Shown one piece after another: positions 1 to 64,000 of a DNA stretch of 64,000 nt. Numbering within the stretch: position 1 is the stretch's first letter; each line of letters begins with the position of its first letter. The notes beneath the pieces were generated by a model. The model ran no database searches. It worked only from the letters and a program-made list of their open reading frames with translations, and was not told the DNA's origin. This DNA is from Candidatus Poribacteria bacterium (GTDB taxonomy: Bacteria > Poribacteria > WGA-4E > WGA-3G): NCBI GenBank assembly GCA_963663765.2, contig CAXXUA010000013.1, forward strand, positions 512,001 through 576,000, read 5' to 3'. The position numbers were made by a program, and so were the translations under genes.

Positions 1-561
1 TTAGATGCTATCGTGAATGTCGTACTAAATAGTCGACGCGAAATTTGTGGGTTGTTCGTAGGGGATTTTATCAAAGCACACCGCAAAGGCGCACAATTTG
101 CCTTGGACACCTATAGAACGGAAATATCGGAAACAACCCGAACACAAAGCGATCTTGTTGTGATAAACTGCTATCCACTTGACGCAGATGCAATTCAACT
201 TGATAAGGCACTTGCAGCTTTTTCCTACTTCGAAAATGCTTATACGATTGCACTCTATCCTGCAACTGATGGGTCATGTTTTCACGGACTATTTGACCGA
301 CTTGATTATAAACGCTATGTACAACAGAAAATTGATAGGATACCTACAGTTCCATCACCCGCACCAAAACTTGGAAGACCCACACAACTTCATGTCTGGT
401 CTGAACATTTTGATAGAGATGATTTCTACAAAGAGTATCCATCTTCTCTGCTATTCCGTGATATTGATCAGCTGATTCAACTGATGTCTGAGAAACTCCC
501 CGCACGCGCGAAAGTCGCAGTTTTACCCACAGCAGGAATTCAGGTGCTAATACCGAAATAA
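1..561 (+). CDS. LarA-family (nickel-pincer-dependent racemase/epimerase) protein, C-terminal part; begins before the window
   Basis: Frame is open from base 1 (LDAIVNVVLNSRREICGLF...) and closely parallels the C-terminal half of the 1840..3096 LarA-like ORF. Confidence 0.8.
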   Translation, partial: LDAIVNVVLNSRREICGLFVGDFIKAHRKGAQFALDTYRTEISETTRTQSDLVVINCYPLDADAIQLDKALAAFSYFENAYTIALYPATDGSCFHGLFDRLDYKRYVQQKIDRIPTVPSPAPKLGRPTQLHVWSEHFDRDDFYKEYPSSLLFRDIDQLIQLMSEKLPARAKVAVLPTAGIQVLIPK

Positions 562-721
562 GAGTGTGAAAATATTTTGCATAAACAGTGATATTTACAA
601 TATTTTAGACAAAAGTAAAACTTTTCACAAATCAAAACCCCGCGGTAGGAACGACCTCCCAGTCACGATTTTCTTACAAAAATGAGTAAAATAGCTAAAC
701 TAATAAACTCTGCCTAATGCT

Positions 722-841
722 CAGGGTTATTCAGTTTTTCTAATATACGGATATTTCAATATGAAACCCAGTGGTAGGAGCGACCTCCCGGTCGCGATTT
801 TCTCGGGAAACGTGTAAATTGGATAGAACTAAATAATTCTG
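722..841. mobile_element. Short MITE-like element (family B ends) carrying a GTAG REP hairpin; degenerate tandem copy at ~635-712
   Basis: Left end CAGGGTTATTCAGTTTT, imperfect right end AGAACTAAATAATTCTG, internal GTAGGAGCGACC-TCCC-GGTCGC. The same end type occurs at 16849-17357 and 44579-44938. Confidence 0.6.
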
Positions 842-909
842 ACACATGCTACAAATCTATTGACATGTCAACCGATTTAAGTTATCCTATTCATATATTC
901 AAGCAATAG

Positions 910-1712
910 GTGAGAAAAAAATAGAAACGAATAAAGCAGAATTAGAAGAAATACGCATTCTATTCAATACGAAGATTGGACATTTTGCAGATTAAAGTGC
1001 AAGATGGTTATTCAAAAAAACAGAGAACTTACACGGATTAGAACTGATCCTTACCAGTGAACTTGCTGAAAGACTTGACTTTACACAAACAAAGGTCGAA
1101 AACAGGAGTATTGTTGACGACACATTGCGAGATTTAGTCTCTGATATGGTGTTTACAGTACCATTTCGGGACGACACCTTTAGAGACAACCTCACCATCT
1201 ATATCCTCTTAGAGCATCAGTCTACCGTTGACCACCTGATGGGTATAGGATGTTGTCCTATATGTGCCAAATATGGCATGGACAACTGCAGGAACAAAAA
1301 AGTGCGAAAATGCCTATAAATCAGTGGCGTTTATGCCCCATTCTTCCCATCGTCTTTTATACGGGGAAACAACAATGGCAACTACCCATTTTTCTGTTCG
1401 AATCTGGTTTTTTTTATACGTCCTGAAGAGGAACAAGCCCACTTATGACAACTCTTACAAACCCACACCCATGATAAGGAGGTAGAAAAGATCACTATGA
1501 CAGGTGCAGAAACTCTTATACAACAAGGTGAAAAACACGGACAAATACAAGCAGCACGGGAGGTTCTCTTGAAATTTATTGACCTCCGTTTTGGTGATAT
1601 GCCCGATACGGTTATCCGTGAAATATCAAGGATACACAGTCGTTCTCGTTTGAACACCCTTTTAGAACAGGCTGCAACCGCACAAACACTTGATGATATC
1701 AAATGGCAGTAG
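910..1712 (+). pseudogene. Rpn-family recombination-promoting nuclease / putative transposase, frameshifted and internally deleted
   Basis: Fragments in different frames: ...RDLVSDMVFTVPF...IYILLEHQSTVD (Rpn nuclease-like motif) and a C-terminal MTGAETLIQQG...RFG... tail. The 5' boundary is approximate. Confidence 0.8.
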
Positions 1713-1734
1713 AAAATAATAGGATGACTGAGGT

Positions 1735-1799
1735 ATTTTCTTATCCGCAGAGCATGGAAGCTAAGAAACCTCCATGCTTTAGTTGGAGGAGTATATCAC
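1735..1799 (+). mobile_element. Probable IS200/IS605-type right-end remnant (PATE-like)
   Basis: GAAACCTCCA-TGCTTTAGT-TGGAGGAGTATATCAC resembles IS605/TnpB right-end hairpins ending in TCAC. It lies between an 11-bp inverted repeat (1717-1727 / 1804-1814). Confidence 0.45.
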
Positions 1800-1839
1800 A
1801 GGTTCATCCTATTAGTACGTTATTTAATGGAGACAAACG

Positions 1840-3096
1840 ATGAACAATAGTGCAACAGTCCACTCCCGTGCATGGTACGGAGATGAAGTACTGACACTCA
1901 ATTTTCCCACGGATTGGGAAGTGGAAATGCTGGAACAAAAAGATGCACCAGTACTTTCTGACGCACAAATTGAACAGTCTTTTGCAGAACCTATTGGCAC
2001 AGAACGAATCGCTCATATCGCAACAGGCAAAAAGAGTGCTGCCATCATCGTTGATGACCTAAGCCGTCCAACTCCAGCAGCAAGAGTAATACCATATATA
2101 TTACAGGAACTTACAGCAGCGGGTGTGCCAAAATCAGAAATCCGTTTTGTCGTCGGTGGTGGATCACATCGTCCTCTAACACAAGAAGAAATCGCGAAGA
2201 AAGTGGGTACTGATATAGCAGCAGAATATCAGGTAACAAACCACAACTTTATGAGCGGCAACCTTTGTGGGTATGGAAGTCTTGACAACGGTATGCCTAT
2301 CTACATAGATAGAGTTGTTGCAGATGCGGAGTTTAAAATCTGTTTGGGTGGAATATATCCCCACGGTGCTGTTGGTTTTGGTGGGGGTGCAAAACTGATT
2401 GTTCCCGGTGTATCAGGTTTTGCAACGATGTTCTATTTCCACACATTTTCTGCCAGTCGTGGACATGCAGTCATTGAAAAAATGGATAATACTCCGGACC
2501 ATCGCGATTATGCTGAACAGGTTGCTGCTGTCATCGGTCTTGATGTCATAGCAAATGTTGTGCTTAATTCTCGTCGTGAGATATGTGGACTATTCATCGG
2601 TGACTATGTTCAGGCACACCAAGTAGGAGCACATTTTGCTTTGGAGACTTACGGGACACAGATACCGATGCAGTCCAGGAAAGAAACCGATCTGGTTGTG
2701 TTAAACTGCTATCCACTTGATAGTGATCCCATCCAAACAGGAAAAGCATTATGGGCAACACAGTATTTTGAAAAAGCATACAAAATGGCACTCAATCCAG
2801 CAAGTGATGGAATTTGTTATCACGGATTGTTTGATGAAATTGACTACAACCGCTATCTTGAACAAAGAGCAGAAAGATCACAACCTGAACTCTCGGAACC
2901 CAAAATCGGAAACCGAGACCAACTCCATGTCTGGTCTGTACATTTTAGAGTGGACGATTTTTACAAAAAACACGCAAACGGTATCCTATTCCGAAACCTT
3001 GAACAACTGATACAACTTTTTGCCGAAATACTACCAGCCAACGCAAAAATCGCTGTCCTACCTTCAGCAGGAATTCAGGTCATAGCAGAGGAATAA
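1840..3096 (+). CDS. LarA-family lactate racemase-like protein
   Basis: Motifs DDLSRPTP, GGGSHRPLT, NH, PHGAVGFGGGAKLIVPG match the LarA N-terminal domain; GGAG RBS upstream. Confidence 0.85.
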   Translation: MNNSATVHSRAWYGDEVLTLNFPTDWEVEMLEQKDAPVLSDAQIEQSFAEPIGTERIAHIATGKKSAAIIVDDLSRPTPAARVIPYILQELTAAGVPKSEIRFVVGGGSHRPLTQEEIAKKVGTDIAAEYQVTNHNFMSGNLCGYGSLDNGMPIYIDRVVADAEFKICLGGIYPHGAVGFGGGAKLIVPGVSGFATMFYFHTFSASRGHAVIEKMDNTPDHRDYAEQVAAVIGLDVIANVVLNSRREICGLFIGDYVQAHQVGAHFALETYGTQIPMQSRKETDLVVLNCYPLDSDPIQTGKALWATQYFEKAYKMALNPASDGICYHGLFDEIDYNRYLEQRAERSQPELSEPKIGNRDQLHVWSVHFRVDDFYKKHANGILFRNLEQLIQLFAEILPANAKIAVLPSAGIQVIAEE

Positions 3097-3107
3097 GTTT
3101 GAAGCCA

Positions 3108-3632
3108 ATGTTTTCTTCCTTTAGAAATTACCTACTACGCATAAATGCCTTTCTTGGAAAAATTGAAATAGGTTTGTTATGTCTAATAGTCGCAATGATG
3201 GTTGGACTTGCGGTGCTTGAAATCATCTTACGCTACTTCAATAAAAGTCTGTCATGGAAACAAGATATGCTGGAGGACTTAACGCTCTGGATGTGTTTTT
3301 TTGGCGCAGCACTTGCTTCTTCTGAAAAAAGGCATATCAGTATTGATATTCTGAGAAGAATATTACCTGAAAATGCCACGCGATATATATCATATCTCAT
3401 TGATGGGATAAGTTTGATTGTTGTGAGTATCTTAATCTATTACGGGCTTGAATTTCTGAAAATTGAACAACAAGGAAGTGAAACTTTGATTAGTTCTATC
3501 CCGCGTTGGTGGGCAAAGACAGTTATTCCAATAGGCTTCGTCCTCATTGGGATTCACCTATTGATGCAACTGATAATTAATCTAATCACACCTGCCCACA
3601 CTGAGAATGATGTTGAAGGAGAAGCAGACTGA
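3108..3632 (+). CDS. TRAP transporter small permease (DctQ-like)
   Basis: Four hydrophobic segments and FFGAALA...HISIDIL motif; its stop overlaps the start of the large permease. Confidence 0.85.
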   Translation: MFSSFRNYLLRINAFLGKIEIGLLCLIVAMMVGLAVLEIILRYFNKSLSWKQDMLEDLTLWMCFFGAALASSEKRHISIDILRRILPENATRYISYLIDGISLIVVSILIYYGLEFLKIEQQGSETLISSIPRWWAKTVIPIGFVLIGIHLLMQLIINLITPAHTENDVEGEAD

Positions 3633-4915
3633 TGGGTTTAATCATTGGAATCAGTTTGGCTACATTTGCTATTTTGGGTGGGGCCCTCTTTGTGTTACTT
3701 GGTGGCGCAACAATTATCGGATACATCTTTGCTGGTGATCAGCTTATTGGAATTATAATTGATTTCCACCAATTTATCAAAAATCCTACAATTCTAATTA
3801 TTCCACTGTTCACATTTGCTGGCTATGTAATAGCAGAAGGAAAAGCCCCCCAACGATTAGTCGCATTCGCGCGTGCAAGTGTCGGTTGGTTACCGGGCGG
3901 AATTGCTATCATTGTGCTTGTGACTTGTGCGTTCTTTACAACTTTTACGGGGGCATCAGGCGTAACAATCATCGCCCTCGGTGGGTTGGTCTATCCAATC
4001 CTACGGCAGAACTATAATGAAAGATTTTCTCTGGGATTGATTACTGCTTCAGGCAGTATCGGTCTCCTTTTCCCTCCAAGTATTCCACTTATACTCTACG
4101 CAATTATTGCAAATGTGCCAATCGGTACGATGTTTTTCGCTGGTATTATACCCGGTATCATAATTCTCTTTGTCCTAAGTGCTTATTGTTGCGGATGGAG
4201 CGTGTTCAAAAAGACTGAAAGGACAAAGTTCAGTTGGTCAACTTTCGTAAAAACCTTCTGGGAAGCAAAATGGGAAATTCTGCTACCGATTCTTGTGTTA
4301 GGAGGACTCTTTAGTGGAATTAATCTTGATGAAGTCGCTGCATTGACTGTCATATATGTCTGTATCGTAGAAATATGTATTCATCGATCAATCTCTGTGA
4401 AAACTTTACCACGTCTTGTAAAAGATAGCATGATCCTGGTAGGGGCAATCCTAATCATACTCGGTATTGCTACAGCACTAACAGGATATCTAATCAACAT
4501 TGGCGTGCCTGATCTTGTCCTTGAATGGATTCAATCATTCACTAAGAACAAAATCATTACACTTATCGGACTTAATATCTTCTTACTGATAATTGGATGC
4601 TTGATGGACATCTTTTCAGCTATCGTCATCATTGTTCCGTTGCTGATTCCGATTGCAGATGGGTTCGGAATAGACAAGATACACCTCGGCATTATTGTCT
4701 TGACAAACCTTGAAATTGGCTATCTGACACCCCCTATTGGCTTGAATCTGTTTATCTCAAGTATGAAATTTGATAAGTCCATTATCTTATTGTATAGATC
4801 TGTTCTTCTCTTTATCGGACTGTTGTTGATTGCATTGATACTGGTAACTTATATCCCAGACTTGAGTCTTTGGCTGCCACGTGTACTCGGTAAAATAACA
4901 ACTCCGTTGATGTAA
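3632..4915 (+). CDS. TRAP transporter large permease (DctM-like)
   Basis: IPLFTFAG, GSIGLLFPPSIP, GYLTPPIGLNLF motifs; highly hydrophobic, 427 aa. Confidence 0.92.
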   Translation: MGLIIGISLATFAILGGALFVLLGGATIIGYIFAGDQLIGIIIDFHQFIKNPTILIIPLFTFAGYVIAEGKAPQRLVAFARASVGWLPGGIAIIVLVTCAFFTTFTGASGVTIIALGGLVYPILRQNYNERFSLGLITASGSIGLLFPPSIPLILYAIIANVPIGTMFFAGIIPGIIILFVLSAYCCGWSVFKKTERTKFSWSTFVKTFWEAKWEILLPILVLGGLFSGINLDEVAALTVIYVCIVEICIHRSISVKTLPRLVKDSMILVGAILIILGIATALTGYLINIGVPDLVLEWIQSFTKNKIITLIGLNIFLLIIGCLMDIFSAIVIIVPLLIPIADGFGIDKIHLGIIVLTNLEIGYLTPPIGLNLFISSMKFDKSIILLYRSVLLFIGLLLIALILVTYIPDLSLWLPRVLGKITTPLM

Positions 4916-5021
4916 TCCATCAATAGTGTCAAATTAAGAAGTGTTGTCGGTAGGGTTGAGGGTCAGCGAAACCATAAATCAGCAGCATGATTGCTTTATA
5001 GCATTCCCCGGCTGACTTGGT

Positions 5022-5190
5022 TGGGTGTGGAATCTCGGATGACACCGATTTCACAGATTTCGCGGTGAAGAGTTCAGCAGTAGATCGTATTTCATAGGAA
5101 AAACTTAATCTAAGGCATACGTCTGATGTAGATGCCCACTTCGCATAATCCGCGATACTGACAACATCTTGTCTAAAACTTTACACACCC
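5022..5190. repeat. Dispersed intergenic repeat family C (related copies ~18886-19020, ~44946-45125, ~47235-47396)
   Basis: Shared words GATTTCGCGG/CCGCGAAATC, GGAATCTCGGAT/ATCCGAGATTCC and ends AAACTTTACA(C/T)AC. Boundaries are approximate. Confidence 0.5.
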
Positions 5191-5280
5191 ACAGAAACAC
5201 AGAAACTTTACAATTTACATCAACTAACAAATGTGCTATAATAGAATCAGTTTCAACACAAGAGAGGAGACATATTTATT

Positions 5281-6324
5281 ATGAAACAGAATCGTTGGTC
5301 AAATAGGATTAGTCTAAGAGTTTTGTTGTGTATAATTTCTATTCTTACAATCGGATCTATATTCGAAGGTTGCCAGGATGCTAAAATAGATGGTAAATTT
5401 AAGGTTGCTATGCTTCTCCCTGCTGATCATACCGACGGTGGATGGAATGCTTTAGCTTACCAAGGACTTATGTTAATTGAAAAGGAGTTGGGGGCTACAG
5501 TCAAATACGTTGTAAGTCGAACCCATACCGATCAAGAAGAACACTTCCGTTTTTATGCAGATAAGGGTTTTGACCTAATTATCGGACACGGTTTTGAATT
5601 TCAGGAACCAGCAAAAGCAGTTGCACGGGATTTCCCTGATACCATATTCATTACTTCTTCAGGTGGCACTAGAGAAAAGAACATTTCTCCTATGAACCTA
5701 CGCGTTGAACAACCTGCCTACCTATGTGGAATCATCGCTGGGATGATGACCAAAGAGAACAAAATCGGTGCTATCGGTGGAGAAGAAATCCCATCGGTTA
5801 ATAGTACATTCAAAGCATTTAAAGCAGGTGCAGAAGATGTCAATCCAGATGTAGAGTTACGTGTAGGATGGGTAGGGAACTGGATTAACGCTGGTAGAGG
5901 CAAGGAAATCGCACTCGCACAGATTAGCGAAGGTGTGGATTTTCTTTTTCCAAATGCAGATGCTGCCGGACTAGGTGCTTATGAAGCAGCGGAAGTCGCA
6001 CAAAAAGATGGTAAGACGGTATATACCTTTGGTGCCAATCTTGACAAAAGTAAAATTTCACCAACAACAGTCCTTGCAAACGCTGTCGTTACACCAAAAG
6101 TATTTGTCCAGATTGCTAAAATAGTTAAGGATGGTAAGTTTAAACCGAAAATCTATACCTTTAATATGTTAACCGACAATGCCATCTCATTCAACTATAA
6201 TCAAGAAATGAAGGACAAAATACCACAAGAAGTAATAGATGCTGTTGAGGAAGCGAAAGCAAAGATCCTTTCTGGCGAGTTTGAGGTGCCTCAAACTGAT
6301 TTTACTGCTGAAGAGCAAGAATAA
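5281..6324 (+). CDS. BMP-family ABC transporter substrate-binding lipoprotein
   Basis: Lipobox FEGC, DGGWNALAYQGL, DLIIGHGFEF motifs. Confidence 0.88.
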   Translation: MKQNRWSNRISLRVLLCIISILTIGSIFEGCQDAKIDGKFKVAMLLPADHTDGGWNALAYQGLMLIEKELGATVKYVVSRTHTDQEEHFRFYADKGFDLIIGHGFEFQEPAKAVARDFPDTIFITSSGGTREKNISPMNLRVEQPAYLCGIIAGMMTKENKIGAIGGEEIPSVNSTFKAFKAGAEDVNPDVELRVGWVGNWINAGRGKEIALAQISEGVDFLFPNADAAGLGAYEAAEVAQKDGKTVYTFGANLDKSKISPTTVLANAVVTPKVFVQIAKIVKDGKFKPKIYTFNMLTDNAISFNYNQEMKDKIPQEVIDAVEEAKAKILSGEFEVPQTDFTAEEQE

Positions 6325-6380
6325 CTGTATAGGGCACCAACAGGACACTTGTATATCCTTCTAAGATGGAATCCTGAACT

Positions 6381-9092
6381 ATGACGCAGAAAATGTATAT
6401 TGATGGAGTTGAGGTCGCTTTTACTGAGGGTGAAACGATCCTTGAAGTAGCACAACGACACCAAAAAGAGATTCCAACACTTTGCTATGACCCGCGGTTG
6501 GAACCGTTTGGCGGCTGCCGTCTATGCATCGTTGCATTAGAAGGCGCCAGAAATCCTGTGGCAGCATGCACAACAAAAGCCACTTCTGGAATGGTTGTCA
6601 GCACAACAAATGATACGATCGAAACACTACGTAAGACACTACTTGAAATGGTAATCGGTGAGAACCGTGAAGTAGATGTCCACTCATTACGCGGTTATGC
6701 ATCAAATGAACTCGCAAACCTTAGAGACATATACGAGATAAAAGAACCAGAAATATCTGGGACAACATCAGGGACGAATAAAACTGATGATAACCCATTC
6801 ATCTTAAGAGATTACGAGTTATGTATTTCCTGTTATAGGTGTGTCCGTGTTTGTGCTGAACAGGAAGGTGACCACGCCATCAATGTCATGAACCGTGGTT
6901 TTCACACGCAAATTACGACTGAATTTGATGGGTTACTCAAAGACTCTGCCTGCACGTTTTGCGGTCAATGTATTCAAACATGTCCAACCGGCGCACTGGC
7001 TGATAAGAAGGCACTACGTGCCGTTGAAGCAGACGCTGATTCCGTACTAAACAAGACAAGAACCATTTGTCCCTATTGTGGTGTAGGTTGCTCTGTTGAC
7101 ATACTAACTACTGAAGATAAAATAGTAGGTATTCATCCCGCAATGGACGGACCTGCCAATCAAGGTGCGTTGTGTGTAAAAGGCCAGTTTGCCTATGATT
7201 TTGTGCAACATCCTGACCGATTGAAAACACCCCTTATGCGGGATAAAGATGGTAAATTCCAGGAAACAACATGGGATAAGGCACTTGATAAAGCTGCTGA
7301 AGGTTTCAAAAAAGTTCACGAGAAACATGGAAGACATAGTATTTACGGTATCGCATCTGGACGTGCACCAAGCGAAGCAGCGTATCTGATGCAGAAATTC
7401 ATTCGTGCTGGATTCGGGACGAATTATATTGACAATTGCAGCCGTGCCTGACACGCACCTACCGTTGCCGGTCTGGCAGCGACGATCGGACGTGGGGCAA
7501 TGTCTAATCCAATTGTTGACATGCAGAAACCCGATGTCATCTTCTGTATCGGCACGAATATGACCGAATGTCATCCCGTTGCAGCAACTGGTTTGAAAAA
7601 GGCTATAACAAACGGAGCGAAACTCATCGTAGCTGACCCCAGACGAATCGGGTTAGCAGAATTATCACACCTCTATATGCCACTGCGTGTAGGGTCAGAC
7701 ACTGCACTACTTCTCGGCATGGCGCATGTTATCGCCCGTGAAGGTCTGATTGATGAGGATTTCATAGAAGAACGCACCACAGGTTTTGATGACTTCTTTG
7801 AACACATTAGCCAGTGGACACCTGAATGGGCAGAAACAATTACGGGAGTACCTGCCAAGGATATTGAAACAGCAGCAATGTGGTATGGGGCATCAAGTAA
7901 AGCCGCTATCTACTACACACTCGGAATCACAGAACATATTTGCGGTGTGGAAAACGTCCAAAGTCTTTGTAACCTTGCACTGATGACAGGTAATATTGGA
8001 CGCGAAGGAACTGGCATCAACCCGATGCGCGGTCAAAACAACATTCAGGGGGCAGGTGACAGCGGGGCGTTACCAAACAATTATCCCGGTTTTCAGTCCG
8101 TTACCGACCCTAAACATCAAGAGAAATTCAAAGCAGCTTATGGTAAAGAAATTGATCTTGAAAAAGGTATCACAAAAGTCACTGCTTTAGAACTATGCGG
8201 TGATAGCATCCACGCTATGCTAATTGATGGGGAAAACACATTACTCTCCGACCCTGACCGAAAACATTGTGAACATGCACTCCGTTCTTTAGACCATCTT
8301 GTCGTCATTGACATCTTCCTGACTGAAACAGCCGAACTTGCGGATGTTGTTTTGCCAGCAACTGCATGGGGTGAAACAGATGGTATCTGCACAAATACCG
8401 AACGACGTGTGCAAAGAATGCGGGCTGCTGTGTCTCCCACTGGTGATGCAAAACCTGATTGGTGGATAATCTGTGAAATCGCTAAACGACTTGGAATTAA
8501 TGGTTTTGATTATGACACGCCGAAACCAATCTTCAATGAACTGTGTCGTCTATCCCCGATATATGCTGGATTAGATTGGGATCGCATTGAAAACGGTGTT
8601 ACGGATACCATAAATAATCAGTGGCCTGTCCCAGACAAGGAACACCCCGGAACACCTCGGCTTCACGAAAAGGAATTTGTCAACGGTAAAGGCATTTTTT
8701 CTAATGTTAACTACCGTGATCCCGCAGAGACAATCAGCGGCGATTTCCCCGTATGGTTGACAACAGGAAGACGATTACAATCTTATCATACACGCACACA
8801 AACCGGTAGAGCACACGGGATTGATTATCTATTACCAGAGGAATCGCTTGAAGTGAATCCTGCTGATATTGAAAAATGGCAATTAGTTGATGGTGAATGG
8901 TGTAAAATGAGTAGCGCGCGCGGGAGCATCAATATCAAAGTTAAAGCCACAAACCGTTCACCGCGTGGCACAGTCTTTGCAAGTTTCAGTTTCGCGGAAG
9001 TACCAGTCAATCAATTAACAGGTTCAGGTTACGATCCCATCACACACACCGCAGAATTGAAAGTGTGTCCAGTAAAATTAGAACCTTTGTAA
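6381..9092 (+). CDS. fdhF: Formate dehydrogenase alpha subunit, selenocysteine-containing (one 903-aa protein; UGA at 7449-7451 read as Sec)
   Basis: ORFs 6381..7451 and 7500..9092 share a frame and the junction reads DNCSRA-U-HAPTVAGL, the FDH Sec/Cys-His active-site motif. Also N-terminal 2Fe-2S, two CxxCxxCxxxC motifs, CPYCGVGC and RGQNN. Confidence 0.93.
7463..7481 (+). promoter_or_regulatory. Bacterial SECIS element
   Basis: Stem CGTTGCC / GGCAGCG with loop GGTCT, starting 11 nt after the UGA; similar to the E. coli fdhF SECIS. Confidence 0.8.
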
Positions 9093-9102
9093 GGAGTGTA
9101 TT

Positions 9103-9408
9103 ATGAAATGGAAATCAAGTTGGATTGAAGAAAATGAAAATGTTGAAAAACTAACTAAGCAGTTGCAGTCCGAAGGTTTTGACGCATACCAATGGACAGG
9201 ACGTCCTGGCGGTGCTTACCTTGATTATATCCACAGCCAAGATGAGGTTGTTTGCGTGTTATCTGGCACGGCAGATGTGAAAGTGGCTGATGAAACCGAC
9301 ACCCTCAAACGAGGTGACCGTGTTGATGTTCCTGCAAACACATATCACTCGCTTACTGTAACAAGTAAGGAATCTCTTGTCGTGTTGACTGGTATGCGCA
9401 AATCTTGA
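9103..9408 (+). CDS. Cupin domain protein
   Basis: HSQDEVVCVLSG...GDRVDVPANTYHS cupin motifs; AAGGAG RBS. Confidence 0.8.
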   Translation: MKWKSSWIEENENVEKLTKQLQSEGFDAYQWTGRPGGAYLDYIHSQDEVVCVLSGTADVKVADETDTLKRGDRVDVPANTYHSLTVTSKESLVVLTGMRKS

Positions 9409-9515
9409 AAGTAATATATTCGTAAGTATATGTTGCCAGATCTATTTTACTTGATATTGTATTGAAAGTAAATGTATACTTATTGGTGGATTACTTGAAA
9501 TATGGAAGGTGCATT

Positions 9516-10130
9516 ATGGCTTATAGGAACAAATTTTATCTCAGCTTTGATAGCAACAATGACGTTCATTATTATTGGCTGATGCGTGCGTGGTTGCAGG
9601 ATGATGGAACGAAATTTGATTTTTGCGACGCTCATGATATAAACATGTCGGATAACACTAATTTAGAATTGCCTATCAGACAAGTTCTAAAAAATCAACT
9701 TCTGCAATCTAAAGCCTTCGTTATTTTGATTGGGGAAAGGACACGGTATCTACAGTTTGTACGTTGGGAGATTGAAGAAACTTTAGAATTACATTTACCG
9801 ATAATTTGTGTTAACTTGAACGGTTTCAGACATCGGGACCCTATAAGATGTCCATCCATTATCAGTGAAAAACTTTCGGTTCATATTAATTTTGATGCTG
9901 TTGTTTTACAGCATGCATTAGAAACCTGGCCAGCACGGCACACTTCTCTCAAACAAGAAGGAAATTCAAGCCCATACTATTATACACAGAATGACTATGT
10001 TAAGTTAGGTTTGGGTACAACTGATAAGGAAATGCAAAACCAAAGGTGTGCTAATAAGGAGAAGGGATTTTTGAAAAAAGTTCCACGATGGGGATCGCGC
10101 CTACGATTGCAGAATACCGAGAAACTTTAA
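9516..10130 (+). CDS. thsB: TIR-domain protein, Thoeris ThsB-like (MTH538/DUF1863 type)
   Basis: MAYRNKFYLSFD...DAHD...FVILIGERTR...VRWEIE (putative catalytic Glu)...PIICVNLNG. ATG at 9516 with GGAAGG RBS. Confidence 0.82.
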   Translation: MAYRNKFYLSFDSNNDVHYYWLMRAWLQDDGTKFDFCDAHDINMSDNTNLELPIRQVLKNQLLQSKAFVILIGERTRYLQFVRWEIEETLELHLPIICVNLNGFRHRDPIRCPSIISEKLSVHINFDAVVLQHALETWPARHTSLKQEGNSSPYYYTQNDYVKLGLGTTDKEMQNQRCANKEKGFLKKVPRWGSRLRLQNTEKL

Positions 10131-10134
10131 CTTT

Positions 10135-11076
10135 ATGAGATTGCCCATCTACCTTTCAAAACGACATTTAAAGAATTGCCGTAAGTATATAATAACGGTA
10201 ATAACAACTGCTTGTTATGTGTATAGCGGGTGTTGGTTATCAATTGAGATTTTGTCTCATTTCCGTCCTACATTTGAGCAATGGTCTCGTGGCAACCATC
10301 AAATGTTTGTGATCATTGTTTTGATAGGTTTAGTAATTGGCGTTTTTCACTTTCTTCAAAAATGTGTTAAAACGCTTGCAGTAAGTCACAAATTAGAAGG
10401 ACAAGATATTTCAATAGAAATCCGAGTCGGCAGTATTTTTAATGTTGATGGATCTTTCGTCATTAGTACAAATACAACGTTTGATACAGATATGTCGGAG
10501 GGTCCGATTACACCACGAAGTTTGCAAGGACAATTCACAAATAAATACTATAGCAATTCAGCTCACCTTGAACAAGATTTAACAAACGCCCTGAATAATG
10601 AAGAAAATGTTGTGTATAATAACGAGCAAACTGAAAAAACACAATATGAAGTCGGCACAGTGGTCAAAATATCTGTAGAAGAACAGATTGCCTATTTCGT
10701 TGCGATTGACGAAGTGAAAGAACTTTCAGGCATTGAAAGTTCACTTGATAATGTAAGAAAAGGTTTAGGAAGTCTTTGGTATTATGTTGGTAAACAAGGT
10801 GTATTAGATGCACTTGTAATACCTGTGTTAGGGACCGGGCATTCTGGAATTCCAGTGTCAAGGGAACAAATGATATTGGAAATAATTACATCGTTTATTG
10901 CGGGTTGTACTGAGAAAAAATTCTGTGAAGAACTGACAATAGTAATTTCAGAGGATGATTACCGAAAACATGATATTGCTTTAGAAGATTTAGGTTCTTA
11001 TCTTAAACTTTACTGCCGCGAAGTACATTTGAAAACGTACGACATTGTTTCCCCAGTAGATAATCCTATTTATTGA
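10135..11076 (+). CDS. thsA: Thoeris ThsA-like effector: two N-terminal TM helices plus Macro domain
   Basis: Two hydrophobic helices followed by IEIRVGSIF...NTTFDT...SLQGQF...YEVGTVV...IPVLGTG; 4 nt downstream of the TIR gene. Confidence 0.82.
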   Translation: MRLPIYLSKRHLKNCRKYIITVITTACYVYSGCWLSIEILSHFRPTFEQWSRGNHQMFVIIVLIGLVIGVFHFLQKCVKTLAVSHKLEGQDISIEIRVGSIFNVDGSFVISTNTTFDTDMSEGPITPRSLQGQFTNKYYSNSAHLEQDLTNALNNEENVVYNNEQTEKTQYEVGTVVKISVEEQIAYFVAIDEVKELSGIESSLDNVRKGLGSLWYYVGKQGVLDALVIPVLGTGHSGIPVSREQMILEIITSFIAGCTEKKFCEELTIVISEDDYRKHDIALEDLGSYLKLYCREVHLKTYDIVSPVDNPIY

Positions 11077-11294
11077 TGAGGGGTGTGCTCAAGTAATTCA
11101 ATGTCAAAGGTGTGTCTAAAGGTAGTAGGCATGTGACTGACAAGTGCTGAAATAGATTTAGATAGGCACAATAAATTGTGCACCTATAAAATCATTTCAG
11201 AATCAATAAGATACTCGAAATACGTAATTGTTTGTATTACAGCTTAGTATAATTATGCACACCTCTTAAATGAAAGTAACAGAAAGGAATATTT

Positions 11295-12782
11295 ATGAAT
11301 ATTACTGTTGAAACTGGTGATTTTCGCCAAACAGAAACTGACGCAATACTCATCCCAATACTTGAAGATGACATGCACAATGAATTACTCTTGATAGCAG
11401 ATGCTGCTTTAGAAGGACGCATCCAAGCATTTCTAAATCTGGGCGACTTCAAAGGAAAACCCAAGACATCAAGTGTGCTTTATACAAACGGTGCTATCAA
11501 GTCACCACGTATTATTCTGATAGGTTTGGGAAATTACGCAGAAATCACCGCAGAAAAGGTGCGTCAAGTCGCAGGATATACCGCACGTCAAGCGCGTGAT
11601 ATGGGACTAAAATCACTCACAATGCCACTCCCACCAGAAACACAAGACGATTGGACACAAGCAGCTGTTGAGGCAGCTCTCCTATCACTCTATGAGTTTA
11701 AAGAACACAAAACGCAATGTGACGACAAGGATGCTGAAGACAAATCGCTTGACTCATTGACATTTCTTGTTGGTAGCGATACAGAAAAGTCGTTAATAGA
11801 ACCCATCGTAGAACGTGGACGAACCATTGCAAACGGCACTATGCTTGCTCGCGATCTCAGCAATCAACCCGGGAACCATCTGACACCGACACAACTGGCT
11901 AAGAAAGCACAAGAGGTGGCTGAGGCAACGGGACTCAACTGCACAGTTTTTGACAAAGCAACCCTTGAGGAGAAAGGATTTCGCACACTGTTGGCTGTCG
12001 CACAAGGTAGCGCAGAAGAACCCCGGTTTATCATTTTGGAATACACACCTGAAGGTGAAGAACGTGATACCGTTGCCCTTGTAGGAAAAGGCATTACCTT
12101 TGATACGGGTGGAATTTCACTAAAGTCAGGTAAGGGTATGGACGAAATGAAGCACGATATGTCCGGTGCTGCAGCAGTTCTTGGTGCAATGCAAGTTATT
12201 GGACATATAAAACCGAACGTACGGGTTATCGGTGTGATAGCAACGACCGAGAACATGCCCGGATCAACTGCGATAAAGCCTGGAGATGTTGTCACCTCCT
12301 ACAGTGGCAAGACCATTGAGATTATGAATACCGATGCTGAAGGTCGGTTGATTTTGGCAGACGCGCTTGCATGGACTGCACAGTATGAACCCAACGGTGT
12401 CATAGACTTAGCCACACTCACTGGTGCTGTCATCGCGTGTCTTGGTCACATCGCAGCGGGGGCAATGGGAACAGATGACGCACTCATGGAAAAGGTGAAG
12501 AATGCTGCCGAAAAAACACACGAACGCGTATGGGAATTACCACTTTGGGAAGACTACGATGAAGGCGTTAAAAGTAAGGTTGCCGATGTGCAGAACATTG
12601 GTGATGGCACTGCTGGCACACTTGCAGGTGGCGCATTTCTGAAGAAATTTGCTGAAGGATACCCCTGGGTACACTTGGATATTGCAGGCACTGCATGGGG
12701 TGTGAAGGGTTCAACATATATCCCTGAAACTGCTTCCGGATACGGAGTGCGGTTGTTAGTACAAATGATTGAAGACTGGTAG
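11295..12782 (+). CDS. pepA: Leucyl aminopeptidase (M17)
   Basis: VGKGITFDTGG, MKHDMSG, NTDAEGRL motifs. Confidence 0.96.
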   Translation: MNITVETGDFRQTETDAILIPILEDDMHNELLLIADAALEGRIQAFLNLGDFKGKPKTSSVLYTNGAIKSPRIILIGLGNYAEITAEKVRQVAGYTARQARDMGLKSLTMPLPPETQDDWTQAAVEAALLSLYEFKEHKTQCDDKDAEDKSLDSLTFLVGSDTEKSLIEPIVERGRTIANGTMLARDLSNQPGNHLTPTQLAKKAQEVAEATGLNCTVFDKATLEEKGFRTLLAVAQGSAEEPRFIILEYTPEGEERDTVALVGKGITFDTGGISLKSGKGMDEMKHDMSGAAAVLGAMQVIGHIKPNVRVIGVIATTENMPGSTAIKPGDVVTSYSGKTIEIMNTDAEGRLILADALAWTAQYEPNGVIDLATLTGAVIACLGHIAAGAMGTDDALMEKVKNAAEKTHERVWELPLWEDYDEGVKSKVADVQNIGDGTAGTLAGGAFLKKFAEGYPWVHLDIAGTAWGVKGSTYIPETASGYGVRLLVQMIEDW

Positions 12783-12828
12783 AATATTTACTTATGCAAG
12801 TATTATTCTTGAAACTCAATAGAAGACA

Positions 12829-13791
12829 TTGATGCAACTAAAAGAAAATAAAATTAAATATCTACAAACAGATATTTTCGCTTCAACTCAAAAAGATCTG
12901 TTTTTGTATTCACTCAGAAGCCAAGGTAAGTATAAATACGCGCGTTACAGAGGACTCCCACTGCGGTATGCTGGTGGGAAAAGTCTTGGGGTAGGGTATA
13001 TTTTAGAGCAAATCCCCAATAGATTGGAAAAACTTGTATCACCATTTATGGGGGGTGGTGCTGTTGAAATTGCATGTGCAAAAGAACTCAATATACCAGT
13101 TTGTGCTTATGACATCTTTGACATCCTCACCAACTATTGGCAAATTCAACTTTCTTCTGGCTGTGATTTAGCAGAGGAACTTGCACAATGGCAACCTACA
13201 AAAGAACAGTATACTGAGATAAAGAGTCACCTTAAAGCACATTGGACAGGTGAAAAACTCATCACCGATCCATTAGTATTAGCCTCACATTATTGGTTTA
13301 ATCACAATCTCTCTTACGGACCAGGTTTTCTCGGATGGATGTCAAAGATATATGAATCAGTTGAAAAATATGAACGGTCGCAGCTGATAGTGAGGAATTT
13401 CAGGTGTCCGAATTTGTCTGTCAAGACTGGACGATTTGAGGAAACGCTCCCATTACATACAGATGATTTTCTGTATTGCGACCCACCCTATTATCTTGAT
13501 GAAGGGGAAATGTTTCGTGGTATCTATCCGCAGCGAAACTTCCCTGTCCACCACAAGGGCTTTAACCATGTGTTGTTGCGTGATTTACTCCATAGTCACA
13601 ATTCAGGATTCGTCCTTTCATATAACGATTGCAATACAATCCGTAAATGGTATTCTGACTACAGAATCCTTGAAGTCGCATGGCAATACACTTTGGGACA
13701 AGGGGAAACACGGATTGGAAAAAATCGCAGCGAAAATGGCACAAACCATGTTAAGCGATCCCATGAACTATTGATTGTAAAGGATTATTAA
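12829..13791 (+). CDS. DNA adenine methyltransferase (Dam/D12 class), solitary
   Basis: LRYAGGKS, SPFMGGGAVE and catalytic DPPY motifs. Confidence 0.9.
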   Translation: MMQLKENKIKYLQTDIFASTQKDLFLYSLRSQGKYKYARYRGLPLRYAGGKSLGVGYILEQIPNRLEKLVSPFMGGGAVEIACAKELNIPVCAYDIFDILTNYWQIQLSSGCDLAEELAQWQPTKEQYTEIKSHLKAHWTGEKLITDPLVLASHYWFNHNLSYGPGFLGWMSKIYESVEKYERSQLIVRNFRCPNLSVKTGRFEETLPLHTDDFLYCDPPYYLDEGEMFRGIYPQRNFPVHHKGFNHVLLRDLLHSHNSGFVLSYNDCNTIRKWYSDYRILEVAWQYTLGQGETRIGKNRSENGTNHVKRSHELLIVKDY

Positions 13792-13794
13792 GTC

Positions 13795-15363
13795 TTAGCC
13801 TTCTGAACGGAGTTGAATGAGTTTATTGACGGCGTGGATATACGCCTTAGCACTTGCTTCAATAATATCTGTGCTTGCACCATGACCTGTAATGATGTGT
13901 CCGTTGTCTTGTACCTTCAGCGAGACTTCACCAATCGCATCTTCACCCTCTGTTACAGACCGAATCTGATAATCAATTAGATTGAGTTTGATTTTGACAA
14001 TTTGATTAATTGCTTTGAAGGCTGCATCAACAGGACCATCACCAGTAGATGCGTTTTCAACGATTCCCTCTTCCGTGCGAATACCGATAGTGGTTGTTGG
14101 TGAAATCTTCGTCCCACTAACAACTTGGATGTAATCCAATTCAAAAACTGAAGGTATCACTCGAATCTCGTCACTCATAATTGCTTCAAGATCGGCATCA
14201 TGTATCTCTTTTTTCTTATCCGCTAAACTTAGGAATCTTTCGTATACCTTCTCTAACTGCTCTTGATCCAGTTCATAGCCGAGTTCATTAAGTTTGTGTC
14301 TCAGGGCATTTCTACCGGAACGAGGGCTGAGTATGAGTTGACTCTCTTTCCAACCAATCTCTTGCGGGTCAATGATTTCAAATGTGACACGCGACTTGAT
14401 GATCCCATCCTGATGTATCCCAGAACTGTGTGCAAATGCATTTTCCCCAACGATAGCCTTATTCGGTTGCACAATAATCCCCATAGTCCGGCTGACTCGT
14501 CGACTAATTGGCACAATTTCTTTTGCATTAATTTCGGTATAATAACCCTTATAGTAATCTCGACGGGTTCGTATCGCCATCACCACCTCTTCTAAGGAGG
14601 TGTTCCCAGCACGTTCACCAAGACCGTTGATAGTGCACTCTACTTGCCTTGCCCCGTTCTCAATTGCGATAAGACTATTTGCAACAGCTAATCCCAAATC
14701 GTTATGGCAGTGAACACTAATGACTGCATCATCTATATTTGAAACGTTTTCCTTAATTCCTGCAATGAGTCCGCCAAATTCGGAGGGTACCGTCCAACCA
14801 ACAGTTTCAGGGATATTTACGACAGTTGCACCCTCAGCGATAGTTGCTTCAACCACTTTATAGAGATACGATAATTCAGTGCGACCCGCATCCATCGGTG
14901 AAAACTCAACTGTCGCATCAGGATGATCTTTGCATAAACTTTTTGCATAAGCGACAGCATCCACTGCCATTTCCAAAGTTCTTTCTGGAGTTGTTCGCGT
15001 AATGCGTTCCATGTGAATGTTTGATGTACCAACAAAGGTATGGATTCGGGCACGTTGTGCGTCCTGAATGGCTTTCCAAGCAGCCGTAATGTCTTTTTCG
15101 ACGACGCGTGAAAGCGCACAAATTTCTGGTCCCTTGACTTCATGCGCAATGCGTTGCACAGCATCAAAATCACCCGGAGACGAAATTGGAAATCCTGCTT
15201 CTATTACATCTACATTTAATCTTGCAAGGTGCTTGGCAATTTCAAACTTTTCTTCAATACCCAATGCAGCACCGGGTGTTTGTTCAGCGTCGCGGAGTGT
15301 TGTATCAAAAATGTAGACCTTTTCTTGGTTAGATGCGAAATCTTCCACGGTTGTGTCCTCCAA
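13795..15363 (-). CDS. leuA: 2-isopropylmalate synthase
   Basis: FDTTLRDAEQ, HCHNDLG, GERAGN, HSSGIHQDG, C-terminal regulatory domain GDGPVDA. Confidence 0.95.
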   Translation of the reverse strand: MEDTTVEDFASNQEKVYIFDTTLRDAEQTPGAALGIEEKFEIAKHLARLNVDVIEAGFPISSPGDFDAVQRIAHEVKGPEICALSRVVEKDITAAWKAIQDAQRARIHTFVGTSNIHMERITRTTPERTLEMAVDAVAYAKSLCKDHPDATVEFSPMDAGRTELSYLYKVVEATIAEGATVVNIPETVGWTVPSEFGGLIAGIKENVSNIDDAVISVHCHNDLGLAVANSLIAIENGARQVECTINGLGERAGNTSLEEVVMAIRTRRDYYKGYYTEINAKEIVPISRRVSRTMGIIVQPNKAIVGENAFAHSSGIHQDGIIKSRVTFEIIDPQEIGWKESQLILSPRSGRNALRHKLNELGYELDQEQLEKVYERFLSLADKKKEIHDADLEAIMSDEIRVIPSVFELDYIQVVSGTKISPTTTIGIRTEEGIVENASTGDGPVDAAFKAINQIVKIKLNLIDYQIRSVTEGEDAIGEVSLKVQDNGHIITGHGASTDIIEASAKAYIHAVNKLIQLRSEG

Positions 15364-15428
15364 AGATTAACACGTACATTGGCAATATAATATCTAAATC
15401 ATGAAAAACAATAAAAATAGTCTTTCTA

Positions 15429-16445
15429 TTATATCTCTCGTCCAACTGCAATAGCGATCGGTTTTAGTTCCTGCATGAGTTTTTGGAATTGATCTGGGAA
15501 CAGAGATTGTGCTCCGTCACCCGTCATAGAATTATCCGGGTCGTGATGCACTTCTAATAAGAGTCCATCTGCGCCGGCAGCGACCGACGCTTTTGTCATA
15601 TCACTCACGAGACCACGGATACCAGTACCGTGACTGGGATCAACGACAATCGGAAGATGACTTAATTGATGAATTACTGGCACTGCGTTAAGGTCAAGTG
15701 TATTACGTGTATGTGTTTCAAAGGTGCGGATTCCACGTTCACAGAGAATAACATCTGAATTCCCTTCAGAGAGTATATATTCTGCTGCAAGTAGCCACTC
15801 TTCAAATGTGGCAGACATGCCTCTCTTCAAGATGACTGGTTTCTTTGCGCGTCCCACTTCTCGCAACAGATAGAAATTGGTCATATTTCGTGTACCAAGT
15901 TGAAAAATATCGGTGTGTTCTCCGACCAGATCCACTTCATTCGGTGTCATTACTTCAGTGACGATGCCTAAGCCAGTTTCCTGTTTGGCGGTTACTAACA
16001 TCTTTAAAGCTTCTTCCCCAAAACCTTGGAAACTATAGGGACCGGTGCGAGGTTTAAAGGCACCACCTCTAATAAATTCTGCTCCAGCCTTTTTCACTTG
16101 TTTAGCAATAGTCACTATCTGTTCAGTACTTTCCACGGCACATGGTCCAGCCATCACTGAAAGTTTGCGTCCACCAATCTTGGTGCCATTGACAGCGATA
16201 ACCGTGGGAGTGCCTCTAAACTGACGACAGGCAAGTTTATAAGGAGCAGTGATTGGCATGGTCCTTTCAACGCCAGACATGGACTCCATCGGAATATCGC
16301 CTAACAATGTTTTGTCTCCTATTACACCGATGATGGTGCGTGTTTCGCCAATTGTTATCTGTGCTTTCAACCCTACACCTTCAATCCTCTTGACAATTGC
16401 GTTGATCTGATCAGAAGTTGCATCCGGTTTAGTAACGATTACCAT
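15429..16445 (-). CDS. aroF: 3-deoxy-7-phosphoheptulonate (DAHP) synthase, type I-beta with N-terminal regulatory domain
   Basis: AGPCAVES, RGGAFKPRT, LCERGIR, DPSHGTG motifs. Confidence 0.94.
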   Translation of the reverse strand: MVIVTKPDATSDQINAIVKRIEGVGLKAQITIGETRTIIGVIGDKTLLGDIPMESMSGVERTMPITAPYKLACRQFRGTPTVIAVNGTKIGGRKLSVMAGPCAVESTEQIVTIAKQVKKAGAEFIRGGAFKPRTGPYSFQGFGEEALKMLVTAKQETGLGIVTEVMTPNEVDLVGEHTDIFQLGTRNMTNFYLLREVGRAKKPVILKRGMSATFEEWLLAAEYILSEGNSDVILCERGIRTFETHTRNTLDLNAVPVIHQLSHLPIVVDPSHGTGIRGLVSDMTKASVAAGADGLLLEVHHDPDNSMTGDGAQSLFPDQFQKLMQELKPIAIAVGREI

Positions 16446-16501
16446 ATTCTTGAATTCCCTCCGACAACATCCGTTTGTAATTACAATGTTGGATAATTGA
16501 T

Positions 16502-16540
16502 AAAAAATAACCCAACATCGAAATACTCTCGACGCTGGGT
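16502..16540 (-). terminator. Intrinsic terminator (attenuator) upstream of the DAHP synthase gene
   Basis: Minus-strand RNA ACCCAGCGUCGA-GAGUAUU-UCGAUGUUGGGU then UAUUUUUU. The 12-bp stem has two G-U pairs that form only on the minus strand. Confidence 0.88.
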
Positions 16541-16586
16541 AGTGATGAATGAGACCAATTAATACATTTTCAATTGAACTTTAGAA

Positions 16587-16703
16587 CTAACACCACCTAC
16601 CGTCGGAGTACCTAAACGGGTACAACCGGAACGTAAACAACGTCCAAAGGTAAAATAAAAAACTAAATATTGTATAGATGGTAGTGTGTTCAAGCTTTTG
16701 CAT
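16587..16703 (-). CDS. Attenuator leader peptide MQKLEHTTIYTIFSFLFYLWTLFTFRLYPFRYSDGRWC (38 aa)
   Basis: Hand translation: ATG at 16703, TAG at 16589-16587, GAAGGT RBS. It has 6 Phe, 4 Tyr, 2 Trp and 5 Leu codons, and its 3' end is complementary to the terminator 5' arm. Confidence 0.85.
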   Translation of the reverse strand: MQKLEHTTIYTIFSFLFYLWTLFTFRLYPFRYSDGRWC

Positions 16704-16804
16704 TACAGAAAAACCTTCGTACCTAATTTTAAAGTACGTTCTCTATAAACATATTAACGTTCAACTAAACGATTCGTTTAAATAAAAATGAAATTATTTT
16801 TTAT

Positions 16805-16833
16805 ATTATAACATATTTACATTGTTAAGTCAA
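16805..16833 (-). promoter_or_regulatory. Sigma70 promoter of the leader-aroF-leuA transcript
   Basis: Minus strand TTGACT-17 nt-TATAAT with extended -10 TG. Confidence 0.75.
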
Positions 16834-16848
16834 CTATTATTAATATTG

Positions 16849-17357
16849 CAGGCATATTCAGTTCTAAGAGTTTTCTGTTATTGAGATTTACTGAAAGTTA
16901 ATACACAGGTTCGGTTTCCTAACCGAACTTTATACATCAATTTTAGATTATTGAAACATGAACATCGCTCTTTAGTCCCGTAGGGACGATATGTTTTTAG
17001 AAACGAATACCCCCTAGTTCTTTAGTCTCGTAGGGACAATATGTTTATTCTTCTATGTCGTTCCTACGGAACTCAATTGGGGTTGAAAACATTTTCTATA
17101 AACATATCGTCCCTACGGGACTAAAGACATGGACAAGATGGTATCACATAAAATTAACGACATAGCAAAATATTATCAAAAATATTGAAAACTGAATAAC
17201 CCTGTTATCATAGCGTCTAATTTGAGAATAGAAATGACTATATCAGCAATCTGTCAGAATAATTTATATGCACAATCTGCCAGAATGTGCTACAACTACA
17301 CGCACAATCTGGCAGAATGTCTATTATTGGCGAAGGTATTGAAACTGAATAACCCTG
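16849..17357. mobile_element. Composite MITE: family B element (16849-17204) + captured family A right half + second B right end, with 9-bp TSD
   Basis: Ends CAGGCATATTCAGTT / AACTGAATAACCCTG; TTAATATTG on both sides (16840-16848, 17358-17366); internal CTTTAGTCCCGTAGGGACGATATGTTT inverted repeats; close copy at 44579-44938. Confidence 0.75.
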
Positions 17358-17522
17358 TTAATATTGTTTCCAGGGAGTGTAAAGTTCTTCGCATGGTATT
17401 ATAGGATTCAAATTGCTATATCGGGTTGAAAACCCCTCCTACAAGAAAGTTGCTCCTTAAGTTCACACCAATAGGTATCGCAAACTTAACCCAAGCTACA
17501 TTAAATTTTTGCTGTTTCAATT

Positions 17523-18764
17523 TTATCCTACGCCAACCACAACGCGGTGATACCGTTTTTTACCAGCACGAAGAAGCAATGCATTTTCTTCCAAAAGTCT
17601 TGCATCAACGACAGTATCTATTGCTTTATACTGTTTCTCATTGATGTATGCTCCACCTTGTTGAATTAAACGGCGCGCTTCACTTTTTGATGTGGATAAA
17701 CCGACTTCATGAAACAATTCTATGATTGGAATCCCCGCATTCAGTCTTTCAATTGGGATGTTAGTAGTTGGCATCGCATCAAGATCAGGTCCACCCCCAC
17801 CGAAAGCGGCACGTGAAGTTGCTTGTGCTTTTTCTGCTTCATCTTTACCGTGAGCCAGTTTTGTCGCTTGGTATGCAAGCATCGCTTTTGCTTCTCGTAT
17901 CTCATCATGTTCTAACCTTCCAAGCCGTCTCACTTCATCCATTGGCAAAAAGGTAAAATATGCTAAGAACCGCTCAACATCCCGATCATCAACGTTGATC
18001 CAATACTGATAGAATTGATAGGGTGAAGTGCGGTTAGCATCAAGCCATATTGCCCCCCCAGCAGTTTTTCCCATTTTGGCACCACCAGCAGTTGTAAGAA
18101 GTGGAAAAGTCAACCCATGAACGCGTTCACCCTCAATCCTACGCACCAGATCGACACCTGCCAGAATATTACCCCATTGATCGTCACCACCAAGTTGAAG
18201 GACGCACTGATATTCTTGGAAAAGGGATAAATAATCGTAAGCTTGCAGCAACTGGTAATTGAATTCAAGGAATGAAAGTCCCATTTCACGTTCAAGTCTC
18301 TGTCTATATCCCTCGGCACGTATCATTTCGTTAACGCGGAAATGCTTACCAATATCTCGTAGAAACTCAATGTAATTTAGTGAAAGCAACCATTCTGCGT
18401 TGTTTAAAAAAAGTCCCGCAGTATTATCTAATTCAAGATAACGTTGTAGCTGTTTGAGGATACTTGCACCGTTTTCTTCAACTTCTGCTGCAGAGATCAT
18501 GGGACGCATTTCAGTTTTATCGGATGGGTCACCAATCAACGTAGTACCACCACCGATAATTGCTATCGGTTTATGTCCAGCGCGTTGTAAATGTGCCATC
18601 GCCATAATTGGCACAAGGCTACCAGCATGCAAACTATCTGCAGTCGGATCAAAACCTACATAATAGGTAATCTGTTTGTTTGACAGCAATTGTGAGATGT
18701 TTTCTTCATTAGTACACTGTTGAACGAATCCGCGTTCCTTTAGTGCTTCAAAGACATTTGACAT
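17523..18764 (-). CDS. tyrS: Tyrosine--tRNA ligase
   Basis: GFDPTADSLHAGS (HIGH-like), QLGGDDQWGNI, KMGKT, C-terminal S4 domain. Confidence 0.96.
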   Translation of the reverse strand: MSNVFEALKERGFVQQCTNEENISQLLSNKQITYYVGFDPTADSLHAGSLVPIMAMAHLQRAGHKPIAIIGGGTTLIGDPSDKTEMRPMISAAEVEENGASILKQLQRYLELDNTAGLFLNNAEWLLSLNYIEFLRDIGKHFRVNEMIRAEGYRQRLEREMGLSFLEFNYQLLQAYDYLSLFQEYQCVLQLGGDDQWGNILAGVDLVRRIEGERVHGLTFPLLTTAGGAKMGKTAGGAIWLDANRTSPYQFYQYWINVDDRDVERFLAYFTFLPMDEVRRLGRLEHDEIREAKAMLAYQATKLAHGKDEAEKAQATSRAAFGGGGPDLDAMPTTNIPIERLNAGIPIIELFHEVGLSTSKSEARRLIQQGGAYINEKQYKAIDTVVDARLLEENALLLRAGKKRYHRVVVGVG

Positions 18765-19113
18765 GGATGAATGTTCCTTCCAAGAATATAACCGTTTTTT
18801 AATAAAATACCATAGATGCGTTGGTTTGTCAAATCTGTTTGTTATGGGGTTGTGGGGAAGTGTGACGTTCTTGGCATGATGTAGCCTGTATCACGGATTA
18901 CACCAAATCAAAGACATGAAGACATTTTGGCATTCCCCAAATTACGCAGATTTCGCGGATAAAACCTCTACATCTAATCGTATTCCATAGATAACGTTTA
19001 TTCTATGCAATAAGTTATCATGCAAGTGTCTTATTGATTTTCTAACAACAATATTTGATTATATGGTAAACTACAATTCAAACACTGTGTATCAAACGAA
19101 ATGTATCATGAGA

Positions 19114-20739
19114 ATGTTTGGTTCAATGATGACTTATCCCTTGAATATCTCACAGATTTTGGAGCATGCACATCTTATTCATGCGGATAAACGCGTTTAC
19201 ACATTACTACCCAACAGTAAGGTGCATACTTATACCTACGCACAACTACACCATCGTGTTAAACAACTTGCAAATGCTATGACATCCTTGGGGATTAGCG
19301 GTGGGGATAGGGTCGCAACTTTTGCATCTAACACATTTCAGCACTTAGAACTTTACTACGCCGTCCCGCTTATGGGAGCAGTTGTGCACCCGCTTAATAT
19401 TCGCCTTTCACCAATTCAATTATCAAAGATAGTAAACGAAGCAGATGGCAAACTTATCTTTGTTGACGGTCAATTTTCAGATCAGTTTGCGAAACTTCAA
19501 CAAGAGATTGACTGCAGACATATCGTCTACTTTAATAATAATAGTGAATATTCATTGACTGACCCGTCAATTCATTATGAACAGTTTATAGCTGAAACAC
19601 ATAATGATTGCGTTTCTGAAATACAGGACGAAAATAGTGCGATAGCATTATGTTACACAAGCGGCACAGATGGTGAACCGAAAGGTGTTCTCTACACACA
19701 CCGCTCCATGTTCCTTCATACATTGGCAGTCAACCAAGCAGATGTGTTCGGTATAACCGAAGCAGATGTCGTAATGCCACTTGTTCCGATGTTTCATGCG
19801 ATGGGATGGGGGTTACCTTATGCAGCACTGTTTGCTGGAGCAGATATTGTCCTACATGGGAATAATAATCACAAAATCGTTGACTTAATTGCAGAAACGG
19901 GCGTTACTGTTGCAGCAGGTGTTCCATCTGTATGGTCAAGACTCTATCCTGAATTACAAAAAAGAAAACGTGAAATCTCATCACTACATCGTCTCATTGT
20001 CGGTGGCGAACCGATGTCGCCAACACTCATAGAAGGATACGAGAAAGAACTCGGTATTGAAGTTCGGCACGCATGGGGTATGACCGAAATGTCACCGACT
20101 GGTACGTTCTGTACACTGCGTAAAACACACCAGAATCTTCCTGATGCTGAAAAATGGAATATCAAAGCAATGCAAGGCAGACCTATTACCGGCGTTCAGA
20201 TTCGCATTGTGAATGAAAACTGTGCCGAACTACCTTGGGACGGGAAAACAATCGGGGAGTTACAGGTCAGGAGTCCGTGGACTGCAGGCAGCTACTATAA
20301 GACTAAACCTTCAACTGAGCATTTCACAGAAGATGGTTGGTTACGGACAGGTGATCTTGCTACGATCAACAAGGAAGGCTACATGCACATCGTTGATCGT
20401 GTAAAGGCTATTATCCGCAGTGGTGGTGAATCTATCTCTACTACTGCACTTCAAAGAGTCTTACTAACACACCCACAAGTTGTAGAGGCTGCTGTCATCG
20501 GTGTACCCAATAAAAATTGGGGTGAACGGCCTATTGCTGCTGTTGTTATCGCATCGGATACAAATGAGAATATATCAGAAGTGTTGAAGCGACATCTTGC
20601 TACTGAGTTTCCTAAATTCTGGATACCCGACAGATTTATTATTGTTGATGAAATACCTAAAACGAGTGTAGAAAAAATAGATAAGAATGCTATCAGGCAA
20701 TTGATTGTACCAGAGTTTAATATCGGTTCTAAGGGGTAG
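19114..20739 (+). CDS. Acyl-CoA ligase (AlkK/DmdB-like medium/long-chain fatty acid-CoA ligase); start may be 19063
   Basis: YTSGTDGEPKG, PMFHAMGWG, AWGMTE, GWLRTGD motifs. Confidence 0.88.
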   Translation: MFGSMMTYPLNISQILEHAHLIHADKRVYTLLPNSKVHTYTYAQLHHRVKQLANAMTSLGISGGDRVATFASNTFQHLELYYAVPLMGAVVHPLNIRLSPIQLSKIVNEADGKLIFVDGQFSDQFAKLQQEIDCRHIVYFNNNSEYSLTDPSIHYEQFIAETHNDCVSEIQDENSAIALCYTSGTDGEPKGVLYTHRSMFLHTLAVNQADVFGITEADVVMPLVPMFHAMGWGLPYAALFAGADIVLHGNNNHKIVDLIAETGVTVAAGVPSVWSRLYPELQKRKREISSLHRLIVGGEPMSPTLIEGYEKELGIEVRHAWGMTEMSPTGTFCTLRKTHQNLPDAEKWNIKAMQGRPITGVQIRIVNENCAELPWDGKTIGELQVRSPWTAGSYYKTKPSTEHFTEDGWLRTGDLATINKEGYMHIVDRVKAIIRSGGESISTTALQRVLLTHPQVVEAAVIGVPNKNWGERPIAAVVIASDTNENISEVLKRHLATEFPKFWIPDRFIIVDEIPKTSVEKIDKNAIRQLIVPEFNIGSKG

Positions 20740-20782
20740 TACTCGTGTAATTGCAATTTACAAACTGAAAGGAGTAACCTAA

Positions 20783-21508
20783 ATGTCAAACACGAATTAT
20801 CAATTGAGTGCAGAAGAAACGAATCAATTTCGGAAACAAGGGTTTCTTGGCCCTTACACGTTATGCAGACCAGAAGAGATGCTTAGCATGCAGCCAGAAA
20901 TAGTAGAGATTCTTGAAACAGATGCACCTGACCATAAGAACAGAGTACATAACCGGCATCTTGACTTTCCGTTGATCTATAAACTTGCAACGCATCCTTC
21001 AATCGTAAACAAGATGGCATCACTTTATGGTCCAGATCTTCTTCTGTGGAGGACAAACTTTTTCGTAAAGGAACCTGGGGCAAAAGAAATTCCTTGGCAT
21101 CAAGATTTCAACTATTGGCCGCTTGAACCACCCATTATTATTTCTGCATGGATTGCAGTTGACTCTACCACTTTGGAAAACAGTTGTTTGCAGATTGTGC
21201 CAGGTTCACATCGCAAGGTAATTCCCCATGTCAAAGCTACCTCCGATATGGCGTTTGGTCAGATGGGTGACCTTGATTATATTGATACAAAAAACTATGT
21301 CAATCTTGAGATGCAACCGGGGGAATTCGTGCTATTCAATGAACGCACGTTGCACCATTCGGAGGCAAACCGTTCCGACCAAAGACGCATCGGATTGGCT
21401 GTCCGTGTGATCATACCCATTGTCAAAGTCTTTAATTGGGATTCTCCCAAACATGAGTTGATTGTCATTCACGGTGAAGACCGTGTACAATTTAACAAAA
21501 GGAGTTAA
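20783..21508 (+). CDS. PhyH-family Fe(II)/2-oxoglutarate dioxygenase, copy 1
   Basis: WHQD...LHHSEAN...RRIG (HxD...H facial triad and 2OG-binding Arg). Confidence 0.9.
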   Translation: MSNTNYQLSAEETNQFRKQGFLGPYTLCRPEEMLSMQPEIVEILETDAPDHKNRVHNRHLDFPLIYKLATHPSIVNKMASLYGPDLLLWRTNFFVKEPGAKEIPWHQDFNYWPLEPPIIISAWIAVDSTTLENSCLQIVPGSHRKVIPHVKATSDMAFGQMGDLDYIDTKNYVNLEMQPGEFVLFNERTLHHSEANRSDQRRIGLAVRVIIPIVKVFNWDSPKHELIVIHGEDRVQFNKRS

Positions 21509-21509
21509 G

Positions 21510-21611
21510 ATGATTCGTCAGATAACTTTAGCAGCACATCTTATCGGTTATCCAAAGGAATCGGATTTCAAACTTGTTGAAACTTCAATTCCGAACCCAG
21601 AGGATAATTAA
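21510..21611 (+). pseudogene. Truncated duplicate of the 5' end of the NADP-dependent oxidoreductase gene
   Basis: Translates to MIRQITLAAHLIGYPKESDFKLVETSIPNPEDN*, versus MNRQITLAVRPVGYPKESDFKLVETPIPTPEEG at 22484. Confidence 0.85.
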
Positions 21612-21733
21612 CAGGACTTACGCAGTTTTCATGCTTTAGTCAAGAATTACGACGAAAATGATGTTATTTTCAGCATTTTTTGGGTTTCCAGCGCGCTTAC
21701 AAAGCACGCCTACCGTTCGGTTCGTAAGTCCTG
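21612..21733. mobile_element. MITE family H (122 bp) with 11-bp TIR and 5-bp TSD
   Basis: CAGGACTTACG ... CGTAAGTCCTG flanked by ATTAA on both sides; contains a minus-strand GTAGGCGTGCTTTGTAAGCGCGC REP; second copy at 58810-58932. Confidence 0.8.
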
Positions 21734-21755
21734 ATTAAGTTAAGGAGTAACCAAT

Positions 21756-22481
21756 ATGTCAAACACGAATTATCAATTGACTGTAGAAGAAACAGATCAA
21801 TTTCGGAAACAAGGGTATCTTGGTCCATATACCTTATGCAGTCCAGATGAAATGCTCAACATGCAACCGGAGATTGAAGAGATACTTGAAACAGATCCAC
21901 CTGACAATAAGAGGAGAGTGCATAACCGACATTTTGACTTTCCGTCAGTCTATAATCTCGCAACGCATCCTTCAATTGTTAACCGGATGGTATCTCTTTA
22001 TGGTCCGGATCTTCTACTCTGGCGGACACGTTTTTTTATAAAGGAACCTGGGGCAAAGGAAATTCCTTGGCATCAAGATTTCAACACTATACCGCTTGAA
22101 CCCGCTTTAATTATCTCTGCATGGATAGCAGTTGACCCTGTCACATTGGAAAATAGTTGTTTGCAGTTCGTTCCTGGGTCGCACCGCAAAATAATTCCAC
22201 ACGTTAAAGCTACACGAGACATGGAATTTGGTCATATGGCGGATCCCGATTATATAGATAAAACGGGTTATGTCAATCTTGAGATGCAACCGGGTGAATT
22301 TGTGCTGTTCAATGAACGTACTTTGCACCATTCGGAGGCAAACCGTTCCAATAAAAGACGCATCGGATTAGCTGTCCGGGTGATTATACCAATTGTAAAA
22401 GTCCTTAGATGGGATTCTCCAAAACATAAACTACTCGTCATTCACGGTGAAGACCGCGCACAATTTAACAATAGGAGTTAA
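21756..22481 (+). CDS. PhyH-family Fe(II)/2-oxoglutarate dioxygenase, copy 2
   Basis: Same length (241 aa) and highly similar to 20783..21508; WHQD...HHS. Confidence 0.9.
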   Translation: MSNTNYQLTVEETDQFRKQGYLGPYTLCSPDEMLNMQPEIEEILETDPPDNKRRVHNRHFDFPSVYNLATHPSIVNRMVSLYGPDLLLWRTRFFIKEPGAKEIPWHQDFNTIPLEPALIISAWIAVDPVTLENSCLQFVPGSHRKIIPHVKATRDMEFGHMADPDYIDKTGYVNLEMQPGEFVLFNERTLHHSEANRSNKRRIGLAVRVIIPIVKVLRWDSPKHKLLVIHGEDRAQFNNRS

Positions 22482-22483
22482 TT

Positions 22484-23494
22484 ATGAATCGTCAGATAAC
22501 TTTAGCAGTGCGTCCTGTCGGATATCCAAAGGAATCGGATTTCAAACTTGTTGAAACCCCAATTCCAACCCCTGAGGAAGGTCAAGTACTTGTAAAGACT
22601 CTATACCTGTCCGTTGATCCATATATGCGTGGACGTATGAACCAATCCCGCTCCTACGCACCAAATGTTGAACACAACGAAGTTATGGTCGGCGGTGTGA
22701 TCGCGCAGGTGGTTGAGTCAAAACATTCCGAATTTGAGATTGGAGACATCGTTAACGCACATATCGGTTGGCAGGAATACGGTGTTGCAAAAGGAGAAGA
22801 ATTACGCAAGATAGATCCCACTCTTGCACCAATATCCACAGGTGTCGGCATTCTGGGTATGCCAGGATTGACAGCTTACTTTGGTTTGCTGGAGGTAGGT
22901 CAACTCAAAGAGAGTGAAACCGTTTTCGTATCAGGTGCAGCGGGTGCGGTTGGTTCAGTCGTTGGGCAAATTGCAAAAATCAAAGGATGTCGGGTCGTCG
23001 GTTCTGCTGGCACTGATGAAAAGATCAAATTTGTCCTTGACGACCTTGGATTTGATGCAGCGTTTAACTATAAAAACGTCACAGATTATCACGCAAAGTT
23101 AGCTGAACTCTGTCCTGATGGGATTGACGTTTATTTTGACAATGTTGGTGGTCCAATTACAGATGCGGTCTTCCCTAACCTTAGAATCAAAGGACGCGTG
23201 GTCATCTGTGGACAGATTTCACAATATAACTTGGAAAAACCTGAGACAGGTCCACGGTTTTTGTGGCATCTCATTACAAAACGCGCGAGGATAGAGGGTT
23301 TCCTCGTCTTTGATTTTGTGGAAAGACATCCACAAGCACTCAAACAGATGGCTGAATGGTTACAACAAGGCAAGTTAATATACCGTGAAACCATTACTGA
23401 AGGCGATATTGAAAAAGCACCAGCAGCATTTATCAGTATGCTGAAAGGTGGAAATATCGGGAAACAATTGGTCAAGGTTGCAGAACCAAACTGA
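22484..23494 (+). CDS. NADP-dependent oxidoreductase (CurA/PTGR1-like alkenal reductase, MDR family)
   Basis: LSVDPYMRGRM, GMPGLTAYFG, SGAAGAVGS, YFDNVGG, CGQISQYN motifs. Confidence 0.92.
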   Translation: MNRQITLAVRPVGYPKESDFKLVETPIPTPEEGQVLVKTLYLSVDPYMRGRMNQSRSYAPNVEHNEVMVGGVIAQVVESKHSEFEIGDIVNAHIGWQEYGVAKGEELRKIDPTLAPISTGVGILGMPGLTAYFGLLEVGQLKESETVFVSGAAGAVGSVVGQIAKIKGCRVVGSAGTDEKIKFVLDDLGFDAAFNYKNVTDYHAKLAELCPDGIDVYFDNVGGPITDAVFPNLRIKGRVVICGQISQYNLEKPETGPRFLWHLITKRARIEGFLVFDFVERHPQALKQMAEWLQQGKLIYRETITEGDIEKAPAAFISMLKGGNIGKQLVKVAEPN

Positions 23495-23501
23495 TTTCTG
23501 T

Positions 23502-24446
23502 TTAATACCCCTTCTGTTTGTCTATCACACTCAAAAGCGGTTTACCAACGAGGAAACGTTCCAGATTATCACAGAAAAGATCAACCGTTCTATCCATCCG
23601 AATCGGTGAACCGCCTGCAACATGGGGAGTGATAATCACATTGGACATATCCCACAGTAAACTATCGGATGGTAATGGTTCAACGGGTGTGACATCTAAT
23701 CCTGCACCTCCGATACGACCTTCACTTAATGCACGCAACAGTGCTTGTTCATCTACGATTTTACCTCTTGTCACGTTTATTAACAATGCGTGCGACTGCA
23801 TCCGTTGAAATGTTTCGTCATCAAACATGCCGTGCGTGTCAGGTGTCAGAGGTGCACAGATACAAACGATATCGGACTGTGCAATTAGATCGTAAAACCT
23901 ATCCATCTTCCAAATATTATGAACGAAGGTCGGTGCGTCAACGGTTTCGGGATCAACTGCTATTACCCGCATATCAAAACCTTGTGCCCGACGCGCCACC
24001 TCAATTCCCGTTCCACCCAAACCGACAATACCGAGAGTTTTTTTGCATAACTCCCAGGTTTCAAGACGAATTGACATCTTGTTATCCCAGGTCCGTTCTC
24101 TAACTGAACGACCGATACCGCGAATTAATCCAAGAATCAATGCCCACGCTTGATCAGCCAGATGTGTTCCAACATAACCTTTAGCACTTGTTAATATTAC
24201 ATCGCTATTTACAAATTCAGGGAACAGAATGCCATCAACACCTGCTGCCCAAACTTGTACCCACTTCAGTTGCTTAGCGTTTTCAAAAAGTTTGCGGTTA
24301 AAACCTCCGAATACAATATCTGTATCAACTATCTCGTTCATCACTTCAGTTGAATTCTTAGGGGTAATAATACTAATGGATTCAGAGATACGTTGAATAT
24401 TCTGAACTTGCTGAGGTGTGATACTTGCGTTAATCATTATTTTCAT
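23502..24446 (-). CDS. D-2-hydroxyacid dehydrogenase family protein
   Basis: GIVGLGGTG, INVTRG, LDVTPVEPL, TPHVAG motifs. Confidence 0.9.
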   Translation of the reverse strand: MKIMINASITPQQVQNIQRISESISIITPKNSTEVMNEIVDTDIVFGGFNRKLFENAKQLKWVQVWAAGVDGILFPEFVNSDVILTSAKGYVGTHLADQAWALILGLIRGIGRSVRERTWDNKMSIRLETWELCKKTLGIVGLGGTGIEVARRAQGFDMRVIAVDPETVDAPTFVHNIWKMDRFYDLIAQSDIVCICAPLTPDTHGMFDDETFQRMQSHALLINVTRGKIVDEQALLRALSEGRIGGAGLDVTPVEPLPSDSLLWDMSNVIITPHVAGGSPIRMDRTVDLFCDNLERFLVGKPLLSVIDKQKGY

Positions 24447-24526
24447 GTTGACATGTTCTCCATTTGGTGTTATTCTATATGAAAACATATTATTACATAA
24501 TTTTTTCTCAGAAGGAGGAATTAATT

Positions 24527-25036
24527 TTGGCGTTTATTACTATAAATCATTTATGTTCTGTTTGTCTCACGGTTTTTGCTATCTGTCTAATAATCACAGC
24601 GAGTTTCATAATGGGTTGTGGGGATGAAGGTGATTCAGACACTGATGACAATGGTGCTTCTATGACTGACATGGTGATGGGTGATGATATGACTGATGGA
24701 GATATGTCTACTGATCCAGATCCACCGGTTGAAGAGCCCGTTTCAACAGTTTCATATCAGGATGATATTTTACCAATCCTGAGTGAAAGTTGTGCTGTTG
24801 CTGGATGTCACACCGCGCCCGTCCAAGGTGGACTCAACCTATCAAGTTATGATACCTTCCAAACCGGAGGAGTTAGTGGTGCAGCTTTTGTAGCAAACGA
24901 TGGAAAAGGCAGCCTAATAGTTAAACGAATTGACGGTTCTCAGGCACCTCAAATGCCTCCGGGCGGAAACCCTTTAAACGGGGAACAGATACAACTCTTT
25001 ATTGATTGGATTGATGAAGGTGCAGAAAACAACTAA
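24527..25036 (+). CDS. Lipoprotein with planctomycete-type cytochrome c domain
   Basis: Lipobox IMGC, acidic linker, VSYQDDILPIL..CAVAGCH...MPP...WIDEGA; TTG start after AGGAGG. Confidence 0.75.
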   Translation: MAFITINHLCSVCLTVFAICLIITASFIMGCGDEGDSDTDDNGASMTDMVMGDDMTDGDMSTDPDPPVEEPVSTVSYQDDILPILSESCAVAGCHTAPVQGGLNLSSYDTFQTGGVSGAAFVANDGKGSLIVKRIDGSQAPQMPPGGNPLNGEQIQLFIDWIDEGAENN

Positions 25037-25219
25037 TACTCATCTATATGCTTTTTTATAGGAAGAAATTCTTACCCCACTTTTGATCAGTCTTGATATA
25101 ACATATCACTGTCCTATATTTGTGTCAATATGGATTTTATAATCTTTAGCGTTTATGTTGTTAGAACATAATAAAATGATAATCTTACTATAAACTAACG
25201 GACATACAGGAGAATTGCA

Positions 25220-25993
25220 ATGGAAATTGTAGCACTTGGGAAAACCGGTTTAGATGTTTCACGGCTTTCAATTGGCACAGGTTCAAACGGTTGGAATGGA
25301 CGTTCAAATCAAACAGATTTGGGATTTGAAGGGTTGCGCGATTTACTACTGTTTGCTCATGAAAATGGGGTAACCTTTTGGGATTCTGCTGATCAGTATG
25401 GAAGCCATCCACACATCAAAGAAACCCTTAAACATGTTCCACGTAGCAGTGTAACTATTACCACAAAGACGGTTTCCCGTACACGTGAAACTGTTGAAGC
25501 AGATGTTAAAAGGTTCCTCAAAGAAATCGGATCTGACTATGTTGATATTGTTTTGCTTCACTGTCTTACACAGGTAGATTGGCCAAGGCGGTATCCGGAT
25601 GCGATGGAAGCCCTTACCCGTTGTAAAGAACAGGGGTTAATTCGCGCGCACGGTGTCTCATGTCACGATTTTGGTGCCTTCCAGACATCCGCTATGACCG
25701 ATTGGGTTGAGGTGGTGTTGGCACGTATAAACCACGCGGGTGTTTCTATGGACGCATCGCCTGCCGATGTCATCCGAACAATGGAACAGATGGCTCATGT
25801 TGGTAAGGGTATTTACGGTATGAAGGTCTTAGGTATGGGGAAATTGGCAAAAGATGCTGAAAGACAACGCGAGGCAATTGAATTTGTCATGGGTCTGCCG
25901 TGTGTTCATGCGATGACAATGGGAATGACCTCTCGTGCAGAAGTTGAAGCAAACGTAGCCGTTGTAAACGAATTATCGGAGAATGGTATATAA
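25220..25993 (+). CDS. Aldo/keto reductase
   Basis: LGKTGLDVSRL, DSADQYG, TK, DIVLLH, GVSCH motifs. Confidence 0.9.
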   Translation: MEIVALGKTGLDVSRLSIGTGSNGWNGRSNQTDLGFEGLRDLLLFAHENGVTFWDSADQYGSHPHIKETLKHVPRSSVTITTKTVSRTRETVEADVKRFLKEIGSDYVDIVLLHCLTQVDWPRRYPDAMEALTRCKEQGLIRAHGVSCHDFGAFQTSAMTDWVEVVLARINHAGVSMDASPADVIRTMEQMAHVGKGIYGMKVLGMGKLAKDAERQREAIEFVMGLPCVHAMTMGMTSRAEVEANVAVVNELSENGI

Positions 25994-26011
25994 CAAATCT
26001 GTACTTATTTT

Positions 26012-26062
26012 AGCGCGAGTTGTCTGTCTTGATGCTCAAGGTAGGTGCTCGCGCTGTTTATT
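26012..26062 (+). terminator. Long hairpin / probable intrinsic terminator after the aldo/keto reductase gene
   Basis: AGCGCGAG...CTCGCGCT outer stem, G-U-rich inner stem on the + strand, followed by GTTTATT. Confidence 0.55.
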
Positions 26063-26091
26063 ATAGCAATCTGTTAAAATGAGAGAAATAC

Positions 26092-27537
26092 ATGGAAAAA
26101 TACGAAATAGTTATCGGTTTGGAAATCCACGCAGAACTATGCACCGAGAGCAAATTGTTTTGCAACTGTGCTTATACGTTCGGTGCATCTGCAAACGACT
26201 GCACGTGTCCAATCTGTCTGGGCATGCCCGGTACCCTGCCAGTCATCAATAAGCGTGCATTGGAATTTGCTGTACGTGCAGGTTTGGCAATGAACTGTGA
26301 AATCACTACATACAGCAAGTTTGATCGAAAAAACTATTTCTATCCCGATCTACCCAAAAATTACCAGATCTCGCAATACGACCTACCGCTTTGTAAAAAT
26401 GGTGAAGTAACGTTTGAATGTGATGGTGAACACAAAACCGTTGCTCTCCGCAGAATTCATCTTGAAGAGGATGCAGGCAAATCCATTCATGCAGAAGTTA
26501 CTGGTGATCCAACGCGTAGTTTTATGGATTTCAACCGCGCAGGTGTGCCGCTCATGGAGATTGTGAGTGAACCTGAAATACATTCTCCTGAAGAAGCGAT
26601 CGTCTATTGCCGTGCTGTCAAAGAGATTTTAGAATATATTGAGGTCAGCGATTGTAACATGGAGGAAGGCAGCCTGCGGTGTGAACCGAACATCTCCCTA
26701 CGTCTAAAAGGCAGTCAAACATTAGGCACACGCACTGAAATAAAGAATAAGAACTCATTTCAGGAACTCCTTGATGCAATGCATTACGAAGTGAAACGGC
26801 AAGCGCGTATCTTGGATTCTGGCGGTAAAGTTGTCCAAGAAACGTTGTTGTTTGATGCTAGTACAGGTAAAACGGTCGCAATGCGTAGCAAGGAAGAAGC
26901 AGACGACTACCGATATTTCCCAGAACCCGATCTTGTCCATGTCCAAATCGACGATGAATGGATCGCTGAAATTCAACCAACACTCCCTGAACTACCCGCT
27001 GCCCGTCGCAAAAGGTTTATTGCTGACTACGACATCACCCCTGAAAATGCTGAACTCCTGACTACAACCCGGCAACTTGCTGATTTTTTTGATGAAACAG
27101 CACAACTCAGCGGCGAACCCACAACCTGTGCAAACTGGATTATGGGAGACCTCACACGACTGCTCAACACAGCAGAAATTGAGATACAAGATACCAAAGT
27201 TACACCCGCACATCTCAGTGAACTCATTCAGTTGATAGGTGACAATACCATTAGTGGTAAAATTGCAAAATCTGTGTTGGATGGCGCTTTTGAAACCGGT
27301 AAGATGCCGAAACAGATTGTTGAAGAAAAAGGATTATCACAGATTACCGATACTTCCGAAATTGAGGCAATTGTCCTACAAGTCATTAAAGAAAACCCCG
27401 GACCTGCTCAAGATGTTCGGGACGGCACGAAGAAAGCCATCGGTTTTCTAGTCGGTCAAGTCATGAAGGCAACTCGCGGAAAAGCAAATCCGCAACTCGT
27501 AAATCAGATTTTGGAACGTGTTTTATCAACTGATTGA
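26092..27537 (+). CDS. gatB: Asp/Glu-tRNA amidotransferase subunit B
   Basis: IGLEIHAEL, RKNYFYPDLPKNYQISQ, HLEEDAGK, YRYFPEPDL motifs. Confidence 0.97.
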   Translation: MEKYEIVIGLEIHAELCTESKLFCNCAYTFGASANDCTCPICLGMPGTLPVINKRALEFAVRAGLAMNCEITTYSKFDRKNYFYPDLPKNYQISQYDLPLCKNGEVTFECDGEHKTVALRRIHLEEDAGKSIHAEVTGDPTRSFMDFNRAGVPLMEIVSEPEIHSPEEAIVYCRAVKEILEYIEVSDCNMEEGSLRCEPNISLRLKGSQTLGTRTEIKNKNSFQELLDAMHYEVKRQARILDSGGKVVQETLLFDASTGKTVAMRSKEEADDYRYFPEPDLVHVQIDDEWIAEIQPTLPELPAARRKRFIADYDITPENAELLTTTRQLADFFDETAQLSGEPTTCANWIMGDLTRLLNTAEIEIQDTKVTPAHLSELIQLIGDNTISGKIAKSVLDGAFETGKMPKQIVEEKGLSQITDTSEIEAIVLQVIKENPGPAQDVRDGTKKAIGFLVGQVMKATRGKANPQLVNQILERVLSTD

Positions 27538-27588
27538 AGATGTCTGTTAACAACTGAGACTATATTGGATAATTAGGAGGAGTTTATT

Positions 27589-28134
27589 ATGAAATTATCA
27601 GAAAATCAAGAACTTGTCCAAAAGCTTAGTGTAATACTACAGGATTTTCCAGGACTTGAGTATGATGAACTTAGTTCAGCACGAATGGAAAATATGTTGA
27701 TGGTTAAAGTATCAACTGATGCTAAATGCGATATTAGTACAGCAGGAATTATAGCAGATAAATTAAGTGAATTTACAGGCGATCAATTCAAAGCTCAACC
27801 GCCTGCTGGGTCAGAGAAATCTACTCTTGATAATTTTAGTAGGTTTGGCTTATTTCAATTTATGCCGAATAAAAATGTTCGAATAACCTATCCCGATCGT
27901 AAAGGGGGCAAGTTAGAAATTGACATTATGGAGGGTATGGAAATAGCACTTAATCTGAACGATGAGGATATATGGTATTTTGCTGAAGGAAATGAATTAA
28001 CAATACAATTTAACATATTTGCCCAACCTCATTATCATAAATATTTACGGAGTCACGTCACTCAGGTTACCCGAGATGATAAAATGTTTCATGATCGTAA
28101 TCTTTCTCAAAATCCAATTCAAAGTAAACAATAG
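27589..28134 (+). CDS. Hypothetical protein
   Basis: 181-aa ORF with a strong AGGAGGAG RBS; no recognised motif. Confidence 0.65.
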   Translation: MKLSENQELVQKLSVILQDFPGLEYDELSSARMENMLMVKVSTDAKCDISTAGIIADKLSEFTGDQFKAQPPAGSEKSTLDNFSRFGLFQFMPNKNVRITYPDRKGGKLEIDIMEGMEIALNLNDEDIWYFAEGNELTIQFNIFAQPHYHKYLRSHVTQVTRDDKMFHDRNLSQNPIQSKQ

Positions 28135-28186
28135 ACCGATAATCAGTCTTTTTCACATATATCTGAAAAACAAATGGAATTTGTAG

Positions 28187-29263
28187 ATGAAATTAACAAG
28201 GTATATGAATATAAAGAAATATAAGGACTTGCTCTCTACAAAGACTTTATTTTTTCCACGTTATGATATTTTAGGAGATCCGTATGAAGGGTGTTTAGGT
28301 CATATCCCAATAGATAAATTAATTGAGAAGCAAACCAAAAGATTTACTAGAATAACTGCTCTGCCTCTTGAGTCTGACACTCTGGCTAGAGAGTTTTTAG
28401 AAACTTTTGAACCTATACTTTACCATGATTTTTTACGTGAATTTACTTTTGTAAGTTGTTGGCATCAAAGTGATATAGAATCAATGCCTATGTGGAAAAT
28501 GTATGCAGAAAGAGGGATAATGATTAAAACTGATTTATCGTCATTATGTCGCAGTTTGGGAATAAATGCTGAAGGATATAAACATACTGATATGTTTCAG
28601 GAAAATCATGGAATTGATTCCTCTATAGGTTATGATATTTCCATTGAATCAGGGAATGTCAACTATATTTCACGAGGAGAGTATGTTGAACCTATAGGTT
28701 CAGATCGTTATTTTAAGAAACAGTTGGAGTATGCAGATGAGAGAGAATTGCGAGTTATCCTTCAATTTCATTTAGGACCAGAACAAAGGTTTAACTTTCC
28801 ATATATGTTTGATAATACTGATTCTACTTCCCAAGATAGTGCAAGTGGGGAAAAAATCATTATTCAATCTAATTTTCAATTCCATTTAGAGGCAGGACAA
28901 AGATTAGACATTCCAATAATGTTAAATAATCAGAACTTTCCACCTCAAAGAATCAGCGACATGGAAAATAGAATACTACGCTTTTGGAGAAACGCTAAAT
29001 CATCCTATGAGCAACATGCCTTGATGTTGAATAGATTCTTGGCTGAACCTGGAGTGCGTTGTCCTGTGGAAGTTGATTCATTAATTAAGGAAGTAGTTGC
29101 AAGTCCAAATAGTACAGATTCTGACATGAAAGAGATTGAAGTCTTCAATCACGAATCTGGTATTGGCGTAGAAGTCAAACGGTCAGAAATAGAAATTGAA
29201 CAATCACATGCCAAATTTAGTGTGCAGTTAACGAATGAAGAAAAGATTGAACTGGAATTATAA
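28187..29263 (+). CDS. DUF2971-like protein
   Basis: RY...DPYEG...FVSCWH...ES..MW..Y...V.Y...K...Y..E.E.R pattern. Confidence 0.65.
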   Translation: MKLTRYMNIKKYKDLLSTKTLFFPRYDILGDPYEGCLGHIPIDKLIEKQTKRFTRITALPLESDTLAREFLETFEPILYHDFLREFTFVSCWHQSDIESMPMWKMYAERGIMIKTDLSSLCRSLGINAEGYKHTDMFQENHGIDSSIGYDISIESGNVNYISRGEYVEPIGSDRYFKKQLEYADERELRVILQFHLGPEQRFNFPYMFDNTDSTSQDSASGEKIIIQSNFQFHLEAGQRLDIPIMLNNQNFPPQRISDMENRILRFWRNAKSSYEQHALMLNRFLAEPGVRCPVEVDSLIKEVVASPNSTDSDMKEIEVFNHESGIGVEVKRSEIEIEQSHAKFSVQLTNEEKIELEL

Positions 29264-29321
29264 GTTTCTGTTCACAAACACAGTGTTTTTTCTTAACCGA
29301 GACATCAAACAAGGTGTATTT

Positions 29322-30089
29322 ATGAAAAAACAACCACTTATAGAAGAGAACCTTAGTCTTTTTTCTGATAAGATGGAAGATAAAAAAGGAAATGTTTTTT
29401 CCACTGAACGGACTGTGCAATCTCCGTCTATAGATTTGCCTGATGACTTGAAACCTAACACAAGGTTGAAAATGGACGGACTGACGTTTCTATCACTTCT
29501 CCCATCTGAATCTATACCGATAGCATTCCTTGACCCGCAGTATAGAGGTGTCCTTGACAAAATGAATTATGGAAATGAAGGTAAAAACCGAGAGAAACGC
29601 AGAAGTTCATTGATGCAAATGACTGAGGAACTAATTGGGAATTTCATTCATGGGATTGACAATATACTTATCCCCTCTGGACATCTGTTTCTGTGGATGG
29701 ATAAGTTTCACTTGTGCCAAGGGTTTAAATCATGGTTTGATGACACACAACTGGATATCGTTGATTTGATCGTCTGGAATAAAGACAGGTTTGGCATGGG
29801 ATATCGATCCAGACGTGTGAGTGAATATTGCGTTGTTCTACAGAAACATCCGCGAAGGGCTAAAGGGGTTTGGCAAGTACACAACATTCGTGATGTCTGG
29901 CTTGAACGCACGAAAACAAGAGAACATCCCCATCAAAAACCTATCGGTTTACAGTCTGAACTTATTGAGGCAGTTAGTAATGAAGGTGATTATGTAATTG
30001 ATCCTGCCGCAGGATCCTTTTCTGTGATGGAAGCAGCACTATCAAAAGGACGAAATTTCATCGGATGTGATTTGATTGAACATTATTGA
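29322..30089 (+). CDS. Site-specific DNA methyltransferase (N6/N4, beta class)
   Basis: Catalytic-like DPQY precedes HPHQKP and the SAM motif DPAAGS...FIGCDL. Confidence 0.85.
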   Translation: MKKQPLIEENLSLFSDKMEDKKGNVFSTERTVQSPSIDLPDDLKPNTRLKMDGLTFLSLLPSESIPIAFLDPQYRGVLDKMNYGNEGKNREKRRSSLMQMTEELIGNFIHGIDNILIPSGHLFLWMDKFHLCQGFKSWFDDTQLDIVDLIVWNKDRFGMGYRSRRVSEYCVVLQKHPRRAKGVWQVHNIRDVWLERTKTREHPHQKPIGLQSELIEAVSNEGDYVIDPAAGSFSVMEAALSKGRNFIGCDLIEHY

Positions 30090-30129
30090 TGAGTGCGTTA
30101 TCACACATACTTAACGGAAAACTGCAAGA

Positions 30130-31395
30130 ATGCATTTAGGAGAATTGAAATACAAAGATGAATCGTGGGATTTCAGAACATCAGATACAAAGGAATATAC
30201 TCACTGCTTCCACACATATCCAGCAATGATGATTCCGCAAATTGCAAGAAAACTGTTGAATAGTTATGGTGTAAAAGGTGAATGGCTTCTTGATCCTTAT
30301 TGTGGAACCGGAACTTCTCTTGTTGAGGCATCTTTGTTCGGTATGCATAGTGTGGGTTGTGACATCAATCCCCTTGTGCGATTAATTGCTACAGTTAAAC
30401 TGACCCCGATTTCCCTAAAGGCACTTGAAATAGAACTCAATAAGTTGAATGATTCCTTATTTGAAATTGAATTTGGAACGGTAAAGTTTCCAGAGATGCC
30501 CATACCTAATATTCCAAATTTGGAGTATTGGTTTTCCGTTGAGGTAAAAAAATATCTTGCTTATTTGTTAACACAGATTAACGCAGTTGAGGATCAGGTA
30601 GTTCGCAATTTCATGACTGTAGCATTTTCTGAGACGGTACGCGAGGTATCTTTTACGCGAACAAGTGGGTTCAAATTGCATCGAATGCCAGCAGAAAAAC
30701 TTGAGAATTTCAATCCTGATGTCTTTGGTATTTTTCGTAAAAAACTGTATAGGAACAGACAAGGATTAGCAGCATATCTTGAAAAACGTAGGGATGTGGA
30801 AACGTCAATTTGTAGTACCAATACTGTGTATGGAGAACTTCCAATGCCACGTCCAATCGGAGGCTATAATTTAGTTATAACATCACCACCCTATGGAGAT
30901 TCACACACAACGGTTGCGTATGGACAATTTTCTCGTCTCTCTGCAGAATGGCTCGGATTACCAAATGCCCGTAAAGTTGACAAGTTCGCAATGGGTGGAC
31001 ACCGTTCAGGAAAAATACCAGTAAATTCACCTGTGTCGGCTGCTATAGAAAAAATCCGTTCAGTTGATGAAAAGCGTGCATCTGAAGTTACTGCGTTTTA
31101 CGTTGATCTGGAAAATAGCATAAATACGGTAGTTCAGACGCTTTCACCGCGTTCTACAATTTGTTATGTTGTGGGGAATCGGCGGGTAAAAGACACTGTT
31201 TTACCGACAGACGAATTTGTTGTCTCTACGTTTGCTAAACACGGATTTTCACACAAGGAAACAATCGTTAGAAATATTCCAAATAAACGGATGCCAAAAA
31301 AGAACAGTCCTTCCAACATTGCAGGTCAAACCTCCACAACAATCCACGAAGAATACATCGTCATTTGTCAAAGAACGACTCAAACATGTCCGTAG
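30130..31395 (+). CDS. DNA methyltransferase, probable N4-cytosine (alpha class)
   Basis: HTYPAMMIPQ, DPYCGTGTS, GCDINP, then TSPPY. Confidence 0.87.
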   Translation: MHLGELKYKDESWDFRTSDTKEYTHCFHTYPAMMIPQIARKLLNSYGVKGEWLLDPYCGTGTSLVEASLFGMHSVGCDINPLVRLIATVKLTPISLKALEIELNKLNDSLFEIEFGTVKFPEMPIPNIPNLEYWFSVEVKKYLAYLLTQINAVEDQVVRNFMTVAFSETVREVSFTRTSGFKLHRMPAEKLENFNPDVFGIFRKKLYRNRQGLAAYLEKRRDVETSICSTNTVYGELPMPRPIGGYNLVITSPPYGDSHTTVAYGQFSRLSAEWLGLPNARKVDKFAMGGHRSGKIPVNSPVSAAIEKIRSVDEKRASEVTAFYVDLENSINTVVQTLSPRSTICYVVGNRRVKDTVLPTDEFVVSTFAKHGFSHKETIVRNIPNKRMPKKNSPSNIAGQTSTTIHEEYIVICQRTTQTCP

Positions 31396-32489
31396 GTCAG
31401 ATTATCTTATCATCAATAACGAAAAAGTTCGGCGACACATTTGCCGTTGACGATGTATCACTACAGATTGAGGGTGGTGAGTTTTTCTCTCTACTCGGTC
31501 CAAGCGGATGTGGCAAAACAACAACATTACGGATTATTGGTGGTTTTGTTCATCCAACCGCGGGCGAAGTTTATATCAACAATGAATTAATGCACGAAAC
31601 ACCACCTTATCGTCGTCCAGTCAATACAGTCTTTCAAAATTATGCACTATTCCCACACAAAACCGTTTCACAGAATATTGCATTTGGACTGCAAATGAAG
31701 AAAGTCTCAAAGTCAGAAATTTCAGATGCGGTTGATCGTTCACTTGATTTAATTCAATTGTCAGGATATAACGCAAGGAGACCTAACGAACTCTCTGGTG
31801 GTGAGATGCAGCGCGTCGCACTTGCTCGCGCTTTAGTCAATGAACCAACGATTTTGCTATTAGATGAACCCCTTTCTGCACTTGACCTAAAACTACGAAA
31901 GCAAATGCAGTTTGAGCTCAAAGCACTACAACGCAAAATAGGAATTACATTTGTGTATGTCACACATGATCAAGGAGAAGCATTGGCATTGTCGGATAGG
32001 ATTGCAGTGATGAACAAAGGAAAGATCCTTCAGGTAGGTACGCCATCGGAAATCTATGATTCCCCACAGAACCGATTTGTGGCAGATTTTATCGGGACAT
32101 CAAACTTCATTGAAGGAACGATTAGACATAGGGATAACGATTTAGCAGAGGTAGTAACAGATACAGATCCACCCTTTAGTTTTCTCGGTAAATGTAATGG
32201 TGAAATCCAAACTAATTCACCTGTAACAGTCGTTGTTCGTCCGGAACGTATAGATATATCAGCAGAACCGAATCCAGATTTACCAAATTGCTTGCAAGGT
32301 GTAATCCAAGACCATAGTTACCTCGGAACGACACAACAATACACTGTGCAAACCGATTATCCTACGCATCTCATTGTTCATCAACAAAACACAAGTATTA
32401 AGGATGTAAATCGCTATAAAGAAGGTGATACGGTATACTTACAATGGGAATCAGGAAACGCTATCGTTTTGGCAACTGATTTGAATTAA
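31386..32489 (+). CDS. Polyamine ABC transporter ATP-binding protein (PotA-like)
   Basis: GPSGCGKTT, VFQNYALFPH, LSGGEMQRVALARA, TOBE tail. Confidence 0.9.
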   Translation: MSVGQIILSSITKKFGDTFAVDDVSLQIEGGEFFSLLGPSGCGKTTTLRIIGGFVHPTAGEVYINNELMHETPPYRRPVNTVFQNYALFPHKTVSQNIAFGLQMKKVSKSEISDAVDRSLDLIQLSGYNARRPNELSGGEMQRVALARALVNEPTILLLDEPLSALDLKLRKQMQFELKALQRKIGITFVYVTHDQGEALALSDRIAVMNKGKILQVGTPSEIYDSPQNRFVADFIGTSNFIEGTIRHRDNDLAEVVTDTDPPFSFLGKCNGEIQTNSPVTVVVRPERIDISAEPNPDLPNCLQGVIQDHSYLGTTQQYTVQTDYPTHLIVHQQNTSIKDVNRYKEGDTVYLQWESGNAIVLATDLN

Positions 32490-33484
32490 CCTCGTGGCAA
32501 TGGTAGTTTAACCTTTCCATTGTTGTGTTGTTGTGAAGTCAAAAAGCCAATAATGATCTCAACGACTTTGTGTCCTGCACTTCCAGGTGAAACAGGTTCT
32601 CCACCATCTGCAACGAGTTTTACTATCTCTTGAACACCTGCAGGAATACCGACGACATCCCATGTCGGTGCTTCAATTGGTTCTACAGAATTCCCTTGGT
32701 ATATTGTTGCTCCCTTATCGCTTATGAGAATGTATCCATTTGTACCAACAATCTCCAATCTGAATCCGGATTGTGTCGTCTTCGGTCCGCCAGCATAGTA
32801 GCCACGAACACTGTTTGCAAAATGGATATAACCGTGTGCGGATGGTTCCGTTGATGGGTTGTGTCCACCATCCCCTTTATATTCGCTATAGTCTTCATAT
32901 CCATCTTCTAATTCTGCGGAAACCCATTCAGGTGGTGAGTCAGCAAAGTAACATATTGCATCAACAAGATGTGTTCCGTTGCGGAATAGCATAGCTCTAC
33001 CTCCGCTTAGTGTTCCAATGACAAAGACAACTTCCCCGATACGTCCAGCATCAACGACATCCTCTTTAGTATACCGCCACAAAGGTTGCCATCTACGTGT
33101 ATGGTCAATTGATAGGATAGTTCCGTTCTGTTCGGTTGCCTCCAGCATCCTATCTGCATCTTCAATATTAGTCGCCATCGGTTTCTCACAGAAAATACCT
33201 TTAACCCCAGCATTTGCTGCGTCTACCACGAGATCCGCATGCCGATGGTCAGATGTTGCAACCGTCACTATTTCTAAATCTTCTGTCTTGAGCATTTCTT
33301 GATGGTCTGAATACAGCGAGATATTATCCCAATTGTTCTGCCATTTTGCTTTGAAGGTATCCAGGGTACTTTGTACGAAATCGCATCCAGCGACTAATTC
33401 AACATTCGGTAATCCGACTAATCCAGACGCGTGCGTTGTACCTATTCCACTGCAACCTATTATACCAACCCGTAGTTTTGCCAT
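32486..33484 (-). CDS. Gfo/Idh/MocA family oxidoreductase
   Basis: GIIGCSGIG, CEKPMA, GTHLVD motifs. Confidence 0.9.
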   Translation of the reverse strand: MAKLRVGIIGCSGIGTTHASGLVGLPNVELVAGCDFVQSTLDTFKAKWQNNWDNISLYSDHQEMLKTEDLEIVTVATSDHRHADLVVDAANAGVKGIFCEKPMATNIEDADRMLEATEQNGTILSIDHTRRWQPLWRYTKEDVVDAGRIGEVVFVIGTLSGGRAMLFRNGTHLVDAICYFADSPPEWVSAELEDGYEDYSEYKGDGGHNPSTEPSAHGYIHFANSVRGYYAGGPKTTQSGFRLEIVGTNGYILISDKGATIYQGNSVEPIEAPTWDVVGIPAGVQEIVKLVADGGEPVSPGSAGHKVVEIIIGFLTSQQHNNGKVKLPLPRG

Positions 33485-33667
33485 GTTCCAATCCTCCACA
33501 ATTACAAAATGCCATATCTGTTACACTAACGTATTGACCTTGATAAGATTCTATGCTGCAGTGAATTAGATGTCAAGTTTTTTGTGGAAACAAAACGATT
33601 TGATATAAACCCAAGACTTTGGTAAACTATTTGTAGATCAAAAATGTCATGATGGAGGAAAATAATT

Positions 33668-33907
33668 ATGATTAGAATAATCGCTAACCCGGGAATTCTT
33701 GGAGGGAAACCTGTAATTGAAGGCACGCGCATAAGTGTTGAACATGTCCTTGGACTATTGGCAAACGGAATGACAAACGAGGAGATAATTTCAGATTATC
33801 CAATATTGAGTGAGGAGGGTATTCGGGCGGCACTTGGTTACGCAGCGCGCGCATTAAAGAACGACATCGTGATAGACATGCCTTTTCCGCGTGAGGGAGC
33901 ATCTTGA
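33668..33907 (+). CDS. DUF433 domain protein (antitoxin-like)
   Basis: PGILGGKPVIEGTRISVE...G...EEI..DYP.L....IRAAL.YAA signature. Confidence 0.9.
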   Translation: MIRIIANPGILGGKPVIEGTRISVEHVLGLLANGMTNEEIISDYPILSEEGIRAALGYAARALKNDIVIDMPFPREGAS

Positions 33908-34051
33908 ACATGGCTGCCCCCACTTTTTTGCAGAAAATAAATGTGTCCCAAGCCAATCATTTGCTTGTGGATATTTTTATGCGTTTAGGTTCATTTTTCT
34001 TATTCTGTATGTGGTAATCTTGTAGGTTGATTAGGGCAAAACAAACTCTTA

Positions 34052-34471
34052 AGGTATAATAAAACCCATACTCCCAAATGAATTCCAAACTTTTAGTCGT
34101 AATGCAAACAGAGTGCACAAAATAATAGACAGACAAATTTCAGAACATAAAAGCAGCTGAAAAGTCCAAAACAGATATAAAAAATACAACAAGATAACGA
34201 TAAAAAACCCATTTAGTTGTTTTTTTCAAAATTTCGCAAATTCAATAAACCTTCATAAACCCAGACCACAACAGGATCGAGAACACTTATGAAAAAAATG
34301 CAAAAAACACGAAAAAAACAACCAAAAAATTCCACGATTGGAACAAAATTCAGAAATGGAACATTTAATTGTCGGTTAATCACACACGCTAACAATATGA
34401 TGCTTCTGTAGACAGGGAAAATCGGGGTTGAAAACTCCAACGGCAAGAGCACATTTCAACAATTGAATACC
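34052..34471. repeat. ~420-bp non-coding repeat element (family D/E); inverted copy at 61741-63180 interrupted by IS982
   Basis: Long colinear similarity to the reverse complement of 62796-63180 and 61741-61774 (e.g. CAAATGAATTCCAAACTTTT, AAAAAATTCCACGATT, GGGTTGAAAACTCC). Confidence 0.8.
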
Positions 34472-34492
34472 TTTGCCATCATTTAAGAAATC

Positions 34493-34522
34493 TTGACATC
34501 ACGTAACAATCCGTGATATATT
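34493..34522 (+). promoter_or_regulatory. Sigma70 promoter of recJ-rel
   Basis: TTGACA-18 nt-TATATT with extended TG. Confidence 0.55.
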
Positions 34523-34588
34523 ATCTAAAACAAAATTATGTAATTTTCATATCCAACTGAAAGTTCACTAAAATAGAAAGTTGTTTTC

Positions 34589-37150
34589 ATGAGACTGCAA
34601 CCCAAAAAAATATGGCAGTATCAAAATCCTGATATAGATTTGAGTTTGACCCTTGCTGCTAAACTTGGTATTACGCCCCTTGTTGCGCGCCTCCTTGTCA
34701 ATCGCGGAATAAAAACTGTAGCAGATGGTAAAACCTATCTGTATCCGACCTATGCCGACCTACACTCCCCTTTTAAGATGGCAGATATGGAAAAAGCAGT
34801 TGAACGAATCCATCAGGCAAAAAAGAAAGGTGAACAGATTTGCATTTATGGTGACTATGATGCGGACGGTACAACAGCAACTGCCCTTTTAGTGAATACA
34901 TTTCGGCATATAGATTTTCCTGTTAGTTATTATATTCCCCATCGGTTCACTGAGGGTTATGGACTGAATACAGACGCTATAAAAAAAATATATGATAACG
35001 GATGCACATTGTTGATAACAGTTGATTGTGGCATCTCTTCCATTGAGGAGATAGAATATGCAAATGAACTTGGTATGGATGTGATTCTCACAGATCACCA
35101 TCAACCCCCTGAAAGCGATCCGCCATCAGCTTACGCTATTATTTCCCCGAAGATCGATGGAAACGAATATCCTTATACAGAGTTAGCTGGGGTGGGATTA
35201 GCTTTCAAGTTAGCACAAGGCCTATTAGATGATGAATCGTATTTGACATCGCTGCTTGATCTTGTTGTTTTAGGGACAGTCGCAGACATCGCTCCACTTA
35301 CTGGTGAAAATAGGACTCTGAGTCGACTTGGGTTAGCAGAAATCAACAAGAAGCATCGCATTGGCATTCAGAAACTGTGTGAGGTAGCAGATATAGCTGA
35401 CAAACCGCTCGTAGGTAACTCTTTGTCCTATCGTCTGGGACCCCGTTTAAACGCTGCTGGTAGGTTAAAAACAGCAAAGACTGTGGTGGAGTTATTGACA
35501 ACTGAGTCAAAAGAAAAAGCCGAAAAATATGCACAAGAATTAGATAAATGTAATCAGGAACGCAAAGATATTGAAAATAAAATACAAGATAGTGCGGTGA
35601 CACTCCTAAATAGAGAAGAAAATCTGGAACAGTTGAAGGGATTAGTAGTTGCGAGTAGTACTTGGGGAGAACATGCTAAAGGCGTTGTTGGGATTGTTGC
35701 TTCAAGATTACTTGAACAGTATTACCGTCCCATATTTGTTCTTGCTATTGATGGCGATGAAGCTACAGGTTCGGGTCGTTGTGTTGAAGGAATGAATCTC
35801 GCTGATAGTTTGAACAGTTGCTCTAACCTACTTATCAGACATGGAGGACATCAGGCTGCGGCTGGTGTGACGCTTAAGACTGATAATATACCGAAATTCA
35901 AAAAGGCTTTTAATAGTTTTGCATGTGAAAATCTCAACGATAAAGACTTAATTCCAAAACTTCCTTTGGATTTTGAAACAAACCTATCTTCTCTAACGTT
36001 ACAAACATTAGAGAAGTTTGATGCCTTAGAACCCTTTGGTGGTGAAAACCCACCACCCCGTTTTGTCGTTAAAGGCTTAACCATTAAAGGACAACCGTTT
36101 ACAATGGGGAAAGAAAAGGAACATCTCTCAATGGTTGTCAGTGAAGGTTCAGAAGAAATAAGATCTATAGGATGGCGAAAAGCACAACATTTAATTACGC
36201 TTAGCAGACCGAATATCTTGATAGACATTGCTTGTTCTCCTGAAATTAATGAGTACAAAAACAAACGTTCTGTCCAATTGGTTCTTGAAGAGTTCCATGT
36301 AAAGTCATCAGATCGGTCTCCAAATCTCTTGATCTATCCACCTTCTGACACACCTTCTTATGCAAGAGTAGTGGATAGTCGCAATCAGGATAAGAAAGAA
36401 AGTCTATTGACTTTGCTAAACACAGATAAACCATGTATAATTTATGTAATGAATTCTGAGAAGATGAACCAATTATTGACGAGTGTAATTCCTGAAAAAG
36501 CATCAACAATTGGTAGACATGATGAGACAACGACAGAGGCAGATGAAATTGAACTTTTAGAAAAAGTTAAGAATGGTTCTTATAGAGGGGTTGTATCCTC
36601 AAGTACATTCTCCGCATCGGTATTAGAAACTGTTCCTATCATACAAAACTTCATCTTTTGTCATCTTGCACCACACCCAGGGAATTTATTTGAGAAGTGC
36701 AAACCTGCATCAAGAAATCATAGTACGACTATGCTTCATCTATTATTTAATCAAGATTCAGATGAACGGCTGTTGCAGGAATGGATAGATAATACTTATC
36801 CTGACAGAAAATATCTTGCAACATTATACCGAAAATTGGGTGAAACAGATAATACGGAGATAACTGATTTTAAAACATTGACAGAAAGACTTGAACTTAA
36901 CTCAGATCAAGCTGTAGAATTAGGACTAACTATATTTGAAGAATTAGGATTAATTGAAAGAGATACAAAGTCTGGGCAACAATATATAAGAATAATACCT
37001 GACCGCAAAAGGGGTTTGGAAAGATCAAAAACCTATTTGAAATGTGAATGGTTGAAACAGAATAGTCAGAAGTTTGCGAAATTCCAACTACATGAAAATA
37101 CCCAACAAATTTGGGAGCGTATCAAAAATGAGTGTGGAATCCCTGATTAA
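34589..37150 (+). CDS. recJ: Single-stranded-DNA exonuclease RecJ with C-terminal extension
   Basis: YGDYDADG, TVDCG, TDHH, PRLNAAGR, GGHQAAAG motifs. Confidence 0.95.
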   Translation: MRLQPKKIWQYQNPDIDLSLTLAAKLGITPLVARLLVNRGIKTVADGKTYLYPTYADLHSPFKMADMEKAVERIHQAKKKGEQICIYGDYDADGTTATALLVNTFRHIDFPVSYYIPHRFTEGYGLNTDAIKKIYDNGCTLLITVDCGISSIEEIEYANELGMDVILTDHHQPPESDPPSAYAIISPKIDGNEYPYTELAGVGLAFKLAQGLLDDESYLTSLLDLVVLGTVADIAPLTGENRTLSRLGLAEINKKHRIGIQKLCEVADIADKPLVGNSLSYRLGPRLNAAGRLKTAKTVVELLTTESKEKAEKYAQELDKCNQERKDIENKIQDSAVTLLNREENLEQLKGLVVASSTWGEHAKGVVGIVASRLLEQYYRPIFVLAIDGDEATGSGRCVEGMNLADSLNSCSNLLIRHGGHQAAAGVTLKTDNIPKFKKAFNSFACENLNDKDLIPKLPLDFETNLSSLTLQTLEKFDALEPFGGENPPPRFVVKGLTIKGQPFTMGKEKEHLSMVVSEGSEEIRSIGWRKAQHLITLSRPNILIDIACSPEINEYKNKRSVQLVLEEFHVKSSDRSPNLLIYPPSDTPSYARVVDSRNQDKKESLLTLLNTDKPCIIYVMNSEKMNQLLTSVIPEKASTIGRHDETTTEADEIELLEKVKNGSYRGVVSSSTFSASVLETVPIIQNFIFCHLAPHPGNLFEKCKPASRNHSTTMLHLLFNQDSDERLLQEWIDNTYPDRKYLATLYRKLGETDNTEITDFKTLTERLELNSDQAVELGLTIFEELGLIERDTKSGQQYIRIIPDRKRGLERSKTYLKCEWLKQNSQKFAKFQLHENTQQIWERIKNECGIPD

Positions 37151-39260
37151 TATTATCCAGAGGTATAATCCAGAAGCAGTGACCGATTTTCACTTTCTCA
37201 AAACGTGTTATAGTTACGCTGAGAAAGCACATAGTAAACAGCTGCGGAAATCGGGTGAACCGTATTTCATGCATTGTGTGAGAACAGCAGGAATACTTGC
37301 ACAACTGCGGTTGGATATGGATACGATCTGTGCGGGGTTGATGCATGATGTGTTAGAAGATACTGGTATTACGCGAAATGAATTGGAAAGTCAATTCGGA
37401 AAGAATATTGCTTACTTAGTGGAAGGTGTAACAAAGATCGGACGCTATAAATTTAGCGGGGGTCAACGTCTAAGACAAGCGGAAACATATAGAAAACTCT
37501 TATTAGCTACGGCAGAGGATTTGCGGGTGATCCTCATTAAATTAGCTGATCGTCTCCACAATATGGAGACACTGGATCACTTATCCGATGAGCAACAGAT
37601 GCGGATCGCTAAAGAGACTTTGGAAATCTATGCACCTATCGCCCACCGACTTGGGATTTGGTCCATCATGAGTCGACTTGAAGACCTTGCACTAAAATAC
37701 CTCCTCCCCGATACTTATAGAGAAATCGCTGACCTACTGAACGAAAAACTTGAAGAACGACAAGCATATTGTAAGAAAATGGAAGCGATAATTCATACAG
37801 AGCTAAAAAAACACGGCATACCAGCAAACGTCAGAGGCAGAACAAAACATATATATAGCATCTACCAGAAGATGCATGAGAAAGGAACTCCGTTTAAAGA
37901 TATTTGTGATTTGGTTGGACTGCGTGTACTTGTAGATGACGATTGGAGTTGTTACAGTGCACTGGGGGTTTTACATCTTAGGTGGAATTACTTACCTGAC
38001 CGTGTCCGAGATTGGATTGGACAACCGAAAAAAAATGGATACCAATCACTGCATACCACCATTTTGGATGATGGTAAACCGATTGAGATACAGATACGGA
38101 GTAGGGGAATGCATCAGGTTGCTGAAAACGGTATAGCAGCTCACTGGAGTTATAAAGAAGGTGTACCAACGACTAAGGAAGCACTCTCCATTTATGCTAA
38201 TTACAAGGAGATGCTTGATGACATCCAGGATACGCAAGATGTTCCAGACCGATTTATTGAGTCTATGAAGTTGGAACTTTTTCAAGATGAGGTATATGTC
38301 TTCACACCAAAAGGTGACATCCACGCACTACCCGTCAGCTCAACAGCGATAGACTTTGCATACAAAATCCATACTGAAATCGGACATACGTGCTATGGAG
38401 CGGAGGTAAATAATGTTCTCACCCCTATACGTGAACCTTTACAGAACGGTGACCGTATCCGAATTTTGACTCACCCGAAAAGCACACCCAGTAGATCATG
38501 GCTACGTATCGTGAAAACAGCCAATGCACGAACAAAAATCCGTAACTGGTTTAAAGAAAAAGACAGAGTTGATGCACTTGAATTGGGTAAAAAATTCCTC
38601 AAAGCAGAACTACAGGTCTCATACCTCAATGCAAACGACTATCTGAAATCTCCGAAGCTGCTGGAGATTGCCAAACAACATGGTCAAATAAGTGTTGAGG
38701 AGTTATGCATTCGTATTGGAAAAGGACATGAATCTGCGACACAGATCGTAAATAAATTAAAACCAGAAAAAACAGAAGTAGTACCTGAAAAACAAAAACC
38801 AAAAGATGTTGAACCCACAATCCATCTTGATAACGGTATAGATTTGGGGATGTTCCGCGTTATGAAATGTTGCAATCCAATTCCTGGAGATGATATAGTT
38901 GGGTATCTCACGCGTGGACGTGGCGTTTCTGTTCACCGAGATGGATGCGTGCGGCTTCTTGATGAACCAGAGAGATTTGTTGCAGTCAATATGCACGCTG
39001 TAGAAGGTACGAACTATCCTGCACAGATCTTTGTTGAATGTGATGACAAACCTGGAATGTTAGGAGAGATCACAACTGCTATTGCAAAATGCCAAGTGAA
39101 TATACGTGAAGGGAACTTTAAATCCTCAACTGTCACCAGAATCAACGATACAGCTGCTGATTACTTTACTTTGGATGTGACTGGTGTTGAACAATTGAAA
39201 AAAGTAATGGATGTAATAAAAAGTTTAAATGGGGTGGAGAGTGTCGTCCGAAAAATGTAG
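37128..39260 (+). CDS. relA: Bifunctional (p)ppGpp synthetase/hydrolase (long RSH)
   Basis: RKSGEPY, intact HD motif (LMHDVLED), KLADRLHNM, YQSLHT, TGS and ACT domains. Confidence 0.95.
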   Translation: MSVESLINIIQRYNPEAVTDFHFLKTCYSYAEKAHSKQLRKSGEPYFMHCVRTAGILAQLRLDMDTICAGLMHDVLEDTGITRNELESQFGKNIAYLVEGVTKIGRYKFSGGQRLRQAETYRKLLLATAEDLRVILIKLADRLHNMETLDHLSDEQQMRIAKETLEIYAPIAHRLGIWSIMSRLEDLALKYLLPDTYREIADLLNEKLEERQAYCKKMEAIIHTELKKHGIPANVRGRTKHIYSIYQKMHEKGTPFKDICDLVGLRVLVDDDWSCYSALGVLHLRWNYLPDRVRDWIGQPKKNGYQSLHTTILDDGKPIEIQIRSRGMHQVAENGIAAHWSYKEGVPTTKEALSIYANYKEMLDDIQDTQDVPDRFIESMKLELFQDEVYVFTPKGDIHALPVSSTAIDFAYKIHTEIGHTCYGAEVNNVLTPIREPLQNGDRIRILTHPKSTPSRSWLRIVKTANARTKIRNWFKEKDRVDALELGKKFLKAELQVSYLNANDYLKSPKLLEIAKQHGQISVEELCIRIGKGHESATQIVNKLKPEKTEVVPEKQKPKDVEPTIHLDNGIDLGMFRVMKCCNPIPGDDIVGYLTRGRGVSVHRDGCVRLLDEPERFVAVNMHAVEGTNYPAQIFVECDDKPGMLGEITTAIAKCQVNIREGNFKSSTVTRINDTAADYFTLDVTGVEQLKKVMDVIKSLNGVESVVRKM

Positions 39261-39264
39261 AGAT

Positions 39265-39477
39265 TTACACCTCGGACGACATCCGAGAAATGACTTTTGT
39301 AACTTTACCACTACGAATACAAGATGTGCAAACACGGATCCGCCTCGGTCCTTCTTCAGTCATAGCCCGTACTCGTTGAAGGTTTGGAAGCCAACGGCGT
39401 TTCGTGTGTCGAAATGATGGACTGATCTGATTTCCAGTACGAGGTCTCTTTCCACATAAAGTACATACACGTGCCAA
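39265..39477 (-). CDS. rpmB: 50S ribosomal protein L28
   Basis: MARVCTLCGK...TKRRWLPNLQ...VCTSCIRSG; TTG start after AGGAGGTG. Confidence 0.95.
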   Translation of the reverse strand: MARVCTLCGKRPRTGNQISPSFRHTKRRWLPNLQRVRAMTEEGPRRIRVCTSCIRSGKVTKVISRMSSEV

Positions 39478-39552
39478 TCTAAACACCTCCTTTGTTTACT
39501 ACCATTGATTTTTTAGATTTTATACATAAAGAATACCACAATTAGGAGTCAA

Positions 39553-40341
39553 ATGCAAATTTATCTTTCAACCTATCGGCTATTCATCTTTCTTATTGTT
39601 CTCGCTGTAGTTGTCGCATGTGGTACCGATGATGATACATCGGATTCCGTTGTGCAACCCGAACCGATACAATACGGCACAGTATCAGGAATAGTCACTG
39701 ATGTAGTAACCAAGAATCCAATTCCTAACGTAGCAGTGATGTTAGATGACCTTGAAGCAAAAACAGAATCTGATGGTGTGTATACATTTTTAGACATACC
39801 GAGTAATGTGGAACATCAGTTGACTGTTCAGGACCCCGATTATCAGGATTTCAAGCATGAATTTACGCTAAACCAAGTCCGTTTGGTAATCAATGTTCCG
39901 TTGACCCCTATAATAGACAACGAGGAGGAATTGAAAGCGTTCTTTGAGGACTTTTCCGCTCTCATAGAAAGCGTAGACCCAGATAATATTGAATTACTCC
40001 AAGAAAAGTTCTCTGAAACTTATGTAGCAGGGGATGATCCGGCAACTATCGTTGCTATTGTATCAGGAGTTATACCACAGAATTATGAAAGTGTATTACC
40101 AACTGTCACCACCCTTTTTGAAACATATTCATGGATTCAGTTCGTGTTCAAACAATTACAAATGGATATCACGAATGCAAGAAAAGCATCAATTCAAGTT
40201 GTGTTAGATATAGATTCAGAGAATGCTGGAGATGGGGGTTTGAGTCACATTGAAGCCCGGTGCCAATTTGAGTTTCGTCGTGAGGGAACAGATTGGAAAA
40301 TTGTGCATTGGGAAGTGCTGTTTTTAGATGTTCAAATGTAA
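39553..40341 (+). CDS. Lipoprotein with carboxypeptidase-regulatory-like beta domain and NTF2-like C-terminal domain
   Basis: Lipobox VVAC; GTVSGIVTD...PIPNVAV...TESDGVYTF; C-terminal ...FRREGTDWKIV. Confidence 0.6.
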   Translation: MQIYLSTYRLFIFLIVLAVVVACGTDDDTSDSVVQPEPIQYGTVSGIVTDVVTKNPIPNVAVMLDDLEAKTESDGVYTFLDIPSNVEHQLTVQDPDYQDFKHEFTLNQVRLVINVPLTPIIDNEEELKAFFEDFSALIESVDPDNIELLQEKFSETYVAGDDPATIVAIVSGVIPQNYESVLPTVTTLFETYSWIQFVFKQLQMDITNARKASIQVVLDIDSENAGDGGLSHIEARCQFEFRREGTDWKIVHWEVLFLDVQM

Positions 40342-41196
40342 CAGATTAGCCAGTGCGGCAAATTCAGTAATATCTAAAGTTTCTGCCCGTCTTTGTGGTG
40401 CAATGTTTAATTCTGTGAAGACGTTACTGAGTGTATTTGCAGAAGCGAAGCGGCGCAAAGAGTTTTTGAGCATTTTACGCCTTCCGCGAAATGCCTCCCT
40501 AACAATTCTAAAAAAGTAATCTTTATCATCCACGATGACCCTCGGTTCGTCGCGCATCGTTAGTTTCAAAAGTGCTGAATCCACTTTGGGTGCAGGATAA
40601 AAGCTATCTGGTGTCAAGATATCTATCAGTGAAGTATCAGCGTAATAGGAGATACCTATTGTTAGTGCGCCGTAATCCTTTCCACCGGGTGATGCGACAA
40701 TCCGTTCAGCAACCTCCCGTTGCATCATCAACACACAAGTATCAAGTATTTTAGAGTGTTCCAACAGTTTCCACAAGATAGGTGAAGTTATGCCATAGGG
40801 AAGGTTTGCTATGACCTTTGGACGAGAATCTTGTGGAAGAAGTGATAGAAAACCTATTTTAAGTATATCTGCATGTACGATCTGTACCTGATTTTTCGCT
40901 GCAAACTGGTTTTCCAATTCAGCAGCGAGTTTAGGATCTACCTCAATGGCAACGACATGCTTAGCACACTCTGCCAAAGCAGCGGTTAGGCAACCGAGAC
41001 CAGCACCGATTTCAATCACCACGTCGTTACTTGTTATTTCACCCGCTTCAATAATTACAGATAGGATATCAGGGTTAATCAGGAAGTGTTGACCTAATTG
41101 TTTCTTCGGACGTGTGCGGTTTACTCGGAAGAATGCTTGTGCCTGCTGAATAAGTAAATTATGTTCAATGTCTGCATTCTTTTTAATGTTTTTCAT
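40324..41196 (-). CDS. rsmA: 16S rRNA dimethyladenosine transferase
   Basis: KKQLGQHFL, EIGAGLG, ANLPYGI, QREVAERI, PKVDS motifs. Confidence 0.95.
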   Translation of the reverse strand: MKNIKKNADIEHNLLIQQAQAFFRVNRTRPKKQLGQHFLINPDILSVIIEAGEITSNDVVIEIGAGLGCLTAALAECAKHVVAIEVDPKLAAELENQFAAKNQVQIVHADILKIGFLSLLPQDSRPKVIANLPYGITSPILWKLLEHSKILDTCVLMMQREVAERIVASPGGKDYGALTIGISYYADTSLIDILTPDSFYPAPKVDSALLKLTMRDEPRVIVDDKDYFFRIVREAFRGRRKMLKNSLRRFASANTLSNVFTELNIAPQRRAETLDITEFAALANLLHLNI

Positions 41197-41281
41197 TAGC
41201 ACATTATACCCTATATTCAAGTCACTTTAGCTTTGACAGAGCAAACATAAGGAACTTTTGCAACCATCAGAAAAGATGCGA

Positions 41282-42478
41282 CTATTTCATCAATTCTACA
41301 ACACGATCAAAGATTGTATCTGCTACATGCAGTTTGGATAGACGTGGAAGTTGTTCACAATTACCTGCTTTATCCAATAGCGTTACAATGTTTGTATCAG
41401 TAGCAAATCCTGCACCTTCAGCAAGTATGTCATTTGCTACGATAAGATCACAGTTTTTCTTGATGAGTTTCTCTTTTGCGTTTTCGATGACATCGTTTGT
41501 TTCTGCAGCGAAACAGACGAGAAACTGTTGTGATTTTGTCTCTCCAAGTGTCTGTGCAATATCAGGATTTTTTTGTAAGTTTAGGGTTAAGGTATCATTT
41601 TGCTTTTTTATTTTGTGTGGTTTGAATTCTGCGGGACGAAAATCGGTAGGTGCAGCTGCCATGACGACAATATCGGTCTCCTCAAACTTCTGAAGCACTA
41701 CGTTATGCATTTCTTGGGTAGAATCCACATGATAGAATTCAACACCAGACGGTGGGTTGACGGTTGCATGGCCGCTAACTAAAATGACTTCTGCACCTCT
41801 GCGCGCTGCTGCTGATGCAAGTGCATAACCCATTTTTCCTGTTGAGCCGTTTGTGATGAACCTAACGGGGTCAAGGTATTCTCGAGTAGCCCCAGCTGTT
41901 ACGAGTATACGTTTCCCCTGTAGATCGTTGTGGTCATGCAAAATATTTCTTGTACGTTCAAGGATTAACTCCACTGGACTCAATCTGCCTGTTCCTTCAT
42001 AACCACATGCGAGATCTCCGATTGCTGGTTCAATGAATTCTACGTCTTGTTTCCTGAGTACATTGATGTTTCGTTGGACAAAAGGATTCTTATACATGTG
42101 TCCGTTCATTGCAGGTGCAATGAGTATGGGACAATGGACAGAAATAGCGACAGTAGAGAGCGCATCATCTGCAATGCCGTTTGCCATTTTACCCAATATG
42201 TTCGCGGTTGCTGGGACAATTGTGAGGAGGTCGGTACGGTCAGCTAACTCAATATGTGGTGGTTTCCAATTCTCACCGGTTTCAAATAGGTCAAGTAGTA
42301 CGGGATTCCGTGAAATGACTTGAAATTGTAACGGGTTTATCAAGCGGGTGGCATTCTGCGTCATGATTACATGAACTGACGCACCCCATTTGACCAATTG
42401 ACTTGCATAATCAAGCGATCTATGGATAGCAATTCCGCCAGTAACACCTAAAAGGATGGTTCGGTTGCTTAGTTCCAT
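41282..42478 (-). CDS. coaBC: Phosphopantothenoylcysteine decarboxylase/ligase
   Basis: GVTGGIA, PATAN, PAMN, LACG, TAGATRE.LDPVRFI, FAAET motifs. Confidence 0.96.
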   Translation of the reverse strand: MELSNRTILLGVTGGIAIHRSLDYASQLVKWGASVHVIMTQNATRLINPLQFQVISRNPVLLDLFETGENWKPPHIELADRTDLLTIVPATANILGKMANGIADDALSTVAISVHCPILIAPAMNGHMYKNPFVQRNINVLRKQDVEFIEPAIGDLACGYEGTGRLSPVELILERTRNILHDHNDLQGKRILVTAGATREYLDPVRFITNGSTGKMGYALASAAARRGAEVILVSGHATVNPPSGVEFYHVDSTQEMHNVVLQKFEETDIVVMAAAPTDFRPAEFKPHKIKKQNDTLTLNLQKNPDIAQTLGETKSQQFLVCFAAETNDVIENAKEKLIKKNCDLIVANDILAEGAGFATDTNIVTLLDKAGNCEQLPRLSKLHVADTIFDRVVELMK

Positions 42479-42503
42479 AAGGAATCAGGATTACAATTCC
42501 TGC

Positions 42504-43127
42504 CTATTTGTGCGTGGTAAAGGACTGAACCAAATCTGATGCCTTTTCAGGATTGATACGACAACGTTCAGCAGATATTATTGTCTGTATTTGTTGTACC
42601 GCTTGTTGTACTTTATCTTCGGGATTGAAAACGTGGTAGTCGTAATGCTTTATATGATTCAACTCGGTTTTTGCGATTTCCAATCTCTTTCTAAGGTCCT
42701 CTTCTGATTCGGTTTTCCTTCCCCGCAGTCTTTTCTCTAAAATAGCATAAGATGGTGGAATAAGAAAAATCAGGATAGTTCTTGCTGTACTCAGGTTCTG
42801 TTTTCGTACTTGTAATGCACCGTTTACCTCAATTTCTAAAATAGTATCTTTCTTCTCTTGGTGTGAGACCTCAATTTCAGATTTGAGAGTTCCGTAGCGG
42901 TTTTTACGGTATTCTGCCCATTCCAAGAAGGCATTCTGTTCTATCTTTTTTTCAAATTCTGCTTTTGATAAGAAATGATAATTGACTCCATCTATTTCAC
43001 CGTGGCGTGCTGTGCGTGTTGTTGCGGATACTGAGAGTCGTAATGTCCCATCTGCTTTACACAATGCCTTAGCGACAGTACTCTTACCACATCCGGACGG
43101 TCCAGAAATAACAATTACTAAATCCAT
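42504..43127 (-). CDS. gmk: Guanylate kinase
   Basis: GPSGCGKST, SATTR..R.GE.DG..YHF, YGT motifs. Confidence 0.96.
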   Translation of the reverse strand: MDLVIVISGPSGCGKSTVAKALCKADGTLRLSVSATTRTARHGEIDGVNYHFLSKAEFEKKIEQNAFLEWAEYRKNRYGTLKSEIEVSHQEKKDTILEIEVNGALQVRKQNLSTARTILIFLIPPSYAILEKRLRGRKTESEEDLRKRLEIAKTELNHIKHYDYHVFNPEDKVQQAVQQIQTIISAERCRINPEKASDLVQSFTTHK

Positions 43128-43132
43128 GAAGA

Positions 43133-43960
43133 CTAAGGTTTACTCCTTGCACAACGAAACCCAAAATAGTTATCTTTAGTATCTGGTTTTCTATGATTGC
43201 GAAGATAGACTCTCAAGCCATATTCAGGATGAGAACCCCAACATCCTCCGCGTATTACACGAAGCGTTGTTACATCTTTAAAATCATTTAATAGATCTGA
43301 TATACTTTTTACACCTGCAATTGGATTTCGTTCTGGTGATTTTTTATTGAAATCTTGTTGATACTCATCAAGACACCATTCTGATGCGTTTCCTACTATA
43401 TCGTAAAGTCCAAATTTGTTCGGTGGATAACTACCAACTGGAGCGGTATATTCATGTCCATCGTCCCGATCATCCACTGCCCAAGCTAATTCTGAGTTCT
43501 TATCCGCAAAATTACAGTGTGTGCTAATAACTTTGTCGTTACCCCATGGGAATGTTTTGTCAACAAGTCCACCGCGTGCAGCTTTTTCCCATTCCGCTTC
43601 TGTTGGAAGACGTTTTCCTACCCATTGGGCATAAGCCATAGCATCATGCCAACTCACACCTACAACAGGGTGTTGATCAGTAGGAGAAAAACGTGAAACC
43701 CAGTCAGGTAAAGGTTCTCTTCCTGTTGCTTTAACAAATTTCTTGTACTGTGCCATCGTGACTTCATACTTATCCATATAGAACGCATCAAGATAAACTT
43801 TATGCACAGGTTTAGTGTCGGAATCACCATCCTTACTTCCCATCTGGAATTCTCCCGCTGGAATCAGCACCATATCATCGGATGAATCTTTAGAACAACC
43901 AGGGAGAAAAATAATAATACCAATAACGACAATGAGTGTTACGGTAGTGATTATTTTCAT
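43133..43960 (-). CDS. Formylglycine-generating-enzyme (SUMF1) family lipoprotein
   Basis: IPAGEFQMGS, RLPTEAEWEKAARGG, PN.FGLYD..GN..EW, RGG.W, GFRC motifs. Confidence 0.9.
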   Translation of the reverse strand: MKIITTVTLIVVIGIIIFLPGCSKDSSDDMVLIPAGEFQMGSKDGDSDTKPVHKVYLDAFYMDKYEVTMAQYKKFVKATGREPLPDWVSRFSPTDQHPVVGVSWHDAMAYAQWVGKRLPTEAEWEKAARGGLVDKTFPWGNDKVISTHCNFADKNSELAWAVDDRDDGHEYTAPVGSYPPNKFGLYDIVGNASEWCLDEYQQDFNKKSPERNPIAGVKSISDLLNDFKDVTTLRVIRGGCWGSHPEYGLRVYLRNHRKPDTKDNYFGFRCARSKP

Positions 43961-44036
43961 ATTGGATACCTACCTAAAAACGACTTATTCATTGCTTTTT
44001 CTTGCAGTGTGAAAACGTCTATGGATTGAATAAGAA

Positions 44037-44495
44037 CTAATCTGCTGCCTCAGCGAGTTCTAATAGGACAGGGGATTCAACACGGATAGCATCTTTGATG
44101 CAAACCTCTTCGCATAACTTGCAACCAACGCAATCCTTGGGTTTGACTAATTCACAGATTCCAAAGAAACTTTCTGCATGCTCCCCGGTTTCTGGGTCTT
44201 TGAGTTCAAGACATTCCCAAGGGCAAATGTGAACGCAGAAATCGCACCCAGAGCAGAGCTCATCGTAAATAACCGCTATAGGTCTATGTGTCGGACGACG
44301 AATAAATTTGCACACATTCCCGAATTGGTCACGTATAGCTTCTACCGGACAGACCATACCACATGCAGTGCAGTCAATACATATTGTTGGGTCAATGATG
44401 TGCAGCATATTTCGGTCACCGGTAATTGCGTCAACCGGACAGTTTGTCAAACATGCCATGCAACCGATACATTCGTCAGTTATAAAATACGCCAT
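44037..44495 (-). CDS. Polyferredoxin with four 4Fe-4S motifs
   Basis: Four CxxCxxCxxxC motifs; ATG at 44495 after GGAGG. Confidence 0.88.
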   Translation of the reverse strand: MAYFITDECIGCMACLTNCPVDAITGDRNMLHIIDPTICIDCTACGMVCPVEAIRDQFGNVCKFIRRPTHRPIAVIYDELCSGCDFCVHICPWECLELKDPETGEHAESFFGICELVKPKDCVGCKLCEEVCIKDAIRVESPVLLELAEAAD

Positions 44496-44578
44496 TGAAA
44501 CTGTACCTCCTATTCTAATTTTAACACAATGTGTGGTAAATGTCAATTGATATGTTTACAATACCTTCGCCAATAATA

Positions 44579-44938
44579 CAGGATTATTTAGTTTTAAGAG
44601 TTTTCTGTTATTGAGATTTACTGAAAGTTAATACCCAGGTTCGATTTCCTAACCGAACTTTCTGCATCAGTTTTAGATTATTGAAACCTGAACATTGGTC
44701 TTTAGTCCCGTAGGGACGATATGTTTATAGAAAACGAGTGCCCTTCCCAGTTCTTTAGTCCCGTAGGGACGATATGTTTATTCTTCTATGCCGTTCCTAC
44801 GGAACTCAAGAGGAGTAGATAACATTTTTCTATAAGCATATCGTCCCTACGGGACTAAAGACATGGACAAGATGGCAACACATAAAATTAACGTTATAGC
44901 AAATAATCATCAAAAAAACCTAAAACTAAATAACCCTG
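44579..44938. mobile_element. MITE family B, copy 2 (abutting a 20-bp family A end at 44559-44578)
   Basis: Ends CAGGATTATTTAGTTTT / AAAACTAAATAACCCTG; interior closely matches 16849-17204. Confidence 0.78.
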
Positions 44939-45268
44939 TTATTCAGGGGTGTGTGAAGTTTTTGCATGGTGTTATCTGAATTGTTGGGTTTGTCAGAATC
45001 ACGGGACACGTGGTTGATACGGATGACGCGGATGATGTTCCCGCAATATATCGTATAGCAGAAGACAAGTGATTTCTAATCAAGATGATTCGTGGCAGTG
45101 GTTTTATCCGCGAAATCAGATGAATGCCTAAATAGCATTCATGCCGTTGATTTAGTTACTACAATGCGGTGGGTGTTTCAGCACAAAGAATTGAGGTTGA
45201 CGAGAAGAGTAACATCATGTAAAATCTGTACAGTATCACCACCTATTTCGTAAAAGGAACAAACACAC

Positions 45269-47131
45269 ATGAAACATTTATTATTTTCCCTCTTGATTAC
45301 CCTTGCGATAGCTTTAACAAACGTATATACAACGTTTGCACAAGACTACAGAACAATGAGTTTGCCCAAATGTGTGAAAGACCGTCTCGGAAAAGGCACA
45401 GTCAATCAGATAAATTATTCACCTGAGGGCACCAAACTGGCTGTGGCAAGTAACATCGGTATTTGGATTTATGATGTACAGACAGGGGAAGAACTCGATC
45501 TCTACACGGGACATAAGAGTGAAGTCTACAGCGTTGTGTTCAGTCCGGATGGGAAAACACTTGCAAGTGGAAATCGGGACGGAACCGCCGGCTTGTGGGA
45601 CGCGAACACGGGTGCCCTTATTAAAACACTTGCGAGAAAAAGAGGTCCGGTTTTCAGGGTCGCATTCAGTCCAGATGGACAAACAATTGCATGTGCAAGT
45701 GGGAGTAGCACAATCCGCTTGTGGAATCCCAACACGGACGAAGACACACAGTGGCTATCCGGGGGACATACGGCATTTATCTTGAGCGTTGAGTTCAGTC
45801 CGGACGGGAAAAGACTTGCGATTGTGTTTGAGGACGACACGGTTCGGTTGATGGCAAACACAGGCGAACTTATAAAAACAATCACAGGACATACGAGTGG
45901 CGTAAACTGCGTTGCATTCAGTCCGGATAGCACGACACTCACAACTGTAACTCAATACAAAGGGATTCACTTTTGGAACACTCTAACGGGTGAACACCTA
46001 AAGACAATCACCGGACATACGAGTCGGGTCTGTAGTATCGCATTCAGTACAGATGGAAAAACGATCATAAGTGGCAATAGTGACGAAAATATCTACTTTT
46101 GGAACGCCCAAACGGGTGCGCATCTAAAGACAATCACTGGACATAAGGGTTGGGTCGGTAGCATTGTGTTTTCTCCAGATGGAAAAACGATCACAAGTGC
46201 GGGTAGTTACGGTCCGATCAGTTTTTGGAATACAAAAACGGGTGAACATCTAAAGACAATCACCGGACATACGAGTCCGGTCTATAGTATCGCATTCAGT
46301 CCAGATGGAAAAACGATCGTAAGTGGCAATAGTGACGAAAACATCCACTTTTGGAACGTCCAAAAGGGTGCACATCTAAAGACACTTGAAGGACATACGG
46401 ATTGGCGGGTATCAAGTGTTGTGTTCAGTCCGGATGGCAAAACAGTCGCTAGTGGAGGTTTGGACAAGACCGCCCTTTTATGGAACACAAACACGGGGAC
46501 ACTTACGCATACACTATCGGGACATACGAGTTTTGTTTTTACCGTAGCGTTCAGTTTCGATGGGAACACCCTCGTCAGTGGATGTTCGGACGGTACGATT
46601 CGGTTGTGGAACGTTGACACGGGAGAACAGATACGACAGCTTACAGGACATACGGAATCGGTAAACAGCGTTGCATTCAGTCCAAATGAAGATACGGTTG
46701 TAAGTGGAAGTTCGGATAAAACCATCCGCTTGTGGAACGCAAACACGGGTGCGCTTATCAACACCCTCTTTGGGCACATAGATCCGGTCACTTGCGTTGC
46801 TTTCAGTCCAGATGGGAACATGCTCGCGAGTGGGAGTGGGAGAAGGAATTATTTCATCCACTTGTGGGATCCGTTCACAGGAGCACATATAAAAACACTA
46901 TCGGGACATACGAGTCCGGTTAGAAGCATTACGTTTTCTCCGGATAGCAAAACAATCGCCAGTGGGGCTGAGGACAATACTGTCCGTTTGTGGAATGCAA
47001 ATACAGGTGCGCATTTTCACACACTATCGGGACATACGGGTGCTGTCTATGGTGTTGCGTTCAGTCCGGATGGTAAGACAATTGCGAGTGGAAGTGGGGA
47101 TGGCATCGTGTTGCTGTGGGAAACCCCATAG
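45269..47131 (+). CDS. Secreted WD40-repeat protein (about 14 repeats)
   Basis: Signal peptide followed by 42-aa GH...V.S..FSPDG..(L/I)ASG..D.T..LW repeats. Confidence 0.93.
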   Translation: MKHLLFSLLITLAIALTNVYTTFAQDYRTMSLPKCVKDRLGKGTVNQINYSPEGTKLAVASNIGIWIYDVQTGEELDLYTGHKSEVYSVVFSPDGKTLASGNRDGTAGLWDANTGALIKTLARKRGPVFRVAFSPDGQTIACASGSSTIRLWNPNTDEDTQWLSGGHTAFILSVEFSPDGKRLAIVFEDDTVRLMANTGELIKTITGHTSGVNCVAFSPDSTTLTTVTQYKGIHFWNTLTGEHLKTITGHTSRVCSIAFSTDGKTIISGNSDENIYFWNAQTGAHLKTITGHKGWVGSIVFSPDGKTITSAGSYGPISFWNTKTGEHLKTITGHTSPVYSIAFSPDGKTIVSGNSDENIHFWNVQKGAHLKTLEGHTDWRVSSVVFSPDGKTVASGGLDKTALLWNTNTGTLTHTLSGHTSFVFTVAFSFDGNTLVSGCSDGTIRLWNVDTGEQIRQLTGHTESVNSVAFSPNEDTVVSGSSDKTIRLWNANTGALINTLFGHIDPVTCVAFSPDGNMLASGSGRRNYFIHLWDPFTGAHIKTLSGHTSPVRSITFSPDSKTIASGAEDNTVRLWNANTGAHFHTLSGHTGAVYGVAFSPDGKTIASGSGDGIVLLWETP

Positions 47132-47170
47132 CTGTCAATTTTTAGTATAATCTATAATTACTTGGACACG

Positions 47171-47204
47171 ACGGTAGGTTCGGTTAGGAAACCAAACCTA
47201 CCGT
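47171..47204. repeat. GTAG-type REP palindrome
   Basis: ACGGTAGGTT...AACCTACCGT, immediately after the WD40 gene. Confidence 0.6.
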
Positions 47205-47410
47205 TGGAAAAAGATAAATTCCGTTAAGTTGGTATTAGACATCTATACTTAATCGTAATCCATAGATAACGCTTATCCTAAGCAGTACGAACTCAAAATA
47301 ATGTCTTATCCGCGAAATCTGCGAAATCCGTGTTATCCGAGATTCCGTACACACCCCGTGATTCAGACAAACTCCATTACAAACTTTACATACACAACAT
47401 AATATTCCAA

Positions 47411-47439
47411 TTGACATTCACATGTATATTTGTTAGAAT
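47411..47439 (+). promoter_or_regulatory. Sigma70 promoter of the TPR gene
   Basis: TTGACA-17 nt-TAGAAT with TG extension. Confidence 0.65.
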
Positions 47440-47466
47440 ATACCCAAAACTCATTAGGAAGAGATT

Positions 47467-47784
47467 ATGCCAACACAAGAAGAACTTTACGATGTTGCAC
47501 TCACACATTTCGCAGATAATGATCTTGAGGCTGCTGTTAACGCCTTTAAGGAACTGATTGAAACATACCCGAATTATATTGAGGGGTATCTTGGACTTGG
47601 TCATGCGTATGAAAGGTTAAGCCAATACGATGAAGCAATTGAAGCAGTTGAAATAGCAATTGAAATCAATCCAGACGATCCTCTTGTTTATACCAGTTTG
47701 TCTATGTGCTACCAGCGGAAAGGGATGATTCAGGAAGCGGAAGATGCGATGGCGAAATCGCAAGAACTTCAATTGAAAAAATAA
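47467..47784 (+). CDS. Tetratricopeptide repeat protein
   Basis: TPR consensus (LGLGHAY...YDEAI...AIEINPDD). Confidence 0.85.
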   Translation: MPTQEELYDVALTHFADNDLEAAVNAFKELIETYPNYIEGYLGLGHAYERLSQYDEAIEAVEIAIEINPDDPLVYTSLSMCYQRKGMIQEAEDAMAKSQELQLKK

Positions 47785-47878
47785 CATCTTCCGTATAATA
47801 ACGCAAGTTGCTACCTATAAGGTTTAGACGAATAAACACCGTTTTTTATAGAGTATAATACACTTTTCGGTAGTATTT

Positions 47879-47935
47879 GTAGCACAAACTTTTAGTTTGT
47901 GCATCTTTATGACGCAAACTAAAAGTTTGCGCTAC
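47879..47935. repeat. Inverted GTAG REP doublet (REPIN-like)
   Basis: GTAGCACAAACTTTTAGTTTGTGC ... GCAAACTAAAAGTTTGCGCTAC. Confidence 0.65.
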
Positions 47936-48069
47936 AAAATATATGCTATTTATCAGCACTTTTTTGATAATAGATGGTGTTTCTAGGTCTAATTATTGTA
48001 GGTAGCAACATGGGTTATAATAGTAATTTCAATTGCTACCTTCCACATTGTTATGTTTGTTGTGAACAT

Positions 48070-50652
48070 TTATTTCATGCTGAAAGCGAACTCTCCATCA
48101 GTGAAATCTACAGCAATTGCATCACCATCTTGAAATTTGCCTTCAAGTATGTCAATAGCCATCGGGTTGAGTATGTCACGCTGAAGTATGCGGCGAAGGG
48201 GTCTTGCACCATACACCACATCAAACCCACGGTTGACCAATTCAGTCTTTGCTGAGTCGTTAAGAGTGAGGGTCATATCTTTTTCAGCAAATCGTGCACT
48301 TAACTTGATGAGTTCAAGCGTTACAATCTGTTTCAATTCCTCAATTCCGAGACGATCAAAGATGATGAGATCATCAACACGGTTCAGGAATTCTGGGGGA
48401 AAATGTGATTGCAAAGCGTCCATCACTTTTCTCCGTATTTCATCGCTTGCGAGATGCGATTCACTAATCCACTGACTACCGATGTTTGATGTCATGATAA
48501 CGACCGTATTCTTGAAGTCCACCGTACGTCCTTGTCCATCTGTCATTCTGCCATCATCAAGCATTTGGAGTAAGACATTGAACACCTCTGGGTGTGCCTT
48601 TTCAACTTCATCAAGTAGAATAACGCAGTAGGGATGTCGTCTGACAGCCTCTGTTAGCTGCCCACCTTCGTCGTAACCAACATAGCCTGGTGGTGCACCG
48701 ATTAGTCGTGAGACGGTATGTTTCTCCATGTATTCGCTCATGTCAATTCGAACCATAGCGTTGACATCGTCGAACAGGAATTCGGCGAGGGATTTTGCAA
48801 GGTGTGTTTTGCCGACACCCGTTGGTCCCATAAACAGGAACGAACCGAGCGGTTGTTCAGGATCACCGAGTCCTACGCGTGAACGTCTAATGGCGTTGGA
48901 TACAGCCGAAACCGCTTCGTCTTGTCCGATGACCTGTTCACGCAAACGTTCTTCCATGTGAAGCAACTTTTGTGTTTCACCTTCCAGAAGTCTATAAACA
49001 GGAATACCTGTCCATTTCGCGACGATCTCAGCAATATCTTCTGCACTCACGTGTTCTTTTAACATTTGTGTACCGTTAGTTTCTGCTTCAACCGTATCTC
49101 GTAAGGTTTTGAGTTCAATCTCAAGTGCTGGGATTTTCCCATATTCAAGTTCGGAAGCTTTTGCCAGATTGCCAGTTCGTTTTGCTTGTTCGGATTCAAA
49201 ACGTAGTGTTTCAATCTGTTCCATTAGTTCTCGAATTTGGTCCAGATTTGCTTTCTCAATTTGCCAACCTGCTTTGAGTGCGTTTGCTTTCTCTTTGAGT
49301 TCAGCGAGTTCAAGATTTAGTTTTGTTAACCGTTGTTTTGACGCGTCGTCTTCTTCTTTCTCTAAAGCTTGCTGTTCAATTTGCAGTTGTATGATTCTGC
49401 GTTCTACTTCATCAATGACCTCTGGCACGCTGTCAATTTCGATCCGCAGCCTTGAAGCAGCTTCGTCAACTAAATCAACCGCTTTATCAGGCAGAAAACG
49501 ATCAGAGATATACCGTTTAGAGAGTGTGGCAGCAGCGACAATAGCGTTGTCCTGTATATGAACACCGTGATGTGTCTCATACCGTTCCTTTAATCCACGC
49601 AGAATGGCGATTGTCCCTTCAACAGAGGGTTCTTGTACAAGAACGGGTTGGAATCTGCGTTCAAGTGCAGCGTCTTTTTCAATGTGTTTGCGGTATTCAT
49701 CAATTGTTGTCGCACCGATGCATCGTAGTTCACCGCGTGCTAATGCAGGTTTCAACATATTAGATGCGTCCACTGCACCTTCGGCAGCACCTGCCCCCAC
49801 AATGGTATGGAGTTCGTCAATAAAGAGTACCACTTGCCCTTCCGCTTGTTCCACATCAGCGAGAACTGCTTTCAGTCTATCTTCAAATTCACCCCGATAT
49901 TTGCTTCCTGCAATGAGCGCGCCTAAGTCCAGCGCGATTAGTCGTTTTTCACGTAAACTTTCAGGTACGTCCCCATCCGCGATACGTTGTGCTAACCCTT
50001 CTACAATTGCGGTTTTGCCTACACCGGGTTCTCCGATAAGTACTGGGTTGTTTTTTCGTCTACGAGATAGTACTTGCATCACACGTCGAATTTCATCATC
50101 TCTACCGATAACAGGATCAAGTTTGCCGGACATCGCTTCTTGTGTAAGTTCGCGACCGAAGCGGGTAAGTGCTTGGTATTTGTCTTCAGGATTTTGATCT
50201 GTAATTCTTTGATTCCCGCGAATGTCTACAAGTGCTTTGAGGATTTTATCTTTTGTCACGCCAGCATCGCGCAGTATCTTGCCAACTTTGTCCTGCTTGG
50301 ACTCAGCAAATGCTATGAGAAGATGTTCTGTACTAACATATTCATCTTTGAGCGCGGTTGCTTCTTTGAGAGCAATTTCAAGAACGGATTGCAGTGCTAT
50401 TGAAATGCGTACATCCGAACTTGAACCTTGTACTTTAGGGGAACTCTGTAGTAAATCTTCAAGGGTAGCTATGATACCTTGAGTATCAGCCCCTAACTTT
50501 TGAAAAATAGGTGTGACAATCCCATCTGTCTGATTTATGAGGGTCAGCATGAGATGTTCAGTACTTAGTTCTGGATTCTGTTCTTCGCTTGCTAAAGACT
50601 GTGCTGTATGTAATGCTTCTTGTGCTTTTATTGTAAATTTATCTAATCTCAT
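48070..50652 (-). CDS. clpB: ATP-dependent chaperone ClpB
   Basis: Two AAA+ modules ([16 protein letters not shown]), long coiled-coil M domain, 860 aa. Confidence 0.97.
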
Positions 50653-50689
50653 TTTATGTTCTCCTTGGTAGACTATTTTATTGACTTAA

Positions 50690-50706
50690 AGCAAAAACAG
50701 TGCCAA
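50690..50706 (-). promoter_or_regulatory. Sigma54 (-24/-12) promoter of clpB
   Basis: Minus strand TTGGCAC-TGTTT-TTGCT, an exact TGGCAC-N5-TTGCW consensus, ending 38 nt before the start codon. Confidence 0.72.
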
Positions 50707-50814
50707 TGTATAATATGGAGAATGCGAGTTTTATTGGAATGTTCCTAAAGAAACTATGTCAGAATATTACGTTAAAACACCAATTTTGACACGATCTGCG
50801 CCATTTTGGCAAAA

Positions 50815-50850
50815 ATAAAACACGGTAGCAGGATAACTACCGTGTTTTAT
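50815..50850. terminator. Intrinsic terminator after the LamG genes
   Basis: Perfect 14-bp inverted repeat ATAAAACACGGTAG / CTACCGTGTTTTAT with A/T tails. Confidence 0.8.
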
Positions 50851-50881
50851 AAATAGACAGTTCTATGTAGAAACAGATATT

Positions 50882-51733
50882 TTATTGTGTCATACGTTGA
50901 TTTTTGAGTGAACCCCATGTCGTGGTATACTTGTCTTGGGCTTCCACACTTGTTGCAGACTGGATTATTTCTGCATATTCACCGAAGTCTGCAGCATCAA
51001 ACGCAGAATTATAGATTTCTACTTCATCAATTACACCGCCAAAGAAGTGCATATTGGAACCTGTACCATCTTCATCATGGAAAAAAGTATCACCGTTCAT
51101 ATGTGCAATACCGTTATCTGCAGCGTGTGCAAAGACTTGTCCACCCGGTTCACTGACAACCATTTCGCCATCAAGCCACATCTCAAATTTACCCGCTTCA
51201 ACAGCGTTAGTACCATCCCTAATCACCATTGCTACATGATACCATCTCTCAGAATCGATATCCACCGATGGCCAAGCCCCTGGCCAGTTGTATTCAGCAC
51301 GGTTCCAAGCAGCGACATAAACTTTACTCTCAAAAACGTAGAGTACCATACCCCGTGTACGTCCACCCTCTTCAAATATAATCTGTTTCTTCGCAGGGAT
51401 ACTTGCATCATCACATTTGAAGAATGCTATAATAGTGCGATTCGTAAACGGACCACCTGTATTGATACCTTCTTCATCGGGTAATTTGATACCTTGCGTT
51501 TCACCGTCAAAATGCAATGCTTTTCCGACTATACCATCAACAACAGTCGGTTCACCAAAGAATGTACCATTGACATCATTTCCAGAAGAATCAATGACAT
51601 CAAAAGCGTCTGCTTCTGAAGGTTCTTCATCAAAATTCCAAATGGCTTTAACGGTGGCTGCATCTTTTGCTGCGAAACTTGTTATTGTTACAAGCATAAG
51701 CAATACACATAAAATAGAAATAAACTTAACCAT
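50882..51733 (-). CDS. Secreted LamG/concanavalin A-like domain protein
   Basis: Signal peptide; W.FDE, GKALHFDG, WYHVA, F.G.IDEV.IY; C-terminal VEAQDKYTTTWGSLK. Confidence 0.88.
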   Translation of the reverse strand: MVKFISILCVLLMLVTITSFAAKDAATVKAIWNFDEEPSEADAFDVIDSSGNDVNGTFFGEPTVVDGIVGKALHFDGETQGIKLPDEEGINTGGPFTNRTIIAFFKCDDASIPAKKQIIFEEGGRTRGMVLYVFESKVYVAAWNRAEYNWPGAWPSVDIDSERWYHVAMVIRDGTNAVEAGKFEMWLDGEMVVSEPGGQVFAHAADNGIAHMNGDTFFHDEDGTGSNMHFFGGVIDEVEIYNSAFDAADFGEYAEIIQSATSVEAQDKYTTTWGSLKNQRMTQ

Positions 51734-51771
51734 TGAAAAATCTCCTTACTTTGAAGTAATAGTTTGTTTAA

Positions 51772-52620
51772 TTATTGGACTCTTTTCGTTTTTAAATTTG
51801 CCCAGGTTGTTGTAAATTTTCCTTGTGGTTCAACACTTAAGGGCTGCGCGAGCTCTGCAATGTCAGAACGATTAAAAGCTGAACTATAGACTAAGACTTC
51901 ATCAATTAACCCGCCAAAATAATCAATGTTGGAACCAGCACCACCATTGTCATGGTAGACTGCATTTTGGTTGACAAAACCAATGCCGTTGTCATCTGCG
52001 TGTGCAAAAAGTTGACCACCATCGGCAGTTTCAACCAGTTTTCCGTCTAACCAGAATTCTAGCTTATCTTTTTCTACAGCATTAGCCCCATTTCTGATGA
52101 TGAGAGCAACATGATACCAAGTCTTTGAATTTATGTCAGCGGATAACCATGCACCTTGCCAGTTTATCACTTCTGCCCGGTTCCATGCTCCAATATAGAT
52201 TTTACCATCAAAAACATATACCACTAACCCCCGTGTTCGACCACCTTCGTCAAAAATTACCTGTTTCTGTCCTTTGTTGACATCATCGCAATTGAATAGT
52301 GCTGCGATTGTTTTATTGGGAAATGGTCCACCGGTATTGATTCTGTTGGAATCGGGGATCTTTATACCGTCACTCTCGCCGTTGAATTTTAATGCTTTTC
52401 CTGCAATACTATTAACAAAATCTGGTGCGCCAACAATTACGCCATTTAATTTCTGATTTGAAGTGTCATTGACAGTACCATCGTCAAAGGTCCATATTCC
52501 TGCGACTGTGTTTTCATCACGTTGTGCTTCTGAAGGACTTGCGATAATAAACACAAATTGCAGCAAAGCGAAAATGCAAAATGTTTTTAAGATTCTATCC
52601 TTTGTCAGTTTTTGAAACAT
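51772..52620 (-). CDS. Secreted LamG domain protein (tandem paralog)
   Basis: Same motifs; shares INTGGPF, EGGRTRG and WNRAE with its neighbour; C-terminal VEPQGKFTTTWANLK. Confidence 0.88.
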   Translation of the reverse strand: MFQKLTKDRILKTFCIFALLQFVFIIASPSEAQRDENTVAGIWTFDDGTVNDTSNQKLNGVIVGAPDFVNSIAGKALKFNGESDGIKIPDSNRINTGGPFPNKTIAALFNCDDVNKGQKQVIFDEGGRTRGLVVYVFDGKIYIGAWNRAEVINWQGAWLSADINSKTWYHVALIIRNGANAVEKDKLEFWLDGKLVETADGGQLFAHADDNGIGFVNQNAVYHDNGGAGSNIDYFGGLIDEVLVYSSAFNRSDIAELAQPLSVEPQGKFTTTWANLKTKRVQ

Positions 52621-52859
52621 TTGGATGCCTCCATTAGGATCGTCTTCCTATTTTGAAATGACTATATAGTTTTCTAAATAAATATACTCCACTCTTTTAT
52701 TGATAATGAAAATATACATCCGTTGGTATTTTGATTAGTTTATTGTGCATGTCACAATATTGAGTTGATATATCTGTTGTTTATTATGACAAAAGTATGA
52801 AATTTTGTCAAATACAATATAAAATATTTAGTGTTATCTGTATGTATTTTTATGAGCAT

Positions 52860-53663
52860 TTATTCCACTGCAACGATTGCAATCTTCCACTTATCAGCCT
52901 GTTTGCATAGAGTATCCACATTGATTATAAAGGTGCGTGTTGCTTCAACCGCCAAGGCGCTTCCTTTTACAGCGTGTACTGCTTCAAGTGTTTGCATACC
53001 TACTGTGGGGATGTCTATACGAAAATCATGATTGAGTGCAGCGGCTTTGGCAACAACAACACCTTTTCCTCCCAATGTTCCCCCACGTTGTATTGTCGCA
53101 TCAGTTCCTTCTATAGCTTCAATTGCAAGGATGAGTTGGTTTTTTACAACAACAGTTTGCCCGATTTCCATGTTTGCGATTTTGCGGGCTGTGGATATAC
53201 CTGTATTTATGTCTTCCCACTGTGCAACATTAGGTTTGTGTTTCGTAAGCACACCAGGTTCGGTAAGTAGATGTGACAGCAAAAAATCTTGTTGCAAAAT
53301 AGTTATACCTGCATTCTCAAAATGCTCAAGGATTGCTGAAATCAGTACTGCAGGTTTCTGACCTCGATTTTGAGCTAACAACTTGATCGTTGTTACGTCC
53401 ATTTGAAAGGGACGAAGTAAAATACTCGGTTCTATTTTCCCAATAATTACAAGTTCATTAACACCTAAATCCAGTAGTTTCTTGGTAATTTTCTGTATCT
53501 GTCCTACTCCATAATAGTATACTTCACTTAGAATACCATCGAATCGGGATTTTTCCTCTTTGGTGATTTGAATAATAATTGGTTTTAGACCTTTGGCGGC
53601 AGCAGACTGTGCAGCGAGAATTGGGAGTTCACCTGCTCCTGCAATGATACCAACTTTTTCCAT
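52860..53663 (-). CDS. lpxI: UDP-2,3-diacylglucosamine diphosphatase LpxI
   Basis: GIIAGAGELP, IGQTVVV, AIEAIEGTD, DFRIDIPTVG motifs. Confidence 0.88.
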   Translation of the reverse strand: MEKVGIIAGAGELPILAAQSAAAKGLKPIIIQITKEEKSRFDGILSEVYYYGVGQIQKITKKLLDLGVNELVIIGKIEPSILLRPFQMDVTTIKLLAQNRGQKPAVLISAILEHFENAGITILQQDFLLSHLLTEPGVLTKHKPNVAQWEDINTGISTARKIANMEIGQTVVVKNQLILAIEAIEGTDATIQRGGTLGGKGVVVAKAAALNHDFRIDIPTVGMQTLEAVHAVKGSALAVEATRTFIINVDTLCKQADKWKIAIVAVE

Positions 53664-53700
53664 GTTTTTGCCAATATTTATATTGATGTCTAACATATTT

Positions 53701-53837
53701 TATAGTAGATTTTAGAATTATTTTTACACTTTCAGGTGCAGGAGGTAACTCCGATTCCCGACTATCAAGGCGTTCAGTCGCGATTCGGAGATCGCTCCTA
53801 CAAAAAAAGTGTAAACTTAATTGTATATTTCACTATA
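53701..53837. mobile_element. MITE family G copy 1 (137 bp) containing a REP doublet
   Basis: Ends TATAGT / ACTATA; internal G(T/C)AGGAGG.AACTCCGA...TCGGAGATCGCTCCTAC; near-identical to 55429-55580. Confidence 0.75.
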
Positions 53838-54193
53838 AGGAAACTTAATGTCAAAAATATAGATTTTTCATTGTAAAGGATAACATAAGGATGAAATAAT
53901 GAAAACAGAAAAAGTAAGAAGTAGAATATACACATTACTAAACCGAATTATCCATAATTAGTCATACTAATTGTAAATATCTGATTTTTCCTGTCTTTAT
54001 GTTTCTCATTTCCTTGAATATACGTTATAATAGATAGGTATGATTTAAGTTATAGACTTCAAATCAGTTGAGATATATCTGGAAAATCTGATTCTTATCC
54101 AGTATTATCTGACGAAAATATTATGGTTTTAGATTAAAGCAGTTTTTGATCAATACTGCTTGAGAATTTCAGTTTAATTATAGGAGATTTAAC

Positions 54194-55360
54194 ATGCTTT
54201 TTAGAAACTTGAAGATGTTCGCGTTCACCTTGACAATTGTTGCGTTGTTTGTTGGTCTTTCTGGCTGTGAGAAGGTTATTACGACGGTGACAGATCATCA
54301 TGTAGAAGAGGTAATGATTGGTATCGCCCTTGCAGAGACAGGTGCTAACGCCTCACCGTATGGACGTCCAATGAAACGGGGACTTGATTTAGCAAGAGAA
54401 GAGATTAATATGCTCGGTGACATCCGCATCACGTTCGTTCGTGCGGACGCTAAAAGCACCGTAGAGGGTGGTGTTGAAGCCGTTCAACAACTGGTGGATC
54501 AAGACGTGCCAGTAATCATTGGGATTGGCATCTCTACCCATCTTGAACAGGCATTTCCGATTGCACAAGAAGCAGGTGTGGTTGCTATTAGTCCCATTTC
54601 CTCTGCTGCTGGTTTGAGTAGTCAGGTTGGGAATTATGCCTTCCGCATCGGTCTTGCTACAGATGTTTTGATGCCTATTGGCGTGATGAGAACTAAAGAG
54701 AAACTCAATTATGAAAATGTGGCAGTGATATATGATGAAGCGGACACATACTCTACAAGTGTAAAGGTGGAGTTGGACAAGGCTCTTACGGCGAACAACG
54801 TTACAAATCTATCCACAGAAACCTTTGAAACCCACGCTACCGATTTTACGATGCAATTAACGAATATAATGAACCTTGATCCGCAGCCTGATGCTCTCTT
54901 TGTTGCTGCACTATCAGCAGAGATGGTTCAGATTATCAAGCAAGCTGATGAACTCGGTATCACTGACACGGTAAATTTAATTGTGCCAGATTTGACGAAC
55001 GCCGAAGTAGAAAAAGCGGGTACAGCTGCTGAGGGTGCGGTAGCTTTTGCGGGATGGTCAGGTCTGTTTGATACACCAGGAAACCAGGACTTCACACAGA
55101 ATTTTATGGAAAAACACGGTTTTGCACCAAGTCCATGGGCTGCCCAAGCTTATGCTACTCTCTATATACTTAATAATGCACTTAAGAATGCCGATTTGAC
55201 AGATGCAGCTTCAATCCGGGATGAACTGGCAAAAACAAAGGATTATACAACAATATTAGGGGATTTCTCATTTGACGAAAACGGTGAAGCAATATATGAA
55301 CTACATGAGGAACGAGTTGCTCTTATCGTAGAGAATGGAAAACTTAAAGTCTTGGAATAA
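54194..55360 (+). CDS. Branched-chain amino acid-type ABC substrate-binding lipoprotein (LivJ-like)
   Basis: Lipobox LSGC; G.....TG..A.YG, D....QLT, AAQAY, G.FSFDENGE. Confidence 0.85.
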   Translation: MLFRNLKMFAFTLTIVALFVGLSGCEKVITTVTDHHVEEVMIGIALAETGANASPYGRPMKRGLDLAREEINMLGDIRITFVRADAKSTVEGGVEAVQQLVDQDVPVIIGIGISTHLEQAFPIAQEAGVVAISPISSAAGLSSQVGNYAFRIGLATDVLMPIGVMRTKEKLNYENVAVIYDEADTYSTSVKVELDKALTANNVTNLSTETFETHATDFTMQLTNIMNLDPQPDALFVAALSAEMVQIIKQADELGITDTVNLIVPDLTNAEVEKAGTAAEGAVAFAGWSGLFDTPGNQDFTQNFMEKHGFAPSPWAAQAYATLYILNNALKNADLTDAASIRDELAKTKDYTTILGDFSFDENGEAIYELHEERVALIVENGKLKVLE

Positions 55361-55379
55361 TCCAAGTTTGAATTACTAC

Positions 55380-55429
55380 AAAACAGAAAAGGCATCATCG
55401 GCATATTGCTGGTGGTGGCTTTTCTGTTT
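55380..55429 (+). terminator. Intrinsic terminator after the substrate-binding protein gene
   Basis: AAACAGAAAAG...CTTTTCTGTTT hairpin with G-U-containing inner stem. Confidence 0.65.
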
Positions 55430-55580
55430 ATAGTAGATTTTAGAATTATTTTTACACTTTCAGGTGTAGGAGGGAACTCCGATTCCCGACTATCAAGGCG
55501 TTCAGTCGCGATTCGGAGATCGCTCCTACGGAGATCGCTCCTACAGAAGAAGTGTAAACTTAATTGTATATTTCACTATA
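55429..55580. mobile_element. MITE family G copy 2 (152 bp; 15-bp internal duplication)
   Basis: As copy 1, but CGGAGATCGCTCCTA is present twice. Confidence 0.75.
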
Positions 55581-55663
55581 ACCAAGTTTTTTTTGGACTT
55601 TGCAGTCGGGTTGATAACCCTAATCACATAGGTGTCTATTTAAGAATAAAATGTTGTTGTTTC

Positions 55664-55740
55664 TCTTGTAGGAGGGGTTTGTAACCCCGATTTTACAGGA
55701 TTCAAATTGTTAAATCAAGGTTACAAACCCTCCTACAAGA
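55664..55740. repeat. Inverted GTAG REP doublet; related half copy at ~17400-17447
   Basis: TCTTGTAGGAGGGGTTTGTAACC ... GGTTACAAACCCTCCTACAAGA. Confidence 0.7.
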
Positions 55741-55752
55741 AGTGCTAAGAAA

Positions 55753-58737
55753 CTATTCACGTGCTACTGGTGTGATTTTCAACTTCACCTCTTTCCCATC
55801 ACGGATGACAACGATCTCCACAGGTTCCCCGACTTTTACAGCATCAAGTGCATAAGTAAGGTCATAGATGTTGGTAACCTTTTTAGTACCGAGTTTTACT
55901 ATGACATCCTCACTCTTTATGCCTGCTTTTTCTGCGGGACCACCAGCAACAACACCTGACAGTTTCACACCTTCACCTTCTGTTGTATAATCAGGAATAG
56001 TGCCTAAGTATGCACGCATTGATGCACGACTTGCTTGTCCGGGTGCGTTGCGTTCAACCTTTACGTATTCCGGTCTTTCCTCCGCACTGATTAAGTCAGA
56101 AATCACACCATAAGCAAGACTTGAGATGCGTTCTAAACCCGCATAGTTCAGTGTGTCAGGATCATCGGAAGGACGGTTATAATTCTGGTGTAAGCCTGTA
56201 AAGAAACTGAGCACTGGTACATTCTTTGGATAAAATGCTGTCACATCTGTTGGCATATACGGATCTTTAATAAGTGTGATATTTAGTCCTATGGGCACAT
56301 TCCGTTTCTCAATAATATTTGTCCACACAGGAGAAGATCCGATACCTTGTATAGTAAGTTTGTTATTGCGGAGTCGTCCCACCATATCAAAGTTGATGTA
56401 AGCAGCAACTTGTTCTAATGGCAATGTAGGTTTATTAACAAAATGTGTAGAACCGATAAGACCGAGCTCTTCACCCGACCACAGTGCAAAGATAACGCCT
56501 CTTTTGAACTTTTCTGGGTGGTTTTTGCGTTCTTCACTGAACATTTCTGCTAATTTTAGAACGACAGCAGTACCAGATGCGTTATCATCGGCACCGTTAT
56601 GGATTTTCTTTCTGTTTTCTCCTTTAGCAAGCGAACCTACCTCTCCGTAACCGATATGGTCGTAGTGACCACCAACGATTATGTATTCGCTCTTTTCAGT
56701 TTCAGTAGTGGGAGGAAGCATTGCAATGACATTCTTGTCTGATGTCTTTTTCTTTTCTAAGGATGCAGATACCTTGAGTTTTACATCGGGAATAGCGAAT
56801 TGTCCGACATAGTGTGGATTCTCTATGTCAAGACCGGTCTGTACCTCTTTCAAGTTTTTGCCAGTAGTTGCTAAGAGTGCATTAGCAACTGTGTGGGTAA
56901 TTGAACCCGCGACAATACCGCAATCAGGACTTCTATTATCAAATGTTAGAGGGATAATTTTGCCAGCATTTTGGGAGTTCGGACCTGATACGGTCAGGAA
57001 CGCTTTCGCGCCTTTATCCCGTGCTTGTATTGCTTTGTAACGTATCCCCGCATACCGAATCAACTGTTGTTTACGTTCGTTCTTCACACCTTCCGGTACA
57101 TAACGAAGTGCAATAACGATTTTGTCCTTTACATCAATTCCTGCGTAAGAATCATAGTTTTCTCCCGAATTTTCAGGTGCTGACAATCCATATCCGACAA
57201 AGACCACTTCGCCTTCCACTTCACCATTACTTGAAAACGAGAAAGGTAGAAAATCTTGCTTTACAGCAAATTTGAGCTGCTCCTCAGTGCCATCAATTTT
57301 ACGTGTAAGTAGGAAGTTATTTTCTTCGGGTATGAGTTTGCTACCAGCATTGAAATCAAAGGTTTGGAAAAAACCACCGTCTTCACCTGCTGGCTTGATA
57401 TTGTGTTGAGTCATAAAATCAGCGATATAATCTGCAGCAAGTTTTGAACCTTCAGAACCTGTCATCCTACCTTCTAAATCATCACTTGCCAGATATTCAA
57501 CATGTTGTTGGATGCTACTTTTTACCTCAACTTCAAATTCGGCATAAGCTGGTTCGACTTCATGAACTTCTTCTCCTCTGTCATTGATTCTTGATACCTG
57601 TCTTGTAGGTGAAACGGAAATTGCATCTAATGCTGCTTGATGATCCCATGTCGCGAGATAGAGTTGTGACACCTTTTGATTGTTGCGATTTGAGGTCCAA
57701 CACAAGCGGTTTCCATCCGGTGAAAACACGGGTAATCCATCAAACCCATCAGTTGAGGTGATTTGAATAGGCTCATGTCTTCCTATGGCATCTACAATAA
57801 ATAGTTCAAAATTAGCAAAACCGAGTTTGTTAGATGCGAAAATGGCGTAAGCACCACTGGGATGAAAATAGGGTGCCCAAGACATACTGCCGAAATTGGT
57901 TAGCCGTTGAACGTCAGAACCGTCTAAACGCATTGTATATATGTCCGCTGTTTTTCCATCAGGAGAAAAATACCGCCAGACGATACGTTGCCCATCCGGT
58001 GTGAAAAATGGACCGCCATCATAGCCGGGTGAATCAGTCAAACGCGTTTGGTTAGAACCGTCGGCATTCATAATATAGATTTCACCGAAATAGGAAGGAT
58101 CCACTTCAAATTGTTTAAGTGCTTTTGGAGAGAGATTACTTTTTGGATATGCATCCCGCAAAGAACAGAAGACGATGTATTTTCCATCAGGAGAATATGA
58201 CCCTTCTGCATCGTAGCCATGTGCGTCTGTCAACTGCTTGAGGTTGCCACCATCGCTATTTGCTGAAAAGATGTCCATTGCTTCATCGTAATCCCAACTA
58301 TACCTTCGTTCCTTTCCAGATGCTCTAAAGTTGAGTTCTTCCTTCTGTTTTGCTTCTGCGAAAACGTCGTGATGGGTAGATGCATATAGGACGTGATCAC
58401 TACCCGGACGAAAGAAAGCACAAGTTGTTTTTCCGATTCCAGGGGAGACTCGGTGGGTGTCACCTGTCAATAGGTTTAGTGTGTATATTTGAAAGAATGG
58501 GTTTTCAGGTTCACGTTCACTTTGAAATATGAGCGCGTTTCCATCTTCCGAAAAATATCCTTCCCCCGCACGTTTCCCGTCATAAGTAAGTTGTCTGATA
58601 TTCGTAAGGAATTCTGCCTCATCAACTGTATTTGCGTCTGTTTTTTCGTCCGTAACGTCTTGAAGTCCTGCATAACTCATGGAAAAAACAGTTATGAAAA
58701 TCGTACAAACAAGACATATCAATTTAAAGCGGTACAT
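55753..58737 (-). CDS. Secreted M28 peptidase with N-terminal TolB/PD40 propeller, PA and PDZ domains
   Basis: PD40 repeats; GGHYDHIG, NGADDNASG, SGEELGL, NFDMVG; YLGTIPD PDZ domain. Confidence 0.9.
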   Translation of the reverse strand: MYRFKLICLVCTIFITVFSMSYAGLQDVTDEKTDANTVDEAEFLTNIRQLTYDGKRAGEGYFSEDGNALIFQSEREPENPFFQIYTLNLLTGDTHRVSPGIGKTTCAFFRPGSDHVLYASTHHDVFAEAKQKEELNFRASGKERRYSWDYDEAMDIFSANSDGGNLKQLTDAHGYDAEGSYSPDGKYIVFCSLRDAYPKSNLSPKALKQFEVDPSYFGEIYIMNADGSNQTRLTDSPGYDGGPFFTPDGQRIVWRYFSPDGKTADIYTMRLDGSDVQRLTNFGSMSWAPYFHPSGAYAIFASNKLGFANFELFIVDAIGRHEPIQITSTDGFDGLPVFSPDGNRLCWTSNRNNQKVSQLYLATWDHQAALDAISVSPTRQVSRINDRGEEVHEVEPAYAEFEVEVKSSIQQHVEYLASDDLEGRMTGSEGSKLAADYIADFMTQHNIKPAGEDGGFFQTFDFNAGSKLIPEENNFLLTRKIDGTEEQLKFAVKQDFLPFSFSSNGEVEGEVVFVGYGLSAPENSGENYDSYAGIDVKDKIVIALRYVPEGVKNERKQQLIRYAGIRYKAIQARDKGAKAFLTVSGPNSQNAGKIIPLTFDNRSPDCGIVAGSITHTVANALLATTGKNLKEVQTGLDIENPHYVGQFAIPDVKLKVSASLEKKKTSDKNVIAMLPPTTETEKSEYIIVGGHYDHIGYGEVGSLAKGENRKKIHNGADDNASGTAVVLKLAEMFSEERKNHPEKFKRGVIFALWSGEELGLIGSTHFVNKPTLPLEQVAAYINFDMVGRLRNNKLTIQGIGSSPVWTNIIEKRNVPIGLNITLIKDPYMPTDVTAFYPKNVPVLSFFTGLHQNYNRPSDDPDTLNYAGLERISSLAYGVISDLISAEERPEYVKVERNAPGQASRASMRAYLGTIPDYTTEGEGVKLSGVVAGGPAEKAGIKSEDVIVKLGTKKVTNIYDLTYALDAVKVGEPVEIVVIRDGKEVKLKITPVARE

Positions 58738-58809
58738 CTTAATCTCTCCTATGATCGTAATATGTTCATTGATTCCAATCGCATTACGTTTACATCGTAT
58801 AAATTGTAG

Positions 58810-58932
58810 CAGGACTTAAGCAATTTTCATGGTTTTCTCAAGAATTGTATAGAAAAGAATGTAATATTCAATACAATTCTGTGTTTCCAGCGCGCTTACA
58901 AAGCTCGCCTCCCGTTGGGTGCCTAAGTCCTA
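58810..58932. mobile_element. MITE family H copy 2 (degenerate)
   Basis: CAGGACTTAAGCA ... GTTTCCAGCGCGCTTACAAAGC ... CTAAGTCCTA, colinear with 21612-21733. Confidence 0.72.
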
Positions 58933-59784
58933 TTATAGGTACTCAGCTGCTTTCTGTTTGAGAAATGCAAGTCCATCTGAAGCGAGACTTTCTGCACTCG
59001 GTGCAATATCGCGCCAGATGCAAGTTGCAGCAGCAATCTCTTTGACAGCAGGTGTGAACGACTCAATAACAAGCCATCTATCATAGTTAACTTTTGCCAA
59101 AGCACCAAAAACACCATCCCAATCAACAAGTCCTGTCCCCGGTGTGCCTCGGTCATTTTCACAACAGTGCATGTGATGTAGCAAATCACCTGTATTAACA
59201 ATCGCATCTGCTTGATTTTTCTCTTCAATGTTCATGTGGAATGTATCTAAATGCACCTTAAAGTAGGGACTACCTACTGCTTGACTAAGTTTTACACCGT
59301 CTTCAGCGATGTTGACAAAATAGGTTTCAAAACGGTTCAACGGTTCACTTGCAAGTGTAACACCGTGTTTTCCACTAAATTCTGCTACTTCTTGCAGACC
59401 TTCAACACACCATTCCCATTCCTGATTGTTTCTACCGCGTCCGACAAGTTTACCAACAGCACTATACATAGGTCCGACAAGTGTATCAGCACCCAATTCA
59501 GCGATCACTTCAACGGTGCGTTTGAGATAGGTTTTCGCGTTTTCACGAATTTTTGGGTCTTCGTCAATTGGATTCCTATCACCACCCATGATATTGCACC
59601 CAATGGTTTCTAAACCAGTATCTTTTAGAATTGCTTGGGTATAGGGAATGTCCACTGTATCAGGATCAAAAACGGGAATTTCAACTCCATCAAAACCCAG
59701 CTCTGCAACCTTTGGAATCAGGTCAGCAGTTTCTTTGTCGAATTTATCTGCCCATAATAATAAATTTACACCAAACTTTGGCAT
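58933..59784 (-). CDS. Ketose 3-epimerase (D-psicose/D-tagatose 3-epimerase-like) family protein
   Basis: GFDGVEI, EPLNRFE, DTFHMNIEE, H..ENDRG.PG.G, IESF motifs. Confidence 0.88.
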   Translation of the reverse strand: MPKFGVNLLLWADKFDKETADLIPKVAELGFDGVEIPVFDPDTVDIPYTQAILKDTGLETIGCNIMGGDRNPIDEDPKIRENAKTYLKRTVEVIAELGADTLVGPMYSAVGKLVGRGRNNQEWEWCVEGLQEVAEFSGKHGVTLASEPLNRFETYFVNIAEDGVKLSQAVGSPYFKVHLDTFHMNIEEKNQADAIVNTGDLLHHMHCCENDRGTPGTGLVDWDGVFGALAKVNYDRWLVIESFTPAVKEIAAATCIWRDIAPSAESLASDGLAFLKQKAAEYL

Positions 59785-59881
59785 AACTGTCGTTCTCCTT
59801 ATTGTCAATTATTGGATTTTTTACAATGAACTATCATGTCTTACAAAAGTTATGTTTTTAACATCTGAGATGTGTGAAGAA

Positions 59882-61645
59882 TTATTCAGGTTGATATTCA
59901 GATGCTAACACAAAATAGAAATGACATATTAGACTTTCATTCTTTTGATTAGATAGTTCAGAATTTAAACTTTCAATATCTTCAAATTCCAAACGTGTAC
60001 CTGCGGGGAGAAAAATAGGATTGTTGTAATGGTAAACCTCGCTCCACTTAATATCAGACTTCATTACCCATAACATTTTAATCTGTTCACCCGTTGGCGT
60101 AATGGCAACAATTCGCATATCATGATTATATACTTGTAACGATGGATACGCATTTAAGATATACACATCCTTTTTTAACCGATACGACGAAACAACATTT
60201 TGTTGATTGGAATATCCTGTCATGGTGACTTTGTGCAACTTAGCAGTATCTGTTTTATCGGTAAAATATACACCTATGAGCATGCTTTTTTCTCTCTGAT
60301 TGTCACTATTGTGTAACTGCATTTCAAGGATGATTTCTCCCTTCTTAGGTAATAAATACCCAACTCCATCTGGCATGAATGTTGGTACAACCCCTGGTGT
60401 CCAAGTCCAATCAATTCTGTTTATATTGTCTTGTGTAATTGGCTTTTCAACTGATTTTGTTGATCTGTCTTCAGGACTAACCATCTTCTGCGATTTTCTT
60501 TTTGATCCAATAACAGCGTTGATACGACGTATATTGAACCCACTATCTAACTGAAAATCAATTCCCCGCACATATTTTTCTTCTTCAAAGTTAGTAGGAA
60601 TAACAAGCGAGATAGCTATATCATGCCCTTGTGGCAATTCATCAAGACTGGCAGTTTTAATTACCAAGTCAGGTTCTCCGTGTCTCCATTTATCTGAAGG
60701 CTGTGTTATTGGTTCGGTTTTGACTTTGGAACCTTCTGGTGTGTCAGTTTCAACCCATTTTTTGAATGTCTCAATTTCAGCATCAGTAAGTCGTCTTTCG
60801 TTCTTGAAATCACCGTAACCATCACCTAATCTCCAGGGAGGCATTTGTTTTGCTTGCGTGTATTCCAAGATTTTAGTTGCATGTGTCTTTGCATCGGCAT
60901 AGTTGGAGAAAGTGAGTGGCGCGATTCCATCCGCTTGGTGGCATGTTTGACAGTTCTTTTGGATAAGTGGCGCGATGTGTTCGCTATAGGTAATATTATT
61001 TTCGTTAGTCACTTCTGGGAGATGAATCGTACAACCAAATGCTGGAGTTTCCTTCACTAACAATGTTTTTCCATCAAACACTGCAACGAGTGCGTCTTTA
61101 AGATAATTGTGTTTAACACGCGTTATAATGCGATTGTCGTCTATCGGACCGCGGTATCGTAGCGTACTGGAGGCATCAATAAGATGTGCTTGTGGGGTCA
61201 TTGTTCCACCAAGATGACGTGCCAAACTACCATCAATGTCCTTGACGATTGGAAACGAAAACTCCGCTTTCTGAACATAAGCTTGAACATCTTCCAAAGA
61301 GTCATTTTCGTTGGCATACACACCAACAAACGTAACATTTTTTTCAGCAAATTCAGCATGCATCCTTCTTAGCCGCAATGTATATCGCTGCGCAACAGGA
61401 CATTCTGTAGACAGAAATACAAAGATAACGGGTCCTTGCTTGGTCAGTGTATCAAGTTTATATGTATTATCTTTTATTGTTGAAAAGGTGATGTCGTTGA
61501 TTTGGGAATCAATTGTAACTTGCCCCTTTTGTGTAGATGATTCCTGAATGACACGATTTTTTGGTGAAATCGTAAAATCTTCTGCTGCTTGCACAGATAG
61601 AGACAGTATTAGAATGTGGAAGATAATTGTAATCTGGTGTTTCAT
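59882..61645 (-). CDS. Secreted redoxin + cytochrome c + monooxygenase-like multidomain protein
   Basis: Signal peptide; FLSTECP...YRG.IDD...GC redoxin; CQTCH...MPPW heme domain; W.PG..P...P.G.G fold. ATG at 61645 (upstream in-frame codons run into repeat DNA). Confidence 0.75.
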   Translation of the reverse strand: MKHQITIIFHILILSLSVQAAEDFTISPKNRVIQESSTQKGQVTIDSQINDITFSTIKDNTYKLDTLTKQGPVIFVFLSTECPVAQRYTLRLRRMHAEFAEKNVTFVGVYANENDSLEDVQAYVQKAEFSFPIVKDIDGSLARHLGGTMTPQAHLIDASSTLRYRGPIDDNRIITRVKHNYLKDALVAVFDGKTLLVKETPAFGCTIHLPEVTNENNITYSEHIAPLIQKNCQTCHQADGIAPLTFSNYADAKTHATKILEYTQAKQMPPWRLGDGYGDFKNERRLTDAEIETFKKWVETDTPEGSKVKTEPITQPSDKWRHGEPDLVIKTASLDELPQGHDIAISLVIPTNFEEEKYVRGIDFQLDSGFNIRRINAVIGSKRKSQKMVSPEDRSTKSVEKPITQDNINRIDWTWTPGVVPTFMPDGVGYLLPKKGEIILEMQLHNSDNQREKSMLIGVYFTDKTDTAKLHKVTMTGYSNQQNVVSSYRLKKDVYILNAYPSLQVYNHDMRIVAITPTGEQIKMLWVMKSDIKWSEVYHYNNPIFLPAGTRLEFEDIESLNSELSNQKNESLICHFYFVLASEYQPE

Positions 61646-61774
61646 AAGTTTGTATTTTACTATTGAAGCGTGTTTTGAAGTACATATCAGTATATCTATA
61701 TTGAGTGTAAACGTCAACTGTTTTTTATAGGTGTGAGTAGGGGCATTCAATTGTAGAAATTTACTCTTATAGTA

Positions 61775-62788
61775 ACGTGAGTTTGATAAATAGTTTTAGT
61801 TGTTACATATCATTGGATATGGATAATTAATTTCCTTGAGTTCTTTGCGTTTGAGTGAGGGTTTTTTCTTCAAATAGGTATAAGCGATCAAGGCAGCAAC
61901 TGTATTGACTTGGAAGTTAGCATAACTTCTATGCCGTGTATGTTGGATCTCTGTCTGAGTTTTGAGTTCTTTATTCACCGACTCAATGAGCATCCGTTTT
62001 TTCAAGAGTTCTGCGTCAGCATCAGACAAGGGTTCGGGTTTCATGTTCTTACGCACTTTGTAAACGAGTGACACACCTCCATCCCGCAGTTTATCCCGCA
62101 GCTCTTTGTTGATATACCCTTTATCGGCATAAAGTTTGCCAAATAGGCCTTTGGTCAACTGTGGCACAGGTTTCCGGTCATCCGTGTTTCCGGGTGTCAC
62201 CATAGCAGACAGCAGTTCACCTTGATCATTGATGACGAGATGCAGTTTGAACCCGTAGAACCATCCCATAGAGGTTTTGGATCGTTCTGCCCCATCAGAG
62301 AAGACACGATTCGCTGAAATCCGACGATTATGGCAAACTGGAAGTGGCGTTGAGTCAATGAAGGAAGTCCCATTACATTCACCGAAACGGGTGTTTAGAA
62401 GAATAGACAACGGCATCAAAACCTCTTGTGCAAGCTGCACAAACCGACTATAGCTGACAAGGTTTGGAAACGCCCAACGGAGGTTGCTACAGACATGCTC
62501 TTGATAATAGGTTTTGAAGTTTTTACACTTATGTTGATGAAAATAAATAAGTATCGTCATAACTTCGCTAGGATGAAGACGCCTGGGTCTGCCACGGGTA
62601 TTGCTTGTCCCGGGTATTTCTGGCAACTGGTGTTTTGCTTGATATTGTAGATACGCAAGAAAAAAATCGTCAATTATACAGAAAAGTGTTATGATATCCA
62701 TCAGAGAACTCCTTATGTAAGTATTTGGAATACTTCATAATAACAAAGGGGTTCTCTATTTACCAGTTTTTAATTATCAAACTCACGT
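61775..62788 (-). mobile_element. IS982-family insertion sequence (1014 bp)
   Basis: Perfect 15-bp TIR ACGTGAGTTTGATAA / TTATCAAACTCACGT; 7-bp TSD TATAGTA (61768-61774, 62789-62795). Confidence 0.93.
61796..62701 (-). CDS. IS982-family transposase
   Basis: FP..VSYSRF, FIDSTP, GWFYGFKLH, ADKGY, IESVN..LK, HTRHRS; frame intact. Confidence 0.94.
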   Translation of the reverse strand: MDIITLFCIIDDFFLAYLQYQAKHQLPEIPGTSNTRGRPRRLHPSEVMTILIYFHQHKCKNFKTYYQEHVCSNLRWAFPNLVSYSRFVQLAQEVLMPLSILLNTRFGECNGTSFIDSTPLPVCHNRRISANRVFSDGAERSKTSMGWFYGFKLHLVINDQGELLSAMVTPGNTDDRKPVPQLTKGLFGKLYADKGYINKELRDKLRDGGVSLVYKVRKNMKPEPLSDADAELLKKRMLIESVNKELKTQTEIQHTRHRSYANFQVNTVAALIAYTYLKKKPSLKRKELKEINYPYPMICNN

Positions 62789-63177
62789 TATAGTAGGAGT
62801 TTTCAACCCAATTTTCCCTATCTACAGAAACATCAAAATGTTAACGTGTGTGATTAATCTGCAATTGAATGCCTCCAATTTGTGTATCCTTTCCTAATCG
62901 TGGAATTTTTTAGTTGTTTTTTTCGTGTTTTTTACATTTTTTTCATTAGTGTTCTCGATTCTATCGTGGTGTGGACTTATGAAGGTATTATGAATTTACG
63001 AAATATTGAAAAAAACAACTAAATGGATTTTTTATCGTTTTTTGTAGTTTATTTTTGTATCTGTTTTTGACTTGTCAGCTGCTTTTGTGTTCGTTGTTTT
63101 GTCTGTCTGTTATTTTAGTGCAACTTGTTTATTCAAGAGCAAAAGTTTGGAATTCATTTGTGTGTATAGGTAATATT

Positions 63178-63333
63178 ATACCATTTTCATGTGATAATGT
63201 CTCATTATCAGCGGAAATCTGGTAGGAGCGACCTCACGGTCGCGACCTGGAGGTCGCTCCTACCAAAGAGAGTAACCCCCTGCCAGTAAACAGTAGAATT
63301 CCTTAATGATACAAGATTTATTTGAATTGGTAT
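63178..63333. mobile_element. MITE family F copy 1 containing a REP doublet
   Basis: Ends ATACCATTTTCA / TGAATTGGTAT; internal GGTAGGAGCGACC-TCAC-GGTCGCGACC...GGTCGCTCCTACC; copy at 63828-63983. Confidence 0.7.
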
Positions 63334-63404
63334 TATACCTTATGGTGGTATGGGTTTGCTGTGTTTTTTGTATTGAGAACAATAGAAATCATGTATAATC
63401 TATT

Positions 63405-63748
63405 CAATACCTTCGCCATTTTTGAGTGCTTCAGTTGAATGAGTATATAGTGTTGATCTACCATTGCTCTGTGATGTTGTTAGGATTACATAAATAAAAA
63501 TAACTTCAGGTTTTCGTTGAAGTATTTTTATTTATCATAGCGTCTAATTTGACGATAGAATCTGACAGAATAATTTATATGCACAATCTGGCAGAATGTG
63601 CTACAACTGACCGCACAATCTGGAAGAATGTGCTACAACTGACCGCACAATCTGGAAGAATGTGCTACAACTGACCGCACAATCTGGAAGAATGTGCTAC
63701 AACTGACCGCACAATCTGGAAGAATGTCTATTATTGGCGAAGGTATTG
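63405..63748. mobile_element. MITE family A (344 bp) with 14-bp TIR and 7-bp TSD
   Basis: CAATACCTTCGCCA / TGGCGAAGGTATTG, flanked by ATCTATT at 63398-63404 and 63749-63755. Confidence 0.85.
63581..63727. repeat. Tandem repeat, 32-bp unit x ~4.6, inside MITE A
   Basis: GCACAATCTGG(A/C)AGAATGTGCTACAACTGACC units start at 63581, 63613, 63645, 63677 and 63709. Confidence 0.92.
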
Positions 63749-63827
63749 ATCTATTGTAATTATATTGTTGAAATGTCCTCCAACAAATATACTTCGTGAC
63801 AATTGAATACCTCGTGGACTGTGAGTA

Positions 63828-63983
63828 ATACCATTTTCATGTGATAATGTCTCATTAGCAGCGGAAATCTGGTAGGGGCGACCTCACGGTCGCGACCGGG
63901 AGGTCGCTCCTACCGAAGAGAGTAACCCCCTGCCAGTAAACAGTAGAATTCCTTAATGAGACAAGATTTATTTGAATTGGTAT
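63828..63983. mobile_element. MITE family F copy 2
   Basis: Near-identical to 63178-63333, 650 bp downstream. Confidence 0.7.
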
Positions 63984-64000
63984 TATACCTTATGGTGGTA

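Follow-up and report, generated by a model that had tools for sequence, protein, structure and literature searches.

Upstream of a DAHP synthase gene and leuA in a Candidatus Poribacteria genome lies a short open reading frame (ORF) with many Phe, Tyr and Leu codons, followed by a hairpin. The question raised by this locus is whether the arrangement is a ribosome-mediated attenuator and, if so, which amino acids it reads. The genome is a metagenome-assembled one (MAG) from an uncultured sponge-symbiont bacterium, and "the window" below denotes the whole 64,000-nt stretch of it that was analyzed. Judged from the sequences compared here, the element is very likely a ribosome-mediated leader-peptide attenuator of the aroF-leuA operon that reads aromatic codons (a probability of approximately 0.85), and it probably senses mainly Tyr and Phe, and probably Leu.

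The aroF-leuA operon and its leader

Two genes lie downstream of the leader on the minus strand. The first (15429-16445, with its ATG at 16445) encodes an aroF-type DAHP synthase with an N-terminal ferredoxin-like regulatory domain, and it is the sole DAHP synthase gene detected in the window's genome; its own ribosome-binding site (RBS), GGAGGG, has an 11-nt spacing similar to that of the leader. The second is leuA (13795-15363), whose product is a true 2-isopropylmalate synthase with a score above the NCBIfam equivalog cut-offs, and both genes are therefore as named in a preliminary description of this DNA. The 65-nt gap that the description placed between them holds when counted from a TTG at 15363, but a GTG at 15348, preceded by GGAGG, is the likelier start of leuA and gives a gap of approximately 80 nt. 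A promoter/terminator scan reported no terminator-like or promoter-like site on the minus strand of this gap, and leuA lies directly 3′ to aroF in 75 of 80 related loci. The tyrS gene directly upstream in the window has no leader, only a promoter-like site ~40 nt upstream, and inspection by eye found neither a leader nor a terminator at the leuS gene of the same genome.

The leader begins with a sigma-70-type promoter (TTGACT-17-TATAAT with a TG-extended -10 element, 16805-16833, minus strand) that matches the consensus at 11 of 12 positions. It is the best of eight promoter-like sites between 13500 and 19200, an interval that is not enriched for such sites overall (14.8 expected), and 49 of 77 sequences have a promoter with at least 10 of 12 matches no more than 220 nt upstream of the leader ATG, the TG being present in 45 of them. 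A weak Shine-Dalgarno-like GAAGG (16714-16718, minus strand) stands 10 nt before the leader ATG, and in most relatives an AGG(A) motif is similarly spaced. The leader ORF itself (16587-16703, minus strand) consists of 38 codons and a TAG, and encodes the peptide MQKLEHTTIYTIFSFLFYLWTLFTFRLYPFRYSDGRWC, with 6 Phe, 4 Tyr, 2 Trp and 5 Leu residues. Such a composition is rare, since only 27 of the 10,173 ATG-initiated ORFs of 33-43 codons in all six frames of the window's genome contain at least 12 Phe, Tyr and Trp codons. The stretch assigned by composition as regulatory spans codons 10-30 (Y10 F13 F15 L16 F17 Y18 L19 W20 L22 F23 F25 L27 Y28 F30; 16614-16676, minus strand). Promoter, RBS, ORF coordinates and residue counts were all found as first described.

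Downstream of the ORF is a predicted intrinsic terminator (16502-16540, minus strand), composed of a 14-bp stem-loop (16540-16510), in which 6 of the 14 pairs are G-C, and a U-tract (16509-16502); the hairpin is followed by TATTTTTT. Folded alone, the hairpin has a free energy of -19.5 kcal/mol, and it lies 57 nt before the DAHP synthase ATG, close to the ~55 nt given earlier. The competing structure joins region 2 (CUCCGACGGUAGGUGGUG, 16591-16608, minus strand), which comprises the last leader codons and ends 2 nt before the stop codon, with region 3 (CACUACCCAGCGUCGAGAG, 16526-16544, minus strand), the segment that can pair with either region 2 or region 4. This antiterminator (16610-16591 with 16544-16524) forms in the predicted folds, with -25.2 kcal/mol for the segment and -20.6 kcal/mol for the duplex, and contains within its loop a small linker hairpin (16555-16576, minus strand) that is seen in the folds but is not conserved in sequence. 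The mutually exclusive pairing first proposed is therefore recovered in the folds. The leader as a whole also folds better than shuffled versions of itself (z = -3.71, with none of 100 shuffles as good).

A candidate anti-antiterminator strand, region 1 (GAACACACUACCAUC, codons 5-9, 16677-16691, minus strand), may pair with region 2, as a classical attenuator of four segments would require. The 1:2 helix is present in the minimum free energy fold of the full leader and, for 27 sequences of the window clade, in the RNAalifold consensus, with almost no compensatory change, and the duplex is strong in the type-2 clade; compared with mononucleotide shuffles, it is not significant in most loci or across clades.

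From these parts we infer the following course for leader translation, termination and the response of the aroF-leuA leader to starvation. Transcription would start at the conserved sigma-70-type promoter, and a ribosome would translate the 38-codon leader. When charged tRNAs are plentiful, the ribosome would reach the last codons or the stop codon and cover region 2 (16608-16591), so that regions 3 and 4 would fold into the terminator (16540-16502) and RNA polymerase would stop before aroF. A ribosome stalled at a hungry codon among codons 10-28 would leave region 2 free to pair with region 3, the terminator could then not form, and aroF and leuA would be transcribed.

Folding with a masked ribosome is consistent with this scheme. 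In equilibrium folds that include the full terminator, the terminator wins at almost every ribosome position, and the attenuator model therefore depends on kinetics. Because an equilibrium fold is uninformative about a kinetic switch, it was replaced by a transcript ended before the 3′ arm of the terminator, from which the probability of 2:3 pairing was read out for each ribosome position. In this model, the probability is 0.66-0.99 with the ribosome at codons 1-28 and falls to 0.00-0.01 from codon 31 through the stop codon, where region 2 is occluded; even without any ribosome, 2:3 pairing still forms in the window (P = 0.92). The aromatic codons therefore sit where region 2 is predicted to stay free, as would be expected if stalling among them releases the antiterminator, which the preliminary description had proposed.

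Conservation and covariation across the Poribacteria

Relatives of the locus were taken as the 80 best matches to the DAHP synthase, which share 73-95% identity with it and all come from Poribacteria or uncultured MAGs. A covariance model of the attenuator element, R1, which describes the GGUGG-type strand of region 2 and the CCCA...UGGG terminator, matches upstream of aroF in the window and in all 79 of the related loci that have upstream sequence. The window's score of 99.6 bits is a match by construction, as the window belongs to the seed alignment. The independent matches are the three loci outside model building, L012 (81.2 bits), L056 (58.9 bits) and L080 (36.3 bits), together with paralogous copies. 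In the phylum at large, R1 is found in 139 of 151 sampled genomes, and in 124 of the 131 of high quality. Within the window's own genome, R1 returns the aroF copy alone, plus a palindromic reverse match at E = 8.8; it does not detect the ileS leader of that genome, although the terminator there is similar by eye.

Both helices covary in the alignment. The terminator is paired in 92.3% of cells (slid controls, 26-48%), with 6 of its 14 pairs changed on both sides, and none of 500 shuffles is as good. For the antiterminator, 79.5% of cells are paired (slid controls, 25-51%) and both sides have changed in 9 of 16 pairs. One such pair, for example, is GC in 36 sequences, AU in 26 and GU in 8, and another is CG in 60 and UA in 13. 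Alignment column 160, in region 3, co-varies with both of its partners. Of 77 sequences, 74 have a predicted free energy of 2:3 pairing at or below -17 kcal/mol (the median is -21.5), and in 59 the ends of region 2 and of the stop codon are no more than 4 nt apart; the CCC, GGG and T columns of the terminator and antiterminator are invariant in all 77. The compared sequences are relatives of one another, and counts across them therefore overstate independence. The upstream alignment of orthologs that was suggested at the outset reveals a conserved leader ORF rich in Phe, Tyr and Leu, as well as two covarying stems.

Assembled Logan contigs from sponge-metagenome RNA libraries run from the leader across the terminator into the beginning of aroF (16396-16848 and 16265-16698), but such contigs are silent on RNA ends and levels and may include DNA carry-over; one of them extends to 16848, upstream of the predicted transcription start. 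Contigs of runs X3 and X5 end at 16698 and 16705 in adapter-like loose ends, which suggest, weakly at best, that an RNA end lies close to the leader ATG. The assembled contigs of the four RNA runs leave most of aroF and leuA uncovered, which is not interpretable, and runs X1 and X2 gave identical tables, apparently one data set filed twice.

Codon content and the amino acids sensed

A homologous leader ORF of 37-75 codons is open in all 77 sequences examined. Over the 22 codons that precede region 2 (1694 codons in total, relative to the genome background), Tyr accounts for 19.1% (5.7-fold enrichment), Phe for 12.2% (3.0-fold), Leu for 26.7% (2.9-fold) and Trp for 2.6% (1.9-fold), while every other residue is at or below 1.0-fold. 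Tyr occurs at least twice in 77 of 77 leaders and Leu at least four times in 72. Both the ORF and its aromatic codons are therefore conserved, as the preliminary description supposed, with Tyr the universally conserved signal and Phe the second. Its proposal that one leader reads all three aromatic end products is best supported for these two, which are enriched and conserved; Trp is a single conserved codon in the window clade (23 of 27 sequences) and is mostly absent elsewhere.

Selection on the codons is apparent in the LY clade (34 sequences), in which the leader frame encodes five (L/F)-Y repeats whose codons drift synonymously. Column entropies by codon position are 0.374, 0.111 and 0.769; four Tyr columns are occupied by Tyr in 34 of 34 sequences with a mixture of TAT and TAC, and the Leu columns use three to five synonymous codons. 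This combination of entropy pattern and synonymous drift indicates that selection acts on codon meaning. In the window clade, the codon-position periodicity is weak (0.756, 0.656 and 0.803). Part of the bias could reflect base composition, given that Phe, Leu and Tyr codons are all rich in U.

The same RNA chassis appears before other genes in other Poribacteria, carrying Tyr-rich leaders before tyrS (five loci), Leu-rich leaders before leuS (L101, L105 and L111) and before an IPMS-family gene (L076), and Ile-rich leaders before ileS-like synthetase genes (L100, L102 and L110). The window's genome itself contains a W-H-W-W leader with a T-tailed hairpin before hisI-trpE and an I-H-I-I-I-A-I leader with a terminator before ileS, neither of them Leu-rich in its regulatory part. 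Genome scans for a small ORF, a terminator and a gene, with or without an antiterminator filter, and for a motif regular expression yielded little but noise. The leaders of aroF and ileS alone stood out, and of the 15 annotated ORFs downstream of scan candidates, IleRS alone was relevant.

In the attenuator scheme, codon content would set specificity, with Tyr first, then Phe, Trp entering as its single conserved clade codon, and Leu probably acting as a second, cross-pathway input that matches leuA. The leucine coupling first suggested from the window is weak there (4 of the 22 codons before region 2) but strong in relatives, in which dedicated Leu-rich leaders also stand before leuS and the IPMS-family gene. 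The strongest alternative, which we hold to be plausible though doubtful, is a Tyr/Phe attenuator in which Leu is present incidentally, as hydrophobic filler with U-rich codons, and leuA rides along or is separately controlled. None of the five Leu codons of the window leader is consecutive with another, Leu is the commonest residue of the proteome (9.2%), the "L" positions of the LY clade also hold Phe, Trp, Met and Val, and leaders of this chassis that are dedicated to Leu rely on dense runs, LALLRLRL for example, rather than on alternation. Furthermore, leaders without an adjacent leuA (L070, L073, L076 and L081) are equally Leu-rich. Against this, Leu enrichment is on par with that of Phe and extends to nearly all leaders, its columns are maintained through synonymous codons, the hisI-trpE and ileS leaders of the same genome lack it in their regulatory parts, and aroF and leuA are linked in most loci; in the fold model, moreover, any hungry codon in the productive window must give read-through. 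On these sequence comparisons, we lean slightly toward Leu being a selected input of the aroF-leuA leader.

Three further alternatives concern the mechanism rather than the amino acid. The terminator could follow overall ribosome coupling instead of particular amino acids: 2:3 pairing forms without a ribosome in the window's model and the 1:2 helix is poorly supported, and thus any slow translation would give read-through. However, in every retuned copy the codon bias is specific and fits the gene that follows: Ile before ileS-like genes, Leu before leuS, Tyr before tyrS, and Trp and His before hisI-trpE. Together with Tyr columns that are invariant under synonymous drift, this makes a general sensor of translation status unlikely. 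It is less likely still that a ligand, a tRNA or a protein picks the fold, as in a riboswitch, a T-box-like element or a protein-binding leader, and that the ORF is coincidental. The unusual conservation of the terminator and antiterminator sequences would suit such a device, as would their place within a structured leader of ~300 nt, but an Rfam cmscan of 14000-20000 at E ≤ 1 matched none of the leader, T-box or riboswitch families (its sole hit, to a miRNA and outside the leader, is attributable to chance), the distance from the ORF start to region 2 varies over 37-75 codons while always remaining in frame and open, and the ORF displays coding-type periodicity and a codon content that tracks the regulated gene in paralogous copies. 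Least probable of all is that the ORF is a gene for a small hydrophobic (membrane) peptide, followed by a terminator of the ordinary kind and with no part in aroF regulation. This would account for a hydrophobic sequence fairly conserved within the window clade but not for a conserved, co-varying upstream complement that an ordinary terminator does not need, for the absence of conservation between clades outside the Y/F/L pattern, for a position always directly before aroF, or for RNA-library contigs that continue through the element into aroF.

A broader extension of the attenuator reading is offered tentatively, at slightly less than even odds. It could be that Poribacteria join the first enzymes of unrelated pathways in single operons (aroF with leuA, and hisI with trpE), each under one bi-specific leader (Tyr/Phe plus Leu, and Trp plus His) that behaves as an OR-gate, such that running short of one amino acid or the other would turn on both pathways, and that codon swaps (Ile, Leu, Tyr) retune a single modular RNA chassis for use before biosynthetic and tRNA synthetase genes. 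If so, bi-specific leaders would provide cross-pathway control encoded in cis. Should Leu be a genuine input, a single leader couples aromatic and leucine synthesis; to our knowledge, cross-pathway coupling of this aromatic-leucine type has not been described for the known classical attenuators. Independently of Leu, the element points to wide use of ribosome-mediated attenuation in a phylum of uncultured sponge symbionts, and the natural series of copies of one chassis tuned to different amino acids would be a good test bed for the evolution of attenuator specificity. Practical value lies in improved annotation of small ORFs and 5′ leaders in MAGs of Poribacteria and in the design of portable multi-input amino acid sensors.

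Comparison with known attenuators

The mechanism itself is textbook rather than new; what is new is the lineage, with an unusual twist in that two pathways are probably served, and a limited literature search found nothing on attenuators in Poribacteria. The enterobacterial attenuators trpL, pheL-pheA and hisL comprise a promoter, a short ORF that carries the regulatory codons, a terminator and an antiterminator that exclude each other, and a U-tract, and all of these parts recur in the Poribacteria element. In the latter, however, the regulatory codons do not reside in region 1 but occupy a long stretch between it and region 2, which in turn overlaps the last part of the ORF. The 1:2 helix is weak or confined to particular clades, and the element matches no Rfam leader family.

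Leaders that serve several amino acids are also familiar. In the E. coli ilvGMEDA (Ile/Leu/Val) and thr (Thr/Ile) operons, a single leader contains codons for several amino acids made by the same branched pathway, and shortage of any one of them therefore gives read-through. The Poribacteria element would likewise be a multivalent single leader, but it spans unrelated pathways, both in its codons (Tyr/Phe and Leu) and in its genes (aroF and leuA); the leader with Trp and His codons before hisI-trpE is a second such case in the window's genome. In Firmicutes, T-box riboswitches before aromatic and Leu genes sense tRNA charging through a terminator/antiterminator switch; the Poribacteria element appears to do the same job, but it has no T-box match and is proposed to sense through a translated ORF.

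Chassis paralogs before tyrS, leuS and ileS-like genes, each with cognate codons, resemble attenuators of the pheM-pheST type, whereas the window element stands before biosynthetic genes. Attenuation of pheST, as well as pheL and trpL, is mentioned in PMC11802643, and trpS and leuS attenuators of Streptomyces are mentioned in PMC1262725; the latter also reports that attenuator-like leaders of Streptomyces ilvB and leuA, when mutated, did not behave as classical attenuators.

The closest published counterpart is aroR-aroF of Corynebacterium glutamicum, in which a Phe-Tyr-Phe leader peptide lies upstream of a DAHP synthase gene and read-through rises on ribosome stalling (Neshat et al., 2014, as summarized in PMC11802643 and PMC4046766), with Tyr availability reportedly without effect (PMC11802643). 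Because this Phe/Tyr leader has been published, the novelty that the preliminary description claimed for a combined attenuator was overstated. Compared by description, the two systems share a leader of mixed aromatic codons before a DAHP synthase gene. The Poribacteria leader, which belongs to another phylum, differs from that account in being much longer (38 codons in the window and 37-75 in relatives) and dominated by Tyr, in carrying many Leu codons, and in preceding an operon that adds leuA.

Organization and distribution of the leader

Every element listed in the preliminary description is found on the minus strand of the window. A promoter-like sequence, TTGACT-17-TATAAT with a TG extension (16833-16805), matches at 11 of 12 positions and is the top of eight sites between 13500 and 19200, in a scan that is overall not enriched relative to shuffled sequences. 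Downstream lies a 38-codon leader ORF (16703-16587) with six Phe, four Tyr, two Trp and five Leu codons; among 10,173 similarly sized ORFs in the window's genome, only 27 are as rich in aromatic codons. A 14-bp terminator-like hairpin (16540-16510; -19.5 kcal/mol folded alone), followed by a U-tract, lies 57 nt ahead of the start codon (ATG) of the following gene. The last leader codons pair, as proposed for the antiterminator, with CACUACCCAGCGUCGAGAG, a segment including the 5′ arm of this hairpin, and the whole leader folds better than shuffles (z = -3.71). The first gene 3′ of it encodes a DAHP synthase whose N-terminus carries a ferredoxin-like domain (aroF), and the second a true 2-isopropylmalate synthase (leuA); tyrS is located upstream, in the same orientation. 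At E up to 1, the region has no match to any Rfam family, including T-box. From sequence comparison, the footing of every functional statement made here, we infer that aroF-leuA is under ribosome-mediated attenuation, as was first suggested, with Tyr and Phe as the main codons read and one Trp codon in the window clade (27 sequences).

Between tyrS and the leader promoter (16968-17124), a palindromic unit, GTCCC(G/T)TAGGGAC, with ATATG/CATAT flanks, is present three times. The unit recurs at many sites in the window's genome and looks like a dispersed repeat of the REP/MITE type; a chance miRNA match in Rfam came from it.

Assembled contigs from RNA libraries of sponge metagenomes, two of the runs evidently being duplicate deposits of a single data set, include two (16396-16848 and 16265-16698) that extend from the leader across the terminator into the beginning of aroF, with the provisos that DNA carry-over is possible and that ends and levels are not readable from contigs. 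The former reaches upstream of the predicted transcription start. Contigs of two RNA runs end, with adapter-like loose ends, at 16698-16705, that is, from 2 nt upstream of the leader ATG to 5 nt inside it. These ends might correspond to a processing site or to the 5′ end of an RNA, in which case the leader ORF would be nearly leaderless.

The same layout is conserved before aroF across related loci. The best 80 DAHP synthase relatives (73-95% identity) all belong to Candidatus Poribacteria or uncultured MAGs, and a simple motif search recovers the hairpin with its T-run from the window as well as from 76 of the 79 loci with upstream sequence. The covariance model R1, which spans the last leader codons (region 2) through the U-tract, matches upstream of aroF in all 79, including three (L012, L056 and L080) outside the model. 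Among sampled genomes of the phylum, 139 of 151 contain a match (124 of 131 high-quality genomes), with 99/99, 10/10 and 26/26 in the three best-sampled families and 0 of the 10 genomes searched in four others. In 49 of 77 sequences, a promoter matching at least 10 of 12 positions lies no more than 220 nt from the leader ATG; 45 of these promoters carry the TG extension.

Codon content and candidate signals

The homologous leader ORF is open in 77/77 sequences and ranges from 37 to 75 codons. Within the 22 codons preceding region 2 (1694 codons in total), enrichment over the genome background is 5.7-fold for Tyr (19.1%), 3.0-fold for Phe (12.2%), 2.9-fold for Leu (26.7%) and 1.9-fold for Trp (2.6%), and no remaining residue exceeds background. 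At least two Tyr codons occur in all 77 leaders, at least four Leu in 72, at least two Phe in 67 and at least one Trp in 40. In the 34 sequences of the LY clade, (L/F)-Y is encoded five times immediately before region 2, with four invariant Tyr columns of mixed TAT and TAC and with three to five synonymous codons at the Leu columns. Column entropy at codon positions 1, 2 and 3 is 0.374, 0.111 and 0.769 in this clade, a substitution pattern expected under selection on codon meaning rather than on RNA sequence; periodicity is weak in the window clade (0.756, 0.656 and 0.803). The preliminary description had one leader reading all three aromatic amino acids, which holds mainly for Tyr and Phe and extends to Trp only through the single codon conserved in the window clade (23/27).

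Two further leaders occur in the window's genome (G000), where R1 finds the aroF copy only and no R1-type leader is seen at leuS or tyrS. An Ile-rich ORF (...TIHIIIAIRR...; …HRTIHIIIAIRRAVVG) with an upstream promoter-like TTGACA/TATCAT lies on contig C3 at about 26116-26315 (L083:201-400); a GC-rich hairpin and T-run follow, 34 nt before the gene for a 1047-aa class I tRNA synthetase with DUF5915 (IleRS type). Its terminator resembles the aroF chassis by eye and is undetected by R1. On contig C4 (L097:3594-3701, minus strand), an ORF with a Trp-His-Trp-Trp run (...SNDWHWWRS..., ending …SNDWHWWRSDTSIWGCAR) precedes a hairpin and T-run and then hisI and trpE, a second mixed-pathway operon with a mixed leader.

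Leu, which the preliminary description had raised as a possible signal for leuA, is probably a real input as well, with the odds slightly in favor. The 2.9-fold enrichment and the synonymous drift at Leu columns argue for this, as does the fact that the hisI-trpE and ileS leaders of the same genome are not Leu-rich in their regulatory parts; moreover, any hungry codon within the productive part of the leader would have to give read-through. Against it, the window leader has only five, scattered Leu codons, other hydrophobic residues occur at Leu positions, loci lacking an adjacent leuA are equally Leu-rich, and Phe, Leu and Tyr codons are all U-rich. The leuA gene lies directly 3′ of aroF in 75 of 80 loci; among the other five, it is farther downstream in three, one is truncated, and at L076 a divergent IPMS-family gene takes its place. 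In the aroF-leuA gap of the window, neither a promoter-like nor a terminator-like site was reported on the same strand. Within 15346-15363, the longest leuA ORF starts at TTG 15363, which overlaps a GGAGG; GTG 15348, 7-8 nt after the GGAGG, is the likelier start, and NCBIfam alignments of the product begin at residues 11-15.

Genomes of two other Poribacteria families carry two to five R1 matches each, and 19 extra copies were inspected. Five lie just upstream of tyrS (L066, L068, L069, L071 and L072, at ~1270-1387) with Tyr-rich leaders such as ...RYLYKFYW..., and one, between aroF and an IPMS-family gene (L076:4175-4277), has a Leu-rich leader, ...LLTLGLRLDLALLRLRRL.... Among L100-L112, three precede leuS, with leaders such as ...YLNLALLRLRL... 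and a LeuRS editing domain downstream, and three, with leaders such as MPPSIGIAILIIIIR, stand before ileS-like class I synthetases; three further copies before such synthetases have no clearly nameable leader. Two copies with the same Y/L leader and chassis precede DAHP synthase ORFs of 355 aa and 211 aa (the latter apparently truncated) at two places in genome G061 (L103 and L104), which points to a recent duplication. The L108 copy has a Leu-rich leader and no ORF of at least 120 codons downstream within the fetched stretch; the L106 copy, before an unrelated ureidoglycolate-lyase-like gene, has no convincing leader. Across these copies, the predicted leader codons thus vary with the gene under control while the RNA chassis is common to all, a comparison that speaks strongly for the ribosome as the sensor.

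Alternative pairing and ribosome position

Both helices of the proposed switch keep pairing with changes on both sides. On the 77-sequence alignment, 92.3% of cells are paired in the terminator helix (6 of 14 pairs changed on both sides; slid controls 26-48%) and 79.5% in the antiterminator helix (9 of 16; slid controls 25-51%), with 0 of 500 shuffles as good for either, counts that are inflated by the derivation of the structures from the window sequence itself and by the relatedness of the sequences compared. At alignment column 160, a terminator base, C changes to U together with G to A in the antiterminator partner (GC 36, AU 26, GU 8), and the terminator partner remains G or changes to A, a pattern expected of a base that pairs alternately with two partners. 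A more distant clade shows a shifted register, in which the leader-end GAUGGUGGGC is identical to the 3′ arm of the terminator. The free energy of the antiterminator (median -21.5 kcal/mol) is -17 kcal/mol or lower in 74 of 77 sequences, and in 59 of 77 region 2 ends at most 4 nt from where the stop codon ends.

In folds of the window transcript ended before the terminator 3′ arm, with the ribosome footprint masked, the probability of the antiterminator is 0.66-0.99 with the ribosome at codons 1-28 and 0.00-0.01 from codon 31 to the stop. Thus, antiterminator formation would be blocked if a ribosome completes the leader and would stay possible if it stalls on a Tyr, Phe, Trp or Leu codon among codons 10-28. 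With the complete terminator present, equilibrium favors the terminator, so the choice must be made kinetically, as it is by classical attenuators.

Codons 5-9 (GAACACACUACCAUC; region 1) and region 2 form a helix both in the MFE structure and in the window-clade consensus from RNAalifold; this helix could account for the conserved N-terminal 'EHTT'. Because this helix is almost without compensatory change and is not significant across clades, and because the antiterminator forms in the model without any ribosome (P = 0.92), region 1 is treated as a putative, optional part of the switch.

Masking of the aroF ribosome-binding site in place of transcription termination is disfavored by the 50-150 nt repeat inserts found between terminator and aroF in several clades. 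In the LY clade (L025-L063, e.g. L039:2830-3000 and L046), the stretch from the terminator to that site holds ~35-nt tandem repeats (…GCAGCTTGCAAACCGAAAACTTGCTATTAAGAAGGCGGT…), each ending with a GGCGG/GGAGG-like motif, and other inserts of 50-150 nt.

Relation to known attenuators

Leader-peptide attenuation is textbook biology, and multivalent leaders are known from ilvGMEDA and thr. A full-text literature search found no paper joining Poribacteria and attenuators, and for leader peptides of DAHP synthase or aromatic genes only the case of C. glutamicum surfaced. There, a Phe-Tyr-Phe leader peptide precedes the DAHP synthase gene aroF (PMC11802643, PMC4046766). As a caution, the Streptomyces ilvB and leuA genes have attenuator-like leaders that are reported to behave non-classically when mutated (PMC1262725). 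The proposed aroF-leuA attenuator represents no new mechanism; what makes it of interest is a phylum-wide distribution among uncultured symbionts, an RNA chassis that appears retunable to other amino acids, and the possible coupling of two unrelated pathways through one leader.
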